Shown here one piece after another: positions 1 to 64,000 of a stretch of 64,000 nucleotides of DNA. The stretch spans positions 3,720,001-3,784,000 of the forward strand of contig JBHGNT010000001.1 in assembly GCA_043228905.1 (NCBI GenBank). The letters are read 5' to 3'. Each line of letters opens with the position of its first letter. Within the stretch, counting starts at the first letter, position 1. The stretch is from Azolla caroliniana (taxonomy: Eukaryota; Plantae; Polypodiophyta). Below the pieces are notes generated by a model. The model was not told the DNA's origin. It made no database searches and saw only the letters and a list, made by a program, of their open reading frames with translations. Made by a program: the position numbers and the translations under genes.

Positions 1-1075
1 ATGTGGTTGTATGCAAAAGAACTTGTTGCAAGACTACTATGGGATCCGGGGGGTCGGTTCTGGACATATTCCTTGGGGGAACAGATCATAATGGTTCCCT
101 TCTTTCAGTATTCAATAAAGCTAGGAAGGTCATTACTAAGGTCTATGAATGTAATGGCGCCAGCAGCACAAAAACATTGGACTAATTGGGGTGTTTCAAC
201 GTTGTAGTTGAAAACATATTGGAGATGGATCTAGTCTTTCAAGGGGCCCTCTAAATTTATTCTTTTTAGACGGTTATTAATGCATGCAACATTACCAGTT
301 CGCTAGACATTAAAAGGGAATGTAGCACATAATCTCAGGCAATGTGGATTTTGCTATGCAACGCCGGAGACTACTAAGCATGCCCTTTGGTCTTGTCCCT
401 TGACTCAACAAGTATGGTATAAAGTTATTTCTTTATTCCTAACAATCAATGTTGGTTGCTTGTTCTCATGGGGAGCAACAGTGTGGGGAATTTTACACTC
501 CAGCTTGATGTTGTACGAGGTGATGATATACAAGAGGCCATGACGGTACATAACAAAAGATTGATATCAGTTAGTCCATTTCAACAACCTCGAAAGCATG
601 TGCGATCTGTCCAAATCTGGAAAACTGTGACTACGATAACATTATGGGTATTATGGAAATGTAGATGCAATCGACTTTACAATGCCGCAAAACTTGGTCT
701 TCTAGAGGTATTGCTTGAGATATGGGAAACATTGTTGAGAGTAGTTCATGGGCAATATGATAACATGTGCGGTTCTCCAAAAAATATTCATAAAAGAAGG
801 ATGAAGATTCTTCACTTATGGAGGAAGGTGCCTCTCTTTGTAGTGACAAATCAAAGACCTCCATGGAATTATTATCTTCCATGGACCCTTTCTTGATACA
901 AAACCAGCATTCTAATGTACCGTTTAAGGTTCAACAGCCCTGTATAAGTTGTTTTTTTATGTACAGGTTTATGTGTACATACATTACGTTGTAAGCCTAC
1001 AAGCAGGTAACTTTTACTTGTATTTTTTTTATATTTTTAGTACTATTGAAGAAAATCTTTCAAGGAAAAAAAAAA
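1..1075 (+). mobile_element. Decayed 3' end of a LINE (L1-like non-LTR retrotransposon) ORF2 with zf-RVT domain and poly(A) tail
   Basis: Positions ~220-420 translate as WRWI*SFKGPSKFILFRRLLMHATLPVR*...QCGFCYATPETTKHALWSCPLTQQVW, the zf-RVT CxxC..E..H...C..W pattern, with in-frame TAG stops. Downstream ITLWVLWKCRCNRLY resembles the plant LINE W.IW..RN motif. An A10 run lies at 1066-1075. Confidence 0.85.
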
Positions 1076-2399
1076 TAGCCACTTGTTTAGCTCGTGTTTT
1101 TTCTACTTCAAATTTTAGGATACAATGCCTTACTTGACATTATAGTAGTGAAACTTTCATTCATATCATTAACTTCACTATTATAATCATGTGTTTATGG
1201 GCACCACTGTTGTTACGAGCATTACCACGCTTTATCCAAGTGTATAGAATACTACGGTACAATCTTACCACGGGATATTATATGATCATGCCCGTAACAA
1301 CTGTGCAGATGCTTATTTGTATTGTACATTACGTCTTGACTACTAGTGTATTGTTACAATCAAGGAAATTAGATTTCGCCAAATTGACAAGTCATAGACA
1401 AGTATGTTAAACACTTATTCATCGACTACAAAGTTATCCCCGGTTGGTAACTTCTTTACAAGAAGTTACCACCATCTATTGTCGTCATTTTGCGTGCATC
1501 AATTGAGAAATTGGTTATGGCACTTTCGTTATTTAATTGATTGACTCTAACTCCTTTAACATCTCTTATGCATAGGTCTAATACTAGACTTTATAAGCTA
1601 TTGAATGCTAGGCTTTATGAACTATTCATAATTAGTAGAACGCTTCATATTTGTACTAGTTGTTTAGATTTTTCCTCCGACCACTTTATGTTTTTTATGT
1701 CTCTCATGTTGCACAGTTGTACTCTATGTTTGAATGTGATATGTAATTATTCTTTACCGCATGGTTGAATTTCTTACCTAAAATATAATGCATTGCAAAA
1801 ACAAATCATATGGCTCAAAATCTTGAACAAAGCGATGTAGTTAAGCTCTGCCACATATCTCCCTCATTTTATATATAAATTGTACTACAATTCTGAAATC
1901 ACCCTACTCATTTGGAATTTCAAATGTGCTTGTAAAAGTTTAATGATGGATTATCTTATTATGGTTCTCAAATACTTCCTTGCAAATAACCATATCGTGT
2001 GCGCTTAATTTCTTCTTTCAACGATTTCTATTAGCTATTGAGTTTCTTAATTCTTTACACTCCATTCTATGTTATCAACTACATTAATTTTGCACACCAC
2101 CGTGACAAATTCTTCGTCACAAAACATTAAATCAATACCAGGCCTTTATCAAGAAATTAACCGAAAAGGTTGGATGGATGAAGTTTTCACCTTATTAATA
2201 ATTGATCAATCCTGAAATGATATTGGCAAAAGAGATTAAAGTATTTATTAAGGGAGATACTTCATGGATCAAGTTAGAAGAATTTGTGGTGTGGATTGAA
2301 AGGATGGAAAATGAACCATCGTGATCTTCTAAAGGAAACTTTATGAAACATTCAACTCTAAATGTTAACCGAAGGGAATGTGTGACTATAAATAAAATA

Positions 2400-3500
2400 T
2401 GCACACTGTCCAAAAAATAGATTGTTTGTAAATACAAATTGATTTGGTTTTCTTAGAATACACTTAAGGGAACAACTATCTATATGGGCTATCCAATAAC
2501 AAAGACTACGACCGCAAACACTATGCAATTTGATGTTGTGTTCTTAGAATATCCACACATTTTTATGTCTATTTGATGGAGTAATAGACTAAGCACATCC
2601 TTGCATACATCCACGATTTCTTTTTTGAACATGATTTTGATAGAGTAAGAGAGTTGATATATTATTACACCAAGCCAAGAGAAATAGTATGTTCCTTTGA
2701 CATCACCTCAAAGGTCATCTTCTCATGGAGAGCTCATCATAGCTTTTATCACTATTCACTCATTTTCTTTAAGCATAAATTTTCGTCCTAAACTCCTCTA
2801 GCTTTTAGGTAAACTATTGTTTGTCATTAAATTATCACAAATGTAACTTTCCACCATGGCTAATACATTCACCTTGTTTCCATGTGTTGAATTGATTGTG
2901 CTTCTATCATACTAAATCATCTCCTATTGCCCATGTTTTCACACCACGTGTTATTTTTGTATGCATTATGATGATCATTGACCATTTTATGGCATACAAG
3001 AGAAGAACTTTACCTTTTTCAAAGTACTAATGTCTTTGCACTTTAATTTACTGTCTCACGCTCAATTGATGTAGAATCTCAAATAGTGTAAGTTGTGTCC
3101 CTTTTTTTCAATCGTATATTATTGTCCCCCTCCATTATTACATTATACGTCATATCATAAAGAATTCATTGACTATTGTTTTATGTTGTAGCAAACAAGG
3201 GTTTGTTTCGAGCTTAAATAGGTATATGCCACCATTTTAGTTATGTTTTCCTCAAATGGAGTCTGGGACAATCATTCATCCATTACCCCATCGTAAGAAT
3301 CCATTTTACTCTTTTTCCCACGCCTAGAGTTGCGAATATTTTGAAATGAAGAAAAATTGGTACCAAGCTTTGTGTGTGCACACTTAGCGATGCTTGCACA
3401 ACATGATAGTCATATATGCTTGATGAAGGAGTGAAACAATGGAATTTGATGTGTATAAGGGAGCGCTTGACTCGAAACAATTCAAGTAAGAGTGATGTGC
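2400..3500 (-). mobile_element. Possible highly degenerate Ty3/gypsy pol (RNaseH/integrase) remnant
   Basis: Only faint minus-strand fragments, e.g. HGNKVNVLAMV near 2850-2885 resembling the G..N..AD motif. No intact ORF; boundaries are approximate. Confidence 0.25.
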
Positions 3501-5046
3501 ACATAGAAATTCCCTACAAAAACAATCTGTGACCTCAATTGCAAAGCAAGATCCTAGTTTGGTGAGTTAGGAAGGCATGATAATCCTTAACCATGATCAA
3601 TCACGCAGAACTTGCAAAATCCCCAACTCTTGTTAGTAAGGCTTCATAACACAATAACTCATTGTTTCTTTATTTTTCTTGTTCTTTAAAACTTGCTACC
3701 AACTCAAAATTTACTTTGAAAATTGAGTTAAAGAAATAATAGTATATGTACATGCAATAGACGTGGATCATTCTACATCTAACCTATTGATCCACCCAAT
3801 TATATATAAATATCTAAACTAAGTAATTACATGCAAAAAGAAGAAGCAATTACATGCAATTGTAAGATCATACTTATATGTGTCGTGAACTATTGTATAA
3901 AATACAACTTTATGTCCAATTGTTTTGATGACAAAAGACTAAACTATGCCGCCCGATTTATTTGCCTATGACGATTCATATAATCAAGGGGGATATGTCA
4001 ATGTGAAAACATAATTGATGGGTTACCGAGTATTAGTTAATAATCCAAATGGAGCTATGGCACGTGTGTAAAAAAAGGTGCAAATAGTGCTAAAAGAATT
4101 CAATTGATAGGTCAAAATCAAAGGCAAAGCTAAACATTGATCATTTTATTTTATGGGATACCCTTAAAATTGTATGGGCCTACAATTGAATGAGGCTTTC
4201 CTATATAAAGTTGAATTGTTGTTTTAACCATTAGGTTACAACCTTATTGGTGTGATTTATGTGCTTCAAGTCCTCTCAATAAGGGGTCCACCTTTTGGCA
4301 TATTTGAAAAGACCACAATCTATGGATGGGTTTTTACATTTAAATCTCGGCTTTTGTGCGCGAAAATTGTAATGGCCGCTTTGACATTCTAACCATATCA
4401 TGTTACAACCTCTTTTGTGATGGGTTAACTCCAAATATGGGGTCCAGCATCCACCTTCCATGGTCTCTTTACCATCTAGAAAGGTAAGCAATTCCCATGG
4501 GGGGCTTATATATATATACCAAAGATTGAATCTCGTGCAATAAGCTCGAGTTGTCGTTTACCTAAGTTCTCAAAATGAAGACGCAACTAACTCGGTGACA
4601 TGAGTTATGAACTTCAAATAAATTTGTGTATGCAAATAAGCCCTTTCTGATGTAAGCACAGACCTAGGATCCCGATGTCCAGTCGGTCATTGGAGTGCAC
4701 CAACCTCATACTGCAGGCCGGCACCAATGTGAGTGGGTCAACATTAGGGAGACTTGAATCTTTGAAAGGTTCAATGGAACCACAAAATCCATCCAAAGAT
4801 TTCTCTTTAGATTCTAAGATTAAAGAATAATGACACCCTATTCAGAAAAAAAAAACAAAAACAAAACAATCAGACAAAAAGGAAGATGGAAAGCAGAACG
4901 GAGAGGATATATATATATTCAAGTCATAAACGTACAATAATATAAGCTGTCTACTGCATCCCCTGCTATCCTTCAGGTTGTCTTTTGATGGGCATTCGTT
5001 TGATCTCTTCTTATGTTCTCTGATTTCCTTTCCTTTTTTGCGGGTT

Positions 5047-7569
5047 ATGGCAGCAAAGGCATTCCCTCTTCTTAATCTCCTCTCTGAAGATATAGGAGGC
5101 CATCAAGCAAAGAGGGGCCTGTTATGTGAACCAGCCGATCCTTCAGTTCCCCTCCCTCTTAAATCTAGGCAGACTTCTTTAGTTTCTTGTAAACAGATCT
5201 TTGATCAGATCAATTCTAATGCAGACACTGACTGTGGAGGTATGTCTTATTACACCTTCGTGCGCCATCTCTTCTTGCTCTATGAATACCCTGGTTTCTT
5301 TGTTGCTTTCAGTGCCTCATCAGGTATTTCATACATAGATATCTAGGTACTGTGGCACTGCAACTTCTAGAACTCATATAGTACGTACAAAACGCATGTA
5401 CGTACTTACCTATGTACGTATATATGCATGTGCGTATATCTGTATGCATGTATGTACGAGAGTGTATGTATGGTGTGTATATATGTGTGTATGTATGGGT
5501 ATGTGTGCCTGGCATTGTGGCTTCCATAACTCATGTGTCATGTAAATGTGTGTGTGCATATGTCCATGTATATATAAGTATGCATATAGCAGAGATTATT
5601 GTATGTATGTATGTATATTTCTGTATGTATGTATGTATGTAATAAGCTGATCTGGGTCTTGTAGGCTTGAGATACACCAATTTAAAATCATTTGATGAAA
5701 AGAGTACCCTGTTACAGCAGGTTTGTTAGGGATTAGGGCTCAAGCATCAACATTTCCATGGCATGCGAATCCTTCTTCAGAGGTAAGGGCCAGATTCAAC
5801 ACAAATTTCATTTAAGAAATGGATTTTGTGAATCAAGATCAATTGCAAGTTAATGTACATTTCATGAGCACACATATGTAAGCTTCACTTGGATGGTTCT
5901 TGCAGCATTCAATGTATCTCTCAGAGTTCAATAAATGTCCAAACAGAAGTCAAGTTGACCCCCTTGTATCTACACCATTGTTTTTGCAGCACGCCTCAGA
6001 AAATGCAAATCTACCTCTCAGCGCAGAAAGGATTCCACAAGTCATGTTCGGGTAAATTATTTTGATTAGCATGAGTACTACTGTGTTAGCATGCATGCAT
6101 TGCAATGCATGTGTACACCATGGAAATTAGTCATATGAGGTTATAGGAACCAAGGAAACGATCCTTAATTTGAGCATGTGTGATATTTGAGATGACGATG
6201 TTGTCACATGGCTTCTAAAATCTTCTAACCTCCTTGTAACTTCTAGAAGGTTCCCAAGGTGGTTAGGAACCAACCTTACATGGAGATGTCAACAGGGTTG
6301 GCTTGCAAGTAGTCTAGAAGCTTCTTGTTCTTGCTCCACAACATTCTCCTCTAATAACATGCTAATTTAATGTTTTGTATGATTTAGATATGACCAGTCA
6401 AGCCCATCTTTGAGACAGCCATGCGCTCAACTGACTATCTTCTATTCAGGGACTGTGCACGTATACGATAATGTCCCCGCAGACATGGTAATCGTAAAAT
6501 AGCGGCTTGGCTCTTTTTTCTACTGTTTAAAATAAAGCAAATTTCATCCTTTCAAAAAAGGAAGAAGAATATAAATGTAGAATTTTCCAGAGCAGGAAAC
6601 TGTAAGGATTTTCGAGACAGAAACTGCCGAAAAATAGTCAAGCTCTTTTTCTTCTTTTTTTGAAACTTGTTTGTTCTAGGTAAATGCCATTATGCTATTG
6701 GCAGGTTCGATGAATAAGTCATCATACCAAGAGAGAGAAGTACCTCAACTACAATCATCTTCTTCGTCTCCAACAAGAACAGTAAACATGGCAACGGGAT
6801 TTAATATGCCCAACAAAGCTCCCAATAGTCTAGCCAATGATGTTGCTTCGTCACTATCACCACGACAGACATTCCTACCTTGTGAACTGAAACTACATTG
6901 TACTTCACTAAAGAGGCCACCTCCAGCTGCAATAGGTATTTTTGTATACTGTTTTTTTATGTAGATTTCTATATGCTTCATAAATTTCTTGCGGTTTTGG
7001 GCTTTGGTTTTAGAGCTTCCACATGCACGGAAAGTGTCCTTGGCACGCTTTTTAGAGAAAAGAAAAGAGAGGTAAGACCTTGCAATAAATGATAACATTT
7101 CAATGTATTTTCTTATTTTGGTGTGATATAAAAACTCAGACTCATTGTCTCATTTACCATGCCATATTAGCATTTGATGGTTTGCTCCTCCAAAACAAAA
7201 TGTTTGCAAAATGCCCATTTTCTAGGCTTTTGGAAACTTTTGGTGTTAATTTTTACAATCAACGTAGTTTTTGATAGTTTACCAAATTTTACAGTATTAG
7301 CAAAAGAAATGTGATGGACATCAAAATATTAGCTCCATATAAAACTCGGTTGTTGAGATATAAATTCACCCGATCATTTATGAATCATGGCCGACTATAT
7401 TGTAGCATTGTTGATATCACAATGTTCATCATGAAGAATTATAATGGGTTCACCATTGACTTTCACTTGCAGGAGTGTGAAGGTACAACATGAGATTAAT
7501 GGGGTAATAAAGGGAGATGAAAACCGAGCTTATCCAAACATAAAGCAATGCATTTCGTCAAGTCCTTAA
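5047..7569 (+). CDS. JAZ: JAZ / TIFY-family jasmonate signalling repressor
   Basis: Phase-consistent exons 5047-5239, 5665-5720 (or 5703-5782), 5990-6051, 6388-6487, 6680-6935, 7014-7071, 7473-7569. They encode the TIFY/ZIM motif AQLTIFYSGTVHVYDNVPADM|VNAIMLLAG and the Jas motif ELPHARKVSLARFLEKRKER, followed by the conserved Jas intron. Confidence 0.93.
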
Positions 7570-8507
7570 AAGCCAATTATCAACCAACCACTATAATAAA
7601 GACCAGAACATTAATGCAACAACTTGTTGCTTGTAAAATAATATTCTTGTCGGCTCGGAATTGACAACACATTCTAAGATTACGTGATGAATTTTGACCA
7701 TTATTACTGTTCACATGTAACTTGAGAATGAGGATAACATTTGATCAACAAAGTTTTCCGGTTCCCTATTTACAATCAAAAGCTTCATCATTTTAAATGT
7801 TAATGTACTTATACTAAATGCATCTTATCTTATTTATTTTTCCCTGAGTAGTACAATAATTTAAACCTTAGTACATACGTATTTCATTGGGATGCTATTC
7901 CCTTTTGGTCCTTACTACATAAATAAATTTATGGTTATTTTTTGGCATAATTTAGAGAAACGTTGAGAAATCAATCGGTGTCAAATGTCAAATGAATTTT
8001 TTTTGGGAAACAAAATGTCGAATGAATGAAAACCATAAAGTTTACAAAATATGCTTGAAAAGCATAGGTGTGTTAAGTCTATCCAAAGTTTAACAAATCA
8101 CAAAGCAATGTGTAGAATGTGCATGTTAACCACCCAATAGGAACTTGGGCTCATCATTCATGTATGAAAATGTGGGCAACCTCATGGATCTTAACTAGCC
8201 TCTATCCATAAATAGATGCCTAAGGAGCTCGTGCCAACAAATGACTTTACAATCATGTTCACACTTGGTTTCTTTACTTTTGATAATGTGTCTCTTTTTA
8301 TGGTGGCACATACAAGTAATAGTGGCTCAAACATGTGTTTCAACTTCAATGTTTCTTTACTACGAATAGTGTTCAAATGTTTCTTGATATATGTCAATTT
8401 ATTGAAGTAAAACGTTAGTATATTTGTGTGATTAGGAATCTCCCTGTTGATTGCTACACATAATCAATGTAAAAAAGGTGAGGATGCATAATGGTTTGCG
8501 TGAATAA

Positions 8508-8704
8508 CATTTTAACAACATACACCACAAATTTGACAGAAATCTTTGGATAACTGAAGCTAATACATCACAAATTTGATACTTGAGAGAAAAATACATT
8601 ATTATTCATTTTAACAACGTACACCACAAACTTGATAGAAATCTTTGGATAACTAAAGCTAATACATCACAAATTTGATACTTTAGAGAAAAATACATTA
8701 TATG
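8508..8704. repeat. Tandem duplication, 2 x ~99 bp
   Basis: cattttaacaac.tacaccacaaa.ttga.agaaatctttggataact.aagctaatacatcacaaatttgatactt.agagaaaaatacattat occurs at ~8508 and ~8607. Confidence 0.9.
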
Positions 8705-8860
8705 ATAATAAGGTTGGATTCTATACTTTAAATAAGAAAGTCTTGGAATATCTTCTAGAGGAGATAAAATATATGTAAACAAGTCTACTCATTTGGGGTT
8801 CATGCCATGCCCCAGTTATATACATACATGCATGCATATACATATATTGTATACATATAT

Positions 8861-8893
<33 letters not shown>

Positions 8894-10672
8894 TATAATT
8901 ATACTAGTACACACACACACATATAATTATACTTGTACATATGAATCATTTCATTGGGAAATGACGAAAAGAGGAAGAAGAAATGGCCTACACATATGTG
9001 ATCACAAGCTATGCTTGTACGCATGGCTAGATACATCATATTGGCTCTCCCTAGGTTCTTATCATTTGTGAACAAATGTACAACCATATAAGTTAGTTTT
9101 TAAGGCAATTTGGTATAGAAAATTAGAAGCAGGATAAGGAAACACTTTTGTGGCTACAAATATTAACTTATAATTTGTTGGAATTGATTGAAGTGTAATA
9201 TAATATAGCATACACACGTGACAACCATACTTATACCGATTAGAGGATTGCAATCATGAAAATTTCTAACATTAGCAAAATCATGCGTCTAGGTTAGGTA
9301 ATGAGTCGTTCTCTCAACTCTGTTTATAGGGTGGAACAACTAAAGTAATTTGACACATCAATATGGTGAAAACTACTATCTTTTGATCATATGACATAGT
9401 AGGAACCTAAGAGTTGGGGCAACTAGTGCACATATACGTCGTGTATGAGGAGTAGGGGTTAATACATGGTCTGTATAGTTCACATGGTTGTACATGTGTG
9501 TAGGGGAGACCCATGTATGATAGTCACATGTGGGCATAAGCATTTGGAAAAGATGAAGTATGTGATTATTGGAAGGTGGAAAAATATCATCTCCATGACC
9601 TACATGCGAGCTACGACGATAGCGATATGTGGGTATATTAGTGATTGCCATGTTGATGAGGTCATTATAACCTCAATTGTGGTTGTAGAAACAATGGTGA
9701 CGTATCATGTCCTTGATTAACAATTACTGACACCATGATCGAGAAAGTTCCATTATCCTTTAAGAATTTTGGAGTGGAAGAAAACTAGATGGTGCTATAC
9801 CTTCCACACACACAACCTCTCTCGTCTCTTTTGAGATTTTACACTCTCCTTGTACTTTCTCTAGGTAAATTACCGATCAAAAACAGGGATGCAACACATG
9901 TACAGGAGGGAGGGATTTGGTAAAAATACTTATAAACCGTTGATGATCATAAAAGCTATTGCATCTACAATCAATCTCTACGAGCTTATCTCATGAAGTA
10001 CAAGCCTCGGGGCTTTTGGTCATTAAAATACGGGTGACACGATGATGTATGTACAAGTGAGAGAGCGAGGGCGAGAGTATATTCGTTAACGGGCCGGGAA
10101 TACCTTTTGTCTCATAATGTGGGAAATTGTGAGCCCATGATATAAGTAAACAAATGGCATACACAAATGCATGGGTTTGTAGATAGCTCCCAAGATAAGG
10201 AGCAAAACGAAAAGGGTTATTAGGCTATGCACGGTCCAATACACCATCAATCATCGCTTTTATTCAGGAAGGCCAAATCTCTGTACTTCCAAATACCAGA
10301 GATCCTGGCCATGGTCTCTCAGCTGCAGCGACAAAACTTGCTAATATTCTATTAGGTATCACCACATTTCTGTTTCAAAATGATTCATCATGTCATCATC
10401 TCTGATTTTAAATCGGCCCCTTGTCATGTCATCTTCTCTGTTTTAATGGATCCGTTATCATGTCATCATCTCTGTTTTATTGGATCCGTTACCATGTCAT
10501 GCTATCATAATGTTTTTTTTTTAAGCTGTTTCTTTCGTATCATATCCCCTTTTGAATGGATTTATTCCATTTTTCTGTGTTAAAAAGAAAAAGAACCTAT
10601 GCTTGATTATATGCAGAGATTAATTCAATGGTTCAGACTGTTCTACCAATAAGGCCGCATATTGTTTCATCT

Positions 10673-10863
10673 ATGGATTCGCACAAAGAATCAACCACCC
10701 CAGATTCACCAGGTACGAGAGTTATTCATTATCTCAAGAGCTCTATCTCTAATTAACATGTGAGCTCCAGAGATATGAATAGAAGCATGAATAAGGAAGA
10801 AAAAATACTATCAGATGGAGAAGAAGTAGATGAGAGTGAGGAATATATAAAGGTTATTACCAA

Positions 10864-10899
<36 letters not shown>

Positions 10900-11892
10900 G
10901 CTTCGACTCTGATACCAATTTTCAACCGAATGTGAAGCTTTCTGATAAGTCATCAAAATTAGGTACTCAATATGGTATTGAAGGAAAAGAGGATCACCAA
11001 CAAAGCGGGTGGGCTATAGGAAAGAGTGTTCTAGAGGTTTCGAGAACACTCTTTCACATGAAGGATATTCTTATAGAGAAAGTTGCTAGTGCTAGACCTA
11101 GCCTTCCGACCGATACACTGGAGCATGCACGACGCTCTATCGAGTCTATGATTGTCGAGGCCAGTCAATCCGCATATGGGAGAACTCGAGATATAATGCT
11201 ACGGATCCGATTGCTTCTCGTTGAGCACATACCATCTCTCTCCCCCCAAGAATCCAAGAAGGTCAGAATTTGTTCCTCTTTTCTTAGCTGGTCTTAAGGA
11301 ATAACATATACATGGTCATAGGTGTATATAGGCATAAACATGCATATATTATATATACATGTACTTCTAGAATTACAAGTATATGTACATATAGGTCTAC
11401 ATTCATAAACACATAAATTCTTTGCCAATATGCCATCTCACATTTCTTCTTTTCCATGTTGTAAACATAGTTGCACATGTGTGTAAGAAGATGTATGTAC
11501 ACCTATGGGCATACCTACATGTACATTTGCATACACTTATATGAACACATAGTGATACACGTACATGTATGCTGTGTATACATATTGCATACATGTACGA
11601 GCATTCATTTCAAGTAGGTTCCTTCAATCTGAACTAACCATTCTGGTGTTTAGTTTCGTGATAGATAGTAGATGATGTCGAACGAGAGATTCTTGATTCA
11701 TCATTAAACCAAGCCACCAATGGGAACACCAATCCAACGGAGAAGGTGATGGACGGAAGAAACACAGAAGTGATAACAGAACGGTCTTCAACAGCATCAG
11801 CTACAACAAATCCTAGGTTCCCACAGTTGTCGATGTTCGCCACAAATATGGATCGTATAAAATCATGGCCTTTGTTTAGGTCCCGTTTATAG
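10673..11892 (+). CDS. Uncharacterised ~188-aa protein with C-terminal PTS1 (SRL*), putative peroxisomal matrix protein
   Basis: Exons 10673-10712, 10963-11261, 11665-11892 join in frame with GT-AG borders: MDSHKESTTPDSP|GTQYG...ARPSLPTDTLEHARRSIESMIVEASQSAYGRTRDIMLRIRLLLVEHIPSLSPQESKK|IVDDVEREIL...KSWPLFRSRL*. Confidence 0.8.
10864..10898. repeat. (TAG)n microsatellite in intron 1 of the PTS1 gene
   Basis: Direct reading. Confidence 0.95.
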
Positions 11893-13479
11893 GTCATTTA
11901 TGGCCTCATCTTTGATCTATTTGTAGATAACAAATGTTTATAAGAGCTTTGGTACAAAGAAAGTTATTTCTTGTGAACGTTTTCTACTATCTGAGGTTAT
12001 GGGTTATATGCATCATTCAGCAGACCACAACTGCTGCCATAAGCTGGCAGATATCTATTTGGTTGAATATGGATATAGAGCTCTGTTGGTACGCAAACAC
12101 TCTAATAATAAATATGTTAATTGGATCTTATTTCATGCAGAGTTGTGATTGAAAAATACACCAATGATAGTAAATCCTATAAATTGAAGTGAACGTTTGG
12201 AAGTTAATGAATTTATGAAGATACAATTCTGTTACAGAAAATAGCTTCTCTTTTATATATAGAAGTGTGCTATGGCTAGCCATTCTTATGGATAGAATGT
12301 TGCACTACCAGGCTTTCAATGTGAGGCTGACTTGCATGCAACGCAATCTTGCAAATAGTATGAACCATACACGAATGTTTCAATCATTTGTGTAAGAAAA
12401 ACACCCTCAAAGAATGATAAATACCATACTTTTGGATTAACTATTTATTATGAGGTAAATAAGCCTAAACAATGGGAAAAAACAAAAAAAACATGAATGT
12501 TTTAATAACATTCGCATTTGTTTTCCAACGTAGGAAAACGAATGTTGTGCTAGACGAACGCGAATTTTACGTACTATTATATTGCATATCTTTTTAAAAA
12601 TCAGCTAGGCAATCAGGTATAGAGTTCAATATAGATCATTATTGAGCCCCCTTAATGCACATATTTGGACATGCTCACATCCACGGAAAGTAAGCCCATT
12701 ACTCACAGTGGATGCCAATGGCTAATCATAGTACCCAAGGGAACAATGTCCATGCATTGTGAACCCTGGAGCCCACTATCCCATTGCTTCAGAGGTTCAT
12801 GAATGTTTTAGTTTCTACCATCAACCCTGCCTACCTTCAACATAAAACCCATGAAATTGCATATACAGATACATCCTCTCAATGAACCTGAGAAGTGCTA
12901 TGCAATTTTGTAACATAGAAAGAATGTCTTTAACATAAAATCCATTAAAGAAGTTGATTAATAATTATATACATCTTCTCAATTAAACCAGTTGATGCCA
13001 CATAACTTTGAGATATGGACAATTAATTTTTAGCTCCTTGCAACACTAGGTTCTTCTCTATCATTGCCTGAAAACCCCTTTTGTGCTTGTATATAAATGT
13101 TACTAGTATGCTGGTCCCCTGTTAGTTCACCATGATTAATTCAGGCTTATTAGGTAACAGGAACAGAGGTACCCTAAGAATAATCCATCAGATAGATTTC
13201 AGTTTATTCTCATGGTAACAAGGCTTTTGAATTGAAGTCACATGCAGAATCCTCACAATTCAGAAACATTGCGTTTGCTACCTTCACCAATTACACAGTT
13301 TTGCATTACGTACTTCTCATTCCCTACTTTTGATCAACGAACAGAAATAGGACATTTGCAACCATGAAACTTCACAATAGACAAAATTTTAATATATGTC
13401 AAATTCGGTTTCCCATTTGGAAGTACATTAGTAACTATAAAATAGAACGAAAAAACCCAGAAGTAATAAATAATACACC

Positions 13480-13692
13480 CAGATTTAAAAATATGTCCAT
13501 ACTAAATAACATCTCCACTCATGTTACAAGCATTATAAATGCAAAAGATGAAGAGGCAAAGAAAAATCCAGTTCCCAATGTCGTATAAAGCAGATTTAAA
13601 TATATGTCCATATTAAATAACATCTCCACTCATGCTACAAGCATTATAAGTGCAAAAGATGAAGAGGCGAAGGAAAATCCAGTTCCCAATGT
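13480..13692. repeat. Tandem duplication, 2 x ~111 bp, downstream of or in the 3' region of TMA7
   Basis: cagatttaaa.atatgtccata.taaataacatctccactcatg.tacaagcattata...aaaatccagttcccaatgt occurs at ~13480 and ~13591. Confidence 0.9.
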
Positions 13693-13894
13693 TTAATAAC
13701 GCAGGCCAAGTTATCATCAGGCTCACAACATTATAATGCAACATGCATAAGCATGGAAGGAAAGCCATTGGTTACCATGCATTCAAATCATTCCAAATTC
13801 ATCATTATGTTTTCAACATTATAGTGGACAGAAGAATTCAAAGGCCATAAAATAGATCTCCATATTTAATTATCAATCCATTGCATAGTAGTTT

Positions 13895-15345
13895 TTACTT
13901 CTTCCCACCACTAGCACCACTTTTCTTCAACCCAGCCCCTGCAAAGGTACCTTTGCCTGAAGCCTTTGCTTTCAATTCCTTCAAAGCCTATCATCACCAT
14001 TGTAACCACATGCACCATAGTTCATAAATGACAATACTCATTCAACTCGCAAGTGCAGAGACAAAACAAGATTATTGAAAGAAATAACGCTCACCTTTTC
14101 CTCTTCCTTCTTTTTCTGAAGGAAAGCTTTGTCTTCCTGTTATGAAAGATATTATAAGACAACCAATATAAAGAGCAAATTGACATGATGTCTATAGAAT
14201 CATCAGAGCATAATACAATTAAGTGTAGAACTGGCTATCCGTCCAGTTCATCAATCAATAACCACGCTTTCCAATTTTATGGAGAACAGAATTAATTATA
14301 CAAAAGTATATAAGCCATTCTGCATAGAGATCATGGACTTCGTAAGTATGAGGATCTCTTTGTCCTGTGCCAGTTTGGATGTACATGTTACCATGTGTAT
14401 GTGCTGCTATATAACTTAGCGAACATGTATGTGTACATGAATATGCAACAAAATTTATAATCCAAGTTCGAAACAAGGAGATATGATAGATATATTTGAG
14501 CTCGTTCATACAACAATTCAACGATTCAATGGTAGATATGCTTGAAAGGATATGTAACAATGCAGTTACAAGATAATGAAACTCTCTCAACTCAAAAAAA
14601 CAAATATGTGTGTGTGACTGAGGACTATGTCTATACATACCTACACAGATATCTTTTTAATAGTTACATATACACCAAAGAACTCTACAAGATTATGGCC
14701 ATCTATGTCAATAGGTCAACAATTCAACAATTCAATAGGACAGTCGCAATAAATACAAGAAAAGAGAATCTCTATCGAAAATAGATGCAATGTCCTCATA
14801 TATCTGTGTTGTACACATGAAAATCTTACCTTTAACTATATTTCTGCGTTACACACATGAAAATTTTATATTTAACTATATTTCTGCTTTACAAACATCA
14901 AAATCTTAACTTTAACTATATACATAACCTCGAAATTGGAGAAAGAAGGATTCGTTTGCATTTTGAGTCAGTATTTCCTATTCTTACTTCATCAATAAAT
15001 ATGCCTTACTAGATCAATAGGTGTGTGTTATTAGACTAACAAAAGAAGAGCATTTAATGGTAACAATCAAGCAGAACAATAGACGCAGGAAGATGCGATG
15101 CTAAATCCAGACTATAAATCAAAGGAAAAGAAGAAAAGTTACCTCGTCGTATTCTTTCTTCTCTGTTTTGGGGGCCTTCATAGGTTTAAGCTTCCCACCT
15201 GTCACCGAAAGAAAAGGCCGATCAAAGAACCGGTATCGAGAGAGAAACATCAGAAGGAAACAAAAGACGGAGAAGATGTAGGGGATGAAGAAAGATAAGA
15301 AATAAGGAAAGGAGAATGGCATAACATACCCTGCTTCGACGACAT
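13895..15345 (-). CDS. TMA7: Translation machinery-associated protein 7 (68 aa)
   Basis: Exons 15345-15330, 15198-15143, 14136-14095, 13987-13895 give [68 protein letters not shown], the recognisable TMA7 sequence. Confidence 0.95.
14813..14925. repeat. Three ~39-bp tandem copies in TMA7 intron 2
   Basis: The unit acacatgaaaatcttacctttaactatatttctgc is repeated with mismatches. Confidence 0.8.
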
Positions 15346-15377
15346 CGCGGCGTGCAGAGGTGTAATCAGAAAACAGG

Positions 15378-15386
15378 TTAGGGTTT
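15378..15386 (-). promoter_or_regulatory. Telo-box (AAACCCTAA) in TMA7 5' region
   Basis: TTAGGGTTT on + lies ~33 bp upstream of the ATG. Telo-boxes are typical of plant translation-related genes. Confidence 0.6.
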
Positions 15387-17146
15387 CGTCTTCGTGTTAT
15401 GCTGACCAATTCACAATATACGCATTATGTATGTATGTGCGAATATGTTTGCATATATATACATAGTAACATATATAATATATGTATGTATGTATGTATG
15501 TATGTATACACATATGTATATGTACATATGTGTATACATACATACATATAGATAGATAGATAGATACATGTATAGAGCTAATTTTATATACTAGCCATAG
15601 GGGTGGCTAATATGCTGTTGTCAAAGCTGCCTACATGTGGCATTGGCCCATTTACATGATTCTCTTGATCACTAACTTAGGGGCAGAAGCACACGCTACT
15701 AGTCCCTTTGTGAACATTGATATGGTCGATAGTTCCCCGCGCAGTTTGTGCTCACATGGCAACATCTCATAGGACACACACACGCGCATGCACACACACA
15801 CACAAAACATGGCGATCTTGATTGAGAGTTCACAAAGACTTTCAAGGTGGACACATGTTAAAAACTTTCTCATGTCCGCCACCAAGCAATTGCAAGTTGC
15901 AACTAAAAGATTTCCTCCTAACACTTGGTCTTCCATATATCATGAACATTAGCTCCATTTGTTTCCTTCTTTTTCAACGAGATGGGTATATATTTATGAA
16001 CCAAATCCCATGGCCCTCGCCATGACTACAAATCAATACTGAGATAAAGTTGTAAGAACAATAGCATGGACGTCAATTCTCCGATTAATGGCTATGTAAA
16101 TTTCAACGCATTGGTTAATACATGATTTCATATATTCACATTAACTATATTTCTAAACCACAATTGTGCTCAAATGTTCATATTCTATTACATTTAAACA
16201 CCCAAAAGTGTGGATGTACAAAATCTACTTATAAATAATTAGTTATAATCTTTAATTGCTACTCATCAATGTCCTTAGAAATATGAATGTGAATATGAAT
16301 CATGATCAACAATCTTACCAATAAATGAGAATGGATTTTCCAAACATCTCTGATGCTAATGATATCTAAGAGGGGAAATGTGATGAAATCCAAAACATTA
16401 TAAAAGTAGCTAGTATAATAACCCATATGGGAGAGGATGTACATAAATATATGTTTGATTGTACACGTTAAAAAGCCTACATGTATTTTGAATTCGAGGA
16501 ATATATTAATGTATTTCATACAAAATAATAAAAACAATGGCACATAGTACTGCCCATATCAGATATACAAGAGGCGTGAATGACAATGTGCACAATAAAA
16601 AACTACATTTACCACAGATGTGATCCCTCTTAAGAATGAGATTCACATTGCTTCCCATGATACCATGGACTTGTAGCGGAATGAAGCTTAACCAAAGACT
16701 TGTGAATCTAACATCCAAGAGAATAGTAGCATTGGAAGATATTACTAGATAAGTCTTCCAAATATTCTAACATAGCATGTATGCATCGAGCAAATAGTAG
16801 CTGAAAATTCATATTGCACCCATGAAATCCACCATGTAATTACCAATTTTAGAACAATTACGGATATTTTCCATTTCAAGAAAGGATTTGAATATGCACA
16901 ATTTCTCGCCAAACATAGGCAAGCACAAGCTTTATATCGTCATGGCAATTAACCTTTTTATCGCAAAGATTTTACAACATCAAGATGAAAAGGAAACCAA
17001 ACGTAAAACACTTTCTTTGCTTGTTCCAAATGGGAAATCTCTACCTCCTTGGGAGGCAATTGTAATAATAGATTGTAATTTTCAAACTAGATCCCCATTC
17101 TCATCAACCCAAACAAATTTCATACTTCTAATTGATGTAATGTTTT

Positions 17147-17228
17147 CATGATATGCACAAGAAATGGGTGATTCTTAATCATGATGTGCACAAGAAATGG
17201 CTTATTCTCAATCATGATGTACAGAAAT
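17147..17228. repeat. Three ~32-bp tandem copies
   Basis: catgat.tgcacaagaaatgg...attct.aat unit. Confidence 0.75.
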
Positions 17229-17849
17229 ATTGATTATGTTCGTTATGATATAACTATTATTGTTATCTTAGACTGCTTATACGCATAATCAACAATTCAT
17301 ATGAATAGTTCCATAACGACGATGCATGGTTAAAATTACAACAAAAACCAGAATAATCTAGCATTTCTCCAAACATAAAAATGCAATAAAAAACATTGGA
17401 ATTTAGATCAATTTTATTCCGATGTATAAAGGGGAAAGTGCTTATTTCTCACCAATTAACAACAAAAATGTAAGAATGCTCTAGTCAAAAGATTACTCAT
17501 ATACTGCAAGTTGTAAGGAAAGAGTTTGATTCAAAAAATTCTAAAGATCCTCAGTAATGCATACATAAACAAGTTTACCCATTATGAAATGGTTTCATTA
17601 ATTCAATCAATATGAAAAAGAAAGTCGGAAGGCTCCCAGCATCATACATTGTAAGAAGATTTATACATATGCAAGAGTAGGGTAAAATGCTACCCCATCT
17701 TGAATCAGAGCCCATAATGTACTTGTAGCGTTAAATAGATACACCATAAGAGCATTAATGTCCGCTACTTCTGAGATTACACAGAGAGATGGAATAATAG
17801 TTAAATAATGTATTCACCATATTGCTTGGCATCTCTGGTAGAGGCAAAA

Positions 17850-18821
17850 TCATGACTGTGAAATAGGCAATTCAGGACCAATATGAACATCCAACCACGA
17901 CGCAATATCAGCGAGAATGATTGATACATTCTCATCGGGCTCACCTTGAAGGAGAGAATGCATCATTCCTTTGTAAATCCTAATGCTCTTATCGCTACTC
18001 TTAGCATTCTCATATAGAGCTTGGCTAACATTAGGGTCAGTGACCACATCAGCATCCCCATGTAGAACCAAGAAGGGAAAATCCACATCTTTCAAGTGTT
18101 TTTCGATGTAAGAAGTAGTCTTAAGAATTGCACTGACGGTGCCAAGCCTGGGTTTTCCATTATATCTCATCGGGTTATGTCGTCCCAGCTCTCTCTTTTT
18201 AGGGTCTTTTATAGACATATCCACAAGATCTTTTGTGGGTAAAATAGCCCATTTGGGAAACCAGACTACCATGAATCTTAGTATCGATACAATGGGCCAT
18301 GGTAAAAGCATATTATCTGATAACTTACACATAGGAGAGACCAAAATAGCACCATCCCAGGTTTGAGGAGCCTTGAAATGAAGCAAAAGGCAAATAGCTC
18401 CACCCATGGATTCTCCGTACAGGAAACAGGGGAGATGTGAATACTCTGTTTTCTGCTTGATAGAAGAGAAATACGAGAAACAATCTTCTGCCACCACATC
18501 TAGGTCAGGGGTGAATCCAATTAAGCCACCTGATTGGCCATGGCCTTCTAGATCTAAAGAAAATGAAGCAAGACCCATCTGCGTGAAGAGGATAGCTGTG
18601 TTCTGGAAGGTCCAGCTAGTGTTATTTCCGTAGCCATGGACCATGAAGAGGAGAGCTCTGATGGGTTTGTGTAAAGGAATCCATGACTGTGTGAAGAGCT
18701 TTATACCTCGTCCAGAGTCGATGAATCCGCGTTCATTTTTGACTCCATTGTGAGCATAGTGTTCTTCTTCAGGTGTATACCCCCATGGAAATGGTGGAAT
18801 CTGATGATCAGAAGAAGCCAT
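17850..18821 (-). CDS. Alpha/beta hydrolase, monoacylglycerol lipase / caffeoyl-shikimate-esterase family (MAGL1-like), intronless
   Basis: 323-aa ORF with HGYGNNTSWTFQ, DLEGHGQS, nucleophile elbow GESMGG, HGDADVVTDP (catalytic Asp) and GMMHSL (catalytic His). Confidence 0.95.
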   Translation of the reverse strand: MASSDHQIPPFPWGYTPEEEHYAHNGVKNERGFIDSGRGIKLFTQSWIPLHKPIRALLFMVHGYGNNTSWTFQNTAILFTQMGLASFSLDLEGHGQSGGLIGFTPDLDVVAEDCFSYFSSIKQKTEYSHLPCFLYGESMGGAICLLLHFKAPQTWDGAILVSPMCKLSDNMLLPWPIVSILRFMVVWFPKWAILPTKDLVDMSIKDPKKRELGRHNPMRYNGKPRLGTVSAILKTTSYIEKHLKDVDFPFLVLHGDADVVTDPNVSQALYENAKSSDKSIRIYKGMMHSLLQGEPDENVSIILADIASWLDVHIGPELPISQS

Positions 18822-18827
18822 AACGCC

Positions 18828-19235
18828 TCGAGATCGAGGTCGAGATTGTGAGAGAGGGATTACTTATATGTGTATCGTAACAGTGTATGTACCTACCTAT
18901 CGTATGAGTTCTAATCGCAATATATGAAGGAACACACGGGCATAAACACATCAAGTTATACCATCGTGGTGTAAATGCACACGCAATGTATGAAGAAACC
19001 TAGGGTCCTCGAAATAGCTAGCAAAAATGTGCCCATGGAGCACTTCGAGATCAAGGTCAAGATTGAGAGAGAGAGAGAGAGAGAGAGAGATTATTTATAT
19101 GTGTATGTAACTGTCACATGAATTTTAATCGCAATATATGAAGGAACACATTGGTATGACACATAAACACATCAAGTTATGCAATGTATGAAGAAACCTA
19201 TGGTCCTAGAAATAGTGGGCAAACATGTGCCCACG
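18828..19235. repeat. Diverged tandem duplication (~210 bp) immediately upstream of the MAGL ATG
   Basis: cgagatc.aggtc.agattg..agagag..atta.ttatatgtgtat...taatcgcaatatatgaaggaacaca...cataaacacatcaagttat...gcaatgtatgaagaaaccta.ggtcct.gaaatag occurs at ~18828 and ~19046. Confidence 0.85.
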
Positions 19236-20580
19236 AACACTCTCTCAATTGTTGGTCGATGTTGTGAATGGAGTTCCATCTTCTTTTACCAAACCTCGAA
19301 CTTCCATTTGGGTTTGACAGGGTTTTTTGCATTGAAGTCCATCTTCTTCTACAGGGCCAACAACTTATTTACTAGCTTTGTTGAAGTTGGAGATGGGATC
19401 CATGATGGTGTGGGCTACAAGTTCATTGGTTGCAATGATGATAGATATCTTTGATAAATTGCATGACAATGAAAAGTGCAAAGTTATTTTTATAGAACCC
19501 CCTAGAAAGAAGCCAAAAAGGGTAGTTGTAGGAGGAGAGTATAGAGTAGCTAGATCCAAACTCAAGGTAAGATCATTCATTCAAATACAAGTATTAGGAA
19601 TATAATACACACGCACACAACATGTATTGCATGACGAAGTTGCTGTGGTATGAACAATAATGTGAGAAGTAGAAAATATGACAAAATAAGAGAGGATGGA
19701 AAAGGAGCTTTTCAAACGAGTTGCAAAAGGGCATTGCTTTCAAGCACAAGGATAAGGAATATATCACAAGCACATCATTGATGCATTATGTACATGGCAA
19801 ACGTCATATAAATAACCAAAAGAGGACTCGGGAGGAGAAAAGGCAAACATTCACGAACAAGATTCCAAATATACATGCCAACATGTGAGGCCATGGCAGT
19901 GGAGCGTGAGATTGAAATGATGGTTTCAAGCAAACGGGACGGGAACGGAAAATTGGTAAGAAAGGTAAGGGCTTCAAGCAAACATGGAACACGAGGAGGA
20001 GTTCCGGAATATAGAAGCAACATACATTATTTACGAAAAGAGGGGGGGGACGGGGGGGAGGTTATGCTAATCAATAATAAGCATGAGAAGCGTCTCTTAG
20101 GTAGCAGGAGAACGCATTATTGGGAAGCGAAAAAAATAAAGCAGTAAAAGACATTTAGTGTCTAATGTTTTAAACCGGGTGGTCTGGCTGGGAGCACAGA
20201 CAGGTCTTTCTTTGGGCCACATCCCAATCCCAACCCATCGGCGCGCGGCTATTCGTGGGCCCCAAAGATACCGCCTCCGCTAGCCCACATGTCTGCCCAT
20301 CCCGCCTCACATATAAAATAAACAATCACGAACAAACAGCAGCACAGCCAAATTTCTTAATCTCGAAGACAAACTACTCAGTGGCTTCTTCTTCTCCTCT
20401 CAACTCTTTTTTCAACCTCCCCCCCCCCCCGAGAATCTTCGGTAGTTCACTCTCTCTCTCTCTCTGGGTTCCTCCCTGTCGTAGTAACCTAATTAATGCT
20501 GCTAGGGTTTCTAGTTCAGTGCCTCCATGTCTAATGACGCTGATTCTCTGTATGTGTGCCGTGCCGTCTTGTGTTGCTTA

Positions 20581-20808
20581 ATGCAGGATAGCTACATGGA
20601 TTCCTCCTCCTCCATATCCAGCTCCAGCTCCAGCTCCAGCTCGTGCACAAGCTCGCATGTCAAGCCACAGCAGTGTTTGTGCACGCCCACGACACACGCA
20701 GGATCCTTCCGCTGCCGCCTCCATCGCTCCAACTCCTTTAGGAAGAAGCCATGGGAGAAAGATGTGGCGCCGCCACCTACTGCCACCCCCACCATCCAAG
20801 CCCAATAA
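20581..20808 (+). CDS. Small plant serine-rich protein with CLCxPTTHxGSFRCRLHR motif
   Basis: MQDSYMDSSSSISSSSSSSSSCTSSHVKPQQCLCTPTTHAGSFRCRLHRSNSFRKKPWEK... The start could also be 20527 or 20596. A TATA-like tataaaata lies at ~20312. Confidence 0.85.
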   Translation: MQDSYMDSSSSISSSSSSSSSCTSSHVKPQQCLCTPTTHAGSFRCRLHRSNSFRKKPWEKDVAPPPTATPTIQAQ

Positions 20809-23800
20809 CTCCCATCTATCTCTAACTTTGGTTGCTTTTTCGCATTTCCTTTCCTGCATGGTAGATGTTTGCTGTATATACTCATTTCTCGTGTAGTTCA
20901 CCGACAGTCCATCCTGATACACTAATATCCTCTCGTCTTCTTCAATTAACTCTCCAATTGTGTCTTGTTGTGGATACACTCGCACCACTATCCTCGCATC
21001 TTCTTCAATTAGCTCTCCAATTGTATCAATTGTTGTGGATAGATTCGCGTTTGGTTGGTTCATGATCCTTTCATCCGTATTTCATCCTCCATCCTTTTGC
21101 ATTATCCCGTGGGAACAACAGATTAGCACCCATTCGCACCACCTATCGATTTCTCTTTACAATTGCTTGTCTCATTAGAAAATAGTAGGCGATGCTTGGA
21201 CATGCAGACAACTTCCTCTCCCGCCACTAATTACCAGAACAAGGTGGTTCCCTCAATCGATCTATGAAAAATGGCATCTAATTTGCAAAAACATTTTCTT
21301 TTGCTCATTCAAAGAAATATGTTTTTGGTTTTTAAAGTTTTTGTTCTTTTTCCACAATTCCTTGGACCTTCTATTGATGAACTTTGGACAATATTACATT
21401 GAACCATATGAATGCTCGATGAAGTGTACTATATTTTGAATCGTTTGGCCCTTTCTTGTGCAATATGTTGTCTTGAATCCCACCAAATTTCAATAACACT
21501 TCTCTTTGGGTTTTCAAGGAATCATGTTTGAGTTATTAAGACTTCTTGTCATTTGTCCTTGAAACTCCTTGGAGTTTATGAAAAGAACTAACAACTTTGC
21601 ACACGCAAATGTATTGCTCCTTGAAACTACTTGGAGTTTATGAAAAGAACCAACAACTTGACAAACACAAATGTATTGCTGGTCTCTCAACAAAATATTC
21701 AAACACCTTGATGTGTCATGTTTAGGGTTTAGTATTTGAGGGCGCCACCAACATAGCCTTTTTTTATCTTTGTGGTCCACCAACCGTTGAGTGAAATGTA
21801 ATATAACCTAGTAAGTTAGTAACGTGAGCACTACATTGCAACCTAAATGCATCGAGATTCAAGGTAATGATCGATTTAAATCTCGCCACATTTGGACCTT
21901 GATGGTCTTGTTTGCTTAGTGCTCTTGCATACTCCTTTTTGTTGTTGGAATCTTATCCTAGTGTGAGAGGGCATCTTGAGAAAGGCAACTCCAAAGTCTT
22001 AAAATCATACTAATGTGATTTAGAAGTTCATTGTCTAACCCTTTCCTTCGTCAAGAGTGAATAATTTACCCTTACATGGCCTTGGATGAACTCAATGCTC
22101 CTTTCTTCTGATTTTTCATTTAATAATGACAAACCATTGAGTTGAGGGGCCTCAACATATAATTCGCTTAGTTCATTTTTTACTGCCTATAGGACAAGGA
22201 TAGTGGCAAAGCAAATTCTTTATGCAAAAGTGAAGCACAATGTTGTCTAAAAAAGTGCAACAAGTATATACATATGAATTACATCATTAGTCGCATTGGG
22301 ATGCCTTGCTATGTATGTGCCAAAGCTCATATACATACAAACACTCATGCCCAAGAGATTCTTTACCTTCTTGAGTTTATCCTACCCAACTTGATTTTAT
22401 GTGAATCAAAATTTTGGATATTGTGACTCTAATGAGACAATATATCATATAGATCCATCATAAACATTACGATCTTGATTAAAGTAACATTGGACAAGTA
22501 ATCTTGAGTTGGGAGACAATAAATGTAGCCCCAACCAAAGTTTACTTTTCTGCTAATTGCGTGAAATCGTTCAATTAAATATTGTCTAAGATTCAAATAG
22601 CTAAAAAAAAAAATGCACTTTTGAACAATTGAAGCTTTTATTTTCTCTAGGTATAAATTATAATATGTACTATTGTGCACAACATAAAACACGATATATA
22701 AAACAATGTTGGGACAAACTTCATGAAGGCATTGAGACTCAACTTTAGTTTCTTGAATTTTCATGAGCAAACTTGATAATGGTTCACCATGAAAACGTAA
22801 AGGTCAAAAGTTGAATCTATCAAGTGGATCCTTTTTCCGTGCAACAAATGCTTGATGTGAAGCCTCGAGAGTCTCAACTCGAGACAACCTAATCCATTGC
22901 ATGTTCGATATTCATAAGGATGCCCTTGAGCCTCAAACTTTTGAATGTTGTGGAACATGGACCTAATCCATGGCATGGATGGGCTAGGCCACCTTAAAAA
23001 TGCTATCGATATGCTCTCGAATGTGAGGCTGAACGATCCACAAAGGAGATGTCCTCTTCTATCGAGGAGAAGGGCGAGGCGACCTCTCATCTTTTGTTGT
23101 TTGCGGAGGCAGAGGTTAAAATTGTGAAGTTTGTTTTCCGTGCAAAGGACATTGTGGCTTTTATGAATATCCGAGGTTAAAATTGTGAAGTTTTTTTTTT
23201 TGTGCCAAGGACATTGGCTTTTTATCAATTAAATGTGTAGTTTCGGGGTTGCCGATCTGTAGCAATTCAAGTGTAATAGAGCGATCTCGCGAGAAGACAA
23301 AAAAAAAAGAGGATGCAAAATGCTTCTTAGCCCTAAACTTTGATTGTGTGTCGGCATCGTCTTGTATGGAGAGAAAGGAGAAGTGAAGGTTATGGAAAGA
23401 ATGAACGCCACCTGATTAAAGTACAATGGCCAGCCTTTTCGTATTTGGAGTTTGCTCTTTGTCTCTGAGACAAAAAAAAAAGGCCAGCCTTCTCGTATTT
23501 CGAGTTTGCTTCTATCTTTATACACAGAAAAATAAAACAAAACCAAAAACGCATGCAAGAGCTCGCGGACATCGTGTTTTTGAAACAAACACCCCCCCAG
23601 AGAGAGAGAGAGAGAGTTTAATTCTTCTTCTTAACTCTCGTGTATACTTATAAGCTATATATAGCTTCGATCTTTAATCCGCGTTTAAAAAGTTTCCCAC
23701 TTTTGCTCTTTCTGTTTTACGAAAGTAAACCTTCGTGGATTCAGCTCCTGCTCATCTCGGTCTTAGATGTTAGAGGCTTCCTTTTTCTTCGTGCAGTAAA

Positions 23801-24110
23801 ACGCTTCTTAATCAGCATTTCTAAGCTTTCGATTCTTCTTCTTCTTCTTCTTCTGGTAATCTCAGCCATAATTACATGCGCATACATGTAAAGCTCCCAT
23901 CCTTCTCTGGTGAGAGAAGCAATCGATTTCTGCTGCTGGATTCTTCTCGTGATTAATTTTAAACAACTTGTGCTATTCTACAGGAAAAGTTTGGATTGAT
24001 CTTCTGGTCATCCCTATTGCTATAAGTCTCTATCGTCGACACCAAATCTTCTTCTCGAAAAGAGAACTCTTCGTTTCTTCTGCTCATTGTACAAGTCTAA
24101 TATATTAAGT

Positions 24111-27100
24111 ATGCGGAAAAACGAATATTTTTCTTCTTTTGGAGGTAATGTCCTCAGCGACGAGGAGGCTCTGGATGCTGATGTTGCAGATCATGGAGAT
24201 GAGATAAGTGATGACGATGATGGGGTGTATAGTCGTGAGCAGAATATCACTACTCAAAGTCGTTCAGGGACTGATCATGACTATACTAAGGATTTCGATG
24301 GATATTATAACATGTGCAGTGCATCTAGCTCTCCTCCAGAATCTCCATCCGCATCATTATTATCAACAACTCCTAAGACCAGTAACAAGGAAACAGCTGG
24401 TAGCTGGCCGCAAACCTACAGGTAGATGCCTACTTCATTTTTATTCCCCAGATAATAATGCATCTTCTATGATCCTTCATTTTCTGATAGATAACGTCTA
24501 TATTTTCTTCAGATTGAGTACAATATATACTTAAATATAAATATTAAATGTAGATGTGAATGCAGATAAATAGTTTATCATACGATTTTGATTCTCTTCC
24601 AGACAACTAGCCAATAATGTTGATGGAACTCAGCAACTTATGCAAAAACTGCAAAATGATGTCATAATCTTCTTGAGGTTCAACATTGTACAGAAAATTC
24701 TTTTTCTCTGACATATAGAACTTTTCATTTGATTGTTGGATTTAGTATGTATTCTTCGTAGTGTAATGCAGAGAAAATGTTCATCATAGTCGATGTTATC
24801 CTGCTACTTAGTTCACTGATAATATTGATGCGATTTAGCATAGTTTTATACAGAAACCGCAAAATGTTGTCACAAAGTTCTTGGAGAGACATTGTAGGAT
24901 ATACAGCAGCCGTTTCTTTGAACTAAATGTAGGATTTTGGACGGGTGCTTCGACTTAAATAGGGTAATGCACAGTGGCTCATCTGCTGTAGGATTTCTAT
25001 TCTCCAGCCAAGATGTATTTCAACAGAATATTATGTGAAGGCTGCAAAATGTTGTTGCTTCTGTGAAGACACACAAAGTACGGAGGAAAACTAATGATAG
25101 ACACTAAAGGTTCCGACTTGGAATGCTACTCTACATATTTAGGACTATTTTAAATTAGCTCCAGTGATACACTGATCACACATGTACAACATAATCATTA
25201 CGTACTTCAAACAAAGTCTTATGTGAAGGTATGAATATGTCGCAATGTGAGGAGCAGAGAGAGACGCATATAACACTCAATATGCCTTTTTCTTCTGACA
25301 AAAAAAGTATATTCTCTTGGATTTAGTACCAACAGGCTTCAATAAAGGATAATGTAGAGTTCTCTGTGTCCGTAGGATAATGTTCTCCTGCTAAGCTCTT
25401 AGATAACTGATAATCATGAAGTAAAACAAAGTTGTACGCAGAAGTTGCAAAATCTGAATTCTCTATTCTACAAACCATGTGTCTAAACTAAAGTATATCA
25501 TCTCATCTGTTAAATACATTTGTAGGCTTAAACATAATACACAAAACTTATCTTTCTTCGGCGGAAATCTGTCTTGTATAAATTTTCCACTAGAGGATAA
25601 TGTAGAGTTCTCCACATCCGTAGGATTAACATTCTCTTGCTAAGCTCTTAGATAACGGATAATCATGAAGTAAAACAAAATTTTATGCAGAAGTTGCAAA
25701 ATCTCAATTGTCTATTCTACAAAACATGTATCTAAACAAAAATATATCATCTCATTTGTTAAATAAGTTTGTAGGCTTAAAAATAATACACAAAACTTAA
25801 TACTTCGGGGCAAATCTGTCTCCTACTGAACAAATTTTTATGCAAAGCTATCTGATTATTATTATATACACTGAACAGGATTGGGTGGGTGGAGTTCACA
25901 CAAAGAAGACCCAGCAAACAATTTCTTCTATCTTTAAATGTATCATCTTGTCTGATTAGTACATATGGCTTCAACACGAATAAGTGTTGATGTTGATGCA
26001 GCGAGGTCATCTTCTGTGGAATTGATATTCGTTTTGATCTTCCAAGCTAAAAAACAATGATAAACTTATGCAATGTTTTATTCACGCTGCAAAAATGTTG
26101 TTGCACTGTTCCTGCAAGCATTGTATATTTATCTTCTTATTGGATTAGTAGATGTAGATTCTAGTTCAGAGAATTGTTCCACCATAGGGTTAACGAAATC
26201 AACATTTATCATAGGTGAATCAATATTCCCTATTATCCATTGTTGATTTTTATTCACCTGCGGTAATTTTTGGAACCAATTCTCTGTTACGTTGGTAATT
26301 TTGAAAGCTCTGTTTATGTCAATTCTCATGAAGACAATACAACCCTTTCATGCCACTCAATCCTACCGAGCTTGCAGAAATATTAATATGCTTGTCAGCA
26401 GACTCTTAGGATGCAAGAAAAAAAAGGTTCAAAATAAGCCATACCCACACGGTTCCATGTTGTGTTCAAAGGTGCAAGCTTATAAAATTTATTCTTCCCA
26501 CCAGTGCATGTTAATATTCGGATGCTTCACATTCCAACTAGTATCTAAATTACTCACATATCAATATAAGGATCCCTTGGAACCATATATTTTTCCATAT
26601 CTATCGATCTGTTTATTGTGAAAATATGCATTTTGCTACAATAATTTGTAACATTTTGATTCTTTCCACAGTTAATAGAATGGAAATACTCTTGCCATCA
26701 TTTTGTTAGATATTTCATAAACCAAGGAGTCTATGAGACGTTGATCATATGAAAAGTGTCTTATTGCCCGAGTATTCAGTTCTATTCAAGGTTTTATCAA
26801 TTTGCATTGTGAAGAAATGCTCTGCCTTGTTTTTTCAAAAGATATTTCTTGCACACAGTCTTCAAAAGATTATTATGACATGGAAAGCTCACAAATTTAT
26901 GTTCTACAGGCAGGCCATGGATATCTATAACATTATAGGATCACCCAGTTTAAGCTCGTCACTTCAGAATTTTCCATACAGGTCAAGAACATTGAGTCAG
27001 AATTCTATTTCAAATGATAAGTTATCCCCACTGGTTGATGAAAATTTGTGGACTAAAGAAGAAAAAGAAGAAACAAATTTGCAAAAGGAAATGTCTTCCA

Positions 27101-30100
27101 TTTTGAAAAAGTATTCTTCATCAAAAATCATTGATGATCCTCATGCAATACCTCCTGGATGTACTTTCACACAAAGCATTATGAACGGTGAGATTTAAAG
27201 TTTATCTGTAGGGGTTTCTATCGAAGGTCACAGTTATCATGGTCAAATGATATTTCATTTGCATTAGGCATAAATGTGCTATGTGGAGTTGGAATCTTGA
27301 GTACTCCTTACGCTTTGAAACAAGGGGGATGGATCAGTCTGGGAGTCTTGTTTTTTCTTGCCATTGCCTCTTGGTACACTGGATGTCTTCTCAGAAATTG
27401 TCTGGATAAGCAGCCTGGTCTTAATACATATCCGGATATAGGCCAAGCTGCATTCGGAATCACTGGCCGGATCATTATCTCTGTGAGCATCAATAACAAT
27501 CTGAATATGTTGGAGGTTCCATACGTTGTGTGGTCTATGCTGATATAAACTGTAATGTGACAGGTTGCTTTGTATATGGAGATGTATGTAAGTATTACTC
27601 AATGTGATCAATGAATGCTTGTTCTACGACGTTAAATAGATGGTTCAATTGTAATCAAATATTAAGGAATGAAGTGTAGACTGTTGCAGGCTGGTTGCGT
27701 GGAGTATCTGATTTTGGAAGGTGACAACTTATCTGCACTGTTTCCAAACGCTTGTCTAACTATCTGTGGTTTAAAATTCACTGCTGCAGAGGTTTTCATG
27801 ATAATAACGGCCATATCTGTCTTGCCAACAGTGTGGCTTCGTGATCTCAGATTACTGGCGTATATCGCAGGTAAAGAACTGGGAGAAATCTCATCTCATC
27901 TTTTCCTTGGATTGCATAATATGTATTATACATAGTTGTTTCCAATAACCATACAACTACGAGATTCTCTAATTTATTTTTGAGCTTTGCTTCAACCGTT
28001 AAAGGAAGTTCTCGATGTCCTTGCACAATTTACATGACTTCCTTATGTATACATGGAATAAAAATGCGATGGTTCTCCCATAAGAGAACAATTCAGATTT
28101 GTTCACATATATGTTAAATATCTATATGTGAAATACTATACAATGAAAACAAGTGTGAGTATATTCATGGATGTCTGAACCTGCTCATTTAAGCACGAAT
28201 TCTTTTGTCGTTTGATGTATGCAGCTGGAGGTGTTACAGCGACAGTTATTCTAGTTGTTTGTGTTTTCTGGATTGGAACAGTTGATAAGTTGGGGTTTAA
28301 TAGGAGTGGGCCCTTGACAAACTTCTCAACACTTCCCGTATCAATAGGCTTGTTTGGGTTCTGCTTTTCTGGGCATTCCCTGTTCCCAAATATTTACAGA
28401 TCTTTAAATAAACCGGACCAATTTAATGGAGTTTTGACAGTGAGGCAAGCCATTTAGATTTGATCAAATTGTCTTTCATTTTTTTAACTGAAATGCTACA
28501 ATTTCCGTTTCCATAAATATCAAGAGAGTTCTGTTTGTCTTTCATTTTTTTAACTGAAATGCTACAATTTGCCTTTCCATGTATTTCAATAGAGTTCTGA
28601 GATCATGCTAACCTTTTTATTTTTTACATTTCAGCTTCCTTGGTTGCACCCTGATGTATAGTGGAATAGCCATTATGGGTTTTACTATGTTTGGGGATGA
28701 TACGCAATCTCAGATAACACTAAATTTGCCAAATCAATTCGTGGCTTCAAAAATTGCATTATGGTCAACGGTGAGACATGTGCTTTTGATTCACTAAGAA
28801 CATATTATGGCGATTCCTCTAATATGTGAATAATTGTCTGCAGGTTGTGAATCCTTTTACCAAATATCCTTTCTAAATGTAAAATCAAAAATTTGAAAAT
28901 TTTCTACTCTTTGATTGATCTACTTATGGGTCTTTATGCATGCTAGAATGGGACTTTGTGCTATGATTCTCCATTTGAATATGTAAAGATAAGCTAACAG
29001 TTTCAGAGTAGTATATTCCTCTATATAGATGTTTAATTAAAGGTCCTAAAATGCAGATAGGCCATTCTCTACGTTCCTTTTGAAGGATGAGCTAATTAAA
29101 GGTAACATTGCAAAGATCCGCCAGATGTACAGAATAAATGGCTAGCTTTGTATATAGTGGATGTGCTTTTGGCCTGTACTTTTTTGAAAAACAATACCAT
29201 CCTTTGTTTATGCTATCAAGTCACGTAAGACTATATATTGTCAACTTCTGTCCAGAGAATCATCTGTAGTCTGAGATCATATTGCATCAATGTTATAGCC
29301 CATTGCAGTTTCATGCTAAAGGCTATGTGCACCCTTCAAACTCGTGCCAAAATGCATGTTTTGGCATGTGATCATGCAATCTACTTACAGTACCAGTCAG
29401 GTATCCATATCATGATCGTATATCCATTTCAAATACATTGTCACACAGCCCAATCATAGACATTCTCTTTCTATTGTCATTGGATGACACATGAATAGCT
29501 CCCAGATTAGTCAGCCATGTATTATTTTTTCATGTGCATTCTACTTCTAATCTGTCTCAATAGAGGTCGATATTGGTTAGCCTACACTCCTGGTTTTGTA
29601 ACCTTTCTTGATAATTACTGTGCTGTAATAATTTGAAAAGTGTGTACAATGTTGCAGTAAACTAGAATGTTTTAGAATTTCCTTCCTAGAAACTCCAGGA
29701 TTTTCAAAACATTTCTTTGCTCTTTTTGGATGTCTCTTTGACTCCCTAGGATGAGATTTTCTAGTTGATACAATTCAAGAGAGCTCCATCTTCACACGCG
29801 TCTGTGTAATAATGAATGGCCAAAAAAACACCCATATCTCATGGGCACACACTCACCACTAGACTTAGGCTAGTAGGGGCTATTTAATTCTTACGAAGTG
29901 GAAAGAAGACTCAATCTTTTGAACCTTATTTACAAGGGCATATAGGGAGAATGTCTGAGTTCGCTTAGCAGATTACAGTGGGCAGGTATCTCTGGCAGCC
30001 ACAACATTAGTCTTAGTTTCAACTTTCAGATGTCTTTATATAGGCCAATATAGCCTTCTTATCTATCTCTCTCTGCCTCATTGAACTTATGGTCATGTAG

Positions 30101-31860
30101 TTCTCTTGCTTTCCCTGCTGATATTTGGGTGAGTTGGGAAAGTGCCACCAGAGTGGTAGCTTTTCTTTCAGTTTCTTTTGTCGTGCAGAGATGCATCTTT
30201 GTGAAGAGAATACTGAAGATGTGGTTAGCTAAATGACATGTAAGATGTTTCGTTAATATTGTTTGGAAAATTTTCCAATTGCAAGTTTGTTGTAACTAAG
30301 GTTATTGCTTTAATGTAAATTTATTCTTAGCTCCTTGACTTTCAAATATGGTTCACATATGCAATAACAATGGCTCCAGTTGCTATGGGTTTTGAGGAGT
30401 TGTTTCTCTCTTCAATATACACCTACAAAGGCTATTCTTACTCCCTCTTGATACGCACTCTACTTGTGCTGTCCACTCTCTTTGTGGCAATTAGTGTACC
30501 GTTCTTTGGTAAGCATTCATTCTTTAAGTAGTTTGTGAATTGTTATATTTTATATTTCGGGATTTTATTTGTTGATTTTTAATAATATTTTCTTGATTTT
30601 CTCATAGATAATTTTGTACCTCAATAAACACAGGAAAATCTATTCGTTTGTCTGGAAAACTTTTTAGTATTGAAATGGTGTTCAATGTTATAGTCTCAAA
30701 TAGTATAAGTAATATTTACCAAGTAGTTTCTATGGCATGCTGGAGTAAGCCTTTGCCAAAATTGCAAAAGACATGGAAGATTATGATTGTACCACTTGCC
30801 AGCTACATTAGCTAATTTTTATCTTCAACATCTGTCCCATGACTTCCTCACAGCATTAGACGCCTGCCTGGAGAATATAAAAAAGGCTACACCCAGGAGA
30901 TAGGTGCTTTACAAAGACTTATACATGCAGCAAAGATTCGTGCTCCTTTCCTAGCACATTTATTTAAGAAGTTTGGTCTGGAGGGTTTGCCGAAAAATTT
31001 GAGCATGAATACCATCATCTGTAAATCCGGATACCCTGTGTGGTTCCAGGGAAACCACAAGGAACTAAATCACTGTCATAATAGGTTAGATGAGAATCTT
31101 GCATTGCCAGAAAAGAAGGATATTTGAGTTTGGATAAGGAGGGTGCAAGATTTAGAAGTGTTTGAATGTTTCTGGCTTCTATTTGCATGATGAGGGAGAC
31201 TATGGTCATTTACAGATTCATGTGGATATGGCCATAGATACTTAAGCTTTATATACTTGGATGCTGTAACTTGAGAATATGCTGGGATTCATGAAATCAC
31301 CGGTATACTATACCAATGTGGTCTAGAACTCGTCAACCTTTGATTGATATAGGGTAGAGACACCTGAGAATCTTGTGATTTCTCAGATGTGTTCCTGGCA
31401 GTTGATAGAGGAATATGTAGTATCCTCGTTTTAGTGTAGGGGGATCTGCTCAGAGAAGAGTATCCTCTACGATCTAGGATGTGAGCAGGGTGGATGGGTA
31501 ACTAGAAAAGTCATTATATGGAGAATATCCATGACTCTTTGGGAAATTTCATCATTCTGCAATGATAGCACGATTATATAGTCAGCAATCTTAGGGTAGA
31601 ATTCTGCATTTCAGTTTGGTTGGTGATTTCATCTTCTTTTTACCAAATAACTAGGACATAGATGCAAGTGTAAATTCGGATTGTCTCATAGATCAATTCT
31701 TCTTCTGCCTGTCATCACATATACTTGCAGCAGAAGAAAAACCGGTCATTCTTCAATCTGTATATCACATGATAATAATGAATAAGAACCTTTTATTACC
31801 GTTGTGTTTTGCAGCTTACTTAATGGCACTGGCTGGTTCAGTTTTGAGCATGCTTCTGGT

Positions 31861-31902
<42 letters not shown>

Positions 31903-32077
31903 GTCATATTTGACCTCCAAAGACGATATTTGACCTCCAAAGACGATAATAGAATCTATCTATTTATCTATCGCTGCGCCACAGAGGACAAAAACGCTCC
32001 TCCCTTCTTCTTCTTCTTCTTCTTCATCATCTTCTTCCTGTTTGCTTGTTTCCCGCACTCTTCTTTATTCATTAATT

Positions 32078-32115
<38 letters not shown>

Positions 32116-32516
32116 AATTTACATCCCTTAGGTTTCAGGAAACGTTACACCTGAAAAATTTGCAACTGCTGAGATTTATCTTTCTAACTTATCATTAATT
32201 ATGACTGCAGTGTTTGATATTTCCATCAGCTTGCTTTTTGAAGCTTGTGGGGATTGGAAGCAAAAGTAGTTATGCCAGATTACAGGTATGTCATTTGTTT
32301 TCTCTTTTGCATATCCTCAATGAATCAGAGTTTAGACAACATACGACAAACCCAAAACTTTTACTTTAAAATTTATAATCGTTATCAACATTAATTCTAT
32401 CATTATCAATGCAGATAGTTGCATGTGTGGCCATCATAATAACTGGAGTTCTTTGTTCTGTTGCTGGAACATATTCATCCTTGCTTGGAATTGTTGATAG
32501 TTGGGGTGGCAAGTAG
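24111..32516 (+). CDS. AVT1: Vacuolar amino acid transporter, AVT1 family (Aa_trans)
   Basis: Exons 24111-24421, 26910-27187, 27268-27482, 27564-27587, 27690-27870, 28225-28444, 28635-28770, 28844-28863, 30357-30508, 31815-31858, 32211-32285, 32415-32516. Motifs include WPQTYRQAMDIY, NGINVLCGVGILSTPYA, TYPDIGQAAFG, GFCFSGHSLFPNIY and VNPFTKYAITM. Confidence 0.93.
25346..25822. repeat. Tandem duplication, 2 x ~248 bp, in the AVT1 first coding intron
   Basis: aggataatgtagagttctc...ccgtaggat...gctaagctcttagataac.gataatcatgaagtaaaacaaa...ttgtaggcttaaa.ataatacacaaaactta occurs at ~25346 and ~25594. Confidence 0.9.
28864..30356 (+). other. U12-type (minor spliceosome) AT-AC intron in AVT1
   Basis: 5' end ATATCCTTT at 28864, branch TCCTTGAC at 30332-30339, 3' end CAC at 30354-30356. 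Splicing restores VVNPFTK-YAITMAP. Confidence 0.92.
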
Positions 32517-34331
32517 CTAGAGGTTATGCCTGTAGCAGCAGATTGTGTGCAGCACGCCTGAAGCATGATCATTTTGTAAGAGCTAAAGTGGAACTTAACT
32601 ACTGAACTGTTGGCTACCATGAAATGATACCCAGCCTCCTTAGGTTTACCAAGTGGCCTTCTTCATGTGACAAGAATCTTTTCATTCGAATGTTTCCTTC
32701 TGGTATTCAAAAGATTAATTGCTTGATTAACATTCAGCTTCATTATAGGTTAACGTTGTTAGAAAATTTCTATGATATGTTCCAAGGAATATTCCTTTGA
32801 GGCGATTTTTCTTGTTGGATGGATTCACTTTACTTTTATATGATTGTAGTACTTGAACAATTCCAGGAGTTCATCCATTTTAGACCAAGGGAGAGCATCT
32901 ATACTTGATGTTTAACTTTTATTGGTTTATTATGTGGCAAGGGTTTAAGAGGAGAAAAGAAGAGTTGCCTAATTTACTGATTGGATATTTTGACTATTAT
33001 GTGCCTTGCACAATTGCCAATATTGGTTGTATGACATAGATTGATTTAGTATGAATCAATTCGGTAGCGAAAGAGTTGTTATGCTAGCATGTATGTTTTT
33101 CAATCAACCAACAAAACACTTTGTTTTGTTTGCTTTTATGTATTGTGTTTGTCTATGTAGTGTTGTTGGATGATATGCATGTCAATGTGTAATGAATCAT
33201 CTTCCATGTTCATGATTCAGTTATGTGCTCACATGGATTATTTGTTCATGTGATTGTGTAGTTTAAGTTTTGTTTCCCATGGAATATGGTTCCCCAAATT
33301 TAAACGCAATGGATTGCTCTACATGAAATTCTCTATGAGTTCTTTTTATATATTTCAAAAGTTCTATTTTGTTGTATTTAACCAGGAGATTTGGAGTGAA
33401 ATGCATTTTATGCCAACTAAAACTAGGTGAAAGGCAATAGTACTAGAACATTAATAGGTTTTAATTTAATGACATTGTTATGGGATAAAGCAAGTGGATT
33501 GAGTAGGCACATTCAACACTAGAAAATGCTATGGTAAAAAAATAAGGATGAAGTTAGGTCTTCATAACATGTTGGGACAACTTCATACAATGTTTATGTC
33601 CCTTTGTTCGCATTAATGAAGGTTTGTTTTTTGAATTACCTAATAAATCCTCTATTGCAATTAGATGATTGTTTTTTGCTAGATTAAGCGCCCAACAGAT
33701 TTAGCCCTAAGTTGACGATCTTGTTTAGTGAACCTTGTCTTACATTCATATATTTCAAAGCTTGGACGCTCACTATTGAATCTTAAAGCTAATGGTGTAT
33801 ACCATTGTGCATCATAAACGAGAGACAAAGCAAGAGTTTGTATCTTTTATAGGTATCTCATGTCTTGACTTTCATTATGTGGGAATTGAATGCCTCAACT
33901 ATGGATTGCAAGGGAGGTTGTTTAGAGGGATATATGCTTGTGGATTTAGAAAACGTTAGGGAGGTTGGCTCTAATATTAGGTTACAACTTACAAAGATTA
34001 GGCATATGTTGTTTCTTCATGGCATAGGCAAGGGAAGAGAGAGAGAGAGAGAAAGAGAAGTAGTGATTGATGATAGAGAAGGATGTAGGCTACGAACACA
34101 CTTGAGGGTGTTGGAAACTCTCCCTTTGTTAAATGGCAAGGAACAAGACTTGGAAATCGCTTGGCCAATCCCATTAGTGCCTCCATTGAGGAGGGCCATG
34201 CATTGGGCACAGATTTGTAAATGTGAGAGAAAGTAAGGGCCACTTTTATACAGATTGATAACATCGACGGTACCACACATATTTCCTTCTCCATCACACA
34301 AGCAATAAAGAATCTTCTAGAGGGAGCAGCT

Positions 34332-37300
34332 ATGGCTGTGGCTATGGCGCAATCTCCTATCTCTACCTTCTTTGCAGGAAGCTGTTCTTCTTCTGCTGCG
34401 TCCTTCTCACGAGTTTCGAGAAGGTTCGCTTCAGTAGATCTCGTCATCATCAGGACAGATCATCATCACCACTATCATCATCGTCGTTGTCTTGGTCGTA
34501 GTCACCAACAATATGGAAACAAGCGTATTGTATGTTCTTCTAATGATTCAGATTATGTGGAAACCGAGGAAATATCTAAGGGTTCGAAATCAGTATCCGA
34601 TTTCATCAGGTTTTGTGATAATGGAGAAGAAGGATTCCATCTCCAAACTGCGACAATAACTTATCGCAAGCCTTTCCCTTTCTCTTTAATACAACCAAAT
34701 ATACAGGCATGGATGCTGACCTAGCTTAATCTTGTATATCAGGAAGAGAAATGTATGGCATAAGTACTGACTTAGTCTTTTATATCATTACTACTATGAA
34801 CATTTATTTGGGGTTGAATTAACTTTACGAGAATGAGCAGAAGAAGAGGAAAGTGAAATGTATTGTATAGATTCCAACTCTAATCGTTTATCATTATTCG
34901 ACTGAAATTTTCCATATCGGAGGTGATCAATATAAGGAAACATGAAACAAAGTTTTTCTTTTCAAGACTCCGCTGCTCTAAGTGCAAGCACTTAATGTGG
35001 AAGAATTACCTTCTCTATATAGATGCCCAAGATTCATAGTGCCTTTGGATACCCAAAAAACTCGTTTTGATCCTAGCCAATGATTTGTTTCTGTTATTGC
35101 ATAAATTATTCTCATGCTAGATTATACTAATTTCCCTTTAGAATATTCCTTCTAATAAGTCATTCAAGGATTTTTTAGTAACAGCATCCTTGGTGCAAAA
35201 GGTTCTGTATAAGTTTGAAAACAATGTATAAGGAACATGATTGTGAGACTGTGGAAGGCAGTCATCCCAATTGGGTTTGATCCTTTTGTAAAGTAAAACA
35301 GAGTCTAGAAATTCTAACTTGGTTGAGATGATGCCTTCCTATGTGATTGATCATGAGCTATATTTTAAGACCTTAACATTCAGCCCTATTCGATTTACTG
35401 ATCTATGAGGATTATTTTATTTTATTACTGTTTAAATCACTAGATGTTTCATATGTTTCAGATACTGAGTCAAGTTCACTCTTTCTGTAGGTTGATCTTG
35501 TCTCAGCAGTTCATATAGCAGATAAATCGTAAGTTCCCTATTTCACTGATGTTTGCTTTGTAAGTTTCCTCACATGGCTTTCCTCAATTAGAGGCCAAAA
35601 GTTTCCTAGGAGATATCTTATTATTCCAAATATGGGAGGGAGAGTTCAGGATACATCCATTTGAATCTTATAGGATTTCTGAAAATTATATCTAAATCAA
35701 TTAGATGCCAAAATTTTCCTAGGAGATATCTTATTATTCCAAATATGGGAGGGAGAGTTCAGGATACATCCATTTGAATCTTATAGGATTTCTGGTAAAA
35801 TATAATTGTACTTCAACTAGATAACTTAACCATGAGATAGAGAGAGAAAGAGAGGTTAGAACTAATGATTTTCATACATCAGTTATTTTACAGACTTACA
35901 AGAGGAACTTGCAGCATATGATAGAGTTTTGTATGAGATGGTAGCAGATAAGAATCCAAGGCAAACCAACAGGAATTCAAGGACCCGATTTAGGCCTCCA
36001 CGAAGGTTGCCAGGAGGTCGTAGTCGAAACTTCAGTTTTTTTGCGGCTATTCAACGTACAATAGCATACCTTTTGAAGCTTGATTTTCAATTAGAGTGCA
36101 TGGATTATAGAAAGGAAAACTGGTATCATGCAGATCTTGATTATAAGACATTCTCTTCATTACAGGTAAGCATATTAAATAGAGTTTTGCGATAGGTCTA
36201 GATTAAAAAAAACTCTGGCATACCCTTTCATTTTTCCTTATGTGAAATGCCCCTACGTTTTATTATTCCCCAAAATGTCCATGATCAAACCATGTACCAA
36301 GTTCTGGGTTCTGTGTCCATATAATTAATCAAGTAGCATAGGGGATTGTTCATGAAGTCGTTACCAAGGCATCTGGATAACTAATGAAAACTTAAGGGCA
36401 TTTTCGGAAATAAAGATACCCTGGGGTATTTCAGAGTTTTCCATCAAATTAATATATGCATATGAATTCTTAGCATCTTGAATGATTAATCCATACAGCG
36501 TGCCCGAGGAGAAAGCCTTTTCAGTTTTGCTCGAGATATGGCTACGATCTCCTTACAAACCATTGCACGTGCCAGTATGGTACCAGGAAATGTGGATCCC
36601 TGGAGGGCCAAATTGCTATGGGCTTCTAAAGCTCTTCCTATGCCATTGGTTGGGCTTTTTTTGATTGAGAGTGTATGTGCTCCTCCCGAAGCTCCTTTGA
36701 ATAGGTCTCCAGAGATTAAAGCATTATTGGATCTAGATTTGTCAGGTGCAATCAAGGTTGTCTTGGCCAAACAGCTGGCAACAGAGTATGACATATTGTT
36801 TACCCTTCATCTTGTTTTCCTATTGAGTATGATGTCATTATTTTACTCAATGTTTTTCTGGTTTGCATTGTGTTGATGCACTGATACCTGTATAATGTTC
36901 ACATTATGAATGTGTTTGTATGTTATGAGGTTATTTTAGCCAGGTAAATTTCTGCAGAGTATGCATATGGTTTATCAGCATTGTCTTATGAAGTTGTTAT
37001 GCTCTTCATTTTCTTGCTTGATGGTTTTCCTGGTGGTTCATACATTATATAATGGCCAAAGTGAATTGCATGCATTGTAGGGCTGTAAAAGTATTGTTTG
37101 TAGGTGTAGGTTTCCTAACAGTAATATATTGTATTGCTAAAATAAGCATTTTGAATGTTCTGTTTGTTTCATTTTTTTTTCCTGCCAGTTTTACCGAAGG
37201 TGTTGCATCCATGGTTAAAAAATCTGTTATTATTGGAGAACGGAACAAAGCAGCGATGGATGAATTGGATGCAGCACTGCGTGAAGGATGTAAGAGAATT

Positions 37301-37636
37301 GCTATATTTTATGGTGGTGGACATATGCCAGATTTGGACACTCGTTTACAACAGCAATTTGGCCTTGTTGCAACTGATGTTCAGTGGCAGACTGCGTGGT
37401 CTATTAGAAGCAAGAGACAAGTGAGTGATGGGTTTTTTTCTGATATTCTGAGCTCCCTTGCAAAGATCTCAGGATGGCCCCTGGACAGATACCAGACATC
37501 TGCCTTAACCATATTTTCCTTGGTCTTAGCTATTGATCTATGGTTTTGGGAAGTGTTTCTAGACTTGTTGAACAATTATTGTACTGATTTAATTGTCTTC
37601 GTAACACAATTATTGGACAAGGCCTCCCAACTGTAA
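34332..37636 (+). CDS. Plastid-targeted conserved protein of unknown function, TraB/GumN-like
   Basis: Exons 34332-34706 (GC donor), 35491-35528, 35883-36165, 36499-36785, 37189-37636. It has a Ser/Arg-rich transit-peptide-like N-terminus, motifs VDLVSAVHIAD, YDRVLYEMV, HADLD and IIGERN...IAIFYGGGHMPDL, and a C-terminal hydrophobic segment. Confidence 0.85.
35603..35793. repeat. Near-identical 2 x ~80 bp duplication in intron 2 of the TraB-like gene
   Basis: tttcctaggagatatcttattattccaaatatgggagggagagttcaggatacatccatttgaatcttataggatttctg occurs twice. Confidence 0.92.
36209..36440. mobile_element. MITE-like element with ~55-bp imperfect terminal inverted repeats (Mutator-like) in an intron
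   Basis: Left end aaaactctggcataccct...gaaatgcccctacgtttttatt matches the reverse complement of the right end, aaaactctgaaatacccc...aaaatgcccttaagttttcatt. No clear TSD. Confidence 0.55.
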
Positions 37637-39062
37637 GGGACCATTGGTTCAGAGATCTTGTCAAATTGGCCTGTATATACATATGTATCTTACTTCTCAA
37701 AAGTTCATTGGAAACTAGACACTGAGCTGAATATGTTATATAGGAATTTTTTTGCAGTCTTATTCTATCTAACATCTCTATTGGTGGCAAAATGAGATGT
37801 AGTGAGAAACAAGGCATTGAATTCTTGTCTTATCTTTATAGATCAAGGCACATCAATATAATTAAGGAATTCTGAGGACATGCATTTGTCATATTGCAAT
37901 GTGCATGAACGTTTGGAGCTTTTTCTTTCATATTAATGAAATAAAGAATGTTGTGGATTAAAGAATGCACATGAAACCTGTTTGCAATCGTCAATGAGGT
38001 TTTTGTCAAAGCTGGCTTTCCAAGTTTTTTCAGGAAAATCAAACCTTACATAGGTCATCACATCGTCAATAAACTATTGCTGAGTCTTGGCCATAAAGTA
38101 AATGTTTGTCAATATCTACCTTTCTAGTTGGGATATTATGTTTGTTTAAATATGAATTGAACTCTTTGGTTACGAGGATCTTATGTTTGTGCAAATATGA
38201 ATTGAACTCTTGGGTTACTAGCTAATCAATCTTATGCAGTAGCACTCATTCTTGTTTTGTTATCCAGTCTTTTGTTGGATTAAATAGTATTTGGTAATCA
38301 TTGTTCTAGTGTAGATGATTCTTGAATTTCAGAATTGATTATATTGGTACCAAGATATCACATGATCAAGCTCCGAAGAAGCAAATAGTTGAAAGATGCA
38401 ATTTTCATGATGAAATGTGACCATCTCTTGAAAGATTAATTGTGGAAGCGTTTGAATTTGAATAGATACAAATTCTCTAAAATGTAAATCTCAATGCATA
38501 TAGGCATTTTATTCACTTTAATTATAGTTTTATTGAGGGTGGGTGCAATATTAGTTTTATCAATTGATCGTGATTTAAGTGGTTAATTGTAATATTACTT
38601 GGGCAATGACTTCTGCAAGCCTCAAGCATAGAGGATCAACCCTAATGTCATTGACTTATCACGTATGCTTGCACCACCAACAAGTTGAAGATTTAACATT
38701 GAGCAAGCAAAGGGATGTTGAAAACTGACATCTAAATGTAATAGGTGCACATTTTATCCATTGCACTGACCATCATTTGATTCTCAAGATTACTTATTCA
38801 TAACATTAGCACATTTCATCCATGTAAAAACCATATCAATAATCATTTGCAATTGTAAACCTTGCGTATTTACACCATATCAGGGATCTTTAGAAAACCT
38901 AGAGCTCCTGTTTCATCAATACAAATAATTGGAATTCACCCATATTCGTAATCAAGATTTGTCTTATAGACTGATTTCATCCTCTAGTAAACGTTTATAT
39001 ATCTTTTTTCCATCAATTCAATGGCACTATAGACCATAGTTCTTACCTTTGATTGACAACAT

Positions 39063-39120
<58 letters not shown>

Positions 39121-39434
39121 GCCATTCGCTTGGTGGTTTACACTTTAACATCAAAGTTTAGAGAACCTTGGATCGATCCTCACCATGGGCTAGGCGCCAT
39201 GTCCCATAAATCACAATCAGTCTTCTTGAGATCTAACTATCTATCTATCTTGGAAGCGTATGTAAATGCCCTTGGTCTACACTTTGTTTCTCTTTCCATG
39301 CATACCGAGTTTCTTTTTTTTTTGCAAAAAGACGTGGGGGGGGGGGGGGGGTTTGAACTCGAATCACACCAAGTTTGAAAACGATATACTGAGCGACCCA
39401 GGATACTCTACCAAGAAACCGATGGAATGCAGAG

Positions 39435-42400
39435 ATGGAAGCATGGTAATCTGCGTCTTCTTTGTGAGGCACACAGCATGTAGAGACCGAGGGGGAGAGA
39501 GAGAGAACGACGGAAATTGCAATGTTTTGTGAACATTTTTCTGTCGAGTTGTATAATACCATGATACTCTACGAAAACAGAAATGACGGTGTTCTCAGAG
39601 TTAGAAATTGTTTTTCTTGCTGCAAGTTTAGATTCCTTATTTCTGCTCTGCAGTTATGATGATCCCACAGTCTGATTTTAAGGTTTTTACAATAGTATTT
39701 TAGTCTCTCTATGCTTTGAGCTTACGTTGTTTAAAAAATACAACTTTTAGTAAGGTAATAAACCTTGTTTAAATTTCATTCATGTGATTGATGCAGTTTT
39801 AGTAGATACCTTGATATTTGAAGGTTCTTATTCTAGATATATTGATATTGACACATCTTTATTTTAAAAGATCCCGAACATTGAAGGAATTAATGCTGTC
39901 CAATTTTAATCCTATAGTTTATCCTCTGCACGTTTCAAATCTTTCTCGAGTTCTCTTTAGAACGTTGATTTTAGCTGCGCATTTTTCTTCATAATCTAGC
40001 TTTGTTTGATATGATTTATTAGCAGATATCTCAATATTTAAAGGTTTTTGAAGATATTTTCGCTTCAATCTCAAAATTTGAAAGTTATTTTTAATTTTGT
40101 AACTAAAAATTATGATAAACTCAGATTTTTAAATAACATAAGATTTTCAAACTTTGGATATCAGGCATGTTTCCTAAACTTTAGCCTGTCTTCAGCATGA
40201 TGGCAAACACAAACATGATTCCCATGCCAAACACAGCAATCATCCGAGAGGAATTCCTGAATGAGGAATCAAATGGAATTTTTCAGCGAGAAATCAGGAA
40301 ATTCAAGCCGTGAGTATTCTGAACTCAGGGTAATGTATTTCTTCTAGAGACTATTTATATGCTTTGGCTATTTACTTTACTTTCTGTTAGGATTGATTGT
40401 GTGCATAAGATTAAATGACATATGATTAACTGTAGAAGGATTAGAGATCAGTATTCCACCTCTATTGTTGCAATAAATTGTCTTAAAATAACGTTTGTCA
40501 CCTCTATGTTTTCCTTGTGTTAAGAAACTGCTACCTTTTCTAGGGCATTTCGTCATCATAGAAAGAGACTTGCGAGGATTGTAGTTGATCACTGGTTGCA
40601 CAAGTCAAAAATGGTAAGATTACAGCTTCAATGAGATTATCTAAGGAAGTTGTAAAGCAAAAACAAATTCTACTGGAGACTAGATGATATGGAATCATAA
40701 AACTACATATTGAAATAAAGAACTTCTCTTCAGTATAGTTTCTTTTGGAAAGGAATCCATGATTTCATATCCTTGGAACTTGAAAGGAAGGGCTTTTTAT
40801 ACTCACTGTATGCTTTGAAGGCCAAAGAATTCTACATTATTGTTTTTGGAGGGGTAAAAAATCATGTGCTATATCTTTTAATATCTACATGAAAGTGCTT
40901 CAATTTCATTGAATTTGTTCATCGCCAAAGTTTATACTTGAAGCTTTACTTTCCAGTAGAAGCTATATTGACCCCTTATTTTAAAATGTTATGACAGAAA
41001 TTATTGGTGCTGAGGTTGCAAAAAATCAGTCAAAAATATAACAAGATGTATGTATAATTTCTTAATTATATTCCACTCATTATGTTTTTCTATGACCTAA
41101 TGTTGGTAATTTCAGAGGTTTGATAAGGTAATAGTTTCAAAGAGATAAATTTAAGAAATTTTTCAAAGAAATAACTTGGTGATTCTCATGGTCTTTCCAT
41201 ACTTCCAATATTTATATAAAGAAAACAACTAAAAGAGAGGACCCAAAGTAATAAAAGTATGTATTTCTCTTTAATTGGCTGGAATTTTGACATCTATCTC
41301 TAGTATAATATGAAGCAGGCAGGGACAAAATAGAACTAAGCCTTTGGTGGTGTCTTACATAATGATAGTTAGAGAGCTCATGACGACTGGTGGCGATTAG
41401 GGTTGTGGATAGTCATCCAGGTCATAGGATTGTAGATATAATTATTGATACTGATTGATTAGCCATGTTATGGCTTTGAAGGTCAGCATATACATTCCAA
41501 GTATTTTTAGTATATGATGATTATTGATTGATTGGAAGATAATCTTTTTCTGATTAAGATATTATGGATTTTGGCTGTTATTTTAGAGCAGATTATGGGT
41601 TTTAAGGAAATGAGTGTCTGGACGAGATTTAATTCTCCTTAGGAAGGAAGTATTGAATTCTGAAGATCCATTTCTCTGGGTTCTTTTTGTTACAAAAAAG
41701 AATTTCTTGATTTCTGAAGCCAATCTCTTCTGTTTGTTTTTTTTTCATGATAAGAAAGAAAAGTTTGGTTTTGGCATGTAGATTACTCTCATTTCTTTTG
41801 CCCTGTATTCCTTTTTCACACGATGGACACTCACACTATTAATGCTTGAAACCCTCCAAATTTGTTTTTATTCATTGCGTTTATGCAGTCTATGCTTCAA
41901 GGCACTAAGGAAGAGTGTGATGATAAATCGTGAAAAACTTGAGAAGAACAAGATTGCAGCTAAATTTAGGCTACGGTCAAGCATAGAGAGAGTTTTTCAT
42001 GCATGGATTACACATCACAGGATTGTACGAAGTAGACAGTCAGTAATAAATAAGCTATGTTGGATGGGTGAGTATGTCTTTCACTTAATTAGTTAAGACC
42101 CAAGTAAAAATGATCTGCAAGAATCAATTATTATATATATATTAAGAACATCCTTTTGGACTCTAAACTTGATCAATGGAACAAAAAGGATACATCAAAT
42201 TTCGAGTGCTTGCAAACTATGGCTAGTTAAATGTCAAACACTAAAAAAAATGTGGAACATAGTCTGGATTTCATCTTATTTTTTATGCCTAGATTTTTAT
42301 GTCGAAGTATTTCTATTGAAGCTTAATGAACGTTTTGCTAATGTAATAGCAGTTCTAAATAAATAAATTATACAAATACAGTAAGGCGAAGAAGGTACAC

Positions 42401-45400
42401 TGATGCAATCTGGATCTGGCGGAAACGAGTACAAGATTGTATCCGGATGCACAGAAAGCTTTTGGTAGCATATCAATTTCAAACTTTATCACTTCTCTCT
42501 ACATGCTTAGTGAATTGGCATGTCGGACTGCAACTTTGTAAGAGGAAACAGAACTTGCAAAAGCTAGCTCTTGGATTTTGGGCTCACAGAAGGCTTAGTG
42601 TTGCCTGGCATGGGTTTGTTAAATCTTTGGCTATCAGACTTGCCATCCTGAAATTGTCTGAAAAGAGAAGGCAACTATTAACAACATTATTGTTTCAGTC
42701 CTGGCATCTCTCAACAGTCTCAACAGTTACAAGTATGAGTTTGCACGTAACATTAAATATGTATTAGTCAGTATGCTATTTCTTTTTCTGATTAGTTTCT
42801 GTTAGCCTGATATATCAGGATTGCGTGAGCTACAAAGGCATGCATGCAATAAGTTGCTCAAGAGGTCTTTTATAACTTTGCAACATCATGTTCCATGGAA
42901 ACGAATCCATGACGAAAAGAAAGGGAAGGCACTCCATTTCTACCATGGTCAATTCATGCATTGTGCATACAAAGCATGGCATGATTGTATCCACTATTTT
43001 GTTTACGCAATCAGCTAAGCTGTATTTACGTAGACTTGAAGGATATGGTTTGGTGTTTTCATAAATATTGTTACAAATTCATTTAATCTATATTATTGTT
43101 CCCATTAACATTGCTTGCAGATGTCTCAATTAGGCATATCAAGACAACATTGGCTGCTGCAGCACAAACCCATCTGAGAAAAAGGCTTCTGGTATATGAT
43201 GTTGCAAATTAGTAAATCTGAAAGTGATACTGCTTTTGGATACCAATTTGTGGCTCATCCTCCATTCCTTTTGCATGCAGAGTTTTTATTATAATTTCTG
43301 GTGTAGACATATGCAATTGAAGAGAAAAGAGGTAGTTTAAAACAAACCAAACGTTTTTTCTAGAAATTATATACAAGTATAGTATGTTTATAAAAATAAT
43401 GGGTTATGTCTACTACTATGGTGCCAAATTAGTAGATGCTTCTTCTGTATCTCTTAAAGACCTTCATTTCCTATATAGTCATATATATGGGTTCTTACAT
43501 GAGGGATTGCGCGTATGGTGGATCATCATAGGTTATGATTCATGTAGCACATAACCACTCATCATATGAACACATCAGAGATGAGGCTTATCCCTAGAGC
43601 ATTAGTTAAATCGCATGGTTTAGGGTTTAAGGTATATGCTCGAAGTAAATTCTCCTGCTAAGCTATGAAAGGAAACAAATTTTATATGGAAGGGGAATTG
43701 GAGTGGTACTATATTAAGAATAACAAATATACACTCAGTATTGGAAGAGGGAAATTTGCAGTATATGAGTGGAGATGGTGGAGCAGTAGAGAAAACGATG
43801 AATTATCAACAACAAAGTAAAGTTGGTAAAAATTAAAAAGGAACTGAAATAAAGATTTTACATCCTAAACATGATTCAATAGAGAATTCATGAAGAGTGC
43901 ATTTATGTTTATTGATAAATACTTTTTCTGCATACTTCTAGATCTACACACATTTATATACCTCTAGCTCAATACTGTGCTTAAATCTGTCTTTTTATTT
44001 CATTGGCTATCATGTTTTCACTTCATCTGATAGTTTCCTCTTAATATAGGATGGTGCTATTGTGGCATATAAAAAAAGAGTTAGTTCTAGATGTATGCAG
44101 ATTTGGAGAGATCATACACAAATTCAGACACTTGCATCAAATTCATCCTTGAAGTATAATCAGGTATGATACAAAGTAGTTACTAACACTGCAGACGTAG
44201 TAGCTTATGGGCTATTACATCCAGCACCAAGGAAAAAGATAAGCTAACGTGGCCTACAGGCTATCGTATCTGGAAATATTCCTGCATATTTGACAAACTA
44301 AAATAAATAAATTACCAGGCCATCCTACAAGAATGCGGCTGAGTATCCACACAAACATTCATTTACAATGAATTGTGATTCTCATTTTTTTACTTCACCA
44401 TGAAAAAAAAACCTTAAATATTACAATGTTTGTTGCAATACCATATGTCTTCACAATCATAGCCTCTGAAATATAAAGAAGTGAACTGGTGATGTCATGA
44501 AATTTAGGATTTATGCAAACTTCCATACATAATCAAACTCCTAAAGCTACAGAAAAGATTGCTAGGACGGTTTGGCTTTGTTGCTAAAGTTAGGCAGAAA
44601 AGACCCCCCCGGATGAGGCTAGTAAACCGTATTATCAGTTATCAAGTACACTTACTCTGCAAAAAGTTATTTGGAGAAATTAAGGCAGCTCTGCAGAGAG
44701 ATTCTAAGAATACCAAGAATGAAAACAGGTCATTTCTTAATGCTCACATTGCTTAGCATGTTTGTTGCGTTTAAAGATCATTACATTTGATGACATTTTT
44801 TTTACAGGATAATTGTCTCAAATGATAACTCAAAACCAGTAAATGGCAATATTTCTTTATGGGAGGATGCTGGCAACAAAGGCAATGCGAAACATATGTT
44901 ACAGCAATACCGACTTGAGGCTGCAACTTGTTCCATGGCAGAGAATGGAGCTGTAGGGCTGCATGCTTTAAACAAGGAATCTAGGGTTACTGAAATGGTT
45001 TCTGGTAATAAAGGGAGTTCTGTTGTAGGAAATCCTATAATATTGAGTAGCAAGGTTTCTAAAACAATACGTGCTCAGCCTCGAAGGCCTGCTTATTTAA
45101 CAGAGTCGTTGAATCTAGATGCATTGGGAAAAACTCATCTTTCTGATCATTTCTTTATGGCCAATGATGCTTCTGTTTTACCTTTATATGGAGTCAAAAC
45201 CGGCGGTAAAAATGGAATTATTTCAAAGTTTTTGGGAACCAAGTCAACCTACTCTTGCAATAACTTGAAGGATTCCTTGAATATATCGGGTGAAGAAAAA
45301 TGCTTAGAGCCAGCGGTTTCCTCATGTAATACTTCCAATATTGTGTCTGAATGTTTGTCAGATCCAAAACTCATAAGAGAGGAGCTCCTATGGACAGAAG

Positions 45401-46062
45401 ATATGCTATGCAATTTCAGGAAACTTGAAGAAAAGCTGTCTGTTAAAGGAGCAGTGCTATCTGCATTAAAGAACAGACATCATTCAGGTTATTTCAGGTT
45501 CCCACTTAATCATATTTGATGGAAAGCTTATGCAAAGTTCAGAGAGAAATTGAAGGTTACTGATCCCAAACTTTCTGATGTCATATAAATCATTATATAT
45601 GTGAGTATGGAAGTGAATGATGCTGCTAATAGTGCTTCTTTTTGCCGATTCTTTCTTTTCTTTTCTTTTTTCATGATAATACCATGACTGCCTATATTTA
45701 ACTGAAGATGAGCCATTGTGACTCACTTGCTCCTCTATGATGTAATGTTTCTATGATTCAACTTCATATGCGATGTGCAGTTCCCCTGGAATATGCATGT
45801 TTCCAAATTGACATAAAATTTAGTCATTATAAACCAGTTAAATAGCAGTGATGATTTTATTCTTCATAAAAAGTGATTGCTTTATTCTTTGTGAGCAGTG
45901 ATGGACGAGAAAGTAAAAGGTGTACAGATGAGATATCTAGAACAGAAAATTCTAGGTCTACAGGACAGACATTCAGTTTTGTTGCCGACAACTCAAGAAC
46001 TCACCAGGTGTACTGCACATGAACTTCACAAGAAAGAAAAAGTAATACTGCATCTTGATTAA
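39435..46062 (+). CDS. SFI1-like protein with Sfi1 centrin-binding repeats (~747 aa)
   Basis: Phase-consistent exons 39435-39445, 40196-40309, 40544-40613, 40998-41047, 41889-42067, 42382-42732, 42819-42986, 43121-43191, 43281-43331, 44050-44163, 44508-44728, 44808-45487, 45899-46062. Repeated A-x7-LL-x3-(F/L)-x2-W units are present, e.g. AYQFQTLSLLSTCLVNW and AQTHLRKRLLSFYYNFW. Confidence 0.8.
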
Positions 46063-47430
46063 TACAGTAACTTTCCCAGTCATGTCATGTAGAAAATCCT
46101 GATTATGTACTGTATATAGTCTACAAGTCAGATAATAATGTCTCATGGAAAGGTTGATCATAGTTAAATTAAATATGTACACATATATCCTTGTAAATTT
46201 CAGCAAAACGGCAAGCAGAACCATGCTATTGTAAACTTGGTGCAGTCATTGTGCAAACACTAGAGGATACACAACACAATTATCAACGTAATTAAGCTAG
46301 TAGTTTACATCATATTTAGTGATAGTCTAAATTACCTTAATTACTTTATGGTATAAATGAGAAGCCACTATAAAGTGTAGGGAATGTTGACTCCTAATGA
46401 CAGTAACCATCAATATTTATTGATAGCTTAATTACCTTAATTGTATTGCACACTACATGAGAGGCCATTATGAATTGTGAGAAATGTTCACTCCTAATGA
46501 CAATCACAATCAATTTCCACATTCATGATTGTTACTGAGAAATGTGTAAGTGTTGGAAAGCCATCAGTTAAGATCATACAACTCAGGCACCATTATAAAT
46601 TGTGAAATGAATAAATTCAACGAATGATAATATACAAGTACACAATTTCCATGTAAACCTCTGAGATATACATATGAAGCATTCAACATCAAGAGACGTT
46701 TTACAAACTTGTGATTTGATAGAATAACGAGAAATTCCTCCAATGAAACTTTCATACCTACATTAGATACTTAAATTCAGCCCTTGATCACACCCACATT
46801 TTGTAAGCAAACATCATTAGAACTAAAGAGCCGAATCACACAATATTAGATAACTAAAGAGCCGAATCACATGATATTAGATAAGACAAATTATTCACCC
46901 TAGTAAAACTTTCCCTCAAATGCAGATATAGACTGCAAGACATTGACAATTCACTGAACCCAGATGAGATATAGACTGCAAGAGGACATACCCAATTATA
47001 TGTGAGAAGAATTTATGACAGCAATGAACAGCCTATGCAACTGAAATCCACCAAAACTACTACTTTCTTCAACAATGATTCACAAAACTGTCAAACAAGT
47101 AACCAAGAGAGTTCATTGGACCTAGATGGATAGAGCACAAAAGACCAGGTATGAAAACAAAGAATTTAAAGGAATGACGGTATGGCTAAACTCCAGTAAG
47201 TTTTTGTTATCCTCTTTCCACAAAAGAAAATCACTACGACCTCAAAAACAAGTAGCTAGGAGATTTGATTACAAAAAGAGCTCAAATAAATAAAAAGAAC
47301 AAAGAGATCATTTCCTAATAAAACAAAAGGTTGTTGCACGGATAGTCTTTGCTCAACTAAAAATGAAGGGGATTTTCCTACTAAAAAAGAACAAAAAAGA
47401 TGTGGCATCTGATTTTTTGGTTTTGTTCTC

Positions 47431-50400
47431 CTATTTTCCGCCCAAGGTTGGGAATTGATTTGGATCCTCAATGGAGGGAGCTATTCCCCCTTCCCTGGAG
47501 TAACCGTGTGCCCCCCCACTATAACCACCTCTGCTGCCTCCACGGCCTCTGCCCCCTCCACGGCCACCCCTCCTGCCTCCACTGAAGTACTCCCCTCCAT
47601 CAGCAGGTTTCAAGAATTCATTGATGCTCAAAGGCTATAAAAGAAAAGATAACCTTCAGGCCAAACCCTAACAAAAACGTACACTCCAGAAAATGAAGTA
47701 AAGATATACCTTCCGAGATTTCTCTTCCTTGCCCAATACCTCCTTTTTCTTGCCTTTATCCAGACCCTAAATATGTCAATACGAAAATTCTTAACAGCTG
47801 AATAAATACCAGAAAACTTGCAGAAGTGTTTTTGGTTTTAGGATCCAGGTTTTAAGACTATTGATCTAGGTTAAGAATATGTGTCTTTGCAGCATGCACA
47901 CTGTCCTGTAGCTTGAATCTGGGTAATGATTGAATCTTTACTTTGTGTGCTTCATTATATCAATTCCCATTTACATGCTCTTACCAGTTTTGCAAACACC
48001 TCCTCTTCGTTCTTTCTCTCAACTAGCTGCATTGCTTCAAAATCCTTATCCAGTGTGACTTTTCTTTCCTTAGATTTCAAGGCCTCTAAGGCCTTCCTTT
48101 TCTCACTTAATACCTTCTCATACTCCTCCAAAGTCATTTCCTGCATCACAATAAAGATAAAAATGAAAGTTGGAATTTAGCAAAGCCTATCAAGAAACAC
48201 TACTTGAAAATAAGAAAATAAAACTATACTTTATCCTCTTCCTCCTCTGGCTCATTCTTTTTCTCTACATCTTCAGCCTCTGGTTGCAACTCTGGCTTGT
48301 TCTCTAGCTTGTCTACACCCTCCGCTAAACCAAGTTTTTCATCTTCCACTACACCTGCCTCTGGAATGTCTCTGGAATAAGAGTAAGTAACCGTAGCGAG
48401 CATTAAATATCAATTCTAACCAGATAACTTTCACTGATGTACCTTACCAGAAATGTGCTCATATAAACAAGAAGTCACTTACTGTACACCATTTTGATCG
48501 ACCTCAGAACCCCAATTAGCACGACCACCCCCTTCTCGCTTTATTTCAGTCCTGAAAGCAAAATATAGACAAAATACAACATGAAAGAAGTAACTCCCTA
48601 AACATTGAGAGTTTCAAAGTCATCTATTTGGTAGTGGCAAATAAGTCCTTTATCTCAGTTTCAGCATTAAAGTGAATTATTTTTAAATGACTTTGTTCTA
48701 TTTAGAAACTATTGACTGCTTTTTAATAGAAATGTTTGGAGACTACAGCGAAATTTACAGTCTAAAATCCCTTCGAAAAATGGCTGGCCAACACTTTTCT
48801 AATTACACTTCTTTACAAAATGACGAGGATCTTTTTTAACCATTTTTTTAAATTTTCAAGGCTCACTATAAACTTTTAATGGGTAATTTTAGGTACTGAT
48901 TTGGAAATCTGAAGACAACCAAATAAAGCAATAGCATACCCTCGTCCAGTGCCGCTTCTTCGGTCATATTCTCGCGGGCGACGTTCTTCTTGATCTCCTG
49001 AGAAGCCATATCCACGGCCTCCTCGGCCACGTCCACGGCCACGAACTCCTCTACCACTGCCACTGCCACTGCCGCCTCCATTATACTGGTTTCCACCTTC
49101 CTCTGGTACACCAGCAGCAGCTTCTCCTCCCCTTCGGTAATTGTTAAAGCTACGGTCCACATATTCATTTCCTTGGGGTCCACCTTCTCGAATAGGACGG
49201 GGATTGAAATTACCTTCAACATTTCTCTCTCGATAGCCACCTCTGCCCCCACCTCTACCTCCACCTCGACCCCTCCCACCCTCAGATTGAGCTTCTCTCA
49301 CTGCCAAACCACAACAAGGGTATGATCACTTCATATTGAGTCCATGTTTGACTTCATTCAAATAAAACAAAATTTTTTTGTAGCATTCAATGCATGTGAA
49401 ATATGAATCAACGAACATAACAAGAGTATGACCATTTAATATTTATGTCATGCTTGACTATAGTCAAGAAGAATAATTGCCTTTCGCATTCATTTCAAAC
49501 GTAACTATGTACATGAAATACGAGTCGAGCACAATAAAAGTATTGAATTCCTTTACCTACGAACAGAAATCCCTTTTGCATTGAATTTCTGAGGAATATT
49601 ATTTGAACAAATATTAATTTCACTTATTCTTGAATTAATGTGGAATATACTCCGAACAAAACAATTTCTGTTTAACCCTTAAAGACACCACAACCAGATA
49701 ACGCAAACTGAAGGTGATCCACAAGACAACATGTACAAGTTCAGTGAGGTGCAAACCACAAAAATCTTCTTTCTTGTAATTTTAGCCTCATACAAGCATT
49801 GAGCGACAACGCCTAGCAAACTTTGTACTTGCTCAAAGTCTACTCCACTACATAGCAACCAGACACCCCCCCCCAAAAGGGTATGAACTAGAAAGAGAAA
49901 TAATCATAGGGAATGTTTAAAATTAGATACAGTTTGCTGAAGACAAAAAAAAGAAAAGGAACATGGAGGCGAAAAGTATCATCAAATTAGAAACTAGAAA
50001 TTAAGCTTGCACAACCTTAGCTCTACAAGGTAAACAAAAATGCAGCATATCCAAGCATGAAATCTACATCTTAACATTATAATCGGTCAAAACAATGGAT
50101 AATAACAAGAGGATTAAAGCCTTAAACCTTGAATCTAGTCATAAGCCATGTGTCCCTGTGTCCTAAGCAGATCAGAGAGAAACTATAAATGGAGAGAAAA
50201 AAAGGAGACAGAATAAAGAGCACAAAACGACCTCTAAATTAAGAGAGAAAAGTAGACTCCAAATGAACGAGAAAAAAAAATGAACTGTGAGTAAAGAGGA
50301 AAAACTAAAACGCGCTCCAATAAAGAGATAAAACTACATCCGAATTAAGAAAACTTTATCTGAATAAGAGATAAACGAGAAAAAGTCTAAATGAAGACAG

Positions 50401-50691
50401 AGAAAGAGAAAGAGGAATAATAAAGCCAAAAACGAAGAGTCTGAATGAAGAGAAGAACGAAAGAATAAGGTACCTGTAAAATTAAGCTTTTTTATCATTA
50501 CCTGCTTGAGAAGGAGGAGGTGGCTTGGTAGGAAGCTTCGCCGAAACAGGCGGGGGAGGAGGCGGTTGTTGCTTCTTCTTGAGGTCTTTCGCAGCAGCAA
50601 GAGGTGCAGAAGCTTCAACGCGAGCTATGAAAGCAGCAGGATCTTCGTTCTCGTCGTCTCCAAGCAAGGCAAAGAAGTTCTGAGTTGCCAT
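47431..50691 (-). CDS. RGGA: RGG-repeat RNA-binding protein (RGGA / SERBP1-HABP4 / Stm1 family)
   Basis: N-terminus MATQNFFALLGDDENEDP (Stm1_N). Also RGG boxes, REYDRRSGTGRG...EIKREGGGRANWG, EMTLEEYEKVLSEKRKAL, LSINEFLKPA and a C-terminal APSIEDPNQFPTLGGK*. Multiple GT-AG introns. Confidence 0.95.
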
Positions 50692-50784
50692 GGCCGGACA
50701 CAAACAGACAACAATATGTTTGAGTCGAAAACCAGCAAAAACGGAGCGGAGCGAAGAGTCTTTAGAACCAGATTAGGTTCAGAG

Positions 50785-50793
50785 TTAGGGTTT
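50785..50793 (-). promoter_or_regulatory. Telo-box in RGGA 5' UTR region
   Basis: TTAGGGTTT lies ~95 bp upstream of the ATG. Confidence 0.6.
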
Positions 50794-50873
50794 CCATGAC
50801 TAAACAGGAGTTGAGAAGGGAACGTGCTTCTCTGTCTCGTCGAGCAGCTATGGCGATGGCTGTTCTGTGCTGT

Positions 50874-50906
<33 letters not shown>

Positions 50907-52498
50907 AGAGAGGAAATGAAAGAAGTAAACCCTTGCGCGTGTACCCCTTCCTACAAATGAATGGATAAGTGTTGTAAGAGCTTAATTGTTCATCCTCAAT
51001 TCTGATTTTTTTTAGTGTAAAATATTGCCCGGAGTTATAGAACAACCCTGGGTAGCAAGCAAATATGAGAAGGTTGGCCCAGTAGGTTGAAGAGGCACCT
51101 CCTGATGTCTCCGAAACCAAAGCCCCATTTTTCCCATCTTGCGGAGGCCTCCTAATATCGGCTTGGAAATGTCTCATTGGTAGTGGCACAAGCACGACAA
51201 GTATTGTTAATGTAGTGGCATCCCATTTGTCATTGGACACAAGATTTATATTATAACTTCCACTCGATGCCATGTTGGGTTTACAGGGGCACCTTGTCGA
51301 TGTTGACAACAAGTTGTATCATTAGTCCATAGTCCCCACACACAAAGTACAATACCCGAGGCCTCTACAAATGTCATTGTTGGTTCTCTATCAATATTGA
51401 CATCAAAACATCTGATCGGTGTAAAAAACGAGTCATCATGGCTAAGGCCTCTCAGGGCACCATGTTGAACGAATGGGAATATTTGGAGGCAGATAACTTA
51501 AATGTCTATTGGATTGGATCTTGAAGTTGTGTGTAGCCTAATCACAACTTTACACTTAAAGAAATATTTTCTCTTCTGAAAATTTCCTTTTGTGTTTATA
51601 CTTTACTATTGAAAATCCAAAGAGGGGTCTCGCACCAATAAAAATAGCACGTCATATTACTTGTATAACACCCTAGAGTCTCTAACCTAGAAAGAATAAC
51701 ACATATAATGTATATTTATGGTGTCTCTTCCCTTGGGGACACCAATAATAGTATACAATTGGGAATATAGGTTGTAGCCAAGTTATGTGGCCCATCAAGA
51801 GTAGAAGATTCATACCATAATGTATTTTGGGCCTCTAACCTAATGGAAATAACCCATTGTTAATTATTCTATAGGGGTTCTTACTAGGCATTATCATGGG
51901 ACCTTCCTCATGTCAATGATAACCAAGGCTAACATGTACCACATAGATGATTGGGTTTCCAAATATACCGAATCACGAAGACTATACAACAACGGGTGTC
52001 AATTCATAACGCACCTCAAGGGTAATAGTGAGTGATCAACATCATCAAGCAAATTTGAAGGACACACAAATGAACAAGGATGATATGTTTTACTCAGAAG
52101 GTGTGAAAACACATGGCTAGATAGACATAATAAACTTCACACAAGGGAATGTGGTTCGTCGGCAAATATATAAAGCTTTATATGGATCGTTAAACAATTG
52201 ACAACCCAATCAATCAACATATAGAAAGGAATCAAACCGATCATTTGCATGACATAGAGTCCCTATGATCAAAGTTTACCAACCACGATGTCACATCCTA
52301 AGTTAGGACCACACGCAAAACGGTAGGAAAGCACAAATGTAGTCATGTTGCATTTGGCAAACAATATGAACCACCTCGAAACCAACCACACTTATTGGTT
52401 GCAAAGGAGAGTTAAAGGAACAAAGTTAGGCTAGGAGAAGCTATCAATGAGATGGTGACTTAGATACTTATACTCAATGGCAAAAGCCATCAACTGAA

Positions 52499-52501
<3 letters not shown>

Positions 52502-52544
<43 letters not shown>

Positions 52545-53004
52545 AAATCAATGTTTGTTATTAAAACAAGTTGATAATACAACCCTTGTTATCTTCACTA
52601 CATCATGAATAGTGATAATGCATGGAAAACCCTCTCAAGTGTTGCAAAACTAGATGACATACCTATATCTCCTCTTGGGACAACGTCCCCAAACAACATA
52701 GTTGCGAAAATTGGCACATCAACTTCCTTTTCATCTTACGGAGTTGTGTTACCCCATGAAGTCCATCAATACCAAACCCATTTCTCATGGTCCAATTAAA
52801 CCACATCCCCCAATACCTAAGGTGCTCAAACACGACCTTATATGATGATGTAGGCATGCCTTTATTGTCATCAATAAAAACCCAGTTAAAAGGTGACAAA
52901 ATATTGCCTGTTATCGATGCCCAAATTGTGATATAACAACCCCAAATGGCTTTAGCAACCGGACATGTAATGAACCTATGTTTGGCATCTTCCTCAACCA
53001 CCAT
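52502..53004 (-). mobile_element. 5'-truncated LINE 3' fragment (zf-RVT C-terminal half) ending at a (GA)n tract
   Basis: The minus ORF reads EEDAKHRFITCPVAKAIW...YWGMWFNWTMRN. At the 3' end, AATAAC is followed by about (GA)19, seen as (CT)n at 52502-52540 on +. Confidence 0.75.
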
Positions 53005-53041
53005 GCAAAAAAAATATGTCCCATTTAAAATATGTATACCT

Positions 53042-53125
53042 CCGACCTTAGCTCAGTTGGTAGAGCAGAGGATTGTATTGTTGATTGTCATCCTTAGGTC
53101 ATTGGTTCAAATTCAACATGTCGGA
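53042..53125 (+). pseudogene. tRNA-Tyr(GTA) gene with 11-nt intron, probably a pseudogene
   Basis: CCGACCTTAGCTCAGTTGGTAGAGC.GAGGA.TGTA.[intron 53079-53089]ATCCTTAGGTC..TGGTTC.AAT.C....TGTCGGA matches plant nuclear tRNA-Tyr. Substitutions disrupt the anticodon loop, T-stem and acceptor stem. Confidence 0.88.
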
Positions 53126-55485
53126 ACTCGATGTTGGTTGCGATTTCAACTATGTTTTCCTTGCATAAAATCTCTCTCTCTCTCTCTCTCTCATGCATGA
53201 TGCACACAACATATTATGCAATCATGTAGAATTAAGTAGAATTAAGTGTCGAGTCGTCAAGAAATACCTTTTGACACTTGATGACTATGGTTTTTCTGTA
53301 CATGGAGGAAATATGTGGCAATAGCATCCCTAAGTCCACTTAGAAAACAATTTGAAATATGTCCAAAAGCATTTTCTTACAAAGTTTCCCCAAGTCAAGA
53401 AATAAACACCATACACCCTCCTACTTGAGATGGGATAGCGTCCCATTAAGATCATGTCCATGGAAAAGGTTGTTGAATACATCCTTAAGGTTCAAAAAGT
53501 CCCCACCTTGACGTCGTAGAATCACATGGGAAGCAAGCAAAAAGATCCAAAAGACACATAAAAACAATTTTTTGTGTTCCGGTTAGATGCAATTGCGCAA
53601 TGGGATAAAACGTGCTTGCTTCATGTTGCATCAATAGATTCCTCTTGTAACGAATTCCCAAAGTATCATGATATAAGAAAAAATGGAAGCTCAAGATTCA
53701 CACATTATACTATATAAAAACAATTTTGTCTAACAAGGAAATTGCACACGTTAATACATGTTATAGCCCATCCTATTGCCTACCATTCAAACCATTGATT
53801 CCATGGGACGTAGAACACACTAACTATGATGTGAGATGGGGCATTGGAGCACAAGTGATGAAAGTAATCAACTATGTACACTTTGCCCTAAACAAGTTTA
53901 AGAGTCTAAGTATCATACGTTGATACAATGCTCTGTCTTTTATCACATTCAACTGTGCCACACATCATTGACCAGACCTATTATTGCCTAAATTTCTATC
54001 AAATTTACAGTGTGTGCTCTTGATTGTGATACTCATTGGTAAAGTTCTTCAACATTAAGAGTCGCACTACTCACTTTCACATGCATTACATGAGAATGTC
54101 ATATTTTTTGTCTCCTAGGCTATATTTGACCTTTGAAAATGATAACAAAATATCTCTCTTTGAACCACTCAAATTAGGGAGAGTGACTTTGATATTTGGT
54201 AATTTCCTCTCTTTCTCAACATAAATGTATTGCAAATATTAAATGAAATTTATAACTTTTACCTAACGATTCAAGAAAGTTGAGCTATTATGCCCTATAT
54301 TTGAGGATTGGTGGATTGCACCGAGCATTGATCCATGAAAATTTCCTTATTCATTTGTGCTTGAAATCTAGATATTTCTAACTCTTACGTGAAGCTATAG
54401 AACTTTAGAGATTCACTTGTGGACGAACTAGGAGGAATTCAAAGATATGTCCTTACCTTGTTGTTCTTGATATCCCATTGACATTTAGAGGGATCTTTTA
54501 AGAACTCATCCCATGAGATCGTGGCGTTGTAACTTGTCGTGATGTGACGTGCTCGAGTGTGGGAAAAACCGGCGAAAGGGGGTCAAAAAAATGTGCATGT
54601 GCAATGTGCGTGCACATGCAAAAGAAAAAGGAAAGAAAGGGTGGAACAGAGGTATAGAAACTCGTGTAAAAACACACACATGCGGATTTCTGCGATAGCG
54701 TTCTTGGAGACCAGACAATCCACCATAACCATAGATAGTGTCTTGAAGAAGAGAGAAGAATTTGGCAATTTTCCAAAATACACCTCTCATTATACATATA
54801 TACTAAAGATGATGAGAATGAATTAATATTTTCCAAAATCACCCCAAAATACCACTCTTCGTGTTTCCGTAGATGACATTGAACTCGTGTTTGTATTCTA
54901 GGAGCCACAATAAGGCTATGGGATCAAAAAGAGAATCACCCAAAATCTTTTCTTATCACATATGTGATTCATTCAAACGGGAAGATGTGTTGAAATCAAG
55001 CATAATGATGTGTGGATATGGAAAAGAGAGCATGAGAGATGGATTGGACGACAAGAATGCGGACAAAGGATGAGTTGATGGACAATCAGATGGAAGTAAA
55101 CCATAGGATTAGGAATACGTGAGATGATGGATGAGTGGATGTTGGATAAGCTAATGAATGAGTGAATTTGTGAGAAGCAAGGTGAGAACGTAGGTGCAAC
55201 CCACAAGCCTAAGGCCATTATGGCGACAAAGATGGCAAAACAAATATGAATTAGATCATTTTGAAGCTTGAGACCACAATCCTAAGACATTGTAAGTGAG
55301 ACATGAATTTGGATTTATTCTCATAGACTTTTCTTAATCATATGTTACTCCTTTTTAGTGTTAGAGCAAAATCACAAAGATTTTGTTCAAATTTCTTTCA
55401 TGGTTAATCACATGAATTTGGATTTAACTAACCGTTAATGTGAGCTTGTTATGTGCTTATGTGTATTGCACCATCAATAACCTAT

Positions 55486-55630
55486 GTGGTTCTATCTTGA
55501 TCTTCAAGTACCCACAAATTACCACCATGTTGCTCTATTTGTCCATTAAGTTTAAGGATGCAACATCGTAAGAGCTTGAACAAGGTTTTGAAAACTTGTG
55601 ACCAACATTTCCAAAAACTCAAGATGAAAG
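55486..55630 (+). repeat. Dispersed repeat copy A (inverted partner at 60496-60640)
   Basis: gtggttctatcttgatcttcaagtacccac...aaactcaagatgaaag aligns by eye with the reverse complement of 60496-60640. Confidence 0.85.
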
Positions 55631-57276
55631 CATGGGATGGTTAAAGAAGGTTAAGAATGTTCATGAAGATGGAAGTTTTGGCTTGAGTGCTTTTACATGT
55701 TTTGTAGTTAATCCCATGGGGTTAACATGAATGTCGTGGTCCCATTTATGATTAACTCGAGGTAAAATCTTCCTTGGCCCAAAAAATTTGGAGATTAAGC
55801 TCCGTAATAATTGTTTTAAGCTCCTTGATTATTTTTCCAAGGTGAGGGAAGAGAACAAAAAAATCAACCCCCTTCTTTTATTCCTTCCATCTCCATGTCC
55901 TTTGTTTTAATAAGTTACCAAAATTTCAACCACAAAGGGTATTTTGGGTATTTTGCAAAAGTTTTAACATGCAATAGTGTGCCCACTTCTATAGTTCTAC
56001 AATATGTCAGAACATTCTTAGTTTTTCATCCTTTGCGCCCTTTTCTTACTCTTCCTAAATTACGTCTATATCCTAATTCTCCCCATGTGCATGCCAAAGC
56101 ACTATGACAACAAGTCAATACTTCAAGAATTTTTAAAAGCCCTCTATCCAAATCAAAGACTAGACTATAATAATGACTTGCCGTTAAACCATTGCTCTTT
56201 TGGACCTAGTGACTTTTTCTTCCATTTTAAGCATATACAAATGTCAAAGGTACATCTCATGGTTTGCATTGCAAAGTTGGGCTCTTCTTACTTTTCGATG
56301 CAAAAGCAAACTTTGATGTTATACTTATTTGTCAAACAAGTTATGGGAAGCTTTCTAGAAAGAAAGAAACACTCAATTGAAGTAAATGTCTTCTTTATGA
56401 GCCTGTCATGGTAATTGAAAGTATTTGAGACGGTAAGGATGACTTATAAAACATTGGCTCGAATTCAATGGTCTATTATTGAAACTAGTTCTCAAATCTA
56501 ATTATGTAGATACATATTCTAATTATATGCGTGTTTATATAATTGTGTGTATATTCAATACAAACGTACAGTAAGTAGCTTGACTAGTTCCAATTTCCTG
56601 AATAGCAAAACTAGTCAATAGAGAATCCCCCGTTTGATTTTCCTGAAACAACTGTGGGACACAAGGAAATAAGGCCAAAAAAGTCTTCACTTAACATTGA
56701 ATGAATTTGCAATACGTAAGAATCTTTTGTCATACTTGCACGTATATCTATAGTATGTATATAATATACATATATTTAACATGGTTCGATCTGGTTCCAT
56801 ATAATTATGGTAAGTACGTATGTACAGAGTTACTAGTAACATATGTATGGAGATTTGTTTCCCTAAAGCGCGCTCTGTGTTTTCCATAGACAATTTCAGA
56901 CTTTCAAGCAAACTTTTTTTCACGTTGATTTGACAATTGTTTGTGTTTTACATATCACAAAATGTAAGAGCCTTGAAACTGCTTTTATACACTTGCAGCA
57001 ACTTTGCTGTTTCACTCTTGTTTTTAAGGGAGGGGAGTGAATTACAATCATGTAAATACTATAAAATGTTGTTTGCCGAGTTCTAATCAAAGGTTGATGG
57101 GCCAAGTTTCAAATCCCAAATCCTATCAGAATGGTGGATACATGGTGTGATGAATGGAATGGACCATATGCTATAATATTATTATGGATGTTGTTAATAG
57201 ATGTAAAAAGAATGGTGGTGAAAGAAGCAAATAGCTCAATGCAGAAAGAATGGTAGTAGAAAAAACCAAAATAAAC

Positions 57277-59572
57277 CTAGGATGACACCGCAATGAAGCT
57301 TTGCAAAGGCACGATCAGGATCGTGATATCATCAAGGTTGCCTCGAGTGCATGACTTGTGAATGAGCTTCTCGCAAATGTCCACTTTCAAAGAAGATGAA
57401 GACGAAGAAGAAGAAGAAGAAGAAGAAACAGAGGGTTTTCCTTTACTATGCATTGTATAGTCACTGTCTCTTGAACGGCTTGAATCCCAAAGTTTCTGGG
57501 CCTTGCATGGCCCTGGTGTCTGTGGCTCCCCCCCATACTCCAACAACATTTCTCTAGCACAATCCACTGCTTCTTGATCACTCACCTACACATCAAATGA
57601 GCCACTCAAAACGAATTAACAATTTAACCCAATAACATTGCAAAGTGTATCATTTTCATATACGTTCTTCTTGTAGCTAAAAAAGAAATTAGTTAGTACC
57701 TTGTCCCACAGTCCATCCGTCGCGAGGATTAAGAATTCACACTCTTCTGATACCATCAATTGTCTGACTTCTGGCTCGGCTGAAACCCATCCTTTCAAAT
57801 TTGCATCTCCAAATCCCCGTGTCACGGCCAATGTGCTTTGTAACCTCCACACTCCATTGAAGCAATCTACATAGCCACCCTGGACAATGTTGAGAGTTTT
57901 GTCAATATGTTGTGATTTCTTTCAATGATATTGGCACACACTGAACAAATTGTCCATACCGAAATGGAATATATATATTTATGATGATGGAATAGACTAT
58001 GTTCGGGTTTTCAACTTGGGACATAGGATTAAATATTTGAGAGCGGTTATTTCCCACTTGGATGAATATATGGAATCTACAACAACAGAAAAACTGATGA
58101 CCTAATTGAATGCTCCACAATGTCTAAAAATTTCCTATCGAGAAATTGGAGAATGTAGGGTTAGGGTACATGGTGTAGGGCATAGGAATTAGGGTTGATT
58201 CTTTACTATCAATCTTTTGATGTTGATATCATGGGATTGATTGTGATATATAGTTCAAGAAGAAGGAATGGGGACTCTCACCAGGTCCTCGATACGTTGT
58301 CTTTCCTCATCATTGCTTGCTCGATGCAATGTGTTAAGGGCCTCAGCTTTGCCACCTCTAGACAAAACCGCCTTACAATCACCAGCATTTGCCACAACCA
58401 GATGACCATCCTTCAATAAGACGGACAAAGAACAAGCCCCACTACTAGTATTCTGTGGAAGAATCATAAACCACCAAGAGTACATTAGTAACTAGCCTTC
58501 ATCTAGTTTAATTCTTTCATGTTGCTTCATACAAGGAAACAGATGTGGGTAATTCATTGTAACAACTGTTAAAACATTATACCTTAGCCAGGAACTCTGA
58601 GTCCAAAGCCATATAACCATCCCTCATCACGTCGTTTAAACTTTCCAATTCTGCATTTTGCTTCTCCATTGCAGCTAAAATGTGTCTCCCAAGGTTTTGG
58701 GCAGCGAATGTGGCCGCATGACGACCCCCATGCCCATCAAAAACCCCGAAGAATGCCTATTTCCAACCAAAATAAAGCCTTGAATTGATTTGCACCGAAA
58801 TCTAGAGCACAACAACTATTTAACAAGCATCTAAAAAACTAACTGTACAAGTAATGTAATGGACATTCAGTGGTATGCACAACCAGAATTTAGAGATGAA
58901 AAAATGCAATCCACAACAAACAAAAGCCAAAACATCCAAACAATTACCTACCTGTCCTGGCTTTCCTTGGAAATCAATAAGGGCTACATGAGTATCTTCC
59001 ATATACTCTTTTCTTCCTTTCTTTGCGCACACTCCATATTTTTCATTCTCGTGGCTGTGAGCCTCGGGACTAAAATCTTCTTGCCGATGTAGCCCGAAAT
59101 GTTTCACTTTTCCGAAAGAAGCTAATCTTCCCAATTCGGGTATGGCCAATTTAGCTGGCCTTTTCCTTTTAAGGATAGAAGAGGATAACCTGACATCTAT
59201 TCCTTGTTGTTGTTCTTCTTCTCGTTCTTCTTTACGATTCTCTCTGTTCTCTTTGGAAGGATCGTTTCGAGAAGGCTCGAAGAAAGTATTACTAACCCAA
59301 GTTTTCCTTATTAATGGGCTTTGTGCATAGTTTTGAATACAAGAAGAAGGAGAAGAGGAAGGGGAAGACTTGGCTTGTTTTTTCGTAGCATCTGCGGGCA
59401 GCAAGTCAGATAAAGCAGACCTAGCGAAGGTCGAGAGAGAGGGAGCACCTGTTGGGGAGGAGAAAGAGCTGGCTATGACTTTGCTCAGCATTTTATGGAG
59501 AGACGAAGCAGCAGAGGAAGAGGAAGAGGAAGAGGAAGGGGAGGGTTGAAGAGGGGAGGCACAAGAAGCCAT
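57277..59572 (-). CDS. Protein phosphatase 2C, clade B (AP2C-like MAPK phosphatase), ~484 aa
   Basis: Exons 59572-58952, 58756-58583, 58452-58282, 57879-57700, 57585-57277. It has the KIM docking motif LKRKRPAKLAIP and intact catalytic motifs MED, FDGHGG, NAGDC, LAVTRGFGD, TDGLWD and DDIT. Confidence 0.95.
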
Positions 59573-59888
59573 GTTTTGTCGTTAATTTTTGTGAGGGGAT
59601 ATATATGTATAAGTTAGATTGAAGAGAGAGATTTACGTTGTAAGGAGAGTCGGCAGAGAAGGGTCTTAAGGATTTGCATGAAGAAGAAGAAGAAGAAGAA
59701 GAAGAAGAAGAACAGAGAACAGAAACAGCAGCAGGACGGAAGATTTCTTGACGTTGTGAGAAGACACAGAGATTTTATATAATTCATAATATTTATTTAT
59801 AATTAATAATATTAATTATTTATTTAGGAAATTTTTGTTTTCCCGGACTTCCGGCCGCCGACTATGCTCCCGGGATCCACTGTTCAAC

Positions 59889-59930
59889 GGTCAACATCCA
59901 GCTTGCAACCACTCTCCTTGCGCCACGTGG
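59889..59930. promoter_or_regulatory. W-box (GGTCAA, 59889-59894) and palindromic G-box (CCACGTGG, 59923-59930) upstream of the PP2C
   Basis: The motifs lie in a GC-rich patch just upstream of an AT-rich TATA region (~59775-59825) and a (CTT)n 5' UTR. Confidence 0.5.
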
Positions 59931-60189
59931 ATCTTCCTTTTTACGCACGCCCCAACCGTCTCTCCTCACAGCTTTTTCGTTCTCCCTTTCTTCTTCTTTA
60001 CAACGGCTACCAAATCTTATCTAAAGAAGGCTGAATCTTCTCCCCCATAATATATATGTAATAATGTATGTATACATATAAATTTATAATGATATACTAC
60101 TATATATGTACCGAGTCTCTTGCAGACATTTTCTCATACCTCAACAAATACACTTCCTCGCACCACCTCAAACATTTAGGAAGTTTGAA

Positions 60190-60495
60190 ACATTAGGAGG
60201 AGCTTCTCTCGCCCCTCCCCCCACTCCTCGCCAATTCAAGTAGGAGGGCATCTCACGTTGTGAGATGTGTCTCAAGTAGGAGGGCATCTCACGTTGTGAG
60301 ATGTGTCTCGAGCGATGGACGAAGTTGGATGGGTGGGATTGTGTTACTCGTAATCATGCACATTAGGAAGAGCTTCTTAGCCAGACCCCCCACTCCTTGC
60401 CACTTAAAGTAGGTGGTGTGCAGCTAATGTTGTGACTTGTGATCATGAGATGCTTCTCCAACATCATGCAAAGTCGGATGGGTTGGATTATGATA
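60190..60495. repeat. Nested duplication: exact 2 x 35 bp (60236-60309) inside a diverged ~150-bp tandem pair
   Basis: tcaagtaggagggcatctcacgttgtgagatgtgtc occurs twice; cattagga.gagcttct...cccccactcct.gcca occurs at 60191 and 60361. Confidence 0.85.
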
Positions 60496-60640
60496 CTTTC
60501 ATCTTGAGTTTCTAGAAATGTTGGTCTCATGTTTTCAAAACCATGTGCAAGCTCTTACCAATGTTTCGCCCTTAAAACTTATGGCCAATAGGACAACATC
60601 ATTGTAATTCGTGGGTACTTGGAGATCAAGATAGAACCAC
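60496..60640 (-). repeat. Dispersed repeat copy B (inverted partner of 55486-55630)
   Basis: See copy A. Confidence 0.85.
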
Positions 60641-63600
60641 GTGTGCATTGGGTTGCCGAATTTCTTTGAAAATTAGTTTCTTCAAGTGGGATAGATATAT
60701 GTTGTAATGTCCACCATAGAGGCTGATAGTAATCTATGAGACATGACCTTAACCCATGGTGAGGATTGAACTTAGGTTCTCTCAAATTTACGACTTTGAT
60801 ACCACGAGGTAATCATTGAGGCAGCAACCATACAGAGGATATTGGAGAAGACAAGTTATGAGTTTTGCATAAGATGAGGTAGTGAGTTGCATTCTCTAAC
60901 TTGGAAACGTTTATGATGTTAAACATTGTTGAGATGAGAGAGAAAGTCAGTTCCATCCGACGCCTACGTAAGCCAATGACAATGAACGTTATGAAGTGGT
61001 ATTTGAATACTATACACATATATGGTTTTGCCTATGGGGAGGTATTTACATGTCTTGTCCACATAAGCTCATCAAGATAAAATTTGTATACAATTTATTG
61101 AGCTCCAACCTACACAAGCGAGAACAATGTAATGGTATATTGCAACACCCATATCGACATAAGTTCATCAAGTCGAGGAATGTATGAATCTTGGAGTCCA
61201 TTACCCCTAACTATTTATGCTTTTTGTCACATGCATAATATTATATAATATCGAGCAATGTGTGGGTAGTTGAGCAACCTTGAGCTCCACTGTATTGATC
61301 CTACCTATGTATGTTTTGTACTAACTACGTGTAAGCCAATACTATGGAACAATGCCCATACCCATGTACCTCATCACTATTTCACATGGAACTCGTGTTT
61401 ATTTGTTTATTAAAGATTCACCTTGGTATTAATGGAGAGATGGCCAAAGGCTACAAAGAAACTGATTTAACACGGGTAAGTTTGTATAAGCTCACCTTTA
61501 GAGGTTGTCATGCTAACACTGTAGCAACCCACATGAGATCCCCTTCCCACATTCAAACTTATACATGGACCATCATCCCCCCCTCCCTCTCTCAAATTTC
61601 ATTCCATTGTATTTCAAGGGTTGTATTCACCTTGGATGGTTTGCTTGCTAATGGAGGAGGTAGGATTAATTACCTCACAAATTGACCAAGTTTGAAAGCT
61701 TAAATATAGAGTTTAATACCTTACATTTCATGAGTATATGGTGATGAGACAAGGATTGGTTCACAAGGACACAAACTTTGCACCAAATTTGTTGTTTGCA
61801 ATGGTCATGGGTTACTACCTCATCGTGTGTTAGTTTCCAGATATGATTGTCTTTTGTGCATTGATTCCGATGTTTCAGATGTTGATATTATGTTCACCTG
61901 TTGAAATAATTGTCCAACATCTATCTTTCAAACATTTCAATTGTTCCTAGGTTTTCACACCACATCCATCTCCCTTTTATCATATATAATGAATTGAATA
62001 TTATTTTGCATAAATTCAACATAAGAATTATTGGTCAAACCCCACTATGTGTGTGTTTGTATTTATATTTATATGTACATATATAGGCATGTATGTATAA
62101 GCATATGTACAAATATATATGCACATTACGTGTAATATATCAATGGTCTCTCTATATATAAAAGTCCAATGTGGAAAACATCTATTAGCAACATTTGTTG
62201 ACTTGATATATTCATTAAAATTGAATCATTTGATCCAAGTTCATGTAACTCGCTTCATATCATTGCTCAATTAGACCAACTTTATAGCAATGAAAACTCT
62301 CCTCCTATTCGTCTAATCTTATGTCAATCTTTAATGCACCATGCAACTGTATGTATCATATACTATATTTTTAATACACATTGTATATAAGTTTTGATCT
62401 ACTTCATAACAAACCATGTGAGTTTAAGGATGGCATGGATGCATTATACAATTACAGGAGTCTAGCAACACACATGTGATTGTAAAGAATGGTCCATTAT
62501 AATTCTACATGTGGTTCCCTTGTACCCTGTGAGTAGATTTGAGAGTAAACTTAAAGAGTAATTGCTTTTCAATTCGAGCTTGTGCACACTAGCACATTTC
62601 TTTTAGACTATGTATAACTTTGTAAATTTGTTTTTTTTTTCAACAAATACATTCTTTAAATAAAAAGCTCTCCATATGTTCAACCAACCGTTAGATTGTG
62701 AAAGTGAAATTGTAAGGTATATATGAGATTTCCAAATTTTCTTGCTATTTAGTAAGTTAAAACTTGCAAATTGTTATATGAGATAATATTACCAAGGGCT
62801 CATTCATCCATTGGCTATGCTTGCAACACTAACATGTGGACAACTTACAATGTTGCTTTTCATCCTTGGTGGAAAGAGATAACTAGCCATGACTAAAGAA
62901 ATCATCATTGAAAAATTTTGCATGTTTAAAATACATCATGTTGTGCATGACCTCTTATTTGCAAATATTTTGATGATTTATCAATTGATCCATAAAGAAG
63001 AGAGATGGTTTCCTCCACCAAGATGGTTTTTTTGGCCCCCTATATTGGAAGGACCCTGATTTTAGATGAGTAAATGCAATTGCTAAGGTAGATATGTGAG
63101 GGCGTTTGCTATTCAATGTGTTGGTTGATGAGGGTATGTTTTCCTATACGAGTTCTTTGTAGCCTTTGGGCATCTTTCCATTAATAGTAAATATCAAGGT
63201 GAATCTTTTATTGAAAAAAAAGAAAGAAAGAGAGATAGTTAGTAGTGAATCATCATGAAGCAAGAAAATTACACAATTCTAGAAATAAATTTAAGGGAAA
63301 ATATCATAGACAATCCATTGCATGTGGGACAAGAGCATTTATGCCACTAATATTTTTCACAATATCAAAATTACCCAAGTGAGATAGTAGGGAGTCTATT
63401 ATGATCATCCTTTGCTTAAATTTGCACAAATAAAGGGTGGGTCAATGCTAGAATGAAGCATGCTAGCGAGGTTATATGATAATTAAAAGTTGGATCTAAT
63501 GATACAACATGATAATCTCATTAAGTTGTATCAATAACCACTTTGTAAAAAGATAACTATGTTGCACCATAATGAATTAATTAGATCTAAACATGTTAAT

Positions 63601-64000
63601 TATATGATGATAATCCAATCAAGTTTCCATATCTAAAAAAAACTCAGCCTATGGCATGCACATTTCATGTTTACTTTCTCCCTTATGAATAAGGAGGTTT
63701 TATTCCATGGCCTTATGGGGGATAGTCTTCATAGTAAAAAGCATTCTAGGGGTATAATTGATGTTACAAGGGAGAACTATTTTTTGAAGATTCAATGGAA
63801 AGATGCCCAAAGGCTACAAAGAACTCATACATGAAAACACAACCACCATACCCACATCAACCAACACGTCAAATAGCAAAAGCCCTCACGCAACTAACTT
63901 GGAAACTACATTTACATGTACAAATTTGGGATCCTTTCATAATGGATGGCCGAAAAAGCCACCTTGGTGGAGCATATCTCCACTTTGTTCTCTCCCCCAA

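Follow-up and report, generated by a model that had tools for sequence, protein, structure and literature searches.

The window analysed here, a stretch of 64,000 nucleotides from the fern Azolla caroliniana (contig JBHGNT010000001.1, positions 3,720,001 to 3,784,000), carries an expressed gene of 12 exons and 743 codons whose product contains a long predicted helix with Sfi1-type repeats and is probably a centrin-decorated rod. Judged from its sequence, this so far unannotated gene is a candidate for the scaffold of centrin structures in a plant whose sperm swim. The initial annotation of the locus had read it as a hidden SFI1-like gene, spliced from short open reading frames and serving as a centrin scaffold for the basal-body apparatus of motile sperm; that reading is partly supported.

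Gene structure, transcripts and conservation

The coding sequence spans positions 40197-46062 of the + strand, and every intron begins with GT and ends with AG (Table 1). Phase arithmetic over the exon list gives a coding length of 2229 bases, corresponding to 743 codons, with no internal stop. Ten junctions are directly covered by spliced contigs from the public runs X7, X8 and X17, and the eleventh is reached through a contig overhang. The spliced contigs come from at least three runs and two or three related organisms, and the runs were not selected for reproductive tissue. At the junction 42986>43121, the X7 contig has AC in place of AT, which encodes Tyr either way. Exon 8 can be skipped in frame (join 43191>44050); this was seen in X17 and corresponds to one isoform in a related species. 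The spliced transcripts that had been predicted are thus found, and the locus is a real spliced gene, conserved in other ferns, of a land plant with motile sperm. The predicted 13 exons and approximately 747 residues have to be revised to 12 coding exons and 743 codons starting with the ATG at 40197, while the stop-free spliced frame stands. An 11-base first exon at 39435 was also considered and rejected as unsupported, because an in-frame TAG (40182-40184) precedes the ATG at 40197 in the genomic sequence, and because the contig overhangs 5' of exon 2 (175-255 bases) are long enough to span the 113-base exon 1 and to extend further upstream.

Table 1. Coding exons of the fern gene in window coordinates, with the seven 17-mers quoted in the initial annotation located by sequence match, and the joins seen in spliced contigs (L001, metagenome contig carrying the orthologue)
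Exon	Coordinates	Strand	Content	Quoted 17-mer (+ strand)	Join to next exon	Conservation and other support
1	40197..40309	+	ATG at 40197; short N-terminal segment, 37 codons + 2 bases		40309 to 40544, by overhangs ending ...GGAAATTCAAGCC that join 40544 in X7, X8, X17; donor CC/GTGAGT	homologue at L001 1102-1215
2	40544..40613	+	repeat unit 1, AFRHHRKRLARIVVDHW	40545-40595	40613>40998, three runs	86% identity in L001; Ceratopteris counterpart ALRRHRKRLARIVVDQW
3	40998..41047	+	degenerate unit 2 begins		41047>41889	both junctions seen; aligns with RLLVLRLQK of Adiantum and Ceratopteris proteins
4	41889..42067	+	unit 3, AAKFRLRSSIERVFHAW	41956-42006	42067>42382	L001 81% identity, dN/dS 0.14
5	42382..42732	+	units 4-7, anchors W150, W183, F216, W245	42468-42518; 42567-42617	42732>42819	best-conserved repeat block
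6	42819..42986	+	unit 8 (degenerate, W to L) and unit 9, ALHFYHGQFMHCAYKAW	42929-42979	42986>43121	junctions seen; orthologous blocks in ferns and L001
7	43121..43191	+	unit 10, first half, AQTHLRKRLL	43162-43191 (intron-split, first part)	43191>43281	WHDYV common to Adiantum
8	43281..43331	+	unit 10, second half, SFYYNFW	43281-43301 (second part)	43331>44050	skipped in one isoform
9	44050..44163	+	unit 11, AIVAYKKRVSSRCMQIW	44056-44106	44163>44508	junctions seen; L001 5162-5242, 63% identity
10	44508..44728	+	basic helical segment, possible W-less twelfth unit		44728>44808	L001 58% identity
11	44808..45487	+	S/N/G/P-rich low-complexity linker to about 45350, then first conserved C-terminal helix, KLIREELLWTEDML...		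45487>45899 in X7, X17	L001 54% identity
12	45899..46062	+	second C-terminal helix; stop TAA 46060-46062			end ...ILHLD resembles Adiantum

A collinear orthologue is found on the metagenome contig L001, with a pooled dN/dS of 0.33. Between the window's fern and this contig, the key repeat positions 6, 14, 15, 19 and 22 are 83% identical, as compared with 62% elsewhere (Fisher p 0.003). Within exon 5, 27 columns are invariant among four ferns. The orthologues of Adiantum and Ceratopteris are annotated only as "hypothetical protein". These two genera also provide the best named matches of a neighbouring gene, which identifies the plant as a fern.

All search and folding queries were based on single exons or on natural fern proteins. 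When 1.84 billion representatives were searched exhaustively by phmmer with exon 5, three fern proteins were the only credible matches. A further match, P0124 (2133 residues), was taken as compositional since it is a repetitive coiled coil with no visible tryptophan. Word-indexed searches using the Adiantum protein P0122 or the family profile A4 recovered P0122 itself only, and a metagenome scan with the exon-5 alignment retrieved a single near relative (L002, 93% identity). Thus, by phmmer, word-indexed and metagenome searches, relatives were detected in ferns and none in angiosperms, bryophytes, lycophytes or gymnosperms alike, so that the phylogenetic profile proposed in the initial annotation, with presence in lineages with motile sperm and absence from angiosperms and conifers, is uninformative.

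Repeat signature and predicted structure

Each of the seven 17-mers quoted at the outset was located on the + strand. About 11 repeat units can be distinguished (10-12 when degenerate and possible ones are counted), with anchors at codons 55, ~87, 117, 150, 183, 216, 245, 275, 308, 341 and 370. The units are spaced by 29-33 residues, exactly 33 in five cases; the Trp codons 117, 150 and 183, as well as 308 and 341, are exactly 33 apart within each group, which bears out the distance of exactly 33 residues noticed between two adjacent units in the initial annotation. For comparison, the reported repeat period is 23-35 residues in yeast and 33 in human SFI1 (PMC2173958).

A profile was built from 28 fern units (33 columns, no internal gaps). 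Its consensus positions are A6, L14, L15, F19, W22 and h23, that is ...A.......LL...F..Wh, which corresponds at all six consensus positions to the published Sfi1 repeat consensus AX7LLX3F/LX2WK/R (Kilmartin, 2003; PMC2173958). Of the 13 N-terminal tryptophans, 6 have an alanine at W-16, and all nine units scored carry a hydrophobic residue at W-3. The relaxed motif A-x12-[FLIVMYW]-x2-W occurs six times, a number that none of 100,000 residue shuffles reached (mean 0.30, maximum 5). The Adiantum segment matching exon 10 reads A-x7-LL-x3-F-x2-I. When exon pieces were aligned with full-length proteins using MAFFT, several exons were placed on other repeat units, which illustrates the internal repetition; this alignment was left out of profile building.

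Strict and tandem search patterns were published with the consensus (PMC2173958). A script count over the whole coding model found one match to AX12[FL]X2W[KRH] (unit 42468-42518), as compared with the three or more needed, and no match to [FWL]X2W[KRH]X21-34[FWL]X2W[KRH] could be read from the per-tryptophan table. Both patterns fail because many of the fern units have Y, M, V or I at position 19 and a non-basic residue at position 23.

The repeat region (exons 2-9) contains a single proline and is predicted to form one continuous alpha-helix. In the AlphaFold2 model of exon 5, residues 2-115 form one helix (pLDDT 74). In the model of the Adiantum orthologue, residues 1-422 are helical except for short breaks and a longer gap at 75-98, suspected to be a gene-model artefact; residues 424-547 are disordered and residues 548-596 are again helical (pLDDT 81-95). 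The low-complexity region and helical C-terminus recognized in the initial annotation are both present. Foldseek found no match for the exon-5 model, which is not surprising since that model is a single helix.

Relation to SFI1 and to other centrin-binding proteins

The Pfam Sfi1 profile (PF08457), which the initial annotation had proposed as a check, gave no match at E up to 10 with ten exon translations or with the fern proteins P0121, P0122 and P0123, including the full-length Adiantum and Ceratopteris proteins. Sub-threshold Pfam matches to DDE_Tnp_1 (E 0.0024, exon 4), Trefoil and RBB1NT were rejected as chance. When the repeat profile was compared with 177,635 PDB sequences, the top match was yeast SFI1p (2doq_D), in the correct register, aligning A6 to A43 and W22 to W59; for a blind search, its E of 1.5 is not significant. 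PDB searches using phmmer with P0122 and using the exon-5 family profile retrieved nothing. In the ESM Atlas, the nearest clusters of the Adiantum orthologue P0122 are SFI1 (scores 0.88-0.91, 179-190 of 256 features shared), and exon 5 of the window alone retrieved unnamed clusters only. Taken with the six reproduced consensus positions, the Sfi1-like spacing and the predicted continuous helix, the SFI1 clusters near the Adiantum protein speak for repeats of the Sfi1 type. The fern gene also suggests that the Sfi1 repeat class reaches beyond what PF08457 detects.

The fern protein shares with yeast Sfi1p and human SFI1 the array of A-x7-LL-x3-F/L-x2-W units, the period of about 33 residues, a nearly proline-free continuous helix (predicted in the fern) and terminal domains that are not conserved. 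However, SFI1 proteins have 21-23 repeats and 946-1242 residues, as compared with about 11 repeats and 743 residues here. Moreover, the fern protein often has Y, M, V or I at position 19 and H or a non-basic residue at position 23, it does not match PF08457, and it ends in a conserved module of two helices for which no similarity to the C-termini of known SFI1 proteins could be detected. POC5, a centrin binder of centriole-bearing organisms, also has Sfi1-like repeats and coiled-coil segments and binds centrin but not calmodulin; compared by architecture, it differs by its three repeats (one tandem pair) and flanking coiled coils from the 10-12 contiguous units of the fern protein. POC5 is further defined by a 21-residue signature domain. 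Tetrahymena Sfr1-13, the Paramecium centrin-binding proteins and Toxoplasma TgSFI1 owe their place in the family solely to the repeat motif, as here. These ciliate and apicomplexan proteins act as scaffolds for centrin, either at basal bodies or in contractile lattices; outside the motif they have no relation to the fern protein, from which they also differ in repeat number and size. In the literature searched, no Sfi1-repeat protein of this kind has been described from a land plant.

It can tentatively be proposed that the gene is the land-plant counterpart of SFI1, the long-missing scaffold by which swimming plant sperm organise the centrin of their blepharoplast, basal bodies and multilayered structure. 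It would then be too divergent for Pfam and standard annotation and retained only in lineages that still form centrioles de novo. Orthology to SFI1 is unreadable from sequence since even true SFI1 proteins are dissimilar outside the repeats (PMC2173958). The fern protein could also bind centrin through Sfi1 repeats without being the orthologue of SFI1. It would then be a separate or lineage-specific member of the wider Sfi1-repeat class, comparable to POC5 or to the SFR and centrin-binding proteins of ciliates, and might act at another cellular site. Half the usual repeat number, the lack of detected relatives outside ferns, the many Sfi1-repeat proteins carried by several organisms (PMC5112337) and the same dissimilarity among true SFI1 proteins would fit such a member. 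We nevertheless consider it unlikely: the nearest language-model clusters are named SFI1 and not POC5, and the 10-12 uninterrupted units are arranged as in SFI1 and not, as in POC5, as three repeats with flanking coiled coils.

EF-hand proteins commonly target basic amphipathic helices anchored by W and L. Plants have large families of calmodulin-like proteins, which include the Arabidopsis centrins. One of these centrins is classed as CML20. Another is classed as CML19 (PMC8622359). This raises the possibility that the gene encodes a fern-specific basic helical repeat protein whose amphipathic Trp motifs bind calmodulin, a calmodulin-like protein or nothing, the likeness to Sfi1 being convergent. 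The absent Pfam Sfi1 match, the failure of the strict published patterns and a PDB match to SFI1p that is not significant alone go in this direction. However, the likeness extends to six separate consensus positions with a common register and period, Sfi1p itself ranks first among the 177,635 PDB sequences, and the language-model neighbours are dominated by SFI1 clusters, which together make convergence quite improbable.

Possible mechanism and cellular role

The protein comprises a short N-terminal segment, a predicted helix of about 340 residues with 10-12 Sfi1-type repeats, a disordered low-complexity linker and a conserved pair of C-terminal helices. In each repeat, the residues at W-7, W-3 and W (i, i+4, i+7) are hydrophobic and lie on the same side of the predicted helix, with basic residues around them. 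In yeast and human SFI1, this W-7/W-3/W surface is where one centrin molecule attaches with its C-terminal lobe. Because the hydrophobic face of the fern repeats corresponds to that surface, a centrin-decorated rod appears the most likely mechanism. Such a rod would be about 50 nm long and carry roughly ten centrins, and it may build or anchor centrin-containing fibres, the C-terminal helices possibly serving for self-association or anchoring. The gene, its splicing and conservation, the repeat signature and the predicted helix are established, whereas centrin binding, filament formation and any link to the basal-body apparatus of sperm are inferred.

The place at which a centrin-decorated rod would act can be viewed in two ways. 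A general, non-sperm role with vegetative expression, for example in the nucleus or at microtubule-organising sites that lack centrioles, is conceivable though somewhat doubtful. It would agree with the recovery of spliced contigs from runs that were not chosen for reproductive tissue, and with the participation of centrins in DNA repair and mRNA export (PMC8622359). On the other hand, centrin marks the basal bodies and blepharoplast in the water fern Marsilea (PMC4947347), and SFI1-type proteins are located at centrioles or basal bodies in animals and ciliates.

Centrin has long served to mark the blepharoplast and the basal bodies in the sperm of ferns (PMC4947347), and no centrin scaffold is named for any land plant in the literature searched. 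In that literature, SFI1 and Marchantia do not appear together and, judging by titles and occurrence counts, SFI1 and Physcomitrella do so in passing only. Plant cell biologists now have at hand a concrete expressed candidate with mapped repeats, for which Ceratopteris and Marsilea are suitable organisms; Marchantia could also be used if profile methods find an orthologue there.

Gene model and splicing

A chain of short open stretches runs from 40.1 to 46.1 kb of the window, for which the initial annotation proposed an SFI1-like gene of 13 exons and about 747 aa. Splice sites were read from the DNA, and contigs of four public sequencing runs were compared with the region 40400-46200. Contigs from three of them (X7, X8, and X17) are intron-less and show exact exon-exon joins, and all introns are of the GT..AG type. 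Because only RNA can yield intron-less contigs, the predicted gene must be expressed as a spliced transcript. A contig overhang terminating in ...TTCAAGCC links 40544 to a further exon upstream, whose end is at 40309. The model comprises 12 coding exons, from the ATG at 40197 to the TAA at 46060-46062; its CDS of 2229 bases (743 codons, close to the length first estimated) has consistent phases and no internal stop, as expected from the proposal that the fragments splice without phase conflict. The thirteenth exon, 11 bases at 39435, is unsupported and was rejected, the genomic sequence having an in-frame TAG (40182-40184) directly before the ATG.

Exon-exon junctions of the repeat-protein gene in window coordinates
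Junction	Strand	Evidence
40613>40998	+	spliced contigs
41047>41889	+	spliced contigs
42067>42382	+	spliced contigs
42732>42819	+	spliced contigs
42986>43121	+	spliced contigs
43191>43281	+	spliced contigs
43331>44050	+	spliced contigs
44163>44508	+	spliced contigs
44728>44808	+	spliced contigs
45487>45899	+	spliced contigs

Contigs of X17, which comes from a related species, have alternative joints over 41047-42382 and 43191-44050. An alternative acceptor is used at 42350. One joint omits exon 4 (179 bases), which in the window's sequence causes a frameshift; another omits exon 8 (51 bases), the frame being kept and repeat unit 10 losing its W half. X7 also has unspliced contigs over introns (43446-43657 and 44135-44535). 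A (GA/CT)n microsatellite lies at ~39065-39125, ~1.1 kb 5' to the ATG, and gives SLSLSL/ERERER runs in the ORF list.

The repeat array compared with SFI1

All seven repeat motifs originally quoted are found on the + strand at the implied places. A repeat profile was made from 33-residue units cut around the anchor tryptophans of three fern proteins and of the window exons. The alignment of these 28 units needs no internal gap, and the HMMER consensus is rkqliAlrfwrkrllsccfqaWh, which has A6, L14, L15, F19, W22, and H23. This consensus is that of the Sfi1p motif, AX7LLX3F/LX2WK/R, with L 14, F 19, and W 22 in Kilmartin's numbering (PMC2173958). Anchors of the window protein stand at codons 55, ~87, 117, 150, 183, 216, 245, 275, 308, 341, and 370, spaced by 29-33 residues; the interval of exactly 33, initially noticed between two adjacent units, occurs five times. 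Thirteen of the 15 tryptophans fall within the first 370 codons, and six of these 13 have an alanine at W-16, alanine making up only 6% of residues. The pattern A-x12-[FLIVMYW]-x2-W has six matches, a number reached in none of 100,000 shuffles (mean 0.30, maximum 5).

The repeat region (exons 2-9) contains one proline in total, and AlphaFold2 models exon 5 (116 residues, 3.5 units) as a single helix with a mean pLDDT of 74. Positions W-7, W-3, and W, counted from the anchor, would lie on the same helix face because of their i, i+4, i+7 spacing. They correspond to the L8-L4-W1 triad reported for contacts between Sfi1 and centrin (PMC3871271). The fern protein would probably bind centrin.

In a blind search of 177,635 distinct PDB sequences, the top match of the repeat profile was yeast SFI1p (2doq_D, E 1.5), aligned in register (A6 on A43, W22 on W59); this E value would amount to about 1e-5 per sequence, were SFI1p named in advance as the target. 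In the ESM Atlas feature search, the nearest clusters to the Adiantum orthologue are SFI1 clusters (scores 0.88-0.91, 179-190 of 256 features shared), and nine of the 30 listed matches carry PF08457. By the calibration of the search tool itself, most matches sharing at least 170 features belong to the named family. Window exon 5 alone retrieved unnamed clusters only. The Pfam Sfi1 match that had been looked for did not appear: PF08457 was found in none of the exons and in none of the full-length fern proteins. In the window protein, Kilmartin's strict ScanProsite pattern matched once, where three matches are required, and the tandem pattern not at all (PMC2173958). Nothing was found in the PDB by an exon-5 family profile, by phmmer with the Adiantum protein, or by Foldseek. 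Such failure of sequence profiles is weak evidence against membership, since true SFI1 proteins are extremely divergent: identity between two Saccharomyces species is only 24.5%, and conservation does not extend beyond the repeats (PMC2173958). On motif, period, and predicted helix, we file the gene as a putative member of the Sfi1-repeat class, which is a statement of class only and not of SFI1 orthology.

Fern orthologues and the C-terminal region

Three fern proteins, all annotated as hypothetical, align piecewise and in conserved order to the open stretches: a JGI metagenome product (P0121), KAI5072405.1 from Adiantum capillus-veneris (P0122, 652 aa), and KAH7415718.1 from Ceratopteris richardii (P0123, 365 aa). 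On a JGI contig, L001, lies a collinear orthologue in which the order of exons 1-11 is kept (47-86% amino-acid identity). Across 314 repeat-region codons aligned ungapped, window and L001 give dN 0.19 and dS 0.59; the ratio, 0.33, points to purifying selection acting on a protein that evolves fast. Identity is higher at the five key repeat positions (39/47 cells) than at others (135/219; one-sided Fisher p 0.003), which argues that selection acts on the motif itself. The gene spans 53-56 kb in Adiantum and Ceratopteris versus 5.9 kb in the window.

The public orthologue models look imperfect. The Adiantum model is without repeat unit 1 and has a poorly modelled 23-residue insert (~76-98, exon 4/5 junction) absent from other ferns, that of Ceratopteris ends at 365, after unit 10, and P0121 is a prokaryote-style call reading through an intron (~122-150).

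Exhaustive exon-5 search, word-indexed searches, and a metagenome scan found no relatives outside ferns. Thus, of the phylogenetic profile anticipated, the lack of a clear angiosperm orthologue holds, whereas none was found in bryophytes, lycophytes, or gymnosperms either; a presence/absence profile cannot be drawn at the sensitivity of these searches. One highly repetitive coiled-coil protein of 2133 residues (P0124) shows similarity to exon 5 over seven stretches (E 4e-8); no tryptophan is visible in it, and the match was taken as compositional and not as homology.

Exon 10 encodes a basic helical segment that may include a tryptophan-less unit. Exon 11 starts with an S-, N-, G-, and P-rich stretch of ~180 residues, and the final ~100 residues (KLIREELLWTEDML... 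to ...ILHLD), conserved with Adiantum and L001, match no Pfam family. The corresponding part of the Adiantum model consists of two helices (pLDDT 81-95) preceded by disorder (424-547), in line with the low-complexity region and coiled-coil-like C-terminus of the initial annotation. The C-termini of yeast Sfi1 are reported to link molecules tail to tail (Li et al., 2006, as cited); by analogy, the fern C-terminus may serve in self-association or anchoring.

Possible function and genomic neighbourhood

In the literature searched, which covered few subscription journals, no land-plant SFI1-type protein is named; SFI1 and Marchantia are not mentioned together, and SFI1 and Physcomitrella only in passing, in two papers, judging from titles and occurrence counts. 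The relatives of a neighbouring hydrolase gene assign the window to a fern, and ferns have multiflagellate sperm. Centrin antibodies label basal bodies and the blepharoplast in Marsilea, a water fern (PMC4947347), and ciliate Sfi1-repeat proteins are located at basal bodies (PMC5112337). A centrin scaffold for the basal-body apparatus of fern sperm would therefore be a sensible reading, although a sperm basal-body role is rated as less likely than not. Several unselected runs gave spliced contigs, and expression in vegetative tissue would be compatible with this.

Elsewhere in the window, two extended open stretches, 48879-49307 (-) and 58823-59572 (-), have a high content of RGG/GGR and serine and are probably exons of neighbouring genes; each, taken as a single piece, has no Pfam match, and the latter ends in a motif typical of PP2C phosphatases. 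A single-exon alpha/beta-hydrolase gene (17850-18821, -; Pfam Hydrolase_4, E 6e-56) belongs to the monoacylglycerol lipase / caffeoylshikimate esterase type; the best named relatives are from Adiantum (70%) and Ceratopteris (68%), then lycophytes and bryophytes (55-57%).
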